Origin: Thalia democratica
Taxonomy: Eukaryota
NCBI GenBank assembly: GCA_965202585.1
Contig: OZ241833.1
Location: 29,078,001-29,142,000, forward strand
Direction: 5' to 3'
Length of the DNA stretch: 64,000 bases
The notes under the pieces are model-generated. The model saw only the letters and a list, made by a program, of their open reading frames with translations. It was not told the origin of the DNA and did no database searches. Shown here one piece after another: positions 1 through 64,000 of the stretch (position 1 is its first letter; each line of letters opens with the position of its first letter). The position numbers and the translations under genes are program-made.

Positions 1-768
1 GAGAGTTTATTTTAAAAGAATCATAAACATTACAAGCAAAGAAAATAAACTTTTATAAGTTGAGCAACTTAAGAAATATAAACTATTTTTGAAGAAAATC
101 ACAACAAAACGTGTTTAAGTGTTTAGAAGAAAATAAAACGACACGTATATAAACTCAAGTGGCGCCTTTTGTAATAACAACAATAAAAAATCGCTTTTTG
201 TAACAAAAAATAATTTTTTTAACATTACAAAAAATTTTCCATCAGTCAGCAATTTTTTTATTGGTTTAAAAATGGGGTGAGGGCATTCGAATTATAATTA
301 AAAACCGTTTAAAAATAAACGAGTTATATTAAGAAGTTTTGAAGAGTTATATTTCAATATTATTTTATATTAAGATGTTTTTCTAAACAACTTTTAACTA
401 AGCTACTTATTAAACGCTTTAGATAACTTAAATAGAGATAACTTAAATAGAGTTATAAATTGTTTAACGTCATTACTGCGATATATAATGCATGTAAAAA
501 ACAGCTGCTTAATTAATAAATAAATCATAAGCTAAGAAACAAATTATTTAAAAAAGCTCTTTTTGTTTAAGATTACTTCCACTTATTGATAAAATTCTTA
601 CAAACTTTTATGACGACATAAAATGCTTACAGTTTGAATACTGCTGTTAAACGAAATCGTTGAAAATATGTTTAATAAAAAATTAAAATGTAATATTTAA
701 ATACAAATAAATGTTTCTGTTCTATCAGAACAAATTAATCTTAATTTAATATTAAATACAAAACAAAC

Positions 769-3700
769 TTTTTCAGCTTCATCCCACATGGATATTTCAC
801 CCATGTATTTTTCGGGTCTGGTAGAAAGGAACAGCTTGAACGTGAAACCGAAAACCTTGTAAACCGTCTCAAGGAAGTCCAAACCTCCTTTGACTTCCTG
901 CAAATAAATCAACTCTTTAGTGCCAAATTGAATGCCAACTTCGTTTTTATGAAGCTTTAATGTGTTCGGTAGTGAGAAAGCTGTATTTTACATATCTTAT
1001 TTTAGATAGTGCATATAAATTAGAAACAACAAGCTTTATTTGTGATACATAATCTGTTGATTCCATTTTTAGCATTGTTATTCTGGATTTATAACGTTCA
1101 GTACTTATAACTAAATGAGCAAACAATTATTTACAACCATTTGATTTTCTTTCTAAGGTCCGTTAATAAAAACAAACGTATAGAGATAACTTAGCAATTA
1201 ATTTAAAATTAATTTTTTCTTCACCTGTTTAATTTGCGACTGCATGCAGAAAATGTGGGCATCGTCCTGTTGGAACCTTCTGACCCTTGTCAGTCCAGTC
1301 AGCGCTCCGCTCGCCTCGTTTCTGTGCAATACACCGAAATCAGCCATCCGTAACGGCAATTCTCTCCACGAACGGCTGCGGTGGCGGAACATCAAACTGT
1401 ATATCAAATATAATTGGTAAGTGTAATCAATTAATATGTTAGTTTTGTTATTAAAATCATGTGACAAAATCATATATATTACATATGATCAATAGCTAGA
1501 ATCAATAATTATGCTAGTTTTGTCTTCAAAAGGCCGTGGAAATATTTAAAAATTAGTCAGTTAAACAACATGTTCTATATACCGAATACTCTTTTTATAC
1601 TAACCTGATACTAAAAAAAATTACAAGTTAAAACTGTCTCGTGTCAACTTGCAATTCTGGTATAACAACTCATGCCTGAGATGTTTTCAAGTTGATGCTG
1701 TGTATTTAGTATACTTATCGCCTTGTAAACCTTACTGAATGTAAAGCAAATCATTAAGTTAAAAACGAGTTGCTAGTATGGATATAAACTTAAATAGTTT
1801 CTTGACCATTGACAATTAAACATTGATAACTTTGTACAACCATAGAAATGAAAAAATGTTTAATTGTTTTAAACAGTAGCATAAATATGAGTAAAAACTG
1901 TGTGAAAGTGCAAAGTAGTTTTTTACTTTTTTCGCACAAATTAAAACAAACACAACATGATATAAGGATGAATAAAAAGTTTATAAACAAAATGAATACC
2001 AATGGCCAGGACAATTCATGGGCTTGAGAGCGAAGACTTGTTTTTCAATGGTGGTACGGAACATGTTTTCCTCATAATGCTGCCAGTGACCGGATGTTTT
2101 CCACAGATCGCTGTTGTAAATATTAGGAGTGATCACTTCCTGAAATCCGCGTTTCCTGTACTCCTCCTGAATGAATTATTGAAAAACTGTGTTAATGTTA
2201 TATAAAAAACTGTCATTTAAAAACATAAAAACTTAGCCATATAAACGTTTTACTAATTTCTTAAAGTTTATTTAAAATGTAGCAGAAACATTTTAATTTT
2301 ATCACACAAAACATATTTTATTTCTAAAAAAACCTATCCTAGCAACTTTTTAGAAACTCCAGTTTACCAACAACCCACCCTTATAAAAGATTCAAGCTGG
2401 TGGTAGATGAACTGTCCCTTGGGCAAGAAGAAGCAGCTTCCAGGTGACAGTTCGTGGAAGAAGAACAGTTCCTGCTCCTTGCCGATCTTCCTGTGATCCC
2501 TCTTTTTCGCCTCCTCCTGAAACTGCATCCACTCCTTAAGGTCCTTTTTGTCGGGGAAGCTGATGCCGTACACTCTCTGCAGAGTCTCCATGTTTTGGTT
2601 GCCTTCCCAGTACGCTGAAGAGTTCTATGCAAAGTTTTTTTTTAACAATGTTTGTCATTACTGAGCATATCTATGCTAGATAAGCAACTGTGCAGCATTT
2701 TCCTACGAAATTAATGGTTATTTAGTTTATCGCTTTATGCGGAATTCAAGCATTGTAAGTTGTTATTACTATTATTTGTAATTTTTTTTTGTCTTGTTTA
2801 AAATGTCTCATACCAAAAAATCTTACGATGAAGTAAAAGCTTATTCAGCTATTTATGCATGAGTTTCAAAAATCATCTTTTGTTCAGTGCAAAATATTAT
2901 TAATAGTTTCTATTTTCATTCTAATTGACAATATGCTTTTAAAAAAGTACCTTGTATGCGAGTTTAAACTAAACAGTACCTTGTAAAGTTTGACAGCTTT
3001 GACTTTTCCAGTGTGCCTGAGATGAGGACCCCTGCAAAGATCAATCAAGGATCCACATCTGTAGACAGTCGTTGTTGGCGTCTTAACACGTTCGTTCAAC
3101 AGGCGCAACTGTGAATTGAATGGGTTTGAAAATTATGAACAATTTTCAAAAAAAAAAATCTATTTTAATAATAAAACAAGCTTGTGAACTTTAAATTTAC
3201 ATTTAAAGTAGACTATTTTTTTAGCAATGAAAAAAAAATCCAAAATAAGAAAGAAAATTTATGACGAAGATAATTTAAAGCACCTTGAACTTGTTGTACT
3301 TGAACATTTCTTTGAGCGTCTCAACTTTAATTTCCAGCCTTTCAAAAGGCTGCTTTTCCGCAGCAATTTTCTTTATCACCTTTTCAAGTTCTGGAAAGTG
3401 CTTGTCAGAAACTTGCCTGTTACATGTACACAATACACATTTATTAAGTAACTTTCTTCATTTTATTTTTACCTACAACATAATTGCAAAATTGTTTTCA
3501 AAAAACAAGTTCGTTAGCTTCAGATAAGCATATTTAGGATCGTAAAAACTAATAAAAGTTGTGTATGAAATCAGAAGAGGTTACACTTACTCATTTATTA
3601 GCTTGAGTCAAAAGAAAAAAACTGGCTGAAAAATATATTTTTCTATAAAATTTTAAGTTATGCATTAATATTTAAACTGACTGATTTTCCATGTGCATGT

Positions 3701-6700
3701 CATAGTAGAATCCGTTGTCAACTGGTGGTCCGTAGCACAACTCCCCTCCATAAACTCTTTCGAGAGCTTCACCCAAAACATGAGCCGTTGAATGCCAGTA
3801 CACGTACTGTGTTAAATTTTTCATTTATTTATAATATAAAAAGAATAAATGCACTAGTCACTATAACTGCAATTTATCTTCAGAGTTTTAGTTTAATTTA
3901 ATAAAAAAATATTTGTCATAAAAATGTTTACTTATTTAAATAAGAATTACAAACCTGAGCATCACTGTTGATGACTTTGTTACCATCTTTGTCTTTACCC
4001 TTGAAAGTGATCAGCTCCAGAGATGAATCTTCCTCGAAAGGCCTGTCCAAATCCCACATTTTTCCATTGACTTTTGCCACTACGGCGTTGTTTGCAAGAC
4101 TTTTGCTGTATGAGTTTAAAAAATAGTTATGACTACAGAAATATATCAAGTTTGTATTTCTAAACTAAAAATCAGAGAACAGAAGTAACTATAAATAATA
4201 CCTAAAATATCAGAACTTCAATAATTTTGCTTCTATTGTTAAATTGATATTATTAAACACTGTAGTTTTTGGTTTTTCATATTAATTTTTGATACTTTAG
4301 AATAAAATTTATAAATTTTAAAGGGTGTTTACAAAAATAGTTAAATTCATATTCAAGGATATTCATAAAAAATTAATATCTAACCTAATATCTTCAGCGA
4401 TGCTAATTGGTGAGGTGATCCACGATTTGCCCTCGATTTCTTTTCCATCAGGTAGCGTGACTTTGATAGGCTTGGAGTCTTCCTGTTTTTCTGTTGAAGA
4501 AAATTTTTCAAAAAACATACTGTTAGTTTAACTATAACACCCCAAATGCACATATTGTTTAAATAACAAACTTAGGAATAAATACAACATGCAACGGTCA
4601 GGGTTGTCAAAGGTTTTTTGCAAATTTATTCCAGGTTTTTATAAATTAAGTTGTAGTATAATATAAAACTTAACTTAATTAAAAATTTGTCTTTAATAGT
4701 ATAACAGCATACTGTTAGACACTGTAAAGCTACTTTATATGTGTTTTTAATGAAAAAAATAAATGATACACATTTTTTTTATTCTTATGACAGACTTTTA
4801 TTAACTTATCTGAATTTTACTACTTAACATATAAAATAATTTAAAACTCAAGGTTTTTTTAGTAATTTTTGCTTGAAATTTAGTTTTTTTTTCAAAATTT
4901 CTCAAATTTTAGATTTTTTTTACATAAAATATCAAATTCCAGGTTTTTCTAGAACTTCAAGTTTTTTGGCAACCCTGAACAATTCAAAAAATATTCTTAC
5001 TTTTCATGATCCTGTCAGACTCTTCTTTCAATTTCAAATAAATTTCTTCCCTGTCATCAATGTATTTCGGGCGTGGGTTGAGTTCTCTTGCCCCTCCTTC
5101 CGATTTCTTGCTTACTTCCGATGCAGCTGTTCAATGTTCTACTTTTATACAACTAATATTATAAATTAAATGTTAAAAAAGTATAACATACAAAATCATA
5201 CAGTGTGGTTACGATGTATTATGGATTAAAGAAATTAAAATCTAGTGTTTTTAAATGCCCCTTGGTCTTACAAAAAATTTAACAATAAATATTTCCTCTA
5301 AAGTCCTGTATTACTTACAAAATACAAATTTAAAAGTGGATGCAACACCTAAAAAATGGTAAACCATATAAAAGCATGTAGTCAGCATAAACCGAACTTT
5401 TGGTGCAAACTTAATTTAACAATAACAATCAGCAAATTTTAAATACATTATTTTTTATTTTTACTGCTTCACCAGTTAGAGCACTATGTAATGGAAGAGT
5501 TGATTATCAGTATAATACAAGTCACTATTTATAAGTTGAATTGTAAATTATTTAGAATGTAGATGTTTTTTTTACCTTTCTTGTCCTTCTTTTGTGACTG
5601 TTTCATTTTAGCCTGAACGTCCTTAATCTGTGCTGAGGCCATCTTCTGCGTGACTTCTTCCATTTTTGCTTTTGTCTAGCAATTAATTAGAATATTACTT
5701 AAGAAAACACTCTGTTAGTGAAAGCAAAGTGGTGACTATGATTGCAAGCACACAAAAATGAAGTTCATGTTAGTAAAGTTTAGTGTGTGGTCACTCCACT
5801 GTATTAAAATCATCTGTTGAATCTACTGACTAATTATCTAGTTTAGAAGCTTTTAAAAATTTATATGATAAGCAATGCTCTAAATTTTGGTTAGACGACC
5901 TGATAAATAGAAAAACCTTTCAGTCAATAAACTTCTAAATATAACAAAATATTTATAGTCAAGGATTTATGTTTTAAGTTTGGGTAAAACTTTTGACAAA
6001 GATTTAAAGAGATAAAAGGTAATGTCTGTACTCTGTATAATACTTGTTTCATTACACATATTAATTTAAACCATGCATTATTACACAAACAAAACAGTCA
6101 AGAATTTTTCAAAGATCAAAATCTCAACATGCTTCAAATTTCTAAAACATTAAGTAAAAGTATTTATCTTTGATTGTTATTTCAAAGAATTAATTGAAAA
6201 GTTTATATTTGACAACAACTTAAAAAACTTCAAAATTTTCACCTGTTTAAACCTTTGAGTATAGACGTTCTGCAATAAAGGCCTATTAAATTTTATAAAC
6301 TTTTTAAACATAGCACCTAAAGAAACAACTTTTTTAAATTTCAATATAAAAATTATATTAAAATTCAAACCAATAGAATGCAAAACACAAGTATAATGAT
6401 TAAAGACAAAAATAATATATAAATAAATATCACCAGCGCTAAGTGTGATAAACAAACATACTATTTGCTTATAAAGTGTATTCATTTCACATAACTTCTT
6501 GTGTCTCAAGTAGACAATATAGCATATATGGTTACTATTATTACTTTTTAAAAATATTTTTTAATTTAAGCTTTCTGTTTCACTAAAAAGGTGCAGTAAC
6601 ATAGCTTTAAATACTAACTACCACAATTAAACGAATAATTTAGATATGTTATACTAAAATATCAGTTATTATTTTATTAAGTACTGTTTTTTTTTAATAT

Positions 6701-9700
6701 TGCTTAACCTACTTTTTCTTAAAAAGTTCCTTCTTATTATATAAGAACCTCAAAATAAGTTCTAATATTTAATTTTAACTTTGAAGATAATATTTAAAAA
6801 AAATTATAAAACGGATCTAAGTTTAAGTTTTGATAGTTCCTTTTCATAAAACTTTTGCATTAAAACTTTAAAATGACTGATGATTACATCAAATTTTATA
6901 GAATAATTTAAAGTTACTACTCTGTAGCAACAAAAATGTGATTAAAATTATTCAAATTTGACAGATGACTAGTATCTAATAATCTAATGAAGTTTTAGTG
7001 AACAAACTTTCGATAGGGTTACTAATGATTAATAATCATCAGGGATTGGTTAGCTTGTCTGTTAAAAACAATTACAAATTTAGTATCAAAATATCAAAGA
7101 CAAAAAAGGCTTATGTTATCTTTTTATCATAAAAACTAAAGATTCTCAAGTTTAGATAGTTGATATAACTATAAAAATACAAAGCCAAACTTTTTTGATT
7201 TAACAAAAACCTAAAATTTTACAAGGCTGATATTAATTAATTATCAAACAACATGTTGCATTTCGAAATTTATAAAATGAATGTATATTAAATCATAAAT
7301 TGTAGTTTTTTTCTTTGCTGTCACACCCTTTTTACTTCATAGCAAAATTTTAGATATAAGGGGCCAAAGTTGGTAAATCCAATAGTTCTCTTATGGATAA
7401 AGCAAACTAAAAACATGAAGAAAATTAAACTAAAATATTTTTCAATGTTTAACTGATAGTTCTTTAAATGTTTTTTTAATTTTTCTCAAAATAAAACTTT
7501 TTCATTTTATAATTTCAAGATGAGAGATTCTAAGTTCTTTTTAATAAATATTTATGGAGAGTTTGAAACAAAAAACTCACTCAAAAAACTAAAAAGAAGA
7601 TATCAATTAGGGACCTTATCAATTTAAAAAAAAAAAACACTAATAAAAATTTGCATACTTTTGGTATTGAAAACTATTGTAGGAGTGACTGTATCTTAAA
7701 AATATATTATTATGTTTAAATTAAATACTTACAGCTCAACTTAAGCCCTCATGTAAAAGATAATATCAGTTTACTATTAAAGCTGTGTTAGCATGCTGTT
7801 TATTAACTAATGATTTCAGAAATATTGCAATAAACAAAATAACACTTGGAATAAAAATGCAGAAACCATTTTGTATTATAAATTTATTGACTTGGTCTAA
7901 ATAAAAATTGTTTTAATTACCTTAACTAAGGATGCTCAGAGACTTAAAACACATTTAACTTTTTTTAATATTAATTGGATTTAATAAACTTTATGTTTTT
8001 TTTTCAATTTAATACAAAAGTAAATTGTATTATATAATGATATGTTTATTTTTAATAAAAAAACCTTCCCTAATTTGATTTTAGCAATTAAATTTTAGGT
8101 TACCACTTATTGAAGCAAAACAAGTTTTGAAAGAACTAAAATCAAGCTGAGTTTATTAGAATTATTTTATGTACTAAGAGCAAAATATCGAAAAAAATGT
8201 ATACTACTGTTATTAAACTTAACAAAAAATACCTAACAATATTATTGCAATAACAAAAGAACTTAATATTTAAATTTTGAAATAATTTTTAAGAAAAAAA
8301 GGTCTCTTAAGGAGAAAATATAGCCTAAGATTTACAGAAATATTAAAACTAGTCTGAGTTTTGCAAAAGTTGTCAAACAAGCCTGAATAACCAAAGTGTA
8401 TAGCAACCTGTTTAGATGTAATGTTTAATTTTATCTAGTTCAAAATTATCAGAAATGTTGTTTAATACAAACTTGTTAGTACTTTTTTAGTAATTTAAAA
8501 GCTCCCAAGGTTCTAAAATAAAGTTTTTAAGCTTAAAAATTCCAAACAAACAAAGATTCATTAGCTTTTTTTTCAGACTAAAGAAGGTAAGTTATCAATG
8601 ACCGAAAACCATGCACAGTACTCATTACATATATATATATTTATATATAAAAGACTAATTGTAAATTTCAACCATCTTGATAATAAAAATAATTGTATGC
8701 ATAAATTTTTAACATTTTTATCTATTGCACCTCTTATACTTTTACAGAATTGCCACTTACTTTATTAAATTCATAAGCTTTTTAATTAACTCTATTTGTC
8801 AATTTCTGAAGTAATCTGTTAGTTAAACTAACACTAAACCAAACTATTGATTTTGTTTACAACATTTTATTAAATTTCAAAGGAAATTGTTTCAGGTAAA
8901 CACTACTATTTTTACACTTTTAATTCATAATACAAGACAATAAAAGTCTTACTAATATTTACATGATTAAATTAACACTGTTTTCTTACTCTGACAATAC
9001 AAATTTATTAAATTATGTTACATCAAATACATGGTAAACCTTATTTAACAATTCATTAAACTTTAGTTAAAGTTAAACGAGTGAATCTTTTAAAGCAGGG
9101 AAGTAGGTTGAACTAGCTTGCAGCATTTTAATATTTTTGATGTATTGCTACTTTGTAATATTTTTTTGAAGGTATTTATTTTAAAAAAAGTTAAAAACAA
9201 CATCCTTTTAAACAAAAAATATAAATCAAAGTTAATACTTAATTTAAATAAACTGCAGGTTTGTTCAAGATAGATCTTTGATTTAGCCTAAAAAATATTT
9301 CTTGAAATTTGTTTTATTTAAATTGCTGTAAGCTTTATAAATTGTTCTCGACTTCATCATTTGCATCATTACAAAGTTTTAAATGAAAACAGTAAAGTTA
9401 ATATTAAAAAGAAATAAAATGACTTAAATGCAAACTTTTTAAAGTTTAAATTCAACTATCTATAAGAATTGTCTGATTAATACAAAATTAAATGGCTGTT
9501 AAAGAAACGTACTTCTTTTTAGGATTTGTGGCAACCCTATTTAAATTACTACTGATAAAATGACAAAACAAAACTTTCAACTGAATTTCAAAGTCAAGAA
9601 TTATGTAAAACAGTGCTTGAAAAAACTTACAGGCTTGCAACTTTTTTTTTCTTCTTCTACTGCTCTACTCAAATGCAAAGCCTGATACTTTAGCTTGTCA

Positions 9701-9858
9701 TTTTGATTTTCCAAATATTTTATATCCTCATTTTTTTGATCTTCATTAAGACAGCAATCATTTTGTTGCAAAAGAGAAACACTCTGCATAAGTTGGTCTG
9801 CCTGATTACATTGATTTTCAAAAGTTATTGAAAGATCTTTGAGATTAGAGCCATCCAT
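769..9858 (-). CDS. TARS1: Cytosolic threonyl-tRNA synthetase, multi-exon, 3' part outside the window
   Basis: GT-AG exons with continuous phase: 9631-9858, 5576-5675, 5001-5126, 4385-4490, 3955-4105, 3682-3806, 3284-3416, 2980-3108, 2379-2624, 2000-2166, 1225-1396, 769-897. The translation has the TGS domain ([18 protein letters not shown]...[17 protein letters not shown]), editing domain ([21 protein letters not shown]), [65 protein letters not shown] and [10 protein letters not shown]. Joining exon 1 (9631-9858) is less certain than the core. Confidence 0.97.
4599..4977. mobile_element. Non-autonomous DNA transposon (MITE) with CAGGGTTG(T/C)CAA...TTGGCAACCCTG termini, in ThrRS intron 3
   Basis: Terminal inverted repeats and internal CCAGGTTTTT motifs. 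The body is shared in inverted orientation with ~27050-27436 (aaagctactttatatgtgtttttaat vs attaaaagcacatttaaagtagctta). No clean TSD. Confidence 0.65.
9631..9858 (-). CDS. First coding exon of ThrRS: 76-aa coiled-coil/leucine-zipper extension resembling the ArgRS/TARS3 N-terminus
   Basis: ATG at 9856-9858; GTAAGT donor at phase 0 matches the phase-0 acceptor at 5675. Motif CCLNE...[22 protein letters not shown] resembles the recalled human RARS1 stretch CGCL...[22 protein letters not shown]. Confidence 0.75.
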
Positions 9859-10440
9859 GTTCTATTTTTGCTAATACTTATGGTTTTATAACATTAACTA
9901 TTAAAGTGTTATATTAAAAAAATATATATATTGCTAAATATAATTTAGTTTATATTTATCAAAAATTGATCAAGTGTAAGCTCTTTTACTGTATAATTTG
10001 AAAGAACTAGAACAGCCTTGAACAGGGTTGCTATTTTTTGAAGTAAAAGTAGCCTAAGTGAACAGAAAATATCCTGAGTCACTTAATTACTAGCTAGAGT
10101 TTACTAAGTCCCTTGAAATCGAGTTTACATGCCACCAGTACTATCTAATTCTAATTTATGCTAATTTTAAGCTAATTAGACTTGCATGTTTTTGAACAAC
10201 TAAATTATTACTATAAAAAACTTTTGTCATTTAAATTGATAACATGTTAATGTCAGTAATTATAACTTAAATTTTTAATATTAACTGTTATACTTTTTTT
10301 GACTAATTGGGTAGCCTTAAGTCAAAAAAAATCTTTCCTGAACTTCTGAGTGACTTTAACTGTCCTGAGTTTTTTCAAATTCTAAAAAATACTTCTTTTA
10401 ACTTAAAAAAAATCAGGTTGTTTAACATAATTGGTAAAAT

Positions 10441-11015
10441 AATATCAAGGCTGTAGTTTTATGGACATTTAAATTCAAGATTCTCAACACATTCTCATTT
10501 TTTACTTATGTTCATTACCGCACTTTAAAACAGCTGTAATCACATTAGACTACAGGGTTTCCCAAAGTGGGCCAAGTGGCCCCCTAGGGGGCCATGACAG
10601 ATACTCAGGGGGCCAAGAGCAGCAGAGGGGGGCCATGAGCAGTAAAGGAGCCACAGGGGGGGGGGGGGGGGGCATGAGGCCAATGTGTATTTTATATGTT
10701 AGTTTAGAAACTTACACTAGATATTCTTGAGTTGCAGATGAGAGCAAAAAAAAAAGGTCTTTGGTAATTTTTATTGTAGTTTATGAGTAATCTTGGTGAA
10801 GGGGGCCATTTGCAAAAAAGTTTGGGAAACCCTGCGTTAGAGTAATAAAACTCTAGAAATTTGTTTCATGTCCGTAGACCTATAGAATAAGATTTAACTT
10901 TCTATTTTAATAAATAAAATAGTTATGGTACCTCAAAAACCCCTCAAAAAAAAAAGAGTATGTGTTGAGAATCTTGAATTTAAATGTCTGTAAAACTTCA
11001 GCCTGGTAATATAAT
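10441..11015. repeat. ~60-bp imperfect inverted-repeat pair (old MITE) enclosing a younger hAT MITE
   Basis: 10441-10503 (aatatcaaggctgtagttttatggacatttaaattcaagattctcaacaca) is the near reverse complement of ~10955-11015 (tgtgttgagaatcttgaatttaaatgtctgtaaaacttcagcctggtaatat). Confidence 0.6.
10553..10834. mobile_element. hAT (Buster-like) MITE, 282 bp
   Basis: TIRs CAGGGTTTCCCAAA...TTTGGGAAACCCTG. The GC-rich ggccatga/ggcccc interior is shared with 48360-48747 in opposite orientation. Flanks are only an imperfect duplication. Confidence 0.8.
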
Positions 11016-14000
11016 AAGAAATATTGAAACAAAACCACATTCAAAATCCAAAAAAAAACTGGCCTGAGGTTTTCAAAAATCTTAAAACTATCCTGTGTTT
11101 TTCAAACTCATCATATCCTGAAATTTTCATAAATTTTGAAATATGCTGAGTGTGTGGCAACCCTGACTGTAATAATAAGTCATAACTTTATCATTAAAAA
11201 AAAGGGAACTTTTAAGTTCAACAAGCCACTTCTCATAGACCTTTATCAGAGTGTAGTTAGAGTATTGGTACATAATTAATACTAAACAGATGAATTTAAA
11301 TGCTGGATACCAAAAAATAAAAACTATCAATAGTCCACAGACAAATTTTATAAATATATCTGCATTAACTTCAGTGATAGTTGGTTTTTGAGCTAAAGCA
11401 AATTTTTGGTTATGACATCATAAATACTAAGTATCTATTTTAAATTTAAATACTGTGCAATCAAAGTCTTTAAGAGTATACATGTGATCTTTATAATTTA
11501 TTTGTGTAAGAATTTTGTTTTTTATAAGAACTCTACTTCCATCATTAGTACATGCCACAAGGCTTAAAATTTTACATGATAATTTTAATCAACAATAAAA
11601 GATAAAACAAGTTAATTTTTAGAAAATAAATAAAAATTCAAGATAACTGAATCAACTCAATCTCATATAACTTCTAATAAAATCTAGACGGATTTTTACA
11701 AATAATTTAAAAACATTTCGAGTACACAACAAAATTTCCAAGATGGGAATGGACCTTGGTCTTGCTAGATCCTTTTGAAGTTGTGAGAGAACCTAATCAA
11801 AGAGGCCAAATCCCAGTTGTCTGGGTTGGCCTGACTTAGTCATGAGCATTCTAATAACAATTCTTTAATCTGCTATATATAGAAAAAAATTGAAAGTCAT
11901 TTAAGAGTACAAATAAAGTTGATGTAATATTTGTTTTAGTAACTTTATAATGAATTATTTCACATAATTATAGAGAATTTTTTCACTACAACAAAACACA
12001 ATGTTGCATCAGCTTAACTTTCTAAAATGGTGAATAACCATTTTGTACTATTTAGTTCAAGAAAAATGACATACATAGTTTGGTACTAATCAAGAAGAGA
12101 ACAAAATGTATATCAAGTTTTTGAATAGAACTGTGTTTTTACTTTAACTCTTAAAAATATCTTGACCAAGTAAGTATGTGTAAAAAATCCTTTGATTGCT
12201 AAAAAATATTAAGTATGTAACTATTTTACTTAGATGCATCTTTTTGAAATTTACATTAAACTTAAATTTATTTTAAAAATTTAATGTATTTAGACATGTT
12301 AAAAACCTTTAATTTAGACTAACTTTTTTTTTAAGTTTTATTTTTAAAATAATGTTTAAAGTTTGCATACAAACTAATAACTGTTTTTATACCTTGTACG
12401 ACTACAAAATTAACCTGATACGTAATAGGAATGACGTGCAATTTAAATAGAGTTTATACATTGTCTCACGGCATACGAAAGTCCAGGCTCCAGGCTTAGT
12501 CTCTGTACTCTTTAGACTTTAACCGATATTTTTTTAGCTAAATAGAGTACATATATTTTTAATGATTTTACCTTGTGATCACTATAACTTTTAAAACACG
12601 TATTACGCTTGCTTTATTTTACCAATATGTATTTCACTTTACTTTAAATGTTCTTTTTTATATATATTTGTTTTTTAAGTCAGTTCTAGCTAAGTTAGAT
12701 TGTGTTGTTCATATAAAAAATATAATATATATAGGGTTATCAAAAACAAAACATGGTGTTTGTAATTTATTTGCAAACTAATTTTGTTGTCTTAATAATT
12801 TATCCCGACAAAACTTAAATAACCTATGGATTTTATTCTTTACTTCAACATTTAAGAAAAACTATGTTTGTAAATATTTTAGTTTAAAAGTGTACCTAGT
12901 TTTTTTTTTTGTTTTCGTAGTATGTTAAGTGTGTTTTATTGAAAATATTAAACTATAATTAAAGTTTTTATGTTTTAGCACTTTAAATATATAACAAAAA
13001 GAAGTTACGAGATGCAATAAATTAATAAACAAAATGTAGTTTATATTAGTTTTCAAACTTTCAGTAGTACTTTTTGTTTTTGTTTTCATAAACTTATTAG
13101 CTAGAACCTGATTTTTTTATCAATGGCATAAATTACAAGAGTCGACTAAAATAAAAACATTCGTTCAAGATATAGTTTTCAGCTTAAAAAGTATTATAAA
13201 TAAGCTTCGAAAAACCTAAAAGCTCCTAACTTAATGCTTAGAAAATACTATTGTGTTTTTATCTTCTTTTTATCAAATTTTTAAGAATGAAGTTGTATTT
13301 TATTATTATTAATACATTTATCTACCCTCAAAAAATGTTTTTAATACGACCTAAGAAAAACTTGTACTAGGATAATTGGCCTGTTAATTACAAAAGGGAC
13401 CCTAAAACAAACCTAAAAATAAACATAGAATTTTACAAAAGTTGTAAATAAGTGAAACATCTTAACGACTGTACAAAAGTTTTAGAATATAACACTTAAT
13501 TACAATAGCTTTAATACTTAATTTTTATATGAAAAGTTAACTTGAATATTTAAATGAGGTTTTAAGCTTTACTTAAAGGGTAAATTTTAAACTTTGATAA
13601 ATGTCTTTACTTCAACTTAATAACTATGTAAACTATAAAACAACAGCACCTTAATGAATTTTTATTTCACACAGTCTAACTAAACTCTATTAAAATAAGT
13701 TTTACTTCGATCGAAAAAAATAAGTAATAGTTTAAAGAAATGATTTCTAATAAAACGTTTTTAAGTCAGTAAATGATAAATAAGGTATAACTTTTTTTAC
13801 ATAAAATTTTTTTATCAAAAACTACGAAAATTTCAATTTTTTACACAATGTATACACATTAAACTACGAAATAATTAAACATCACAAAAATAAAAACAAT
13901 AATAAATAATATTTTTTTAGTAACTTACGACAAAATATTTAACCTATTTTAAAATAAATCTATCTTTGCCAGAAGCGCTTTTTATAACTAAGAAACTTTA

Positions 14001-14599
14001 AAAATTTACTAAAACTTTTGTTGCACAACATAATTGAAGTACTATTTTTTTCTCAAATACTTCAGCACATATTGTAAAATTAATCTAGTTGTAACAATTT
14101 TTTACTATAAAATTATTCGATATAGTCTTTCAAATTTCTTATTTAAAGGTAATCATTTCAAAGTTTTATAAAAATACAAACAATATCTATGTAAATTTTT
14201 AGTTAAATAAACTATTACTGCTTAAAACAAAAAAATTAAATTATCATAAACTTTCAAAGAATATATTAAATACTTCAAATAGTGCTTTAAAATTATACAA
14301 TATTTTTAAGCTAAAAAATATATTGAAAATATGATGATTTGTTCGTGCTAGTAGACAAAAGTTAAAAGTTTTTATACTTTGTGTTACTCCGTAACAGCGT
14401 TATAAATTATGGAAACTGCTGAAAGTGTAATGATATTTTCAATTCGCCTGTAATACATTTTTAAAAAACCTATTTTAGGAACTTTGATAAAAAAAGCTCC
14501 AGTCATATGTCGTTTCATAACAAAACTCTTCTGAATATTATTTCTTATCTTACATCGTAACACCAGATTTTTGAGCTTTTCCCAAAAAAAAAAATAAAA

Positions 14600-15900
14600 C
14601 AACTTTTTTTTTCAGAGATATAGTTCTAAAAATAACCATACCTATGAACTGTTGTATGAATGGAAAGAAAATTTTCAAAAGTGGAACGTAGACCTCAAAA
14701 ATTTCCAAAGATCCCCGTGTTGCAATCAGTTTGTTCTTTACAGCAACTAAGCTGTGTCCACACGACGTGTTTATCATATCCGACATGTACAACCATTCAA
14801 AGCTGACCAATTATACGCCTCAACGGATTTTAAGCAACCATCCTCATCAAGCCGACTGTACCCACCAGCAACAACGATTCTTTCTTCAAATACCGCGCAA
14901 TCTGCTCTCGATCTTACTTCTCTCAAGCTCGCCACATGTCCCCACGAGCCGTCGTTTGTGTCAAAGTATACGCAAGTTGCTGTTCGTCCGTCGTTTAAAT
15001 AGCCTCCGATAAAAAGTTTTAAATCAATAAAACCACAAACAAATAAGATTAACGTTCGTTAAACATATTTCCTATAATTTCTAGATATTTGTAAGAAATT
15101 GAGCACTTTTTAATCAAATTAAAATTGTTTTCATCATTAAGTTGACAATCTAATAACTAAATGTGACCTTTCAAATCGGTGAACAGTTTTAAATCTACGA
15201 TCTTTTGGCAATAATGAAGTTCTTCTATTTTTCGTCAAATTTCTACAATTAATTTAGTCAACAAAACTTAGAGTGATATAATTGTTTTCATGTAAATAAT
15301 AGTCTCCACATAACAAAACATCAAAGTTAACTAAACTGCAATAATGGGAGTAAGTAACTTGCTTGTAAGTTTGAGACTTTTTATATTTTCAATACTGGGA
15401 ACGTTTTGTTAAAAGACTTCATTCATAAATACTTCGTGTTCTTCAATCTTTTTAAATGACAAGGTTTCCTCAAAAAGATACTCTATTTTAATTTTAGACG
15501 ACACCAAATGAACTCGGATTTTCATTAAAAGATCTTTAGCATGTTTCTTCCTTTCATTAAATCTTTAGCTTATCCAAGCATCTGCACCACTAAACAAGTC
15601 AGTTTCTGGTGTAATGTGAAGATCAGAGCTTAGTAGAACTTGCTTCACTTACTCAATATCTGACTCTAAAAAATGTTAGTTTCAGCAACTGTTGTAAACC
15701 AACGATAGTGTATGCCTTGGTTTTCTTTGAAATATTATTAAGCCAAAGAAGTTTACATAAATTATAGTCTGTAGCTACATTTTGAAGAGTTGTTTTTGTC
15801 TTTATATATTTGCATGTTTTGTATTCCACATCTTTATTAAGTTTTATGTGGTTAAATTTCAAAGCTACAACAATTTTGATGGTATCTTGTAGAAAACAAG
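14600..15900 (-). pseudogene. Intronless BTB-BACK-Kelch (kelch-like) pseudogene
   Basis: BACK-like FLESDIE*VKQVLLSSDLHITPETDLFSGADAWIS*RFNERKKHAKDLLMKIR (~15480-15680). Kelch repeats FIGGYLNDGRTATCVYFDTNDGSWGHVASLREVRSRADCAVFEERIVVAGGY...LKSVEAYN and EWLYMSDMINTSCGHSLVAVKNKLI. Several stops and frameshifts; boundaries approximate. Confidence 0.85.
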
Positions 15901-18900
15901 TAAAAAAAAAAATTAGTTTAGGACCATTTAAAGTATTTCTAAAACTATCATTAACCATTTTCTTAATAAAGTATGTAGTATTAAATTTATATAAATTATT
16001 TTTTTTGTAAAACTTATTTTCAAAAGTTAATTACAATAATGATAAATATAAAAGTTTAATTTATTGTATAAAACAAAAAAAAAAAAAAGGATGTTAGGTG
16101 TTTTAACCTAATCTTTTATTTAATACTTTACTAAACAAATAAAAATCAAAAAAATCACAAGGTTGTTCCATTTGTTAAAAAACTTCAGACCATCATTTTC
16201 AATGAATATCAAATCATTTTTTTGAAAATGTGTTAGAAAAGCTTTGTTTTCAGTCAAAGTCACATGACAAATATTAATTTATCTGTAAGAACTGCCTTTT
16301 TTATATCACAGCAATCTTCCACTAAAACTTCTTTTGGTATTACATTAAACAGATTTTCTTATAAATCACTGAAATTACATAAAGTTTACATGCGTTCACA
16401 TAAAGTAAACTTTGTATTAAATTTTGAAATAAACCAAAGTATCTCTTTTTTAACTTTGTTCTATTTAATGACAGCGTATAAACAAAAAATATTAGTAAGA
16501 TGATGAAAAAGGATCACTTATATATTAAATTCTAAAGCCTGCAGCTAATCGCAAAAAAAAAATTATCTTTTTTAATAATTTTATTGAGGAACAAGTTTTA
16601 TATACTCTGGGTTCCATTAGTCTATCGAAAGTTAATTTAAGAATGGTTATCAATCTAAAAACCTTTTAAACTTATAAGCTGTGCAATACAAATTTGTAGG
16701 TTTTTCTGAACAATCATTTGAATTTTTTGATGATTTTATTGTTATACTAACTTATAAACTTATTAATTACAATTTGATAGTGATTTTGTGCTAATTAATA
16801 TTATTGTAATTTTTAATTGAAACAACTTTTTCCTACCTTTTTGCAAGACGTACACTAAACATTACATCTGTTGATTTTTAAGTTTGTTTGTTTTTATTTC
16901 AAATTACGAAGGACACTTACTCAAATTTTAACATTTTCCGTAAAAATATAACCAAGAAACAATCTAAACCGGTAGTCAAAATATAAAAATACGCTGTTTA
17001 AGTAATTTAGATTATATATAAGAAAATGTTTTGGATAGAATATAGTCCTACTGAAGTTTATTGTTTTTTTATTTGTTTTAGCTTAATTGTAAAAAATAGA
17101 TTTACTTAAACTTAAAATTATCTGTAGTTCAGTTGTAGTAAACTTTTTTGTTCAATTTAAAGTAAAAAAACAACTATTTCGCAACAATTTTTTTCAAGAA
17201 AAGCAGTTGTAAAAAATGACTGCCAACAAAATTAAAATATGGTCACATGTTATTTATAAGTGACATTTAGTTATCACAAGTTTTTAATACTAATTTTAAA
17301 ATTTTTCTTGTATAAGTATTCGCAGTATATTTAAATATACTTAGTTGCATTTTGACTAGTGCTTAGAAGTTACTTTGAGTTTACAATTAGGTTAGAACTA
17401 ACTTTTACGAAAATAGCACTACAATATAATACCAAGTTTGCTAGCTTTGTCATTTTAGGTCTTTGTTTAAATTTTGTTGATAAAACGGTAAACCTAAAGA
17501 ATAAATCAGCAATCAGCATATAAAAAATTAAAATAAGAAATGCAAACTTTTTTCACAAATATTTTTTATTTAGCTAAACTGCGAATACTTGCATAACATT
17601 TTACAATAAACAAACAAGCATAAATAAGTTTAAATAATTAAAACTAAACTGAATATTGTACTAATTTGATATATTTATGATGTTTTTGAATTCAATAAAA
17701 GGCTTTTTAGTATTTCATTTAAAAGCTTAAAAAATATCCTTGTTAAAGAAACTGAAAATTTAGTTTTAACTTAAAGTTTTAGAATTTATACAATTAAAAA
17801 AAACAAGGTATTTTTTTTTAGATTTAAATTTTTTAAAGATTATTCTTTAAATTAAACGAAAAATTAAAAAAAAAACTGTTTTTTGAATATAATTTACTTT
17901 TAATCAAACATTTTTTTTATAAACTAAGCTATAAAACAAAACTATGAAACTAAATTAAACACTTAAGCAATAAAATTATGCAGTGGTGGTAAAACTAAAG
18001 TTTTTTTCTATATCTTAGAAAACAAAGTTCAAAATTTAAAAACATACCAACTGTATAAATAATCAACTATTTTCAAGAGGTAAAAAATTTTTATGCTTAG
18101 TGAAGTAAACACTTTTAGCCATAAAAAGTACAAAACTTTTGTACACTTTCAATATTTTAACATAAAATTTTATTTTATTTTAGCATTTAATTCAATTTTT
18201 TACGCAATACAACAAAAATGCTTTAAAAAAACTATAAACCTGGTGTGTATCAAAAAAGAAGTTAAGCAAATAGAAAATATAACCAATATAATAGAATGTT
18301 CTTACATTTTTGTTGTTATGTTTAATATTTTATTTTTAGTTTAAATAATAAAATTACTCTATACGTTTTATTTATTTTTAGGCATATATAAAAAACATCA
18401 TGAAAAGACCATCAAAGTTTTTCTTTTGTAGCAAAAAAAATTATGTATCAATGCAATTTAGAATAGTATTTTCACTTTTTCTTGAATTTCATATAAAAGA
18501 ATATTGATATAAGTTTTTTAATAAAAATAAAATTTAAAAAATAAATTTTTGTTTAGCTCGACTTTTTAGCTATTACAATGTTGATAAAATACATATCAAG
18601 TCTTTCCTTTGAAAGCTTTATAATGTATGATACGTTAAAATACAACATATTTAAAAATGTTTAGAATATTTAAAGTAAGTTAGTTGAGTTTAGAAAAACT
18701 TATTAGTACTAAAAAAAAATTTCAACTGGTCCTTTTTTTATAACAATTCTTCAAATAGCTTTAAACAAGTAGTAACTACAGCTAGAACCAGTTAAAATGT
18801 TTTTTTTTTTCATACTTTATTTCATTAATACCAAAAAATTTCTTTTATACTACTCTTAAATATTTATTCACAATAATTTTAAGTTATAGTAGTTTAAGAA

Positions 18901-18970
18901 ATTGTTTGCGCAGAAGCTAATGAAAAAGCTAGATTCTCAGTTTTTTCTAATTTAGTACATACATATTTAT

Positions 18971-19800
18971 ACGAGCGTTAACTTGGCTTGAATGGCTTTT
19001 TTTGTATTTTTTTAAACCAAACTTTAAAACCATTTATTAATTAATTAATGCTAACTTGGAACTTTTTTTTCATTCTAAAGAACGTTCTTTTGCTTAGCTT
19101 TTCACAATAATTTTCATCGAATTTCGGTTTTACTTTTGTAGTGGGTCCTCTTTAAAAATTTAATATTATTTTGCATTTTTTTACTTAACACCTATTTTTT
19201 CCGAAAATAGTATTTTTTTTTAATTTTCATTTTTTAACATACTTATTAAGCTGAGTTTAAAGACGTTGTTCTTTTTTTTTCAATTTTTTTTCTTATAACA
19301 TATGCTTAAATAAATTTTTCAGAAAAGTTCCAAATTTTCACGGTTTCGGCTTTTTTACATTGTTTTATAGAAAACTTAAATTATTTTTTAATAAATTTTA
19401 TTTTTAACAGACTTATATAATTAAGTTTTATAGCGTTATCATACTTTTTTCCAACTTAATATTATATTTCAAATATATGACCCATTTAAGTTTTAACTAA
19501 ATTATTAGCATTAGATTTATATTGGTCATATATTCATAAAATAATAATAAATTCGGAAAAAAATATAATAACGTCATACAACTTAAATATATAAGTCCGT
19601 TAAAAACAAAAATTATTATACAAATATTAAATTTTTGCAATGAACCATAACCAAAAAAAAAGAAAATCGTGCAAATTTGGAGTTTTTCTGGAAAATTTAT
19701 TTAGGCATACGTTATAAAAAAATGTTTTGCAAAAAAAAAAAGAACAACGTCTTTAAACTCAGCTTAATAATTATGTTAAAAAAAGTATGTTCACGCTCGT
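18971..19800. mobile_element. 830-bp foldback / Mutator-like non-autonomous element with long imperfect TIRs
   Basis: Termini ACGAGCGTTAAC...GTTCACGCTCGT; exact 9-bp TSD CATATTTAT at 18962-18970 and 19801-19809; internal inverted arms ~19230-19440 and ~19590-19785. Confidence 0.8.
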
Positions 19801-20407
19801 CATATTTATTATTATATTAAACAAGTTTTGTATATTTTCTACCGTTTTAATTTTGTTTATAACAAAAATTTATAACAGAAAAACAAAGAAAAAGGATACA
19901 GTGAAATGGACATAACTTCTTTACTATCAGTTAGAAATTTGTAAAATTTTTTTTTTTAATTTCATTCTACTTTGTTATTACAATCTTTATTTTTTACGTT
20001 AAAAAAGTAAAACCCCATTAAAACTTAATTTTAATACTATTCTTATACATACCGCAACGGGACTAAATCGTTTGAAATGGAAATAGTAACTTAAATTTTA
20101 TAATTTTTTATCTTTTTAATTTAAGAAATTTTAAGTTTAAATTTATCTAAAGATTCTTTTGTAAACACAGTCGGCGAAATTCGTGCTGAACCAAAAACTG
20201 TTATTTATAAATTTTATATTTTATCCTAACACCTGACTGTGTTTACCTATATTGTATAACGCTTTCTCAGTTGCTAGTAAAATGTACATAAAACTAATAA
20301 CACATCAACATTGAAAAAAAAAATTAAACAATGAAAAACTAGTTTATTTTTCATTAATGTAAGTCACACACGTAAAACAAAACAACGAAACATAGGCAAT
20401 TGCAAAA

Positions 20408-22110
20408 ATGGATGAAACCAACAAGGACACAGACGCACGATTCGGACCTCAGCTGGACGTCACTGAAGGAAACGATCGATTTTACAGCGGTGGGCGTCGC
20501 TCAGCTTCCAACAACTTGTCTAAAAGTGATATGAGAAGCCCTCTGAGCTCGAAGGCCTTGCAAAGTTCTCGCTGGGGTAAAAATAGCATCAGTTCCAAAT
20601 CCGCAAATTTACAAAGCTATAACGATCTTATATCATCCGGAAAATTAAACAGCGCTAGCTCTTATGGTTTAATACCATCGACTTCCGTCTCCAAAAGTCT
20701 TTTAGCAAAAACTTTCGAAAACGTTTGTTCAGCTAAAAAAGTCTTGCTTCGTCAGTAAACAGTTACAAATATGGTGATAAAATAAAACCAAACGAGTTTT
20801 TGTCTAAGGCTAGTAGTTCTTCCAAAAACGTTTCAAAAAGTAGCTATTCGAGTATCGTAAAAGGCCATATAAATGCTCTGAGTACCACGAAAATAAGTGG
20901 TTCGTCTAAGAACACGAGTGCTTGCCCGGCGAATAAGAAAAGTCCATCAGCTTTGGGCAGCTTTGAAAAACTTCAAGAAATGAAAAATAAAAAAACTGCG
21001 ACAGACATGGCCAAGAATGATATCTGGGCGAAAACAAAGGTTCAAAAAAGCAAGAAAAGCTCGGACAACAACCTTGTAAAAAGTTCTGGAACTTTTGGAA
21101 GCAATTCATCTGCAAAAAAAGCTTTTAACAACAGCAAGAACAAAGTTAAAAGCGACAAGGAAAAAAACAAAAAAGACGGTAAGTCAAAAGGTATAGATAG
21201 CTCTAGCAATTCTCTAAACAGGTCTAAAGGGTCTCTAATGAACTCAAAAATTATAAATTATGCCACCAGTAGCTCTGTCAATGCAAACGCTTCCAGTAAA
21301 TCACTTAAATCTGGCCAGCTTACCAACGATTTAAAGAATAAAATACACGCAAGCATGGAAAAAAGAAAAAGCTTCAAAAGAACTTTGGAGCTCATCTGCG
21401 AAGCGGAAAGGCACTTGTACCGGAGCGACGACAGACATTTGGTCCATTTGGGAATAGAATCGAAGTATGGGAAACAACAAGAACACAAGAAGAAAATTCT
21501 GAAGCACCTGTACGAAAACTACACGGAAAAGTTGCCCAGGAGCTGCAGGTTCACGAGGTACGAGGATTTCACCGCGCACATACAGAATGCTGAAAACAGG
21601 AGGCGACGCGCGGGATGCGTTTTCGTGCACGAGGACACGAAACAAGTCTTGGTCGGGGTCAACACCAAGGGACAGTGCACCGTGCCGGCGGGAAAAGAAG
21701 ACTACAACGACAGAGGGGACATGATGACGACCGGGTTTAGGGAAGGAGTAGAGGAGGCGGGGGTCAAGCTCAAGCTCGAGCACTGCGAGGGGTGCGAGAA
21801 AGGGTACGACGTAGAGGTTTGGGGCAAAACAACGAGGTTGTACAAGGTGGAGGTTGGCGACGGCGACGTCAACATGCAGCACACGGTGCCAGGGGAGATA
21901 GTACGAGTAGAATGGGTAGACCCTCGCAAAACGCAGGGCAAGAGTTTGACTAGGTTAACCAGGGAGTTGTTCAGCGTTATTGGGCAAGAGATGAAAAACA
22001 GGAAAGCGTGGCTGCAATACGTCAAACGTATCACCGTCCAAGGCCCATCACGGGAATTTTTTCAAAACTTGCAAGTTGTACTTCCGGGTAATGGTATAAA
22101 AAAACCTTAA
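20408..22110 (+). CDS. Intronless Dcp2-like Nudix hydrolase with a long N-terminal Ser/Lys-rich low-complexity region (~567 aa if a 1-nt gap at 20735-20740 is restored)
   Basis: ATG at 20408 in aaaaATGg context; the frames join at gctAAAAAAgtc. The C-terminal domain has RAGCVFVHEDTKQVLV, a variant Nudix box GKEDYNDRGDMMTTGFREGVEEAGV, and RLYKVEV...GEIVRVEWV, paralleling recalled Dcp2 motifs (YGAIILDE...VLLV, FPKGK...REVFEETG, RLYII...EIRNIEWF). Confidence 0.75.
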
Positions 22111-23577
22111 CCCATATAAAAAATTCCATAGGAAAATTAAAAGAAGTTTTTTAACTAAAAGTCAATTTTCAAGTTTATATTGTTTAACTTAAGATAATTT
22201 TAAGTTTAACATGTAGTTTTTATCGGTCAACTAAATTGCGTTATTTCATTATTGATATCTGAAAAGTTTCTAAATGTTTGAAGTTGTATTAACGACAAAT
22301 TTTTATACCTGTCATTTTTATAAAATAAAAAATCAGTTTTATAAGTTTGTTTGTCTTTAGCAGAAATTTACGACAATGTATATTTAAAAAGAAAACTGTT
22401 TTAAACATCATTCTAGTTCTGTATCTTTTAAATAATCAAGTTTTAATTTTTAGTGTTTTTTTTAATTTTAAATTTTCTTAGTGTTTTTAATTCATAGTTT
22501 ACACAGAAACTTTATTCTATTTAAATTTGAATAAAACACTTTATGCTCTAACGTTATTTAATTGAATACAATTGGTAAAAAAAAAAGCGTTATTTGTTAT
22601 CAAAAGGCCAGTTTTAAAAACCTTTTAATTGAATAATTCTAATTTCGTACTTAAAGTTTTATTTTTTCTAAATTAAGTTAATGAGTTTATAAAACTAATT
22701 TATCAATGTTTAAAATTCATTATATTTAAAAAATGCTTGAAAAAGGTTACTAATGCGTTTAACATTTGTAACCTCAGTTTAATAATTAATGAAGCTATGT
22801 GAACGGATTTAATTATTTTTTTTATCTTAAGAGTTTTTACTAAAACTTTATCTTTTGGTTAACTTATAAAAGCGTTCCAATTTTCATGCAGTTTTTTGCA
22901 TATTTTTTAAATACAACAAGGAATTTATTTTTTTGTTTTCTAGGTTAAGAGGTTTACCCAACGTATTCTATTTTTTATGATATATTTGTCGTTTTTACAA
23001 AGCTTTGACTAACATAATGCTACTGCTTGAGAAATTAATGAAGATATATATCTTTAAATAATAAAAATTTAACTGGTATATATTATAATAGTTTAAGAAT
23101 GATTTAAAATAAATATTACTAAATTAAAACTAATACAATGCGAAATTTATTACTAAATTTACCAACTATTCAAAAAAAAAAATTTAAAGGTATATTTAAG
23201 GTTAGTGCAATAAAAATTTGTTAATTTCTGGTTTGCTAATAGATATTGAAAATCAATAACCTTTTTGTCTTTTTTAGTGTGAGTTTAATTTTACTTAGTT
23301 TAATAGTACACTTGGTAAAGCCTATGAGAGTTTAAATATATAAGAAACAAAACTTATCTTGGGTTTTATTTGCACAGTTTCGTTTATATTTATTTTCTAA
23401 TGTTTTGTACTCATTTTTATGACAAAATTAAGCTAGTTTTAAACTGTAACATCATTTCAAAACAATGTTTTCTACACGCAAACTGCAAACTAACTTTTTT
23501 CTTCTCAAACAAGTCAACCGACTTACTTTTTTTTATTAAAAAACTCTTTAAAACATCACAGAACGATATTAATAAAA

Positions 23578-23707
23578 ACTGGTCCGCAACGCATTGGTGT
23601 GATTTTGTGGATTCTCCCCAATAATCGCGTCTTGTATTGTCCTGAGAGATCCAATATCCAAATTGATCACCATTGAAGTCAATCAAAATTTATCTTTTAC
23701 ATCTGCA
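23578..23707 (-). pseudogene. Decayed exon resembling the fibrinogen-like domain of Caspr/neurexin-IV-type proteins
   Basis: After a tttag acceptor: CRCKR*ILIDFNGDQFGYWISQDNTRRDYWGESTKSHQC. Restoring 1 nt gives C-x-C-G, similar to the family pattern C-K-x-S-x-L...W-W/V-G-R...YWGG...C-A-C-G. One stop plus one frameshift. Confidence 0.45.
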
Positions 23708-24801
23708 CTAAAGCAAAACAAATTTAACATTGTATAGCTGTACTACTAAAATTTAAAAAGTTATTAAACATTTTTTTTTTTTTTTAATTAATTTTGGTTT
23801 TGTTTAAATAAAACTGTCATAGCATTATACGGCTGTGTAGAAATGTGTATATTTTATATAAGTATAAAAAATAAAACTGAAAATTTTATAACTAAAAAAT
23901 TAATTCTATGTAATTTTCTAAACCAGCACTTGATCCTCATATACATTTTAAGCTTATTTAACTTTTGTACTACAAAATCATTTTGTGCTATAATTAAGTA
24001 AAAACACCATATAGTTATCTTTACATGTGTTTTTCACGTATGTAAACAGTTAGGTTTTCTTTTCATTAACCAACAGTGCTTTTTTTGAGTTTTGAAAGTT
24101 TTAGTCGCGAGATTTGGAGCATACTTATTTATTTTATAAATTTATGTCAGCGTTTAACTTTGGTTTAAAGTAGCGCAAAATACTTATATGAAGTTGCGAC
24201 AGTATAAATGAGCATCAATAGTTTCTATATATAGATTGGAGGTACTTCTTGCACGACCAGCTTTTGATATGAGAACTTAGCTTCAAATACATTTAAATTT
24301 TTTTCGTCCTGAATGTTGTGATTGCTGTTTAAAGTTTGATAAAAATATTTCAATTCCACTACTCTATGTTAATTTTTTAAAGATTTATTTTAGCATTTGC
24401 TTAAAATAATAAAAAAAAAACATTTTACTTATCTTATTTACATATTTTTTGTAAATAAGCGTTGAACAATATGTTAAAATGAGCAAAAAATTTAACAATC
24501 TTAAGTTTTTACGTTTTTTTTACTTTAGTTTTTCATTAAACTAACTTTAAACTTTAATATATTTGAGACTAATAAAAGTACAAAAAAAAAACAAAAGTAA
24601 ACAAATAATATTATCAAAAAAGATTTGATTAGCTTTTTAAATTTGAACTTTTTTTTAAATGTAGACCTTCGGATATAAATCACTTTATATATAAACAAGT
24701 TATGATGTTATCAATTGACAATTTAAACGTCATGCTTCGAACTGTTATATCAAAATTCAAAAAACTACCCGATGTTCTCAATAAGTTTACAAAAACTTCC
24801 A

Positions 24802-25260
24802 CGTAATTATTTCCGGTCGGGTTCAAAACGCACATGCCCGAAATAGCGCCCTCGTAAAACTTTTCCGTTTGAATTGCTTCCACGTTCGGCGACGGTCGGA
24901 TTGTTCTTCAACTCGTCCGAACGTCGCTTCAGCTCGCTCATTCTTCGTTGACGGCCTTCGGTTAGTTTTCTCGGTGTGTTGAGCAGAACTCGGTTGTTTT
25001 CAATTATTTTCTCTTAGCCTCCAACGGCAGACTTCCAACGTCCACCTTTTGATTTAACAAACTCAATTAACAACAGCTGTCATTTTAATTAAAATGTTAA
25101 AAATGTTTTTAAGCACATGAACCTGTATAACCGATTTTACCTTGTCTCCTTTACCTCCGGTGCCTCCTTTGCTGCCGGCGGACCAAAATTCGAACTTTCC
25201 CCTTGCTGAAACTCCTGACGTTTGTGTGCAAGCTGGGACAGCCGTTTTCCCGAGCAAAAT
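24802..25260 (-). other. GC-rich candidate two-exon coding fragment, unknown product
   Basis: Reads ...KRLSQLAHKRQEFQQGESSNFGPPAAKEAPE | VDVGSLPLEAKRK(+1 A)IIENNRVLLNTPRKLTEGRQRRMSELKRRSDELKNN...EPDRK*, using the gag|gtaaag donor and caaaag|gtg acceptor. No ATG or upstream acceptor found. Confidence 0.3.
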
Positions 25261-26876
25261 AATTTTATCGAGTGATAAAGATTAATAAAATAAGCGTAGT
25301 TAACAAAATAAAAAATGTTCAGACAATAGTAATAAAATAATAAAAACAATAAACACTATGATATAAAAATAGAAACTTATAAATACAAAATACAACACAA
25401 ATAAAAAAAAAAGAAAAACGTATAAATAACAAGAAATTCTCAGAAATAAATCAAATCATTTGATACAAAATGATATACAAATTTTGTCACCATTTTCTTT
25501 TGAATCTAGGTTATAGACCTTTTTTTTGTCAAAATAATATTTATTACCTTTTTAAAATAAGTCAAAAACAATAATTAAAACCAAATTTTTATGAGTTAAT
25601 TTTTTGTTTCCGTTGTATTTGTTGTATTTATATTTAATAAAATGTGTACACCATTTAAAAGATTATTTTAGTTTTCAACCAACGGTTTTTAATAATGTAT
25701 TAAAAATTGTACGATCTTCTGAACTATACCCTTAAAAAACGCTTATAGTTGCTTCTTTAAAGCATAAGCAGCTACCAAATTACTCTGTAACAGGATATCA
25801 AATTGAACTAAATGACTGTTTAAATTTTATGGAAAGTTTTGAGCTAAACTCCTTGTTCATCCAAGCGTTTAAGAGAAAGCTCGCAAGGTCAAGTGTTATA
25901 CTGATGCAAGTCAAGATAAGGAGAAAATAAAGAGCAGATAATAAATTTATGATGTAATGTTGAATAAAGTTAAGAACATCGCTATACAAACCCGCCACAG
26001 AGAGTGGCGGTGGCATTCTAGCCACAGCCTGCTGCAGTATACATGACATTCTAGAATAGAAATTTATATTGTTTTCTGTGTTATAAGTACCTTTTTCATA
26101 ATGTTGCTTCTTATGTTGCTAAGTATATAAGTATATATAAATATACTTTATTTTTAATTTAGTAAACTGGAAACAATTAATTCTAAAAACATACGGTTAT
26201 CTTATTGACAAACTTTTTGGCTAAAAATAAGTTTTTAACTAATCTAAACTTTGGGTTAAAAAAAAAACAAAATCGTTTTAAATTTAATATGTTTCTTTTT
26301 ATTTATTATTACAAATAATAAACTTATCAGTTTTCACAAACCCACGTTATAAAGTAGTAAATGAGGTCGAATCCAAAAGTTAGAATTTGTAAAAAAATTA
26401 TAACATTTATAATTTAAAACGCTTAATGAAGTTGTTTATTTGTTTAAAATATTTTGTTTTGGACTATTCTAGTAATACATTTTGTAACCAGGATAAATAA
26501 ATATCACGTGTAACCAAATAAAATTTACAAATTGTTTGTCAACTTCTTTATTTAGGTTTTTAGTGTTTGCTTTTTAATCAAAACTATTTAGTATGCTTAA
26601 TTTTATATAACACAACACAGTATTTAACACGAGTAATCATTTTTACTAGGAGTTGGCAAGCATTTGGCCAAATATCATAAACGAAATTGTTTGCGGTTTA
26701 ATTTTAAGTTTTAATTACATTTTAACTTACATACAGAGTTAGTCACAAATTCAGTTTTGTTACGTCATATGGTGACTTGACGAAAGAAACGTCAACTTTT
26801 TTAAGCCTATAGAGTTTGCTCAGATTTAATAACTTTAACAGTTGTTTTTGTAGACAAAAGTTTAAACAGTGCTAAA

Positions 26877-29800
26877 ATGACCAACAAAAGCCAGTTCATG
26901 TGCAAATCTGCAGTGATGCGCAAACCCGCCAACTCCCTCGCAAAAGAGGCCCTCCGCATGGAGTACTCCGAAGTAAGCATGGAAAAAGTCAACTTTCAGC
27001 ACAAACAGCTGCAAAACGCTTTGGAGTAAGTTTTAACTGAGGTTTTAGTTCTAAAAATTTTGTAGTTTAAAAAAAAATTGGAAACCTGAAATTTGAAAAA
27101 TTAGGTTGAAAAACCTGGAATTTGAGAAATTAAAAAAAACCTGGAAAAGCCTGGAATTTTAAAAAGCTTTTACATGTTAAGTAGAAAAATTTTGATTTGA
27201 CACTAAAAATTTACTGTATAGATAATTTTTTTTGTAATCATCAAAAGTTATTTTATTAAAAGCACATTTAAAGTAGCTTAACAGTATTTTTTCGATGTTT
27301 GTATACTACTTAACACAGTTTTTTACCTTTAACTTAACTTTAAACTAAAAATAGACCCAAAAATGTGTACTTTAAAAAACCTAGAGGAAATTTCTAACAC
27401 TTTAAAAAAATTTCCAAAAAACATTTGGCAACCCTGATAACCCTAATTTCGTTATGTAATTACAATGTAATCTACTTAAAAAAATGTTTATGAAGTGGAC
27501 TAAAATAAATTTAGCTATTGTGTTTTAGAAAATATTTACAACTCTATCAGTTGTGTTTTAAAATAAGCAAGTTTGAAAAGTTACTATTTTTTAATTGTGT
27601 GACAAAAAGCAACATTTTATAGAACAGATATGTTTAAAAAAAAATTTTTTTTTAATTTGTTTTTAAGTGTAAGCAACAAAGTTTCTAAATTTTAAACTTA
27701 AAAAGCGAAAAGCTGACATAAAGTCTGATTGAAAATTTCCTGTACAACTTTTTGCTCAAAAATTTTGACTAACTATAACAAAAGGTTTTACAAGTTTTTG
27801 TATGACTCAAAACCACTACAACCAAACTTTAAAAAACATGTTATTCTTTCAAAGTCAAACTTTCAAGTCATATTTAACTTTCAAGTCATATTAAAGCAGT
27901 TTTTTTACTAATTCAATAAAAGGCTTATATTTCAATGCCATTTAACAAAGTGATTTAGTTTACAGAATGTTTATTATTCTGCTTTTTGTTACATCAAGTC
28001 TACAAACTAAGTGTACTTTTTAACACTCGATACATGGTTCAAAAACTTGTACTACAATCAAACTTTTTCAAATTTATTTTTCAGAAGCTTGGGTTTGAAA
28101 GTGCACATGATCGATTCCGATGAGAGTCTTCCCGACTGCGTCTTCGTGGAGGACCCGGTCGTGGTGATGGGAAACAAGGCCCTTCTGACCACTACCGGCC
28201 ACATCAGCCGCAGAAAAGAGGTTTGGTTTAAAGATTGTAAATTTTTTACTAAAACGTTCATGAGACATTTCTTTTTAAGTGTGGTCAAAATATCGTTTGT
28301 TAAAGTCTTTAAGACATTTTAATCTAAACTGGCACGTACTAAATTCTATTAAATTACAGATTACAAAAATAAAATTATATTTTAATTTTTCTTAAAGTTT
28401 TTCGCTTCTTATTGCAAAAGAACTTTTCTATTTCATATTATTACCCTTCGAAAAACTTTAAAAACGCACAAGTTTGATTTAAACCTCTGTAAGTGATTGT
28501 TTAAGTAAGGCAAAATACCTTTTCAGAACTATGTAATGTACCTAACAAAAACATAACTATAACCCTAACTTAAACTTTTTATTTTTCATTCTATTGAAAA
28601 AATAACTTTGACACCAAACATCAGAAAGAAGCGATGAAAACTCAACTGGAAATGATCGAGGGAATGCAGGTGGCGGAAATGTCGGTGTTGAACGAAGAAG
28701 CCACTCTGGACGGGGAAGACGTGATGTGCTTCGGTAAATAAAATTAAAACAAATAAAGTTAAAGTAAATAAAAACAATGGTTGCGCAAATGCGCGTTATT
28801 TACTCACTTGGGGTTTTTAGATAAACATTTCGTTATTATTTATGCAATAGTTAACACGCAATGCGGTCAACAGTATTTTTTTGAAGTTTTATTACATACA
28901 CAATTAAAAAAAAAGCAAGTAAAATATCCAGCAGTTTCGCTCACAAGGCAAAAAATACCCAGCAGTCATAATATTATTGAAAATTAGACTTTTTATGTAA
29001 TTATATAATAACTTTAACGCTTATTTTTACAGTTATTATTTTACTTGTTTGCTGTCGACGGCTTCGAACGCACTTCAAGCAAAATCAACAAGTTCAAAAT
29101 ACAATTTTTGTTAACTTAAAATTTTTTTTTAATACTAAAGAAAAAGAAATATTCGTGGGGGTGAGCACGAGGACGAACCAGGCGGCGTTGGAGGTGATGA
29201 GGGGGTACTTCCCCGACCACAAGGTGCAAAGGGTGAAGGTGGGCGGGGAGCTGCACCTGAAGAGCTGCGTCACAATAGCGGGGAGGGACACGATACTGGC
29301 GAGCGTTGAAACGCAAGCAACCAGAGACATTTTGAAGGTTTGTTTGTTTGATTGTTGATTTTGTTGCAATCCGTTTTTTAATGTTTTATAGAAAATTGTA
29401 ACATGACCAGAGTTGGTAAAAGCTAACAGATTACATGCCAATTGAGCACTGAAACTTATAAACTCTTGTTTGTTTTTTGTTAATAATTTCACGCTTGAGT
29501 AAATATAGTACTGCTTTTTACCAAGCCTGAACATAACCATCCGGAACAATTTTACTTTAATTTGAAGTAGATCAAATTTTGTAAAAGTTATTGTTATTTT
29601 CAAGTTTAAAGTTTAAATGCCTTTTAGGATTTTTTAATTGCATGACTGTCAACTGCATTGTAAGCAACATTTTTAGATGGTTTTTGCATGACATACATTT
29701 AGATCATTTTATAATTTTCTTTCAATTTAATCAAAACACACGCAAAGCAAAACTTTAAATATTATCAAGCTATTAAGGTTTAAAAAGTAAAACTGTAGTA

Positions 29801-30688
29801 TTTGAAAAAAAAAGCAAAGAATTATAACATAAAAAATTTAAATTACTCAAGATATTTTTGAATATATAACAATTTCAATACTCACATGAATACGATTGCT
29901 AGACATGCATTTTTTTTTTGTTTATTTTTGTATGAATAAGTTAAATTTCAAGGTTACAATGTTATAAAAACAATATTTAGACATTGTTTACGCACTTGGG
30001 GTTTTTTAGGTAAACATTTCGTGATTAACATAACTCATTTATGCAATAGTCAACAGTAATGCGGTCAATAGTTTCTTTTTTGAAGTTTTATTAAATATGA
30101 AATTAAAAAAAAAAGCAAATGAAATATTACTTTTCACAGAAAACTAGTAATGTTCCTTTCACATTTTGGTCATTTATTTTTTAAACTGTTTTCAAAATGA
30201 AAATAATTAATCACAAAAGTATACTTAAAAACAGTTTGTTATCAAAATCAAGTTTAAAAGCAATATCATTGATAATAATCTTCATAAAAACTTTTATAAA
30301 TACTAAAAACAAATTCAGAACTTGAAACAAGTAGCAACAGAAAAGTATAACTATGTGGAACTTGATAGCCAGTCCACAAAAGCAAATGTGATTTACCTCG
30401 AAACTGAGCAGGGTTCGGTTATAATCCACAAACCCATGAAAACTAGCAATGAAATCGAGGTTCGTTCCTATTGGTTGTTTATTTTTTGTTAACATATTCT
30501 AACCTATTTTCAAAGCTGTTTTTTAAATAAATGCTTTTAACACTGTATGAGGGTAAAAGTAAATACTAAAAATCGCATTTCAGGCGCTCAACAAATTAAA
30601 AGCCGACAAGAAGATAGAAGTAAATACTGACGAACTGGCCAAAGTTGACGGGTGCTTGACATGCTGCTGCGTACTTATTTCAATATAA
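26877..30688 (+). CDS. DDAH1: N(G),N(G)-dimethylarginine dimethylaminohydrolase, 6 exons, ~278 aa
   Basis: Exons 26877-27025, 28085-28220, 28625-28733, 29141-29337, 30319-30459, 30584-30688, all GT-AG and phase-consistent. Motifs DESLPDCVFVED, SRRKE, ATLDGEDV, IFVGVSTRTN, LHLKS (catalytic His), ANVIYL, ELAKVDGCLTCC (catalytic Cys). AATAAA near 30817. The DDAH1 label (vs DDAH2) reflects the retained catalytic Cys. Confidence 0.95.
27050..27436. mobile_element. MITE of the CAGGGTTG/TGGCAACCCTG family in DDAH intron 1
   Basis: Ends in TTTGGCAACCCTG; repeated aaacctggaattt motifs; inverted homology to 4599-4977. Left end degraded. Confidence 0.6.
28800..30130 (+). repeat. ~140-bp direct repeat present in DDAH introns 3 (~28800-28930) and 4 (~29987-30130)
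   Basis: Shared cacttggggtttttag(a/g)taaacatttcgt...tatgcaatagt...aatgcggtcaa...ttttgaagttttatta...attaaaaaaaaagcaa. Confidence 0.7.
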
Positions 30689-31169
30689 ATTGTTTAAACT
30701 AAATTCCTTTCCTGGACAAGACATTAAAAGGTATCCGTGGTGTGCCACTCCAAAACCGTAAGGTTCTTTGTGCACCAGATTTAGGACCAAATATTTTGAG
30801 CTTTTTTCTATCATTCAATAAATTGTAGTGTTTGCTTTTTTTTTTGTATGATTGAATCCAACGTATAATTAACAAGTTCAATATATTAAAACTTGATCAT
30901 AGTTTTTATTATAAATAACATTCTTATTTTAGAAAAATAAGAATGTTATTTTTAATAAATACTATTATACGTTTTTATCCCATCTGCTGTGTTTAGCAGG
31001 CTCTACGTAATTTATTTTGAAATTGTAGCCTAGAGGCTACGCGTGGGGAGGGGCATTGAAGCAGTTGCTACACCCAAATAAATTCAAAGAAAAAAACCTG
31101 TTCTAACGTTTTAGCTGTCTTTTAAAAGTTGCCTTTATATAAGAATCCAATTAAGAACAGAATTTCCTA

Positions 31170-31402
31170 TACTTTTTTTCATAAGACCCCCTTCAAAGAA
31201 ATAAAGTAAAGCTATGGCCGCCTTCGAAAGAAATTTTCCAAAAAGCTTCCTTTAACTACACCTAGAACCTTTGTTTTGTATTCACCATCAACTCCAGGAT
31301 ATCTAGTGTAAGTTTCAAATTATGGCTTCATGGCAACTTCCTTTGGCCCTTTTGCTGCTTATGACTCCCAAGGGGCCATATGATACTCTTTGAGAAACCC
31401 TG
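31170..31402. mobile_element. Degenerate partial copy of the Buster-like hAT MITE
   Basis: atatctagtgtaagtttcaa..tatggc..catggc...tttgagaaaccctg aligns by eye with the right half of 48360-48747. Confidence 0.55.
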
Positions 31403-32524
31403 ATTTAAAATATGACCATTTTGCTCAAAAATCGAGCGCGTCTTTGTTAAATTTTGTGAATTTTAGTAGAAATGAAAAACTCAAATGCAAAATTGTTATA
31501 AGAATTTGAGCATAGAGTTAGATTGGCCCATTGAAATTACCCTATAACCGAACAAGTTTGAGTAACTATCTATACTACACACAAGCTAGTGTGAACAAAA
31601 AAATAATAAAAAGGGACATAACTAATTATATTCATTGTGTGAAAAAATCAGTAAAATTTCGCATCCATGTAAACCTTTAAAAAAGATAGTTTTTCTTAAT
31701 GTTAAACCAAAAGAATACACATTTATGAGAACAAAAAGCTAATGACTTAAAAGAAGTTTTAAAGTATATCAAATTAATACTATTTTTTTTTACTAATGAG
31801 TATTCTTCTTATTACTTTTTTAATTTGTTTATCCGACATGATCATATCATATTTTTTTTATATGAATTATATTTAGAAAATCTCCCTTAAAGTAATTGAA
31901 ATATGAATAAAATAATTTAAAAGTTGTTATTTATACTTTTCACTTGATCGTTATATTGGTTTTAATTAAGTATTGTTCCATAGGGCCAGGGGTGTATTTA
32001 GAGTTTTTCGCGTGGGTTGGAACGCTGGAGCTGTAGCTCCACCTAAAAAATTAAAAATTGAGCTGAGTTTTTATTTTTAGTTTAGAGTTTAAGCCTTTTT
32101 AAATACGCATCTTTAAATGGGCTCCTGCTTCAGCAGTACAACCCCAAACTGCGTCAAAGTAAGTTTATCTTGAAGTTTAGGAGTTGAGCTATAAAATTAT
32201 GTAAAAGTTTTTATATAAGCTTTAAAAATAAGAAAGTTATGTTATCATGAAGTTGTACAAAAAATACAGCCAAATGTGTACATGAACGTCTTTAATTTCC
32301 CTGCCAAATCAGTTTTTTTTCAAATTTTTATATATAATGTTCAAAGTGTTCGTAAAATTAGAGCTGCAAGCTCAATCTTTGTCAGCTGCATCTTAAATGT
32401 ATACAAGTTTTCAATACAAAAAATGTTGAAAAGTTGAATTTTGGAGCTGCATGAAATTTCTGCACAATGTGAATTAATTATGATCGTTTAAAATTACTAC
32501 AACGCGAGAACAATAATACAAGTT

Positions 32525-32662
32525 GAACTCGAGCAGAAGAAACTTAAGGAGGGAATACTCAAGCAGGGGCAACTCGAGCAGGGGCAACTCGAGTAGGAAA
32601 AACTCGAACAGAAAAAACTCGAGCAGGGGCAACTCGAGCATGGAAAACTCAAGTAGGGGAAA
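32525..32662. repeat. 15-bp minisatellite (AACTCGAGCAGGGGC consensus), about 9 degenerate units
   Basis: Visible tandem units aactcgagcaggggc / aactcgagtaggaaa / aactcgaacagaaaa. Confidence 0.8.
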
Positions 32663-33649
32663 CCTATTTTTTTCAAATTTACTTGCATGTTTTTTTTTTG
32701 TTTTTAACATTAGTTAGACAAGTCATAAAACAAGGTTTGTAAATTTATAATTAGACAAATACAGAAACTTACATGGACATAAGTAAAAATCAACGTAGCT
32801 GTAGTTGTTAGGAAAGGGTGATGATATACAAAGGTATGAGATATGTGTGTCTTTTTTGGAATTATTTTATTTCATTTTTTATTAAATTTTCAACCAAATA
32901 GGCTATATTGTTATGTTTATGTCTTAACTACGTTGTCTCCAGTAACTTATTTAACTGACTGCTCTACTTACGAGTAGCTACAGTAATAAAGTTACAAAAC
33001 TTATTCCTAAGTTATGAATAAAACACACTTTGAATAAATGCAATTTACTTTATTGTCAATAATGATTCTTAGTTCTGAAGAAAGAAACTATTAAATCACG
33101 ACACAAACAAAATCTATAAAAAGTATTAACAATCGTATGGTTATATAAAACACTAACATCAACTCCGCGATGTAGACGTTTTCTTGATTCTCGAAACTAG
33201 TTAATGAAAGGTTGAATTTAATCGTAACTTGATGTGCGGAATAACTAGTTAACTCACCCGTATTTGAAAGACAAACGCAAATGTATACGCATTGAATTGA
33301 AATTAACTCCTTTAAATAAACAATGTTGTTTTGGAAATTGGGAATACTGTTTTACGAAAGCTTATCGAATGTTTTTGTTGTTACAAACACTTCCGAATTT
33401 ACTCAAACGCTTTAGAATTATAAAATGAATTATCAGTTTCATTACACGCACTTGTTTTATATATGTATAAAAACTATGGAACGCGCATTGATATCTCTCA
33501 ATTTTCAAAATACAACAAGCTCTCCATTTGTTTTTGCCAATCTTTTGTTTTCCGCGCTCAGCTTGTTGTGAACGCGGTGTCAGCTCAAAACAACAATTAT
33601 TTGTGCAAGGCGTTTCAACAGCAAAAAAGGACTGACCATTGACTGCAAA

Positions 33650-34650
33650 GAAAACTGAAAGCTATTGAACTTTAAGAGCATGTTTATGATGTGTCGACGA
33701 GACGATAAAAATTCGCTTCTCTTGTTTAAACAGCCATCTAGTTTTGAATCATAAACAACGGCAGTTGATTCTTTTATGCACAGCCTGCAAACAGGGTTAT
33801 TACCCTTGGCTGTAGGATGTGCTCTTTTTATCACCTCCCAAGTTATTCTAAAATGTTCTTACGCTTTTAGCTGCAAACTCCAAAAGAGAGAAATTTCATT
33901 TTCCACTCGCCGTCTTTAAAAGTTTTTTAATAGTCAGCACATCTTAACTAAGTTGAGTTGAGCATAAGCCGATGCAGATCTTCTTCTCAGGGTTTGCTGT
34001 TGCCTTGTGCATGATGTTTTCCGAACGACAAACCCCCCTATCAAATTATACTTGCAGCCACCAACGTAGTTTCATTGACTTTGATCATCTTTGTTAAACA
34101 TTATAACGTGACTTGATTAATTTGTGCAAAGTAGCCGTGCACGAGCAGCTAATTTGCATATTATGTCTGTTGAAAATTTTCCGTAACGGATTGTTTTAAT
34201 TAAAATGTTTTTTTACTAAATCTGTAAATTTTCTTCCAATATTTGTTTTAAGCGAACTACAAACAGTGTAATTATGCCAAACTGCATTTTGCTGTGGTTT
34301 TACTTTATTTGAAAAACAATTACCTTTTTGTTTAAGTTTGAGCTTTTTTGAAATTAGTAACTTTAACTATACTAATTGTTTCTAGAATTGAGAGGTGGTA
34401 AGTTTTTTTAGCTCTGGATAGAACTCAAATATTTTATCCACACAACTTAAAATTTCGTGAACAGATTGATGTTTTATCTTAGATTTTGCCTCACCATCAA
34501 ATTTACCAAGTTTTTTATTGCATGCTGTTTTGGCACGAATTAAGTCGTTCAGCTGCACAATCTAATTTTTCTTACATTTTTATCATATAACTTGTTAACC
34601 TGTACATTGTTGCTTACTTTATGGAAAATTGTGAATTTCGAGCTTGTTGG
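33650..34650 (-). mobile_element. Decayed Penelope-like retroelement (end of RT, linker, GIY-YIG endonuclease)
   Basis: Minus-strand fragments LKTNIGRKFTDLVKKHFN*NNPLRKIFNRHNMQISCSC, ENIMHKATANPEKKICIGL and WEVIKRAHPTAKGNNPVCRLCIKE...CLNKRSEFLSSRRH match the PLE pattern TNIGKKFL...HPLxKIFNR...SYSC...YIG...CNLC...LNKRSELxSxCRH. Many stops and frameshifts. Confidence 0.8.
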
Positions 34651-34750
34651 CCTTGTCGTTTTGAACACTTTTTAACACAAATTTTTCTGAAACCAAACGA
34701 CTTTTTTTTTTCTGTTTAAACATGTGTGTTGTTCAAAATACGCTAGATAG

Positions 34751-35008
34751 GTTTATTTAAATCACATCAAGTCGTTTAACAAAGAGTTCGGCAAACCTTG
34801 GCCAGAAAAGCATAAGTCTCGTGCACCGCGAGGTAGTAACATAAGTTTTTAAAACATTAAAAAAAAAGCTTTAAAAGAATAACTTACGTTTAGTTTTAGA
34901 TGCTCTTAATTTGATATTAAGTAATTATTAATGCTTTGTTATCGCTCATTTAATTTTTCGTTTAAAACACACAATTTTCTTACAGATGACTACAAAGATT
35001 TTAAATAA
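34751..35008 (+). other. Possible terminal two exons of a small unknown gene
   Basis: gatag|34751-34832|gtagta and ttacag|34986-35008 splice in phase to VYLNHIKSFNKEFGKPWPEKHKSRAPRDDYKDFK*. No start or homology recognised. Confidence 0.2.
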
Positions 35009-35821
35009 ACTCAGCCCATGGAAGTCTTTACTTCATAGAACGCGGCCCGCATTTTCGGTAAAGTCGGTCCGCCACTTACAAAAAGCTGCCGAATTCCGAC
35101 TAAGAAATAAAAAAATCATTTTATCGTATAAGAAAGATTTCAAATAAAAAAACATTTGAACTTTGATACCTCTTTAAAACCTGAAACAGTTATTTTTGTT
35201 TTAAAATCCATTTTGAACATAATAATAAAAAAAAAAAGAAAAAGCTGATAAAAAGTTCAAAAAAAAAAAAATCTTTTTGAATTTAAACACACTCGAAGAG
35301 CGAACCGAATATGGCTCGCTAGGCAAATTTGTCTATGCAAATTTTATTTTTAGTTTAAAAAACTTTTAAAAATCAAAGGGTAAGAATACTTAGTTTTAAG
35401 AAAGTCTTTAAAGAGGGTAAAGGCCAAACTTTGAATTTGATAATGATAATTTTGTTATAAATTCGTAGTTGAACAAATATAAGTTTAATATAAGTATAAT
35501 ATAAGTTTACGAAAAAACAAATACCCGCGAAAGGCTTTGTCTGTAAAATTCAGCCCGCTATACAAAAAGCATCTGCTTAAACATGATTAATAAATATATG
35601 CTTTTTTACTACTAACTTTGATAATATCTTTAGTCTTTTAATTGTTTAAATTTTACATACTGTAATCATTACATTAGTTTATAGTAAAAAAAAAAAATTG
35701 TTAAATTGTTTTATTAGCGTTGATATTGATTTAATTTAATTCCAGTGGTTATACGTTAGCTTAGCTTCATCTTTTTATTACACACATGGATTACAGAAAT
35801 ATATTACAGAGTGCTCCTTTT

Positions 35822-38800
35822 TTAAAACAGCTGACTTTCGTTCAGCCTCCTCCCAAAACCTTTCTTAATGCTCCTTCTTTTGGGAATTCCCCTGCTTCTC
35901 CTGGGAATACTCCGGATATTTCCTTCATCCCTAGCGTCATTCCTCATCTGCCGGTAGCCTCTTTCATCTTCCGCCTTCTCCAGGTTTCGGAAACGGGAGT
36001 TTTCGGTCGAGCGCGGGAACCTGATGCCTTTTTCGTCTTTCGCTATTCTTGGGTCTCTCCTGAAAGCAGGTCCTTTTCTTTTGCTCGAGAATCTTCCACC
36101 TTTAATCAATATTTAAAATTTGTGCCGGTATAAAACGTAAATCTGCATGTGCAAGTAGATTTAATATTTTATGACATAAAGATTCAAATAAAAGATGTAC
36201 AAAAACAAATGTTTTTCAAATTTTAAAATATAAAGCATCTTCTATATTTACCGTCGTTTTGGTTTTCAAAGTCTTCGTTATCCCATTCCGGCATCAAGTT
36301 ATCTTCAAAGCGATCTTGGCTTTTACCGGCTGAAAACCTGGGTCGATTGAAATCTTTTACATTGAGTTTTTTCTGAGCGTCAAATTTGTTAGCAGTGCGC
36401 CAATCGTCACCATCAAACGAAGATTCAGTTTTCCCGCGCAAAGATCGCAAACGTTTTCCGAATCTAGGGCGGTCCCGGTTTTGATCATACTTTTGGTCCA
36501 AATGACGCTTTTCGTCATTTTTCTTCTTCTGTTTGGTGCCGTCCCAAATGAAATCTTTGTCAACGCCCCTCGGATAAATGTACTCATCTTCTACAATCTT
36601 TTTTGGTTGTTTGGTTCCGTCCCAATTAAAATACGGTTCAAAACCATCAAGGGGATTATAACTGGGCAAAATTCGCTTATTTTTTTCGAACGTGGGGCGG
36701 CCCCGGTTTGGATAGTACTTTCGAGGACGTTTTTTGTCAATGTTCGTTTTTGGTACGAGGTAATCCCCAAAAAAATCAGAGTCCACATCATCATACACCA
36801 GACCAGAATCATCTGCATTCCGGCTGAAGTCCTCCTCATACCACTTTTTCTTTCGGATTTGATCCTTTTTAGGTCTTTTGTTTGGAAGTTGGAAGCTTTC
36901 TAAAGGTAGATCATCATACGGATGATCAGAATCATAAACATGACCTTCAAACTCGTATTTCGAAGGTCTGTTGCTGGAGATTTTTGGAGATCGTATAGCA
37001 GCAAGACGTTTCTCAATCCAATCATCCTGATCATTTTCTGCTGGTTTCTTACCATACGGATGATCAGAATCATAAACAAATCCCTTGAGCTGGTCTTTTT
37101 CACGTATGTTGATGGGATTTTTAGGAAATTTTCTGACAAGAGGTTTTTTAACGGGGTCTTTCGGAAACCTATAAGGAGGACGGTCGGTGAGATTTTTTGG
37201 AATTTTACCAAAAGGTGGTTTGTTGTTAGAGGTTTTCGGAGATCGTCTAGCAGCAAGACGTTTCTCAATCAAATCTTTTAGTTTTAAATCTGCAGGTTTG
37301 TTACCATACGGATTATCAGAATCATAAACATATCCTTCGAGCTGGTCTATATTACGTATGTTGATGGGATCTTCCGGAAATCTACTGACAAGAGGTTTTT
37401 TAACGGGGTCTTTCGGAAACCGGTAAGCAGGACGTTTTTTGATGTTTATTGGAATTTTACGAAAAGGTGGTTTGTTGTTGGGCTTTTTGTTAGACGGTTT
37501 CCACCCAACACGGGTTCTATCATTGACATCCCGTAGATTTTCACCCGTAGGTTTTTTGTTGACAGGATATTCGGGTTCGCCGTATTCGTGCTCCCCTTTC
37601 GGTTGCCTGGTAAACCTGGGACTTGGGTTTTTCGAGTAAGACCTGCCTTCGACGGGATTTCCGTCGATGGGGTAATGGTACTTGTCGTTCGGGTCGGCGG
37701 TGACAGGCTTGTACTTATTTTTTTCACCGCCGTCCCAAACAAAGTCTTTGTTCCTCGGGTACATGTTTTCATCAAACACACTCCTCTTTGGTTTGTTGTC
37801 AACATACGGAACCTCACTGGGATGCACTTTGATGAGATTACCGGGAAGTATCTCCCACCTGGGCAGCGGGGGCAGCTCTTCCCACGGATTTTTCTTCGGG
37901 CCGTTCGCAGGTTTGTCGTTGGGATTCCATGGCCTACCTACGGGAGGTACTTTAACGTAATCTCGATCACTTGGGAACCCTACAACTTCAGGATTTACAA
38001 GGGCAGGGAAATGGTTTTTGTACTGGAGGTCTGTCAATGGCGGGAAATGGCTTTTGTACTGGAGGTCTGTCAGAGGCAGGAAATCTGGGTACGTCGTTGG
38101 CGGGAAATTGTCGGCCTGCAGGAGGTTTGCCGATCGGAGGAAACCGAGGTTTCTGATTGGGTTTTGTAACAGGCATCGGCTCTCCAATTGGCCATAACTT
38201 CGGAGGGTTTTTGGGTCTGGGTTTTTTTGGTCTGCCTGCTGGAGGATTGCCAAATGGAGGGTTGTTTGGACCTGTCGGTTTCAAACTTGGGTCTGTTCCA
38301 GGGCTAGGCATTAAGCGAGGTCGTCTACAAAAAAATATCAGGTCTACTTTCCGGTAACTTTTTAAATGATGTACAAAATCATAATAAACTATATCGCAAC
38401 ATATTATGTGAAACTAAAAATGCATAATAAAAAACAGTTTTCAAATTCAAATTTCAAAGAATTAATCAATTCAAATCCTTTAATTGATTAACTCTGTTAC
38501 TCATTGAAAATACAGCGTTCAAACTTAAAACAAGGTAAAAAAAAGTCTGCTAAAAATGGAAGGTTTTTAATCTATTCAAACTTAAGCAGGTGTAGTTAAA
38601 TTTAGAAGTTAGACTGAAATAAAAATATCAACTAACGGTGTCGGAGTATTGATTATTGTACGCGGGAGAGGTCTCGGATTAAACCGAGGGTTCCTACAAA
38701 ACATTTTTTATTTACATTTCATAAAAAAATATTTGACCTTAACAGGTGTGCTTTAAACAAATAAACTAATAAGCTGTGGTTTGATAAAAAAATACTTAAA

Positions 38801-39155
38801 TTTTTTTTTTTCAAAAAACAGTGTTTTTATTAAATTAAAGTAGAAAAACTCGTTTAAGATGTGGTGCTTTAGTTAAATTAATACAATAAGATGTAAATAA
38901 ATCAAAATTTAACCTAAAAAAGAAGCAAGTCAGTGGTGAGAAGCAAAAAAAAAAAACAAATCAAAATAAAACAACCAACCAACGGTTTAACGTAATTGGT
39001 TCCGATTGACGCGTACATACCGTACGTTCCGTACATGAGCAGGAGGACCGCTCCCACGAACGATCCGATCCTCAGTGGGCTGAAAACGAGGTCCTCTTCG
39101 TCGTCTTCGTAGTCGAGCTCCGTCTGCGCCTGGCCGTTCCTCCTCGGACTGGAGC
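35822..39155 (-). pseudogene. Array copy 5 (terminal): near-identical 5' half, divergent 3' half, one +1 frameshift
   Basis: Exon A remnant 38984-39155, exon B 36252-38324 with an extra base at ~38005-38010, exon C 35822-36099 (same 278-nt length as copies 1-3; 55/92 aa identical to copy 1 by hand count). Own AATAAA at 35774-35779. It may be intact if the frameshift is an error. Confidence 0.55.
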
Positions 39156-40069
39156 GTTGTTCAGAATAACGTATAACAAACAAAAATGTATAATCGGTAG
39201 TTAAGTTGTAGAACAAATTTTTCTTAAAACCATAACTTAGGCCTATTGACTTGTTTTAAACTTTTTATAAATGCAAATAAATACTTATAACATTAGATTG
39301 GTTTAGAACAAGACAAGCTAAGTAAGCAAACAGGAAAAGAAATATACAAAATTTGTTGGCTACAATAGCTTCCTTGCTAAAAAATTAATAAAATACTAGC
39401 ACTGAGATGTTTCTTACTTTTACGTTAACGGTAATTGAGTTACTTATTTAACTGCGCAACATTTATAAATAGATTTTATAAAAGACCGTGCAAATGAACT
39501 TATATATATATATATATATATGTTTTAACGTCCTGTACAAGATGTTAAAAAGTATCCATGGTGTGCGACTCGATAACTGAAAGGTTTTTCGTGCTTCAGG
39601 TCCTAGGACTAACTTTTTTGAGCGATTTTTTTGTCTTTCCATAAACTATATATATATGTATATGCATATACAAGAAATACTAAATTAATAAACTAAAAAT
39701 ATTTGAAATACAAAAACAACCTAGTTTGGTTAAATTATTTTATAATCGTTGATATAGGTTTAATATTCTTTTTTTTTTTTACTGGTAAAATATTTTAATT
39801 TAAGTTCACTACAAGAATTTCCTTACTAGAAAAAATAAATACAAAACTAGATGAGAAGTTTACAATTTTTATTCCAACAGTAATTTTGTTATTAACTTTG
39901 CTAGGTAACATTTTTAAAGCTATCATATCAAAGACTTTGAAATTGTACCTACTAATTATTATTTTACATGGTATGAAACAAATAAAAACAAACAAGTTTT
40001 GTTAAGTTATTTTATTATTATTTTATTAATATTTATACTTACTTTACGCATTTTTACTGCTCATATACT

Positions 40070-43000
40070 TTAACTTATTTTTAATTTTTTTTTAACTGCG
40101 ACGGTGCTTCTTTTTTTAAAGTTTTGATTTTTGTTCAGGTTCCTCCCGAACCCCTCATTCATTTTCCTTCTTCTGGGAACTCCCCTGCTTCTTCTGGGGC
40201 TGCCCCGGAGCTTTCCCTTGTCCCTAGCATCATTCCTCATTTGCTGGTAGCTTCTCATCCCGTCTGCATTCTCGAGGTTTCGGAAACGGGGGTTTCCGGT
40301 GGAGCGCGGGAACCGGAAGCTATTTTCGTCTTTCGCCATCCTGGAATTTCTCCTGAAAGAAGAACGTTTCTTCTTGCTTGGGTAGCTTCCACCTTCAAAC
40401 AGTATTTGAAATTTATGCTGCTTTAAAACGTAAATCTGTATTATCAGGAAGACTAAATTTTGTTATGAGATTAAAGTTCAAACAAAAACTGTGCAAAAAC
40501 AAAAAATAATTATTTTCTACCTTTGCCGTAGTTTTGGTTTTCAAAGTCTTCGTTATCCCATTCTGGCATCAAGTCATTTTCAAAGTGATCTCGGCTTTTA
40601 CCGGCTGAAAATCTGGGGCGATTGAAACCTTTCACATTGGGCTTTTTCTGAGCGTCAAATTTCTTGGCAGTGTGCCAATCGTTACCACCAAACGAAAATT
40701 CAGTTTTCCCGCGCAAAAATCGCATGCGTTTTTCGAATCTGGGGCGATTGAAATCTTTTACGTTGTATTTTTTCCGAGAGTCCGCTTTCTCGACATTGCG
40801 CCAATCTTCACCATCAAGCGAAGGTTCAGTTTTCCCGCGCAAAGATCGCATAATTTTTTCGAATCTGGGGCGGTCCTGGTTTCGATCGTGTCTTCCCTTA
40901 TTAGTATTTTTCGGAAATTCCCGTTGGGTGCCGTCCCAAACAAAGTCATTATTTCTGGGATACCCGTATTCATCTTCTACGCTTTTTTTTGGTTGTCTAG
41001 TTCCGTCCCAAACAAAACCCTGGTCAACACCGTCAAGGGGATTGTAATGGGGTAAAGTTCGCTTCTTTTTTTCGAACTTGAGGCGGCCCCGGTTGTTGAT
41101 GCCATCTAGATGTTCACCGGCTGGAGCTTTGCTTTTCGAAGGTGATCCGGGTTTTTGAGGGCGTTTTTTATCAATGTTCGTTTTCGGTAAGAGGTAGTCC
41201 CAAAAAAAATCAGAGTCCACATCGTCATAAACCAGACCGGAGTCATTTGCGTTTCGGCTGAAGTCCTCCTCATACCACTTTTTCTTTCGGACTTGATTTC
41301 TTTTAGGACTTTTTTTGGGAAATCGGAAGCTTTCTACAGGCAGATCATCATAAGGATGTTTAGAATCGACATGACCTTTAAGCCGGTATTTCGTTGGTCT
41401 TTTGTTGGAGGTTTTATGAGATCGTATAGCAGCAAGACGTTTCTCAATCCAATCATCTAGATCAACTTCTCCCGATTTTTTACCATACGGGTTGTCAGAA
41501 TCATAAACATATCCTTCGAGCTGGTCTTTTTCACGTATGTTGATGGGATCTTCCGGAAATTTTCTGACAAGAGGTTTTTTAACGGGGTCTTTCGGAAACC
41601 TATAAGGAGGACGGTCGGTGAGATTTTTTGGAATTTTACCAAAAGGTGTTTTGTTGTTGGAGGTTTTCGGAGATCGTCTAGCAGCAAGACGTTTTTCAAT
41701 CAAATCCTCTAGGTCAAAATCTGCAGGTTTTTTACCATACGGATTATCAGAATCATAAACATATCCTTCGAGCTCTATATTACGTATGTTGATGTGATCT
41801 TCCGGAAGTTTTCTGGGAAGAGGTAATTTAACGTCCGGAAATATATAAGGAGGACGGTTGGTGAGATTTTTTGGAATTTTACCAAAAGGTGGTTTGTTGT
41901 TGGAGGTATTTGGAGAACGTCTAGCAGCAAGACGTTTTTCAATCAAATCCTCTAGGTCAAAATCTGCAGGTTTGTTACCATACGGATTATCAGAATCATA
42001 AACATATCCTTCGAGCTGGTCTTTATTACGTATGTTGATGGGATCTTCCGGAAATCTACTGACAAGAGATTTTTTAACGGGGTCTTTCGGAAACCGGTAA
42101 ACAGGACGTTTTTTGATGTTTATTGGAATTTTACGATTAGGTGGTTTGTTGTTGGGCTTTCGATTGGACGGTTTCCGCCCAACACGGGTTCTATCATTGA
42201 CATCCCGTAGATTTTCACCCGTAGGTTTTTTGTTGACAGGATATTCGGGTTCGCCGTATTCGTGCTCCCCTTTCGGTTGCCTGGTAAACCTGGGACTTGG
42301 GGTTTTCGAGTAAGACCTGCCTTCGACGGGATTTCCGTCGACGGGGTAATGGTACTTGTCGTTCGGGTCGGCGGTGACAGGCTTGTACTTATTTTTTTCA
42401 CCGCCGTCCCAAACAAAGTCTTTGTTCCTCGGGTACTTGTTTTCATCAAACACACTCCTCTTTGGTTTGTTGTCAACATACGGAACCTCACTGGGATGCA
42501 CTTTGGTGAGATTACCGGGAAGTATCTCCCACCTGGGCAGCGGGGGCAGCTCTTCCCACGGATTTTTCTTCCGGCCATTCGCGGGTTTGTCGTTGGGATT
42601 CCATGGTCTACCTACGGGAGGTACTTTAACGTAATCTCGATCACTCGGAAACCCTACAACTTCAGGATCTACAAGGGCAGGGAACTGTTTTCGTACTGGA
42701 GGTCTGCCAATGGCAGGAAATCTGGGTCCGTCGTTGGCGGGAAATTGTCGGCCTGCAGGAGGTTTGCCGATCAGAGGAAACCGAGGTTTCTGATTGGGTT
42801 TTGTAACAGGCATCGGCTCTCCAATTGGCCATAACTTCGGAGGGTTTTTGGGTCTGGGTTTTTTTGGTCTGCCTGCTGGAGGATTGCCAAATGGAGGGTT
42901 GTTTGGACCTGTCGGTTTCAAACTTGGGTCTGTTCCAGGGCTAGGCATTAAGCGAGGTCGTCTACAAAAAAATATCAGGTCTACTTGCCTGTAACTTTTT

Positions 43001-43767
43001 AAATGATGTACAAAATCATAATAAACTATATCGCAACATATTATGTGAAACAAAAAGTGCTTAATAAAAAACAGTTTTCAAATACCTTTAATTGATTAAC
43101 TTTGTTACTCATTGAAAATACAACGTTCAAACTTAAAACAAGGTAAAAAAAAGTCTGCTAAAAATGGAAGGTTTTTAATCTTATCAAACTTAAGGAGGTG
43201 TAGTTAAATTTAGAAGTTAGACTGAAATAAAAATATCAACTAACGGTGTCGGAGTATTGATTATTGGACGCGGGAGAGGTCTCGGATTGAACCGAGAGTT
43301 CCTACAAAACATTTTTTATTTACATTTTATAAAAATATTTGACCTTAACAGGTGTGCATTAAACAAATAAACTAATAAGCTGTGGTTCGAAAAAAAATAC
43401 TTTTTTTTTTTGTTTTGAAAAAACAATGCTTTTATTATATTAAAGTAGAAAAACTCGTTTAAGATGTGAGCTTTTAGTTAAATTTAATACAATAAGATTT
43501 AACTAAATTAAAACTTAACCTGAAAAAGAAGGAAGTCAGTGATGAGAAGCAAAAAAAAAGGATAAATCAAAATAAAACAATCAACTAACGGCTTAACGTA
43601 ATTATTACTGGTTCCGATTGACGCGTACATACCGTACGTTCCGTACATCAGCAGGAGGACCGCTCCCACGAACGATCCGATTCTCAGCGGGCTGAAGACG
43701 AGGTCCTCTTCGTCATCTTCGTAGTCGAGTTCCGTCTGCGCCTGACCGTTCCTCCTCGGATTGGAGC
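40070..43767 (-). CDS. Array copy 4: 5'-truncated exon A, intact exon B, exon C extended by 15 codons
   Basis: Exon A remnant 43590-43767, exon B 40521-42961 (open), exon C 40070-40392. The usual TAA is lost at the T/A-run, giving ...NQNFKKRSTVAVKKKLKIS*. Confidence 0.7.
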
Positions 43768-44726
43768 GTTGTTCAGAATAACGTATAACAAACAAAAATG
43801 TATAATCGGTAGTTAAGTTGTACAACAAATTTTTCTTAAAACCATAACTTAGGCCTATTGACTTGTTTTAAACTTTTTATAAATGTAAATAAATACTTAT
43901 AACATTAGATTAGTTTAGAACAAGACAAGCTAAGTAAGCAAACAGGAAAAGAAATATACAAAAATTGTTGGCTACAATAGCTTCCTTGCTAAAAAATTAA
44001 TACAATACTAGCACTGAGATGTTTCTTACTTTTACGTTAACGGTAATTGAGTTACTAATTTAACTGCGCAACATTTATAAATAGATTTTATAAAAGACCG
44101 TGCAAATGAACTTATATATATATATATATGTATGTTTTAACGTCCTGTACAAGATGTTAAAAAGTATCCATGGTGTGCGACTCGATAACTGAAAGGTTTT
44201 TCGTGCTTCAGGTCCTAGGACTAACTTTTTTGAGCGATTTTTTTGTCTTTCCATAAACTATATATATATATGTATATGCATATACAAGAAATACTAAATT
44301 AATAAACTAAAAATATTTGAAATAAAAAACAACCTAGTTTGGTTAAATTATTTTATAATCGTTGATATTGGTTTAATATTCTTATTTTTTTACTGGTAAA
44401 ATATTTTAATTTAAGTTCACTACAAGAATTTCCTTACTAGAAAAAATAAATACAAAACTAGATGAGAAGTTTACAATTTTTATTCCAACAGTAATTTTGT
44501 TATTAACTTTGCTAGGTAACATTTTTAAAGCTATCATATCAAAGACTTTGAAATTGTACCTACTAATTAATATTTTACATGTTATGAAACAAATAAAAAC
44601 AAACAAGTTTTGTTAAGTTATTTTATTATTATTTTATTAATATTTATACTTACTTCACGCATTTTTACTGCTCATATACTTTAACTTATTTTTAATTTTT
44701 TTTTTAACTGCGACGGTGCTTCTTTT

Positions 44727-47700
44727 TTAAAAGTTTTGATTTTTGTTCAGGTTCCTCCCGAACCCCTCATTCATTTTCCTTCTTCTGGGAACTCCCCTGC
44801 TTCTCCTGGGGCTGCCCCGGAGCTTTCCCTTGTCCCTAGCATCATTCCTCATTTGCTGGTAGCTTCTCATCCCGTCTGCATTCTCGAGGTTTCGGAAACG
44901 GGGGTTTCCGGTGGAGCGCGGGAACCGGAAGCCATTTTCGTCTTTCGCCATCCTGGAATTTCTCCTGAAAGAAGAACGTTTCTTCTTGCTTGGGTAGCTT
45001 CCACCTTCAAACAGTATTTGAAATTTATGCTGCTTTAAAACGTAAATCTGTATTATCAGGAAGACTAAATTTTGTTATGAGATTAAAGTTCAAACAAAAC
45101 CTGTGCAAAAACAAAAAAATAAGTATTTTCTACCTTTGCCATAGTTTTGGTTTTCAAAGTCTTCGTTATCCCATTCTGGCATCAAGTCATTTTCAAAGTG
45201 ATCTCGGCTTTTACCGGCTGAAAATCTGGGGCGATTGAAACCTTTCACATTGGGTTTTTTCCGAGAGTCCGCTTTCTCGACATTGCGCCAATCGTCGCCA
45301 TCAAGCGAAGGTTCAGTTTTCCCGCGCAAAGATCGCATAATTTTTTCGAATCTGGGGCGATTGAAATCTTTTACGTTGTATTTTTTACGAGAGTCCGTTT
45401 TCTCGACATTGCGCCAATCGTCGCCATCAAGCGAAGGTTCAGTTTTCCCGCGCAAAGATCGCATAATTTTTTCGAATCTGGGGCGGTCCTGGTTTCGATC
45501 GTGTCTTCCCTTATTAGTCTTTTTCGGAAATTCCCGTTGGGTGCCGTCCCAAACAAAGTCATTATTTCTGGGATACCCGTATTCATCTTCTACGCTTTTT
45601 TTTGGTTGTCTAGTTCCGTCCCAAACAAAACCCTGGTCAACACCGTCAAGGGGATTGTAATGGGGTAAAGTTCGCTTCTTTTTTTCGAACTTGAGGCGGC
45701 CCCGGTTGTTGATGCCATCTAGATGTTCACCGGCTGGAGCTTTGCTTTTCGAAGGTGATCCGGGTTTTTGAGGGCGTTTTTTATCAATGTTCGTTTTCGG
45801 TAAGAGGTAGTCCCAAAAAAATCAGAGTCCACATCGTCATAAACCAGACCTGAACCATCTGCGTTTCGGCTGAAGTCCTCCTCATACCACTTTTTCTTTC
45901 GGACTTGATATCTTTTAGGACTTTTTTTGGGAAATCGGAAGCTTTCTACAGGCAGATCATCATAAGGATGTTTAGAATCGACATGACCTTTAAGCCGGTA
46001 TTTTGTTGGTCTTTTGTTGGAGGTTTTATGAGATCGTATAGCAGCAAGACGTTTCTCAATCCAATCATCTAGATCAACTTCTCCCGGTTTTTTACCATAC
46101 GGGTTGTCAGAATCATAAACATATCCTTCGAGCTGGTCTTTTTCACGTATGTTGATGGGATCTTCCGGAAATTTTCTGGGAAGAGGTAATATAACGTCCG
46201 GAAACATATAAGGAGGACGGTTGGTGAGATTTTTTGGAATTTTACCAAAAGGTGGTTTGTTGTTGGAGGTATTTGGAGAACGTTTAGCAGCAAGACGTTT
46301 TTCAATCAAATCTTTTAGTCAAAATCTGCAGGTTTGTTACCATACGGATGATCAGAATCATAAACAAATCCTTCGAGCTGGTCTTTATTACGTATGTTGA
46401 TGGGATCTTCCGAAAATCTTCTGACAAGAGGTTTTTTAACGGGGTCTTTCGGAAACCGGTAAGCAGGACGTTTTTTGATGTTTATTGGAATTTTACGAAA
46501 AGGTGGTTTGTTGTTGGGCTTTTTGTTAGACGGTTTCCACCCAACACGGGTTCTATCATTGACATCCCGTAGATTTTCACCCGTAGGTTTTTTGTTGACA
46601 GGATATTCGGGTTCGCCGTATTCGTGCTCCCCTTTCGGTTGCCTGGTAAACCTGGGACTTGGGTTTTTCGAGTAAGACCTGCCTTCAACGGGGTTACCGT
46701 CGACGGGGTAATGGTACTTGTCGTTCGGGTCGGCGGTGACAGGCTTGTACTTTTTTTTTTCACCGCCGTCCCAAACAAAGTCTTTGTTCCTCGGGTACAT
46801 GTTTTCATCAAACACACTCCTCATTGGTTTGTTGTCAACATACGGAACCTCACTGGGATGCACTTTGATGAGATTACCGGGAAGTATCTCCCACCTGGGC
46901 AGCGGGGGCAGCTCTTCCCACGGATTTTTCTTCCGGCCATTCGCGGGTTTGTCGTTGGGATTCCATGGTCTACCTACGGGAGGTACTTTAACGTAATCTC
47001 GATCACTTGGAAACCCTACAACTTCAGGATCTACAAGGGCAGGGAATTGTTTTCGTACTGGAGGTCTGTCAATGGCAGGAAATGGTTTTTGTACAGGAGG
47101 TCTGTCAATGGCGGGAAATGGCTTTTGTACTGGAGGTCTGTCAATGGCGGGAAATCTGGGTCCGTCGTTGGCGGGAAATTGTCGGCCTGCAGGAGGTTTG
47201 CCGATCGGAGGAAACCGAGGTTTCTGATTGGGTTTTGTAACAGGCAGCGGCTCTCCAATTGGCCATAACTTCGGAGGGTTTTTGGGTATGGGTTTTTTTG
47301 GTCTGCCTGCTGGAGGATTGCCAAATGGAGGGTTGTTTGGACCTGTCGGTTTCAAACTTGGGTCTGTTCCAGGGCTAGGCATTAAGCGAGGTCGTCTACA
47401 AAAAATATCAGGTCTACTTTCCAGTAACTTTTTAAATGATGTACAAAATCATAATAAACTATATCGCAACATATTATGTGAAACAAAAAATGCATAATAA
47501 AAAACAGTTTTAAAATACCTTTAATTAATTAACTCTGTTACTCATTGAAAATACAACGTTCAAACTTAAAACAAGTCTGCTAAAAAAGTCTGCTAAAAAT
47601 GGAAGGTTTTTAATCTTATCAAACTTAAGGAGGTGTAGTTAAATTTAGAAGTTAGACTGAAATAAAAATATCAACTAACGGTGTCGGAGTATTGATTATT

Positions 47701-48206
47701 GGACGCGGGAGAGGTCTCGGATTGAACCGAGGGTTCCTACAAAACATTTTTTATTTACATTTTATAAAAATATTTGACCTTAACAGGTGTGCTTTAAACA
47801 AATAAATTAATAAGCTGTGGCTTGAAAAAAAAAAACTTAAATTTTGTTTTTTTCAAAAAACAGTGTTTTTATTAAATTAAAGTAGAAAAACTCGTTTAAG
47901 ATGTGGTGTTTTAGTTAAATTTAATACAATAAGATGTAAATAAATCAAAACTTAACCTAAAAAAGAAGTAAGTCCGTGATGAGAAGCAAGAAAAAAAAGG
48001 ATAAATCAAAATAAAACAATCAACCAACGGTTTAACGTAATTATTACTGGTTCCGATTGACGCGTACATACCGTACGTTCCGTACATCAGCAGGAGGACT
48101 GCTCCCACGAACGATCCGATCCTCAGCGGGCTGAAGACGAGGTCCTCTTCGTCGTCTTCGTAGTCGAGCTCCGTCTGCGCCTGACCGTTTCTTCTCGGAC
48201 TGGAGC
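44727..48206 (-). pseudogene. Array copy 3: 5'-truncated, with two -1 frameshifts in exon B
   Basis: Exon A remnant 48029-48206, exon B 45134-47395, exon C 44727-45004. One base is missing at ~46318 (FD*) and one in the T-run at ~45815 (7 vs 8 in copies 1, 2, 4). Either could be a sequencing error. Confidence 0.6.
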
Positions 48207-48359
48207 GTTGTTCAGAATAACGTATAACAAACAAAAATGTATAATCGGTAGTTAAGTTGTAGAACAAATTTTGCTCAAAACCATAACTTAGGCCTATTGA
48301 CTTGTTTTAAACTTTTTATAAATGTAAATAAATACTTATAACATTAGATTAGTTTAGAA

Positions 48360-48747
48360 CAGGGTTTCCCAAACTTTTTTGCTAATGGCCCCCTTTAAAG
48401 AGTTTGAAAAAGTAATGGCCCCCTTCAACATATAGATTACTCATAAACTACGATAAAATATACATAAGACCTTTTTTTTTTTTTTTTGCTCTTCATCTGA
48501 AACTCAAGAATATCTAGTGTAAATTTCTAAACTGCCATAAAATACACATAAGACCTTTTTTTTTTTTTTGCTCTTCATCTGCAACTCAAGAATATCTAGT
48601 GTAAGTTTCAAGTTATGGCCTCATGGCCCCCCTGTGGCTCCTTTACTGCTCATGGCCCCCCCCCTCTTCCCCCTTTACTGCTCATGGCCCCCTGAGTATC
48701 TGTCATGGCCCCCTAGGGGGCCACTTGGCCCACTTTGGGAAACCCTG
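48360..48747. mobile_element. hAT (Buster-like) MITE, 388 bp, inserted in one spacer of the array
   Basis: TIRs CAGGGTTTCCCAAA/TTTGGGAAACCCTG; exact 8-bp TSD GTTTAGAA (48352-48359 and 48748-48755) with central TA; the other spacers show the empty site. Confidence 0.95.
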
Positions 48748-49564
48748 GTTTAGAACAAGACAAGCTAAGTAAGCAAACAGGAAAAGAAATATACAAAAAG
48801 TGTTGGCTACAATAGCTTCCTTGCTAAAAAATTAATACAATACTAGCGCTGAGATGTTTCTTACTTTTACGTTAACGGTAATTGAGTTACTAATTTAACT
48901 GCGCAACATTTAAAAATAGATTTTATAAAAGACCGTGCAAATGAACTTATATATATATATATATATATATGTTATAACGTCCTGTACAAGATGTTAAAAA
49001 GTATCCATGGTGTGCGACTCGATAACTGAAAGGTTTTTCGTGCTTCAGGTCCTAGGACTAACTTTTTTGAGCGATTTTTTTGTCTTTCCATAAACTATAT
49101 ATATATATGTATATGCATATACAAGAAATACTAAATTAATAAACTAAAAATATTTAAAATACAAAAACAACCTAGTTTGGTTAAATTATTTTATAATCGT
49201 TGATATTGGTTTAATATTCTTATTTTTTTACTGGTAAAATATTTTAATTTAAGTTCACTACAAGAATTTCCTTACTAGAAAAAATAAATACAAAACTAGA
49301 TGAGAAGTTTACAATTTTTATTCCAACAGTAATTTTGTTATTAACTTTGCTAGGTAACATTTTTAAAGCTATCATATCAAAGACTTTGAAATTGTACCTA
49401 CTAATTATTATTTTACATGGTATGAAACAAATAAAAACAAACAAGTTTTGTTAAGTTATTTTATTATTATTTTATTAATATTTATACTTACTTTACGCAT
49501 TTTTACTGCTCATATACTTTAACTCATTTTTAATTTTTTTTTTAACTGCGACGGTGCTTCTTTT

Positions 49565-52500
49565 TTAAAAGTTTTGATTTTTGTTCAGGTTCCTCCCGAA
49601 CCCCTCATTCATTTTCCTTCTTCTGGGAACTCCCCTGCTTCTCCTGGGGCTGCCCCGGAGCTTTTCCTTGTCCCTAGCATCATTCCTCATTTGCTGGTAG
49701 CTTCTCATCCCGTCTGCATTCTCGAGGTTTCGGAAACGGGGGTTTCCGGTGTAGCGCGGGAACCGGAAGCCATTTTCGTCTTTCGCCATCCTGGAATTTC
49801 TCCTGAAAGAAGAACGTTTCTTCTTGCTTGGGTAGCTTCCACCTTCAAACAGTATTTGAAATTTATGCTGCTTTAAAACGTAAATCTGTATTATCAGGAA
49901 GACTAAATTTTGTTATGAGATTAAAGTTTAAACAAAACCTGTGCAAAAGCAAAAAAATAAGTATTTACTACCTTTGCCGTAGTTTTGGTTTTCAAAGTCT
50001 TCGTTATCCCATTCTGGCATCAAGTCATTTTCAAGGTTATCTCGGCTTTTACCGGCTGAAAATCTGGGGCGATTGAAACTTTTCACATTGGGCTTTTTCT
50101 GAGCGTCAAATTTCTTGGCAGTGTGCCAATCGTTACCACCAAACGAAAATTCAGTTTTCCCGCGCAAAGATCTCATGCGTTTTTCGAATCTGGGGCGATT
50201 GAAATCTTTTACGTTGTATTTTTTACGAGAGTCCGTTTTCTCGACATTGCGCCAATCGTCGCCATCAAGCGAAGGTTCAGTTTTCCCGCGCAAAGATCGC
50301 ATAATTTTTTCGAATCTGGGGCGGTCCCGGTTTCGATCGTGTCTTCCCTTATTAGTCTTTTTCGGAAATTCCCGTTGGGTGCCGTCCCAAACAAAGTCAT
50401 TATTTCTGGGATACCCGTATTCATCTTCTACGCTTTTTTTTGGTTGTCTAGTTCCGTCCCAAAAAAAACCCTGGTCAACACCGTCAAGGGGATTGTAATG
50501 GGGTAAAGTTCGCTTTTTTTTTTCGAACTTGAGGCGGCCCCGGTTGTTGATGCCATCTAGATGTTCACCGGCTGGAGCTTTGCTTTTCGAAGGTGATCCG
50601 GGTTTTTGAGGGCGTTTTTTATCAATGTTCGTTCTCGGTAAGAGGTAGTCCCAAAAAAAATCAGAGTCCACATCGTCATAAACCAGACCGGAATCATCTG
50701 CGTTTCGGCTGAAGTCCTCCTCATACCACTTTTTCTTTCGGACTTGATATCTTTTAGGACTTTTTTTGGGAAATCGGAAGCTTTCTACAGGCAGATCATC
50801 ATAAGGATGTTTAGAATCGACATGACCTTTAAGCCGGTATTTCGTTGGTCTTTTGTTGGAGGTTTTATGAGATCGTATAGCAGCAAGACGTTTCTCAATC
50901 CAATCATCTAGATCAACTTCTCCCGGTTTTTTACCATACGGGTAGTCAGAATCATAAACATATCCTTCGAGCTGGTCTTTTTCACGTATGTTGATGGGAT
51001 TTTTAGGAAATTTTCTGACAAGAGGTTTTTTAACGCGGTCTTTCGGAAACCTATATGGAGGACGGTCGGTGAGATTTTTTGGAATTTTACCAAAAGGTGG
51101 TTTGTTGTTGGAGGTTTTCGGAGATCGTCTAGCAGCAAGACGTTTCTCAATCAAATCTTTTAGTTTTAAATCTGCAGGTTTTTTACCATACGGATTATCA
51201 GAATCATAAACATATCCTTCGAGCTGGTCTATATTACGTATGTTGATGGGATCTTCCGGAAATTTTCTGGGAAGAGGTAATTTAACGTCCGGAAACATAT
51301 AAGGAGGACGGTTGGTGAGATTTTTTGGAATTTTACCAAAAGGTGGTTTGTTGTTGGGCTTTTTGTTAGACGGTTTCCGCCCAACACGGGTTCTATCATT
51401 GACATCCCGTAGATTTCCACCCGCAGGTTTGTTACCATACGGATTATCAGAATCATAAACATATCCTTCGAGCTGGTCTATATTACGTATGTTGATGGGA
51501 TCTTCCGGAAATTTTCTGACAAGAGGTTTTTTAACGGGGTCTTTCGGAAACCGGTAAGCAGGACGTTTTTTGATGTTTATTGGAATTTTACGAAAAGGTG
51601 GTTTGTTGTTGGGCTTTCGATTGGACGGTTTCCACCCAACACGGGTTCTATCATTGACATCCCGTAGATTTTCACCCGTAGGTTTTTTGTTGACAGGATA
51701 TTCGGGTTCGCCGTATTTGTGCTCCCCTTTCGGTTGCCTGGTAAACCTGGGACTTGGGTTTTTCGAGTAAGACCTGCCTTCGACGGGATTTCCGTCGACG
51801 GGGTAATGGTACTTGTCGTTCGGGTCGGCGGTGACAGGTTTGTACTTATTTTTTTTACCGCCGTCCCAAACAAAGTCTTTGTTCCTCGGGTACATGTTTT
51901 CATCAAACACACTCCTCCTTGGTTTGTTGTCAACATACGGAACCTCACTGGGATGCACTTTGATGAGATTACCGGGAAATTCCTCCCACCTGGGCAGCGG
52001 GGGCAGCTCTTCCCACGGGTTTTTCTTCGGGCCGTTCGCAGGTTTGTCGTTGGGATTCCATGGTCTACCTACGGGAGGTACTTTAACGTAATCTCGATCA
52101 CTTGGAAACCCTACAACTTTAGGATCTACAAGGGCAGGGAAATGTTTTCGTACTGGAGGTCTGTCAATGGCGGGAAATGGTTTTTGTACAGGAGGTCTGT
52201 CAATGGCGGGAAATGGTTTTTGTACTGGAGGTCTGTCAGAGGCAGGAAATCTGGGTCCGTCGTTGGCGGGAAATTGTCGGCCTGCAGGAGGTTTGCCGAT
52301 CGGAGGAAACCGAGGTTTCTGATTGGGTTTTGTAACAGGCATCGGCTCTCCAATTGGCCATAACTTCGGAGGGTTTTTGGGTCTGGGTTTTTTTGGTCTG
52401 CCTGCTGGAGGATTGCCAAATGGAGGGTTGTTTGGGCCTGTCGGTTTCAAACTTGGGTCTGTTCCAGGGCTAGGCATTAAGCGAGGTCGTCTACAAAAAA

Positions 52501-53297
52501 ATATCAGGTCTACTTTCCGGTAACTTTTTAAATGATGTACAAAATCATAATAAACTATATCGCAACATATTATGTGAAACAAAAAATGCATAATAAAAAA
52601 CAGTTTTCAAATACCTTTAATTAATTAACTCTGTTACTCATTGAAAATACAACGTTCAAACTTAAAACAAGGTAAAAAAAGTCTGCTAAAAATGGAAGGT
52701 TTTTAATCTATTCAAACTTAAGCAGGTGTAGTTAAATTTAGAAGTTAGACTGAAATAAAAATATCAGCTAACGGTGTCGGAGTATTGATTATTGGACGCG
52801 GGAGAGGTCTCGGATTGAACCGAGGGTTCCTACAAAACATTTTTTATTTACATTTTATAAAAATATTTGACCTTAACAGGTGTGCTTTAAACAAATTAAC
52901 TAATAAGCTGTGGTTTGAAAAAAAAATACTAAAATTTTTTTTTTCAAAAAACAGTGTTTTTATTAAATTAAAGTAGAAAAACTCGTTTAAGATGTGGTGT
53001 TTTAGTTAAATTTAATACAATAAGACGTAAATAAATCAAAACTTAACCTAAAAAAGAAGTAAGTCCGTGATGAGAAGCAAGAAAAAAAAGGATAAATCAA
53101 AATAAAACAATCAACCAACGGTTTAACGTAATTATTACTGGTTCCGATTGACGCGTACATACCGTACGTTCCGTACATCAGCAGGAGGACCGCTCCCACG
53201 AACGATCCGATCCTCAGTGGGCTGAAGACGAGGTCCTCTTCGTCATCTTCGTAGTCGAGCTCCGTCTGCGCCTGACCGTTCCTCCTCGGACTGGAGC
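49565..53297 (-). CDS. Array copy 2: 5'-truncated exon A with intact exons B and C
   Basis: Exon A remnant 53120-53297, exon B 49972-52490 (open), exon C 49565-49842. Lacks the MNTLQ...NQVC start region. Confidence 0.7.
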
Positions 53298-53640
53298 GTT
53301 GTTCAGAATAACGTATAACAAACAAAAATGTATAATCGGTACTTAAGTTGTAGAACAAATTTTGCTTAAAACCATAACTTAAGCCTATTGACTTGTTTTA
53401 AACTTTTTATAAATGTAAATAAATACTTATAACATTAGATTAGTTTAGAGCAAGACAAGCTAAGTAAGCAAACAGGAAAAGAAATATACAAAAATTGTTG
53501 GCTACAATAGCTTCCTTGCTAAAAAATTAATACAATACCAGCACTGAGATGTTTCTTACTTTTACGTTAACGGTAATTGAGTTACTAATTTAACTGCGCA
53601 ACATTTATAAATAGATTTTATAAAAGACCGTGCAAATGAA

Positions 53641-53682
<42 letters not shown>

Positions 53683-54268
53683 TTAACGTCCTGTACAAGA
53701 TGTTAAAAAGTATCCATGGTGTGCGACTCGATAACTGAAAGGTTTTTCGTGCTTCAGGTCCTAGGACTAACTTTTTTGAGCGATTTTTTTGTCTTTCCAT
53801 AAACTATATATATATGTATAGGCATATACAAGAAATACTAAATTAATAAACTAAAAATATTTAAAATACAAAAACAACTTAGTTTGGTTAAATTATTTTA
53901 TAATCGTTGATATTGGTTTGATATTCTTATTTTTTTACTGGTAAAATATTTCAATTTAAGTTCACTACAAGAATTTCCTTACTAGAAAAAATAAATACAA
54001 AACTAGATGAGAAGTTTACAATTTTTATTCCAACAGTAATTTTGTTATTAACTTTGCTGGGTAACATTTTTAAAGCTATCATATCAAAGACTTTGAAATT
54101 GTACCTACTAATTATTATTTTACATGGTGTGAAACAAATAAAAACAAACAAGTTTTGTTAAGTTATTTTATTATTATTTTATTAATACTTATATTACTTT
54201 ACGCATTTTTCTGCTCATATACTTTAACTTATTTTTAATTTTTTTTTAACTGCGACGGTGCTTCTTTT

Positions 54269-57200
54269 TTAAAAGTTTTGATTTTTGTTCAGGTTCCTCC
54301 CGAACCCCTCATTCATTTTCCTTCTTCTGGGAACTCCCCTGCTTCTCCTGGGGCTGCCCCGGAGCTTTCCCTTGTCCCTAGCATCATTCCTCATTTGCTG
54401 GTAGCTTCTCATCCCGTCTGCATTATCGAGGTTTCGGAAACGGGGGTTTCCGGTGGAGCGCGGGAACCGGAAGCCATTTTCGTCTTTCGCCATCCTGGAA
54501 TTTTTCCTGAAAGAAGAACGTTTCTTCTTGCTTGGGTAGCTTCCACCTTCAAACAGTATTTGAAATTTATGCTGCTTTAAAACGTAAATCTGTATTATCA
54601 GGAAGACTAAATTTTGTTATGAGATTAAAGTTCAAACAAAACCTGTGCAAAAACAAAAAAATAAGTATTTTCTACCTTTGCCGTAGTTTTGCTTTTCAAA
54701 GTCTTCGTTATCCCATTCTGGCATCAAGTCATTTTCAAAGTGATCTCGGCTTTTACCGGCTGAAAATCTGGGGCGATTGAAACCTTTCACATTGGGCTTT
54801 TTCTGAGCGTCAAATTTCTTGGCAGTGTGCCAATCGTCACCATCAAGCGAAGGTTCAGTTTTCCCGCGCAAAAATCGCATGCGTTTATCGAATCTGGGGC
54901 GATTGAAATCTTTTACGTTGTATTTTTTCCGAGAGTCCGCTTTCTCGACATTGCGCCAATCGTCACCATCAAGCGAAGGTTCAGTTTTCCCGCGCAAAGA
55001 TCGCATAATTTTTTCGAATCTGGGGCGGTCCCGGTTTCGATCGTGTCTTCCCTTATTAGTCTTTTTCGGAAATTCCCGTTGGGTGCCGTCCCAAACAAAG
55101 TCATTATTTCTGGGATACCCGTATTCATCTTCTACGCTTTTTTTTGGTTGTCTAGTTCCGTCCCAAACAAAACCCTGGTCAACACCGTCAAGGGGATTGT
55201 AATGGGGTAAAGTTCGCTTCTTTTTTTCGAACTTGAGGCGGCCCCGGTTGTTGATGCCATCTAGATGTTCACCGGCTGAAGCTTTGCTTTTCGAAGGTGA
55301 TCCCGGTTTTTGAGGGCGTTTTTTATCAATGTTCGTTTTCGGTAAGAGGTAGTCCCAAAAAAAATCAGAGTCCACATCGTCATAAACCAGACCGGAATCA
55401 TCTGCGTTTCGGCTGAAGTCCTCCTCATACCACTTTTTCTTTCGGACTTGATATCTTTTAGGACTTTTTTTGGGAAATCGGAAGCTTTCTACAGGCAGAT
55501 CATCATAAGGATGTTTAGAATCGACATGACCTTTAAGCCGGTATTTCGTTGGTCTTTTGTTGGAGGTTTTATGAGATCGTATAGCAGCAAGACGTTTCTC
55601 AATCCAATCATCTAGATCAACTTCTCCCGGTTTTTTACCATACGGGTTGTCAGAATCATAAACATATCCTTCGAGCTGGTCTATATTACGTATGTTGATG
55701 GGATCTTCCGGAAATTTTCTGGGAAGAGGTAATTTAACGTCCGGAAACATATAAGGAGGACGGTTGGTGAGATTTTTTGGAATTTTACGAAAAGGTGGTT
55801 TGTTGTTGGGCTTTTTGTTAGACGGTTTCCGCCCAACACGGGTTCTATCATTGACATCCCGTAGATTTCCACCCGCAGGTTTGTTACCATACGGATTATC
55901 AGAATCATAAACATATCCTTCGAGTTGGTCTATATTACGTATGTTGATGGGATCTTCCGGAAATCTACTGACAAGAGGTTTTTTAACGGGGTCTTTCGGA
56001 AACCGGTAAGCAGGACGTTTTTTGATGTTTATTGGAATTTTACGAAAAGGTGGTTTGTTGTTGGGCTTTTGATTGGACGGTTTCCGCCCAACACGGGTTC
56101 TATCATTGACATCCCGTAGATTTTCACCCGTAGGTTTTTTGTTGACAGGATATTCGGGTTCGCCGTATTTGTGCTCCCCTTTCGGTTGCCTGGTAAACCT
56201 GGGACTTGGGTTTTTCGAGTAAGACCTGCCTTCGACGGGATTTCCGTCGACGGGGTAATGGTACTTGTCGTTCGGGTCGGCGGTGACAGGCTTGTACTTA
56301 TTTTTTTCACCGCCGTCCCAAACAAAGTCTTTGTTCCTCGGGTACATGTTTTCATCAAACACACTCCTCTTTGGTTTGTTGTCAACATACGGAACCTCAC
56401 TGGGATGCACTTTGATGAGATTACCGGGAAGTATCTCCCACCTGGGCAGCGGGGGCAGCTCTTCCCACGGATTTTTCTTCGGGCCGTTCGCAAGTTTGTC
56501 GTTGGGATTCCATGGTCTACCTACGGGAGGTACTTTAACGTAATCTCGATCACTTGGAAACCCTACAACTTCAGGATCAACAAGGGCAGGGAAATGTTTT
56601 CGTACTGGAGGTCTGCCAATGGCAGGAAATGGTTTTTGTACAGGAGGTCTGTCAATGGCGGGAAATGGTTTTTGTACAGGAGGTCTGTCAGAGGCAGGAA
56701 TTCTGGGTCCGTCGTTGGCGGGAAATGGTTTTCGTACTGGAGGTCTGCCAATGGCAGGAAATGGTTTTTGTACTGGAGGTCTGTCAGAGGCAGGAAATCT
56801 GGGTCTGTCAATGGCGGGAAATTGTCGGCCTGCAGGAGGTTTGCCGATCGGAGGAAACCGAGGTTTCTGATTGGGTTTTGTAACAGGCATCGGCTCTCCA
56901 ATTGGCCATAACTTCGGAGGGTTTTTGGGTCTGGGTTTTTTTGGTCTGCCCGCTGGAGGGTTGCCAAATGGAGGGTTGTTTGGACCTGTCGGTTTCAAAC
57001 TTGGGTCTGTTCCAGGGCTAGGCATTAAGCGAGGTCGTCTACAAAAAAATATCAGGTCTACTTTCCGGTAACTTTTTAAATGATGTACAAAATCATAATA
57101 AACTGTATCGCAACATATTATGTGAAACAAAAAATCCATAATAATTTTTTAAACAAAAAACAGTTTTCAAATACCTTTAATTGATTAACTCTGTTACTTA

Positions 57201-58045
57201 TTGAAAATACAACGTTCAAACTTAAAACAAGGTAAAAAAAAAGTCTGCTAAAAATGGAAGGTTTTTAATCTATTCAAACTTAAGGAGGTGTAGTTAAATT
57301 TAGAAGTTAGACTGAAATAAAAATATCAACTAACGGTGTCGGAGTATTGATTATTGGACGCGGGAGAGGTCTCGGATTGAACCGAGGGTTCCTACAAAAC
57401 ATTTTTTATTTACATTTTATAAAAATATTTGACCTTACATGGTGTGCTTTAAACAAATAAACTAATAAGCTGTGGTTTAAAAAAAAATTACTTAAATTTT
57501 TTCTTTCAAAAAACAGTGTTTTTATTAAATTAAAGTAGAAAAACTCGTTTAAGATGTGGTGTTTTAGTTAAATTTAATACAATAAGATGAAAATAAATCA
57601 AAACTTAACCTAAAAAAGAAGTAAGTCCGTGATGAGAAGCAAGAAAAAAAGACTAAATCAAAATAAAACAATCAACCAACGGTTTAACGTAATTAGTTCC
57701 GATTGACGCGTACATACCGTACGTTCCGTACATGAGCAGAAGGACCGCTCCCACGAACGATCCGATCCTCAGTGGGCTGAAGACGAGGTCCTCTTCGTCA
57801 TCTTCGTAGTCGAGTTCCGTCTGCGCCTGACCGTTCCTCCTCGGATTGGAGCACACTTGGTTGGTCCTGGAACGCGATTGGTTAGTTTTGGAGCGCGATT
57901 GGTTGGTCCTGGAGCGCGATTGGTTGGTCCTGGAACGCGATTGGTTGGTCCAGGAACGCGACTGGTTGCTCTTGGACCGGGTTGGCTGGCACTGGTTGTT
58001 GTTCGACCGGTTAGACCGTGATCTGGCCGGTTGCAGAGTGTTCAT
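54269..58045 (-). CDS. Array copy 1 (complete): orphan ~1000-aa single-pass (probably type II) membrane protein with a Pro/Lys/Arg/Asp-rich repetitive C-terminal region
   Basis: Exon A 57681-58045 (ATG, TNQSRSR repeats, hydrophobic RIGSFVGAVLLLMYGTYGMYASIGT, donor cc|gttggt phase 2); exon B 54676-57038 (phase 2 in, phase 1 out); exon C 54269-54546 (tttgaag| acceptor, stop). All phases match. An AG acceptor just 5' of the ATG (58054-58055) suggests further upstream exon(s). Confidence 0.85.
57855..57990 (-). repeat. 21-bp in-frame tandem repeat encoding TNQSRSR, about 5 units
   Basis: Plus-strand unit ggttggtcctggaacgcgatt; protein SNQSRSWTNQSRSRTNQSRSRTNQSRSKTNQSRSRTNQ. Confidence 0.9.
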
Positions 58046-61000
58046 TGCGTCTGCTGTAAGTTTTATGTGATTGAAGTTTTTAAAAAAGCATTAGCTCTAC
58101 TGTATACTTATCAGCTTGAGGTTCTTCTCACGTTATTTTGTTTGTTCACTCTATCGTTGCCTGTTGAAAAAATTTAGTGATTTTTTACATTAATTGCTGG
58201 TTGCAAGTACTCGTTGCTCATCATGCTGATAATAAGTTGGGAGTGTAATAAAGTTTCTAAGCTAACCAGAAGTATCTTTGTTTTTCAACTTACTTTAAAC
58301 TTGTTTGGTTTAACGATACATTAATTTAATGTTGTATGCTTGATAAAGTTTTTTAAATCTTAAAAGTCTATTTTTTTAGTTTTTTAAAACGATTTCAATT
58401 GCTTAAAAGTTAAAAGAAGTATAAGAGAGAAGTATAAAGTATATTTGGTTTATATTTATTCAAACTTTTAGTTTAGTTTAAGTTTAATGTAGACAAACAC
58501 TTTTCATTTTGCTTTGGCCTGGTATATTTAATTTGTTTTTAGCATCATCAATCAAGTTAATATTACAGGTTTCTTGATATTGTTTGTTTATACATGTGAA
58601 CATTTTTGACGTTTTACAGACCGCTGTCCTTTTAAAGTTTTTTAAAACGTTTATTATTTGAAAAAAAAGAAATCTTCAAGTACTACATACCAATTTATGT
58701 ACTTATTTTTTATTAAAATAGTATATAATAAAAACAATAGATTTTTTAGTAAAATGCAAGAAGCAATCGGTAGCAGACTTTAAAAGTTTTAAGGTGTTAG
58801 AGAACATTTTTTTACAAATTGAATTATAATTTTTCTACAAAACATTTGTTGTACTTTAATCAAACGAAAGATTTATGACTGTTAGCTATTAACATTCTTT
58901 TGTTGCTGTTGCATAGCAAGTAAAGGCTGATAATTGAGGAAAGCATCTATACAAGAGAAATTTAGTTTAATGTTAATTAAACAAAACAGTTAACCTAACA
59001 ACAAAAGTTTAGTTTAATTTACATAATTAGACTTAAAAAAAATTCACTTTAATAACTAACTAAAAAACTAACTCGCGACTATAAGAAATTAAGTTATAAG
59101 ATTCAACAATATAACTAACCTTAAAGTTGCAAATTGCAATGAAGACAGCAATATGAAGAAAAATGAACAATTTCTTGTTGGATTCCTATATATTTCTATG
59201 GCTTTCTGTAAATAGATGATAGATGCTGATAATTTCAGTCTTATTCTGCTATTTTCACTGTTAGCTTTGATCAAAATTTCAGTTAGTAAACACGAAGTGG
59301 TCACTAAAATGTCTTTGTATTTGTAAATAAATCAAAATTTATTTTTAAAAGTCCGTAATTTACCATGGAGACTATTTTTTTATTGTTAGTAATAATGAAA
59401 ATATTCTTAATTGAATAAATTATGAAATGAAATTGATAAACTTAAGTAACATTTAAAACTCCGGAAAAAATATGTTAATTGCATATAAAACTATAAGGTT
59501 AGTCTTCAATAAAATAGGGAACCGCTCAGTTCCAACCCGCGCACAATTCCCACCAGATCAAATCCGAGAACCGCTTACCGACCAAGTGATAGTAAAAAAA
59601 TGGGTGAGAATTGTGAATATACGAACAAAAGACTGTAAAATTTATGAAGCAAAAGTCTGAAGCAAAATCATTATATGCCTGTTTAGTCTAAAAGAACTAG
59701 CTTTTCAAGCAAGGAAAACTACCGTAATTTTTCAAAATATAAAACAAATGCAAAAGCTATCTTTTTATAAAAGTAACACAAACACGAAGCTTACCACTAA
59801 CAAACAAATAAAAACTATAATTTATGGTCAACAAACTAAAACTATTTATCAGCTTTTAGACTTTCTTATCAACCTAACGGATCTTATCTACAACAAACAC
59901 AAAATGAAAGCATTTTAAACTAAAAAATAACTTTGTCTTTCAACATCTGCGTATTATTTATTTTTCTATAACAAAAAAAGTTAGAAAAATAACTTTGTGT
60001 TTATATTTCTGTGTATATTTTTTTTAAGATCAGGTGTTTAAAATTAAAAGTTGGACTTTACGGGTCTTGGCAAGCAGGGTTAGGACTTGAGATTGTATAA
60101 AACTATTTTTCAATGATTAAATTGCATAATTAAGTTTTATGTTTATCTGTGCAAATATTTCTCTGACTCAAAGCTTATACTTTAAGATCTATTTATTTTT
60201 AGTGTTTTAAGGATTTATTACAATACTCAGTTTCATTCAAAAAGCTCATCAGTTATATAAACTTTTGTCGAAATATATATTTTTATAAATTATAATGTTT
60301 TATTTTATTCTTGCATAAAAGTGATTTTACTGTGCGCAAGAAAGTTTTTTCAAAATAAAGGTTTTTTTTACCTTTACTTTTAAATCAAAAATGCTTTAAG
60401 TTTTAATTGTTTTTAGAACTTTTCTATACTACCAAAAAACCTGTAAGTAAGAACATAGCGACATAAGTTTTACCTGGAAAAATGATAAAATAAAGTGTGC
60501 ACAATGCATACCCAGTTTTTGAAAGTCATGAGAACCAGTGGCATGCGAGCGAAATCACCGTGAAAAGGTGCACGTAAGTTGGTGTGAACATCGTTTGGTA
60601 CGACGAAATACTTTCACGCTACTTTTTCATGTGTTCATTCAAAACTTGAAAACTTCTCATCCTCTAGTTAGAAAAAGGATCAATTTTATGTTGTGCTGAT
60701 GATTAGTTGTTTGATTATCATCTAAACTTTAATATTTTGTACTTTTTCCTTCAAAATTTATTTTATCGTCTTAAAAATAACCGAAGAAAACTACATTATC
60801 TTTAAATATTTAAGGAGAATGCAAAAAATAATAAACAAAGGTGTAGTTTTAAGGCTGTTGATTAGTGATTAGAGTAATTTAATTGGTCAAAATCATATAC
60901 AGCTTATGCATATTTTTTGTAACTAAAATATGTTTAAGTTACAATCATTAAACTATACATTAGATACTTTTTGTATTTCTGTGTTACTTTTGTGTCTCAA

Positions 61001-63274
61001 AAATGGAAGCCGATCAACTTTACCTTTTCAATTGTAAGCTTTTTTGATGTTTTAATTTTCTAACTTGCAAATTAGTACAAGTTAAACTAATTATTTTCTA
61101 CCACAATAAGTTTCACTTTTTCGAACCCAGCATGTTTCTAAATTTTTATCTTTTGTCTTGTTTATTTTATTTCTGTACGTTTAAGGCGAAGTTTTTGCTC
61201 AAGTGTGATCTTAACAAGAAGTTTATATATAATTTGAGTTGTCTTTAGAACTTCAAGGTTTGAAATAATAAAATAAGAAATAAAAAAAACTATTGATATA
61301 CTAGAAATGATAACTTTTAAAAAATATCAAAGTAAAAAAGATCAAGCTTGAAAACTATAAAAAAGAGAAAAGCTCGAATTGTGACCAAATGTAAAATTTT
61401 AAAGGTATCAAGTTAGAAAAATAGAATGTTGTCGTGAAAACGATTAATAAATGAATACTTTTGAAATTAAAAAGTTAGGTATGGTACTAAAAAGTCTCAA
61501 AATAAAATTAATTTTGTTTATAATGCTAAATATACTCTCGTTTTAAATCGGACTCAGAATTTAATCATCAATTTTAGTTTATTGAAGCCTAGAGTAGTCT
61601 TAATGTATTTTGAATTTTTTATGTGCTTAAACAACATATAGATTTAAAAAAATAAGAATCATCTTTTGATTTATTAGCTATTTGATGAAAAAAATATAAC
61701 AAGACGTTCTGACTATGTCTTGGACTAATATAAGAATTATAGATTTCAATATTTTGTCTAATGCTAAATATAAGATTAAAAAACAATCTATGTTAAGTTT
61801 CGAGGAAATATTTATTTTTAAGCATGAATTAGCTCACACAGTTTTCATTTTACAAAATGACAACAAGACTAATAAAATTAAATTTATAGTTGTTCTAGGT
61901 CTAGAAACTTACATGTATTACTTATTGTTTTATTTTAAGACTTAGTTTAGCAAGGCGTAAAAAAACCAAGAATGTTCTCAGTCATGTTAGTTTATCTATC
62001 GCAAATGATTTTAGTTGTATTTCTGTTAAAAACAACGTTTATAAAAATGTAAACTCACTAAGTTCGTATATTAATAGTTACTAAGTTCTTTTGTTAAGCT
62101 AGTTCCACATAAGATTTATCTTACTTCCAAGTCAACTTAAATCTTTCTAAAATACAGTCAAACAGTATTATAGAGATTAATTAAAATTTTTCATAAAGTC
62201 AAGTTATGTAAGACTATTTTTATACTTAAGTAAACAGTTTCAGCTTTTTACTCGTTTTTAAATGTGTAATTTTGCTTATTTGCTTTTGGTCTAAAATTTA
62301 TCAAAATACAATGTATTATTTTAAAGCGCTAATGAATAATAAAAAACGAAGCTTTGTTTTAAATTTCTTTTGATTAAGTGAAAAAGTAACGACAAGCTTA
62401 GCTTAACTTAAAAAAAAAATTTGTCGTTCTAAAGTAAGTAACTTTAAAAACAATCAGCATTATAAATTAAAAAGCTTTTTAGTCAAACTGAAGTTTATGT
62501 CAAGTACTGCTTTAGTTGTTAAAGTTCTATGTAGTCTATTGAACAACATTCTGAAAATTATGATGCTTATAGACATTTCCTTGATTTCTTCACATAACTT
62601 TAACAGCTTGCTAACCTTAAAAACTTAAATTTTCTTAAAAGTGCAACTTTTACTTATAAAAATGTAAGAACCTTGCTCTTTCATCATTATCAAAAAAAAT
62701 ATGTATAAAAACACCACATTAAATAATTTCAATACTGGTCTCATTCTAATTCAGGGTTTCTAAAAGTGGGCGGTGTTGCCCATCGAGGAGGAGTTAAAGT
62801 TTCCACCAAGTGAGCAATCATGAACAGGTCAGATTAAACAGCACAGCTTCAAAAGCATTTTTTTAATCAAGAAATCCAAATTAGTAAATACAATATTGAT
62901 TCGCTATGAATAGCATCAAAATATTTTGAAACTACTGAACAAATAAAAATATCTAGCTTAAAAATTTTAATCAATTACGACAAAAACCGAAGCTTTGTAA
63001 ACAAAAATTTCTTAAAAAACTAAGAAAAACCTACTCTTTTTATAAAGACTACTATTGGAAAATACCAACTTTAAGCTAAATAGGTTATTACTAATTTTCT
63101 TGTGTATTCTTATATATTATGTAATACTAAATTATTTATTTAGACAAAGGCAACGTCGTTTCACCCCACAGAGATCTTCAGGCCTATTAAATAAAACGAT
63201 GGATAACTAAATAAAATAGTGCAAAACAATTAATATAATAGTCTTTTAAGCTACCCCAAAAGAATTGTAGTAAA

Positions 63275-64000
63275 ATGCAAATTTTTTTCATAACCTATGA
63301 AGACATTATAAGTTCAATTAACCACTTAAAAGATAAAATCATAAGAACGCCAGAAAACATTCCATCCTATTATATCAAGCATGTTATCCAATCAATAATT
63401 TTTCCACTTTCATTAATATTTAATTGCTCTCTAGAACTATCTGATGTTCCTAAACAATGGAAAACATCTTTTATTATTCCTGTGCACAAGAAAGGTAATA
63501 TACACGATGCGTTAAATTACAGACCAATATCTCTAACAAGTGGCTTTTCAAGAATTTATGAACATATTGTATCTGTAAAAATTCTCAATCACCTCTTTGA
63601 TAACAAATTATTAACTAACAAACAGTTTGGTTTCTTCCATACCGCTCATCAACCATTCAACTGTTTACATGCTTACATTCTTGGTTAGTTCCTTATCTCA
63701 AAAATGAATTTACTAAAGTAGTTTATACGGATATTCAAAAAGCCTTTGATTCAGTTTCACACAAAAGATTGTTAAAAATTTTAAATCAGTATGGGTTACA
63801 TGAAAACTTAATTGATTGGTTTGATAACTTTTTAAATAATAGATCACAAAGAGTACTCATCAATAATACGCTTTCTGACTGTTTAACAATCTACAGTGGA
63901 GTACCACAAGGTGGTGTAGTTGGTCCCCTTCTCTTTTTAGTTTATATTAATGATATTTGTTCAAACATTGATATTAAAAGTGAGTTAAGCTTATTTGCAG
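63275..64000 (+). mobile_element. Non-LTR retrotransposon reverse transcriptase (CR1/L2/Jockey group), frameshifted, runs off the window
   Basis: PLSLIFNCSL...VPKQWKTSFIIPVHKKG...NYRPISLTS...QFGF, a frameshift near 63635, then YTDIQKAFDSVSH...FLNNRSQRV...SGVPQGGVVGPLLFLVYINDI...LFA(D). Confidence 0.93.

Follow-up and report, generated by a model that had tools for sequence, protein, structure and literature searches.

Can a threonyl-tRNA synthetase (ThrRS) outside the vertebrates carry a leucine zipper of the kind that docks other synthetases? The question is raised by a gene in the 64,000-nucleotide stretch of Thalia democratica DNA that we analyzed (hereafter the window), in which an upstream exon adds a zipper-like N-terminus to a ThrRS. 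Appended domains determine which synthetases are members of the multi-synthetase complex, and ThrRS is usually held to be a free enzyme. To our knowledge, the only zipper-bearing ThrRS is TARS3, which has been described as a recent, vertebrate-only acquisition of unclear function. Zippers appended to ArgRS and to TARS3 bring these enzymes into the complex (PMC6794377, PMC4394549), and the TARS3 zipper is necessary and sufficient for entry via AIMP1 and ArgRS (PMC6794377). TARS3 itself is a vertebrate-specific duplicate (PMC10200997). The present case concerns a distantly related marine animal, in which the canonical ThrRS has an upstream exon that is expressed, conserved and zipper-like.

The gene and its transcript

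Judged by its sequence, the gene is an otherwise canonical cytosolic class II threonyl-tRNA synthetase, encoded on the minus strand. Two exons match the Pfam TGS model (PF02824; E 1e-4 and 1.6e-8), and a tblastn search with a 725-aa ThrRS returned ten exon matches, including the WHSTAH motif, with the editing and class II motifs collinear. Identity per exon was 43-80%, mostly 62-80%, with the 43% found at the second TGS exon, where the match includes read-through past the exon end. The ThrRS core is 69% identical to fish TARS1, and residues 81-150 align over their full length to the N-extension of canonical animal TARS1. Eight of the exons lie downstream on the minus strand between 769 and 4107 (~3973-4107, 3681-3809, 3281-3421, 2965-3111, 2379-2624, 1996-2175, 1225-1401 and 769-900), with approximate boundaries drawn from homology rather than RNA. 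They supply the remaining TGS sequence, an editing domain containing the HxxxH motif, and motif 2 of class II enzymes; past the last of them, at 769-900, the gene extends beyond the window start.

Transcript evidence places a further coding exon at the head of this gene. Two cDNA-type contigs, one of 376 nt from run X8 (depth 177) and one of 213 nt from run X9, skip exactly positions 5676-9630, whose ends read CT..AC on the plus strand and GT..AG on the gene strand. Both contigs also skip 5127-5575, and the X8 contig further joins 5001 to 4490. Through these joints exon 1 is tied to the ThrRS exons that encode the TGS domain. Reads crossing from 9631 to 5675 had been named beforehand as the check on the in-frame splice put forward in the preliminary description; contigs with this joint are present in both runs, and the coordinates and translation of that splice are right, as is the placement of the extension on a canonical cytosolic ThrRS, given the joints, the Pfam TGS matches and the tblastn result.

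The 5'UTR covers at least 9859-9899 on the minus strand, the X8 contig reaching 9872 and a metatranscriptome contig from X4 reaching 9899, both collinear with the genome. A scan of its ATGs revealed a two-codon uORF (ATG TTA TAA, 9894-9886), and 6 nt before Met1 there is an in-frame stop, TAG. The coding part of exon 1 (9631-9858, minus strand) opens with the ATG at 9858-9856 and runs for 76 codons, Met1 to Pro76, up to a GT donor. Across intron 1 (5676-9630, 3955 nt, GT..AG), the AG acceptor lies directly before 5675 and the frame continues in phase 0 into exon 2 (5576-5675), which the splice joint and alignment to short ThrRS N-termini define. Exon 2 comprises the TKAK codons, Met81 (ATG 5663-5661), Met88, Met100 and the Lys-rich stretch common to canonical animal ThrRS. 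Intron 2 (5127-5575, 449 nt) is marked by a joint of 5126 to 5576 in X8 and X9, and is followed by exon 3 (5001-5126), a conserved segment of the ThrRS N-extension delimited by transcript joints and alignment. Intron 3 (4491-5000; joint 4490 to 5001 in X8) contains a very high-copy repeat at ~4688-5000, with a word depth in X1 of ~40,000 versus ~200 elsewhere. Exon 4 (4385-4490) begins the TGS domain, as indicated by the Pfam match, the joint and a loose contig end at 4385, beyond which the contig continues into exon 5. All of these features are on the minus strand.

Coverage of intron 1 in the DNA-like run X1 is even. Scans of positions 1-12000 for tRNAs and Rfam families returned nothing, in the intron or elsewhere, and no expressed internal exon was seen there, with an X8 depth of 0-5 versus 177 in the exons; at that depth, the alternative transcription start that had been suggested within the intron was not confirmed. 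The intron also holds a 110-aa open reading frame with a TTG start.

Exon 1 as a conserved coding module

Of 520 ATGs outside exons within the first 20 kb, 1.2% open a reading frame of at least 76 codons. At this low frequency, and with the junction also having to be in frame, the exon 1 reading frame is unlikely to be a chance occurrence. The context of Met1 is strong (A-3/G+4). In three diverged environmental copies (Tara/ENA metagenome), the intron and flank differ by 5-7%, whereas exon 1 differs at 1-2 of 228 nt (Fisher p 1e-4), a divergence ~15 times below that of the adjacent intron. One change in these copies is synonymous and the other is D54V, and the exon 1 SNPs in runs X1 and X9 are both synonymous; across the diverged copies, three changes in exon 1 are counted, two of them synonymous and one D54V. 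We ruled out a mitochondrial presequence, as the N-terminus is acidic.

AlphaFold2, run on the single sequence, predicts helices at residues 4-32 and 39-73 separated by a loop (pLDDT 90), and a Lys-rich linker follows these two heptad-bearing helices. The predicted heptad core reads LLFQALVL / ILNLALVE, compared with VCLQILIL / LLNLLLLE in RARS1. Thirteen of the 16 a/d positions are hydrophobic; Gln, Asn and Glu occupy the rest, at the core positions they have in RARS1. The Gln of helix a and the Asn of helix b are both predicted to be buried, as in the zippers of RARS1 and TARS3. Among the nearest named clusters of a protein language model are bZIP and HALZ-type zippers, a weak signal (ESM Atlas). 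Foldseek searches of AFDB Swiss-Prot and the PDB gave generic hairpins only, such as ING and designed proteins, a two-helix hairpin being too simple for a fold search to discriminate.

Sequence searches with exon 1 yielded the exon itself and little else. Against 1.84 billion representatives, phmmer recovered only the query; a word-indexed search found only copies at 99-100%, and a scan of JGI metagenomes found nothing relevant. Pfam assigned no family at E <=1, WHEP-TRS included. Taken with the splice joint and the heptad core, these observations indicate that exon 1 is a real, expressed, conserved and lineage-restricted N-terminal module, predicted to form a coiled coil.

Likeness to the ArgRS and TARS3 zippers

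The extension had been likened in the preliminary description to the zipper of RARS1 and to the extension of TARS3. The literature background given there for both is correct (PMC6794377, PMC4394549, PMC10200997), and the RARS1 sequence, residues 1-73, was checked against and matches PDB 4r3z_B. The other short sequences used, likewise verified, were an 88-aa N-extension and AIMP1 1-74. Human TARS3 1-78 agrees with all residue numbers given in PMC6794377 and served as bait only, outside all statistics, in which fragments P0123-P0145 took its place.

In global alignment, residues 1-81 and RARS1 1-73 scored 46 (z 5.0), a score not reached in 40,000 shuffles or in 3,000 that preserved the heptads. 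Exon 1 alone against RARS1 1-69 gave z 4.7-5.2, and removal of the KP tail from the RARS1 alignment left z 3.4-4.1. The same test with exon 1 gave z 4.7 for RARS1, 1.6 for AIMP1 and 1.9 for TARS3. The control pair of RARS1 and AIMP1, between which we know of no homology, itself reached z 4.5, so a z near 5 is no proof of descent.

Profile and local methods were less favorable. HMM alignment placed exon 1 in register with RARS1, with shuffle p values of 0.02-0.03 for a combined RARS1 and TARS3 model and, for the separate models, 0.01 (RARS1) and 0.04 (TARS3); these profiles are shallow and mammal-only, the zipper bait search having yielded mammals alone. The hhalign probability was 2-5%. The best BLASTP pairing with RARS1 was out of register (E 0.007), and the in-register pairing had E 8.6. 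RARS1 was not among the phmmer matches in the PDB with 76-aa or 88-aa queries, where rootletin and designed coils score higher. The charged residues that are invariant between RARS1 and TARS3 (R11, E16, E17, E25, R28 and R59) are absent in exon 1. Profile similarity, the second check set beforehand, thus came out between borderline and failed (p 0.01-0.04, hhalign 2-5%). What holds of the proposed likeness to RARS1 is the global score (z 3.4-5.2), the two-helix layout and the core; the profile, BLASTP and hhalign results are weak, and the control equals the score. The proposed likeness to the TARS3 extension did not hold up (global z <=2.1, HMM p 0.04, not significant). Homology of exon 1 to the RARS1 zipper is suggestive only.

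The strongest competing explanation follows from these comparisons. Exon 1 may be a generic coiled coil unrelated to the ArgRS and TARS3 zippers, which strengthens or alters ThrRS oligomerization or binds something outside the complex, for instance the cytoskeleton, a membrane or a translation factor. Its local and profile likeness to RARS1 and TARS3 does not exceed what coiled coils give, the fold matches are generic, the RARS1-AIMP1 control scores as it does without known homology, and arthropod long ThrRS forms carry a quite different N-module, implying that varied appendages are tolerated. Against this, the end-to-end collinearity is specific to RARS1 among the three proteins compared, the buried Gln and Asn share RARS1 core positions, and there is a precedent in the ThrRS paralog whose zipper docks to the complex (PMC6794377). 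We consider a generic coil a serious contender, with the odds nevertheless against it.

Met81 and the old start codon

Met81 aligns with Met1 of fish TARS1 and of hemichordate, beetle and psyllid ThrRS, with the Lys-rich motif next in all; the N-termini compared were those of short forms (fish, hemichordate and arthropod). On this alignment, Met81 is the ancestral ThrRS start codon and has no counterpart in Met73 of RARS1, contrary to the earlier suggestion that it is analogous to the internal Met of that enzyme. The four TKAK codons before it look like former 5'UTR. Part of the match of KPTKAKM to the KPTKNM of RARS1 would then derive from former 5'UTR, and we do not count that match in favor of homology: TKAKM belongs to exon 2, outside exon 1, and ends at the ancestral start.

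The context of Met81 is good (AAAATGG). Seven AUGs precede it (ATG scan), which together with the strong context of Met1 makes leaky scanning to Met81 unlikely. The contigs of X8 and X9 show only the form that joins exons 1, 2 and 3, and the short member of the isoform pair that had been proposed left no trace in the RNA, although minor transcripts may occur. Alternative first exons, as known from arthropods, were not seen here. A free short form that initiates at Met81 may exist, but it would then need its own transcript rather than leaky scanning, for example one with a spliced leader at the exon 2 acceptor, 12 nt before Met81.

The conservation of Met81 also raises the possibility that exon 1 is in effect 5'UTR or regulatory sequence, with the functional protein starting at Met81 and the upstream reading frame incidental or a translational regulator. 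Reading frames this long do arise in the AT-rich DNA of this region at the rate given above, intron 1 has its TTG-initiated one, and nucleotide conservation could be regulatory. We nonetheless find this improbable, since Met1 is the first strong AUG, the frame is open and continuous over the junction, ribosomes would have to pass seven AUGs before Met81, the helical hairpin is confidently predicted, and the changes across diverged copies are mostly synonymous, with D54V the exception.

Origin and possible role of the added exon

The explanation we favor, by a modest preference over even odds, is that the ThrRS gene gained a lineage-restricted 5' coding exon ahead of its ancestral start and that the predicted zipper of this exon acts as a docking handle. 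The mature mRNA encodes Met1-Pro76 from exon 1, four codons of former 5'UTR, the old start Met81, and then the normal N-extension and the TGS, editing and catalytic domains. The 76 added residues would form two amphipathic helices with a leucine-zipper-type heptad core and present a handle for protein-protein docking. The likeliest partners would be AIMP1/p43 and ArgRS, the zipper-bearing proteins of the multi-synthetase complex, and ThrRS would be tethered there as TARS3 is by its extension in vertebrates. Such docking is plausible. The exon most likely arose independently of TARS3, either through convergence or because an ArgRS-like zipper was captured.

The layout is shared with vertebrate TARS3/TARSL2, in which a 5' exon with a ~75-aa two-helix zipper likewise precedes a Lys-rich linker and the conserved N-region of ThrRS. 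Unlike TARS3, whose corresponding spliced fragment (P0135) has no Met there, the gene here retains the ancestral Met and the full canonical N-extension behind the zipper. That a RARS1-like extension was present on ThrRS before the vertebrates, was kept in TARS3 and was lost from TARS1 and most invertebrates is the least likely of the readings: the TARS3-like order of zipper exon, Lys-rich exon and conserved N-extension (fragments P0123-P0135) and the age of the ArgRS zipper, reported from nematodes to man (PMC4394549), would suit it, but the sampled short forms of fish TARS1, hemichordate and arthropod ThrRS begin at the Met81 equivalent, nothing similar occurs among the 1.84 billion representatives, the TARS3 similarity is not significant, and TARS3 is a vertebrate duplication (PMC10200997).

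Exon 1 also resembles the mammalian RARS1 zipper (residues 1-72) in length, heptad core, MD start, Cys-Cys-Leu turn and KLKY motif, and both have an in-frame Met behind the zipper. It differs in that the RARS1 zipper sits on a class I enzyme and is spread over three exons in mammals (genomic fragments P0137-P0145), compared with one here. A more specific version, which we advance only tentatively and think rather doubtful, is that the only cytosolic ThrRS of a non-vertebrate animal was independently fitted with an ArgRS-derived zipper and so enters the complex, while the ancestral start was retained for a zipper-less enzyme, for example through spliced-leader trans-splicing to exon 2. If true, the TARS3 solution would have arisen a second time, by convergence, and with one gene instead of two. 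Proof of the ArgRS relationship would also make the exon a case of exon-level exchange of assembly modules among synthetases. The gene offers a natural comparison for the effect of tethering ThrRS. Canonical animal TARS1 has the same start Met, Lys-rich stretch and ELNPxPxYI motif but not the 80 residues that precede them here, which makes the gene a clean example of a new coding exon grafted onto an old start codon.

Arthropods provide a further parallel. Our broad ThrRS search returned mostly arthropods and no TARS3, other invertebrates being little covered, and the arthropod long isoforms (~790-807 aa) likewise carry an N-terminal module of ~80 aa from an upstream first exon of the canonical gene. 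Their module belongs to a different fold family: seven of ten long forms match PF21972 (Arc1p_N_like/GST-C-like) at 19-28 bits, and exon 1 here has no such match. Domains of this class serve elsewhere in the assembly of synthetase and elongation-factor complexes. Together with exon 1, these modules suggest that upstream exons have repeatedly supplied ThrRS with docking handles. In the annotated arthropod isoform series, a single gene gives rise to long forms, short cytosolic forms and forms with a presequence.

An upstream exon is joined in frame to a canonical ThrRS

The cytosolic threonyl-tRNA synthetase (ThrRS) gene lies on the minus strand of the AT-rich window, where GC content around it is 22-30%. 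Exon 1 opens with an ATG at 9858 and holds a 76-codon open reading frame up to 9631, ending at a GTAAGT donor. Exon 2 (5675-5576) is preceded by an AG acceptor, is entered in phase 0 and reads TKAK-Met81-EEVTQK-Met88. By sequence, the downstream exons are those of a canonical eukaryotic ThrRS: Pfam places a TGS domain among them, and those encoding the editing domain and class II motif 2 are 44-80% identical, exon by exon, to the 725-aa ThrRS of environmental contig L002. Concatenated, the exons of the ThrRS core share 69% identity with fish TARS1 and ~66% with arthropod ThrRS. The gene exits the window beyond the exon at 769-900. L002 (JGI contig Ga0247640_1000749, 2573 nt, from a metagenome collection), which served as our contiguous reference, is a full-length arthropod-like ThrRS cDNA with a presequence-like N-terminus. 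Within intron 3, 4688-5000 is a very high-copy repeat, with word depth of ~40,000 in sequencing run X1 against ~200 in adjacent bins; that run also shows numerous rearranged joints and loose ends here.

We placed Logan contigs from four sequencing runs on 4300-10100. Run X8 (organism A) yielded a 376-nt contig of depth 177 that carries exons 3, 2 and 1 in order and leaves out precisely 5127-5575 and 5676-9630, each bounded by GT..AG when read along the gene strand, and a 213-nt contig from X9 (organism C) has the same two joints. The proposed in-frame splice from 9631 to 5675 is thus present in RNA of both. X8 also contains a joint from 5001 to 4490, and its depth within intron 1 is 0-5; X1, which is DNA-like, has even coverage across the intron. 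In X4, a marine metatranscriptome, exon 1 is present and collinear with the genome as far as 9899.

Around Met1 the bases at -3 and +4 are A and G, and an in-frame TAG stands at -6. A two-codon upstream reading frame (ATG TTA TAA, 9886-9894, minus strand) lies 36 nt before Met1, within the leader part found in the X4 contig. Further out, at 10540-10683 on the minus strand (~0.7 kb upstream of exon 1), the otherwise AT-rich DNA holds a short reading frame rich in GC and proline, which may be a piece of a neighbouring gene or a repeat.

Of 520 non-exonic ATGs in the vicinity, only 1.2% open a reading frame of at least 76 codons. In intron and flank, three environmental contigs (L001, L082 and L083, from Tara and other ENA metagenomes) show 5-7% divergence from the window as well as indels; in the 228 nt of exon 1 they differ at only 1-2 positions (Fisher p 1e-4); the changes are one synonymous and one D54V. 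Both SNPs in exon 1 from X1 and X9, at Leu23 and Leu49, are synonymous. The appended exon of the preliminary description is confirmed. It is real, expressed, conserved and lineage-restricted, and the structure prediction makes it a coiled-coil appendage on a canonical ThrRS.

Met81 is the old ThrRS start

When the protein is aligned with short cytosolic ThrRS of fish, hemichordate, beetles, stick insect and psyllids, their Met1 falls on Met81 (aligned at MAEQTVVEKMSELQV), and their Lys-rich motif also aligns after it. Met81 is therefore the ancestral ThrRS start and not, as had been suggested, an analogue of the internal Met of RARS1, the cytosolic ArgRS. The exon 2 acceptor is 12 nt upstream of Met81, in former 5'UTR, making the TKAK codons recruited leader; the module thus arrived by in-frame splicing of an upstream exon onto the old leader. 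Half of the 'KPTKAKM / KPTKNM' match was accordingly discarded as evidence of kinship, since a former UTR is not inheritable from ArgRS.

Nor did a long and a short form from one gene find support. The X8 contig runs unbroken through both junctions, so no major alternative join occurs there, and no RNA of a short form was seen in the contigs of the four runs. Seven AUGs separate the strong Met1 from Met81 in the observed mRNA, one in frame at codon 24 and six with short reading frames, which makes leaky scanning unlikely. Met81 would become the first AUG if a spliced leader were joined to the exon 2 acceptor; among the Logan contigs of the four runs on 4300-10100, no RNA had a leader there. 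In X8, across 4385-5675 and 9631-9872, depth is 177 on the exon 1-exon 2 contig versus 210+334 (two alleles) on exon 3 and 539 on exon 4, both ~3x deeper, which may reflect 5' coverage fall-off or extra 5' ends left out of assembly.

Resemblance to the ArgRS zipper

AlphaFold2, run on the single sequence of exon 1, predicts helices at 4-32 and 39-73 (pLDDT 90). Its a/d positions spell LLFQALVL (helix a) and ILNLALVE (helix b); those of human RARS1 are VCLQILIL and LLNLLLLE (residues confirmed against PDB 4r3z_B). Both proteins bury a Gln in the first helix and an Asn in the second, at matching points of the core. TARS3, the vertebrate ThrRS paralogue, apparently buries both residues too, judging the alignment by eye.

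Global alignment of residues 1-81 with RARS1 1-73 scored 46 (shuffles -6.5 ± 10.5), which 0/40,000 plain and 0/3,000 heptad-preserving shuffles equalled; reversed sequences scored 2 and natural decoy windows at most 22. Exon 1 alone (1-76) against RARS1 1-69 gave z 4.7-5.2, or 3.4-4.1 with the KP tail removed, compared with 6.3 for the true homologues TARS3 and RARS1. The evidence on descent is mixed, however, and other comparisons count against it. HMMs built from mammalian RARS1 and TARS3 fragments (P0123-P0145) aligned exon 1 in register but with only 3-7 bits (shuffle p 0.02-0.03 combined, 0.01 RARS1-only, 0.04 TARS3-only), hhalign probability was 2-5%, the top BLASTP pairing with RARS1 was out of register, and RARS1 was absent from the matches of a PDB-wide phmmer search with exon 1. 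Against TARS3, z was at most 2.1.

The zippers of RARS1 and AIMP1, partners in multi-synthetase subcomplex II, also resemble each other collinearly: human RARS1 1-69 against the N-helix of human AIMP1 (1-74; 4r3z_B, 8j9s_A) gave global z 4.5 and local z 4.3 relative to shuffles. This likeness may reflect relatedness or the limit of what shuffle nulls can do with coiled coils, and it indicates that such z values arise between zippers without known relationship. Since exon 1 against AIMP1 reached a global z of only 1.6, the collinear match does at least single out RARS1. The ArgRS-like zipper originally proposed is partly supported: a two-helix heptad core is predicted, with the buried Gln and Asn of RARS1, and the sequence similarity to TARS3 is not significant. 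Kinship to the ArgRS zipper is plausible from these comparisons, with true descent from an ArgRS-type zipper about an even bet. The appendage is most likely a docking handle.

ThrRS N-modules in other animals

The ArgRS leucine-rich extension is reported to occur from nematodes to man (PMC4394549), and the TARS3 zipper has been treated as a new vertebrate acquisition, similar only to ArgRS (PMC6794377, PMC10200997). Among the top 120 ThrRS relatives, mostly arthropod, arthropod gene models were of ~715 aa (presequence-like or MGDNVV.. starts) and ~790-807 aa. Unlike the window ThrRS with its coiled-coil appendage, the longer forms carry an N-domain matching Pfam Arc1p_N_like (GST-C/eEF1B-like; 19-28 bits, 7/10 tested), P0011, P0043, P0067, P0091, P0104 and P0119 being among the examples. 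These arthropod genes make long, short cytosolic and presequence-bearing ThrRS via alternative first exons, an arrangement of which, module included, we found no description in the literature surveyed. The difference between the arthropod modules and the zipper exon suggests that the assembly-type N-modules which ThrRS has gained vary from lineage to lineage and came in through upstream exons.
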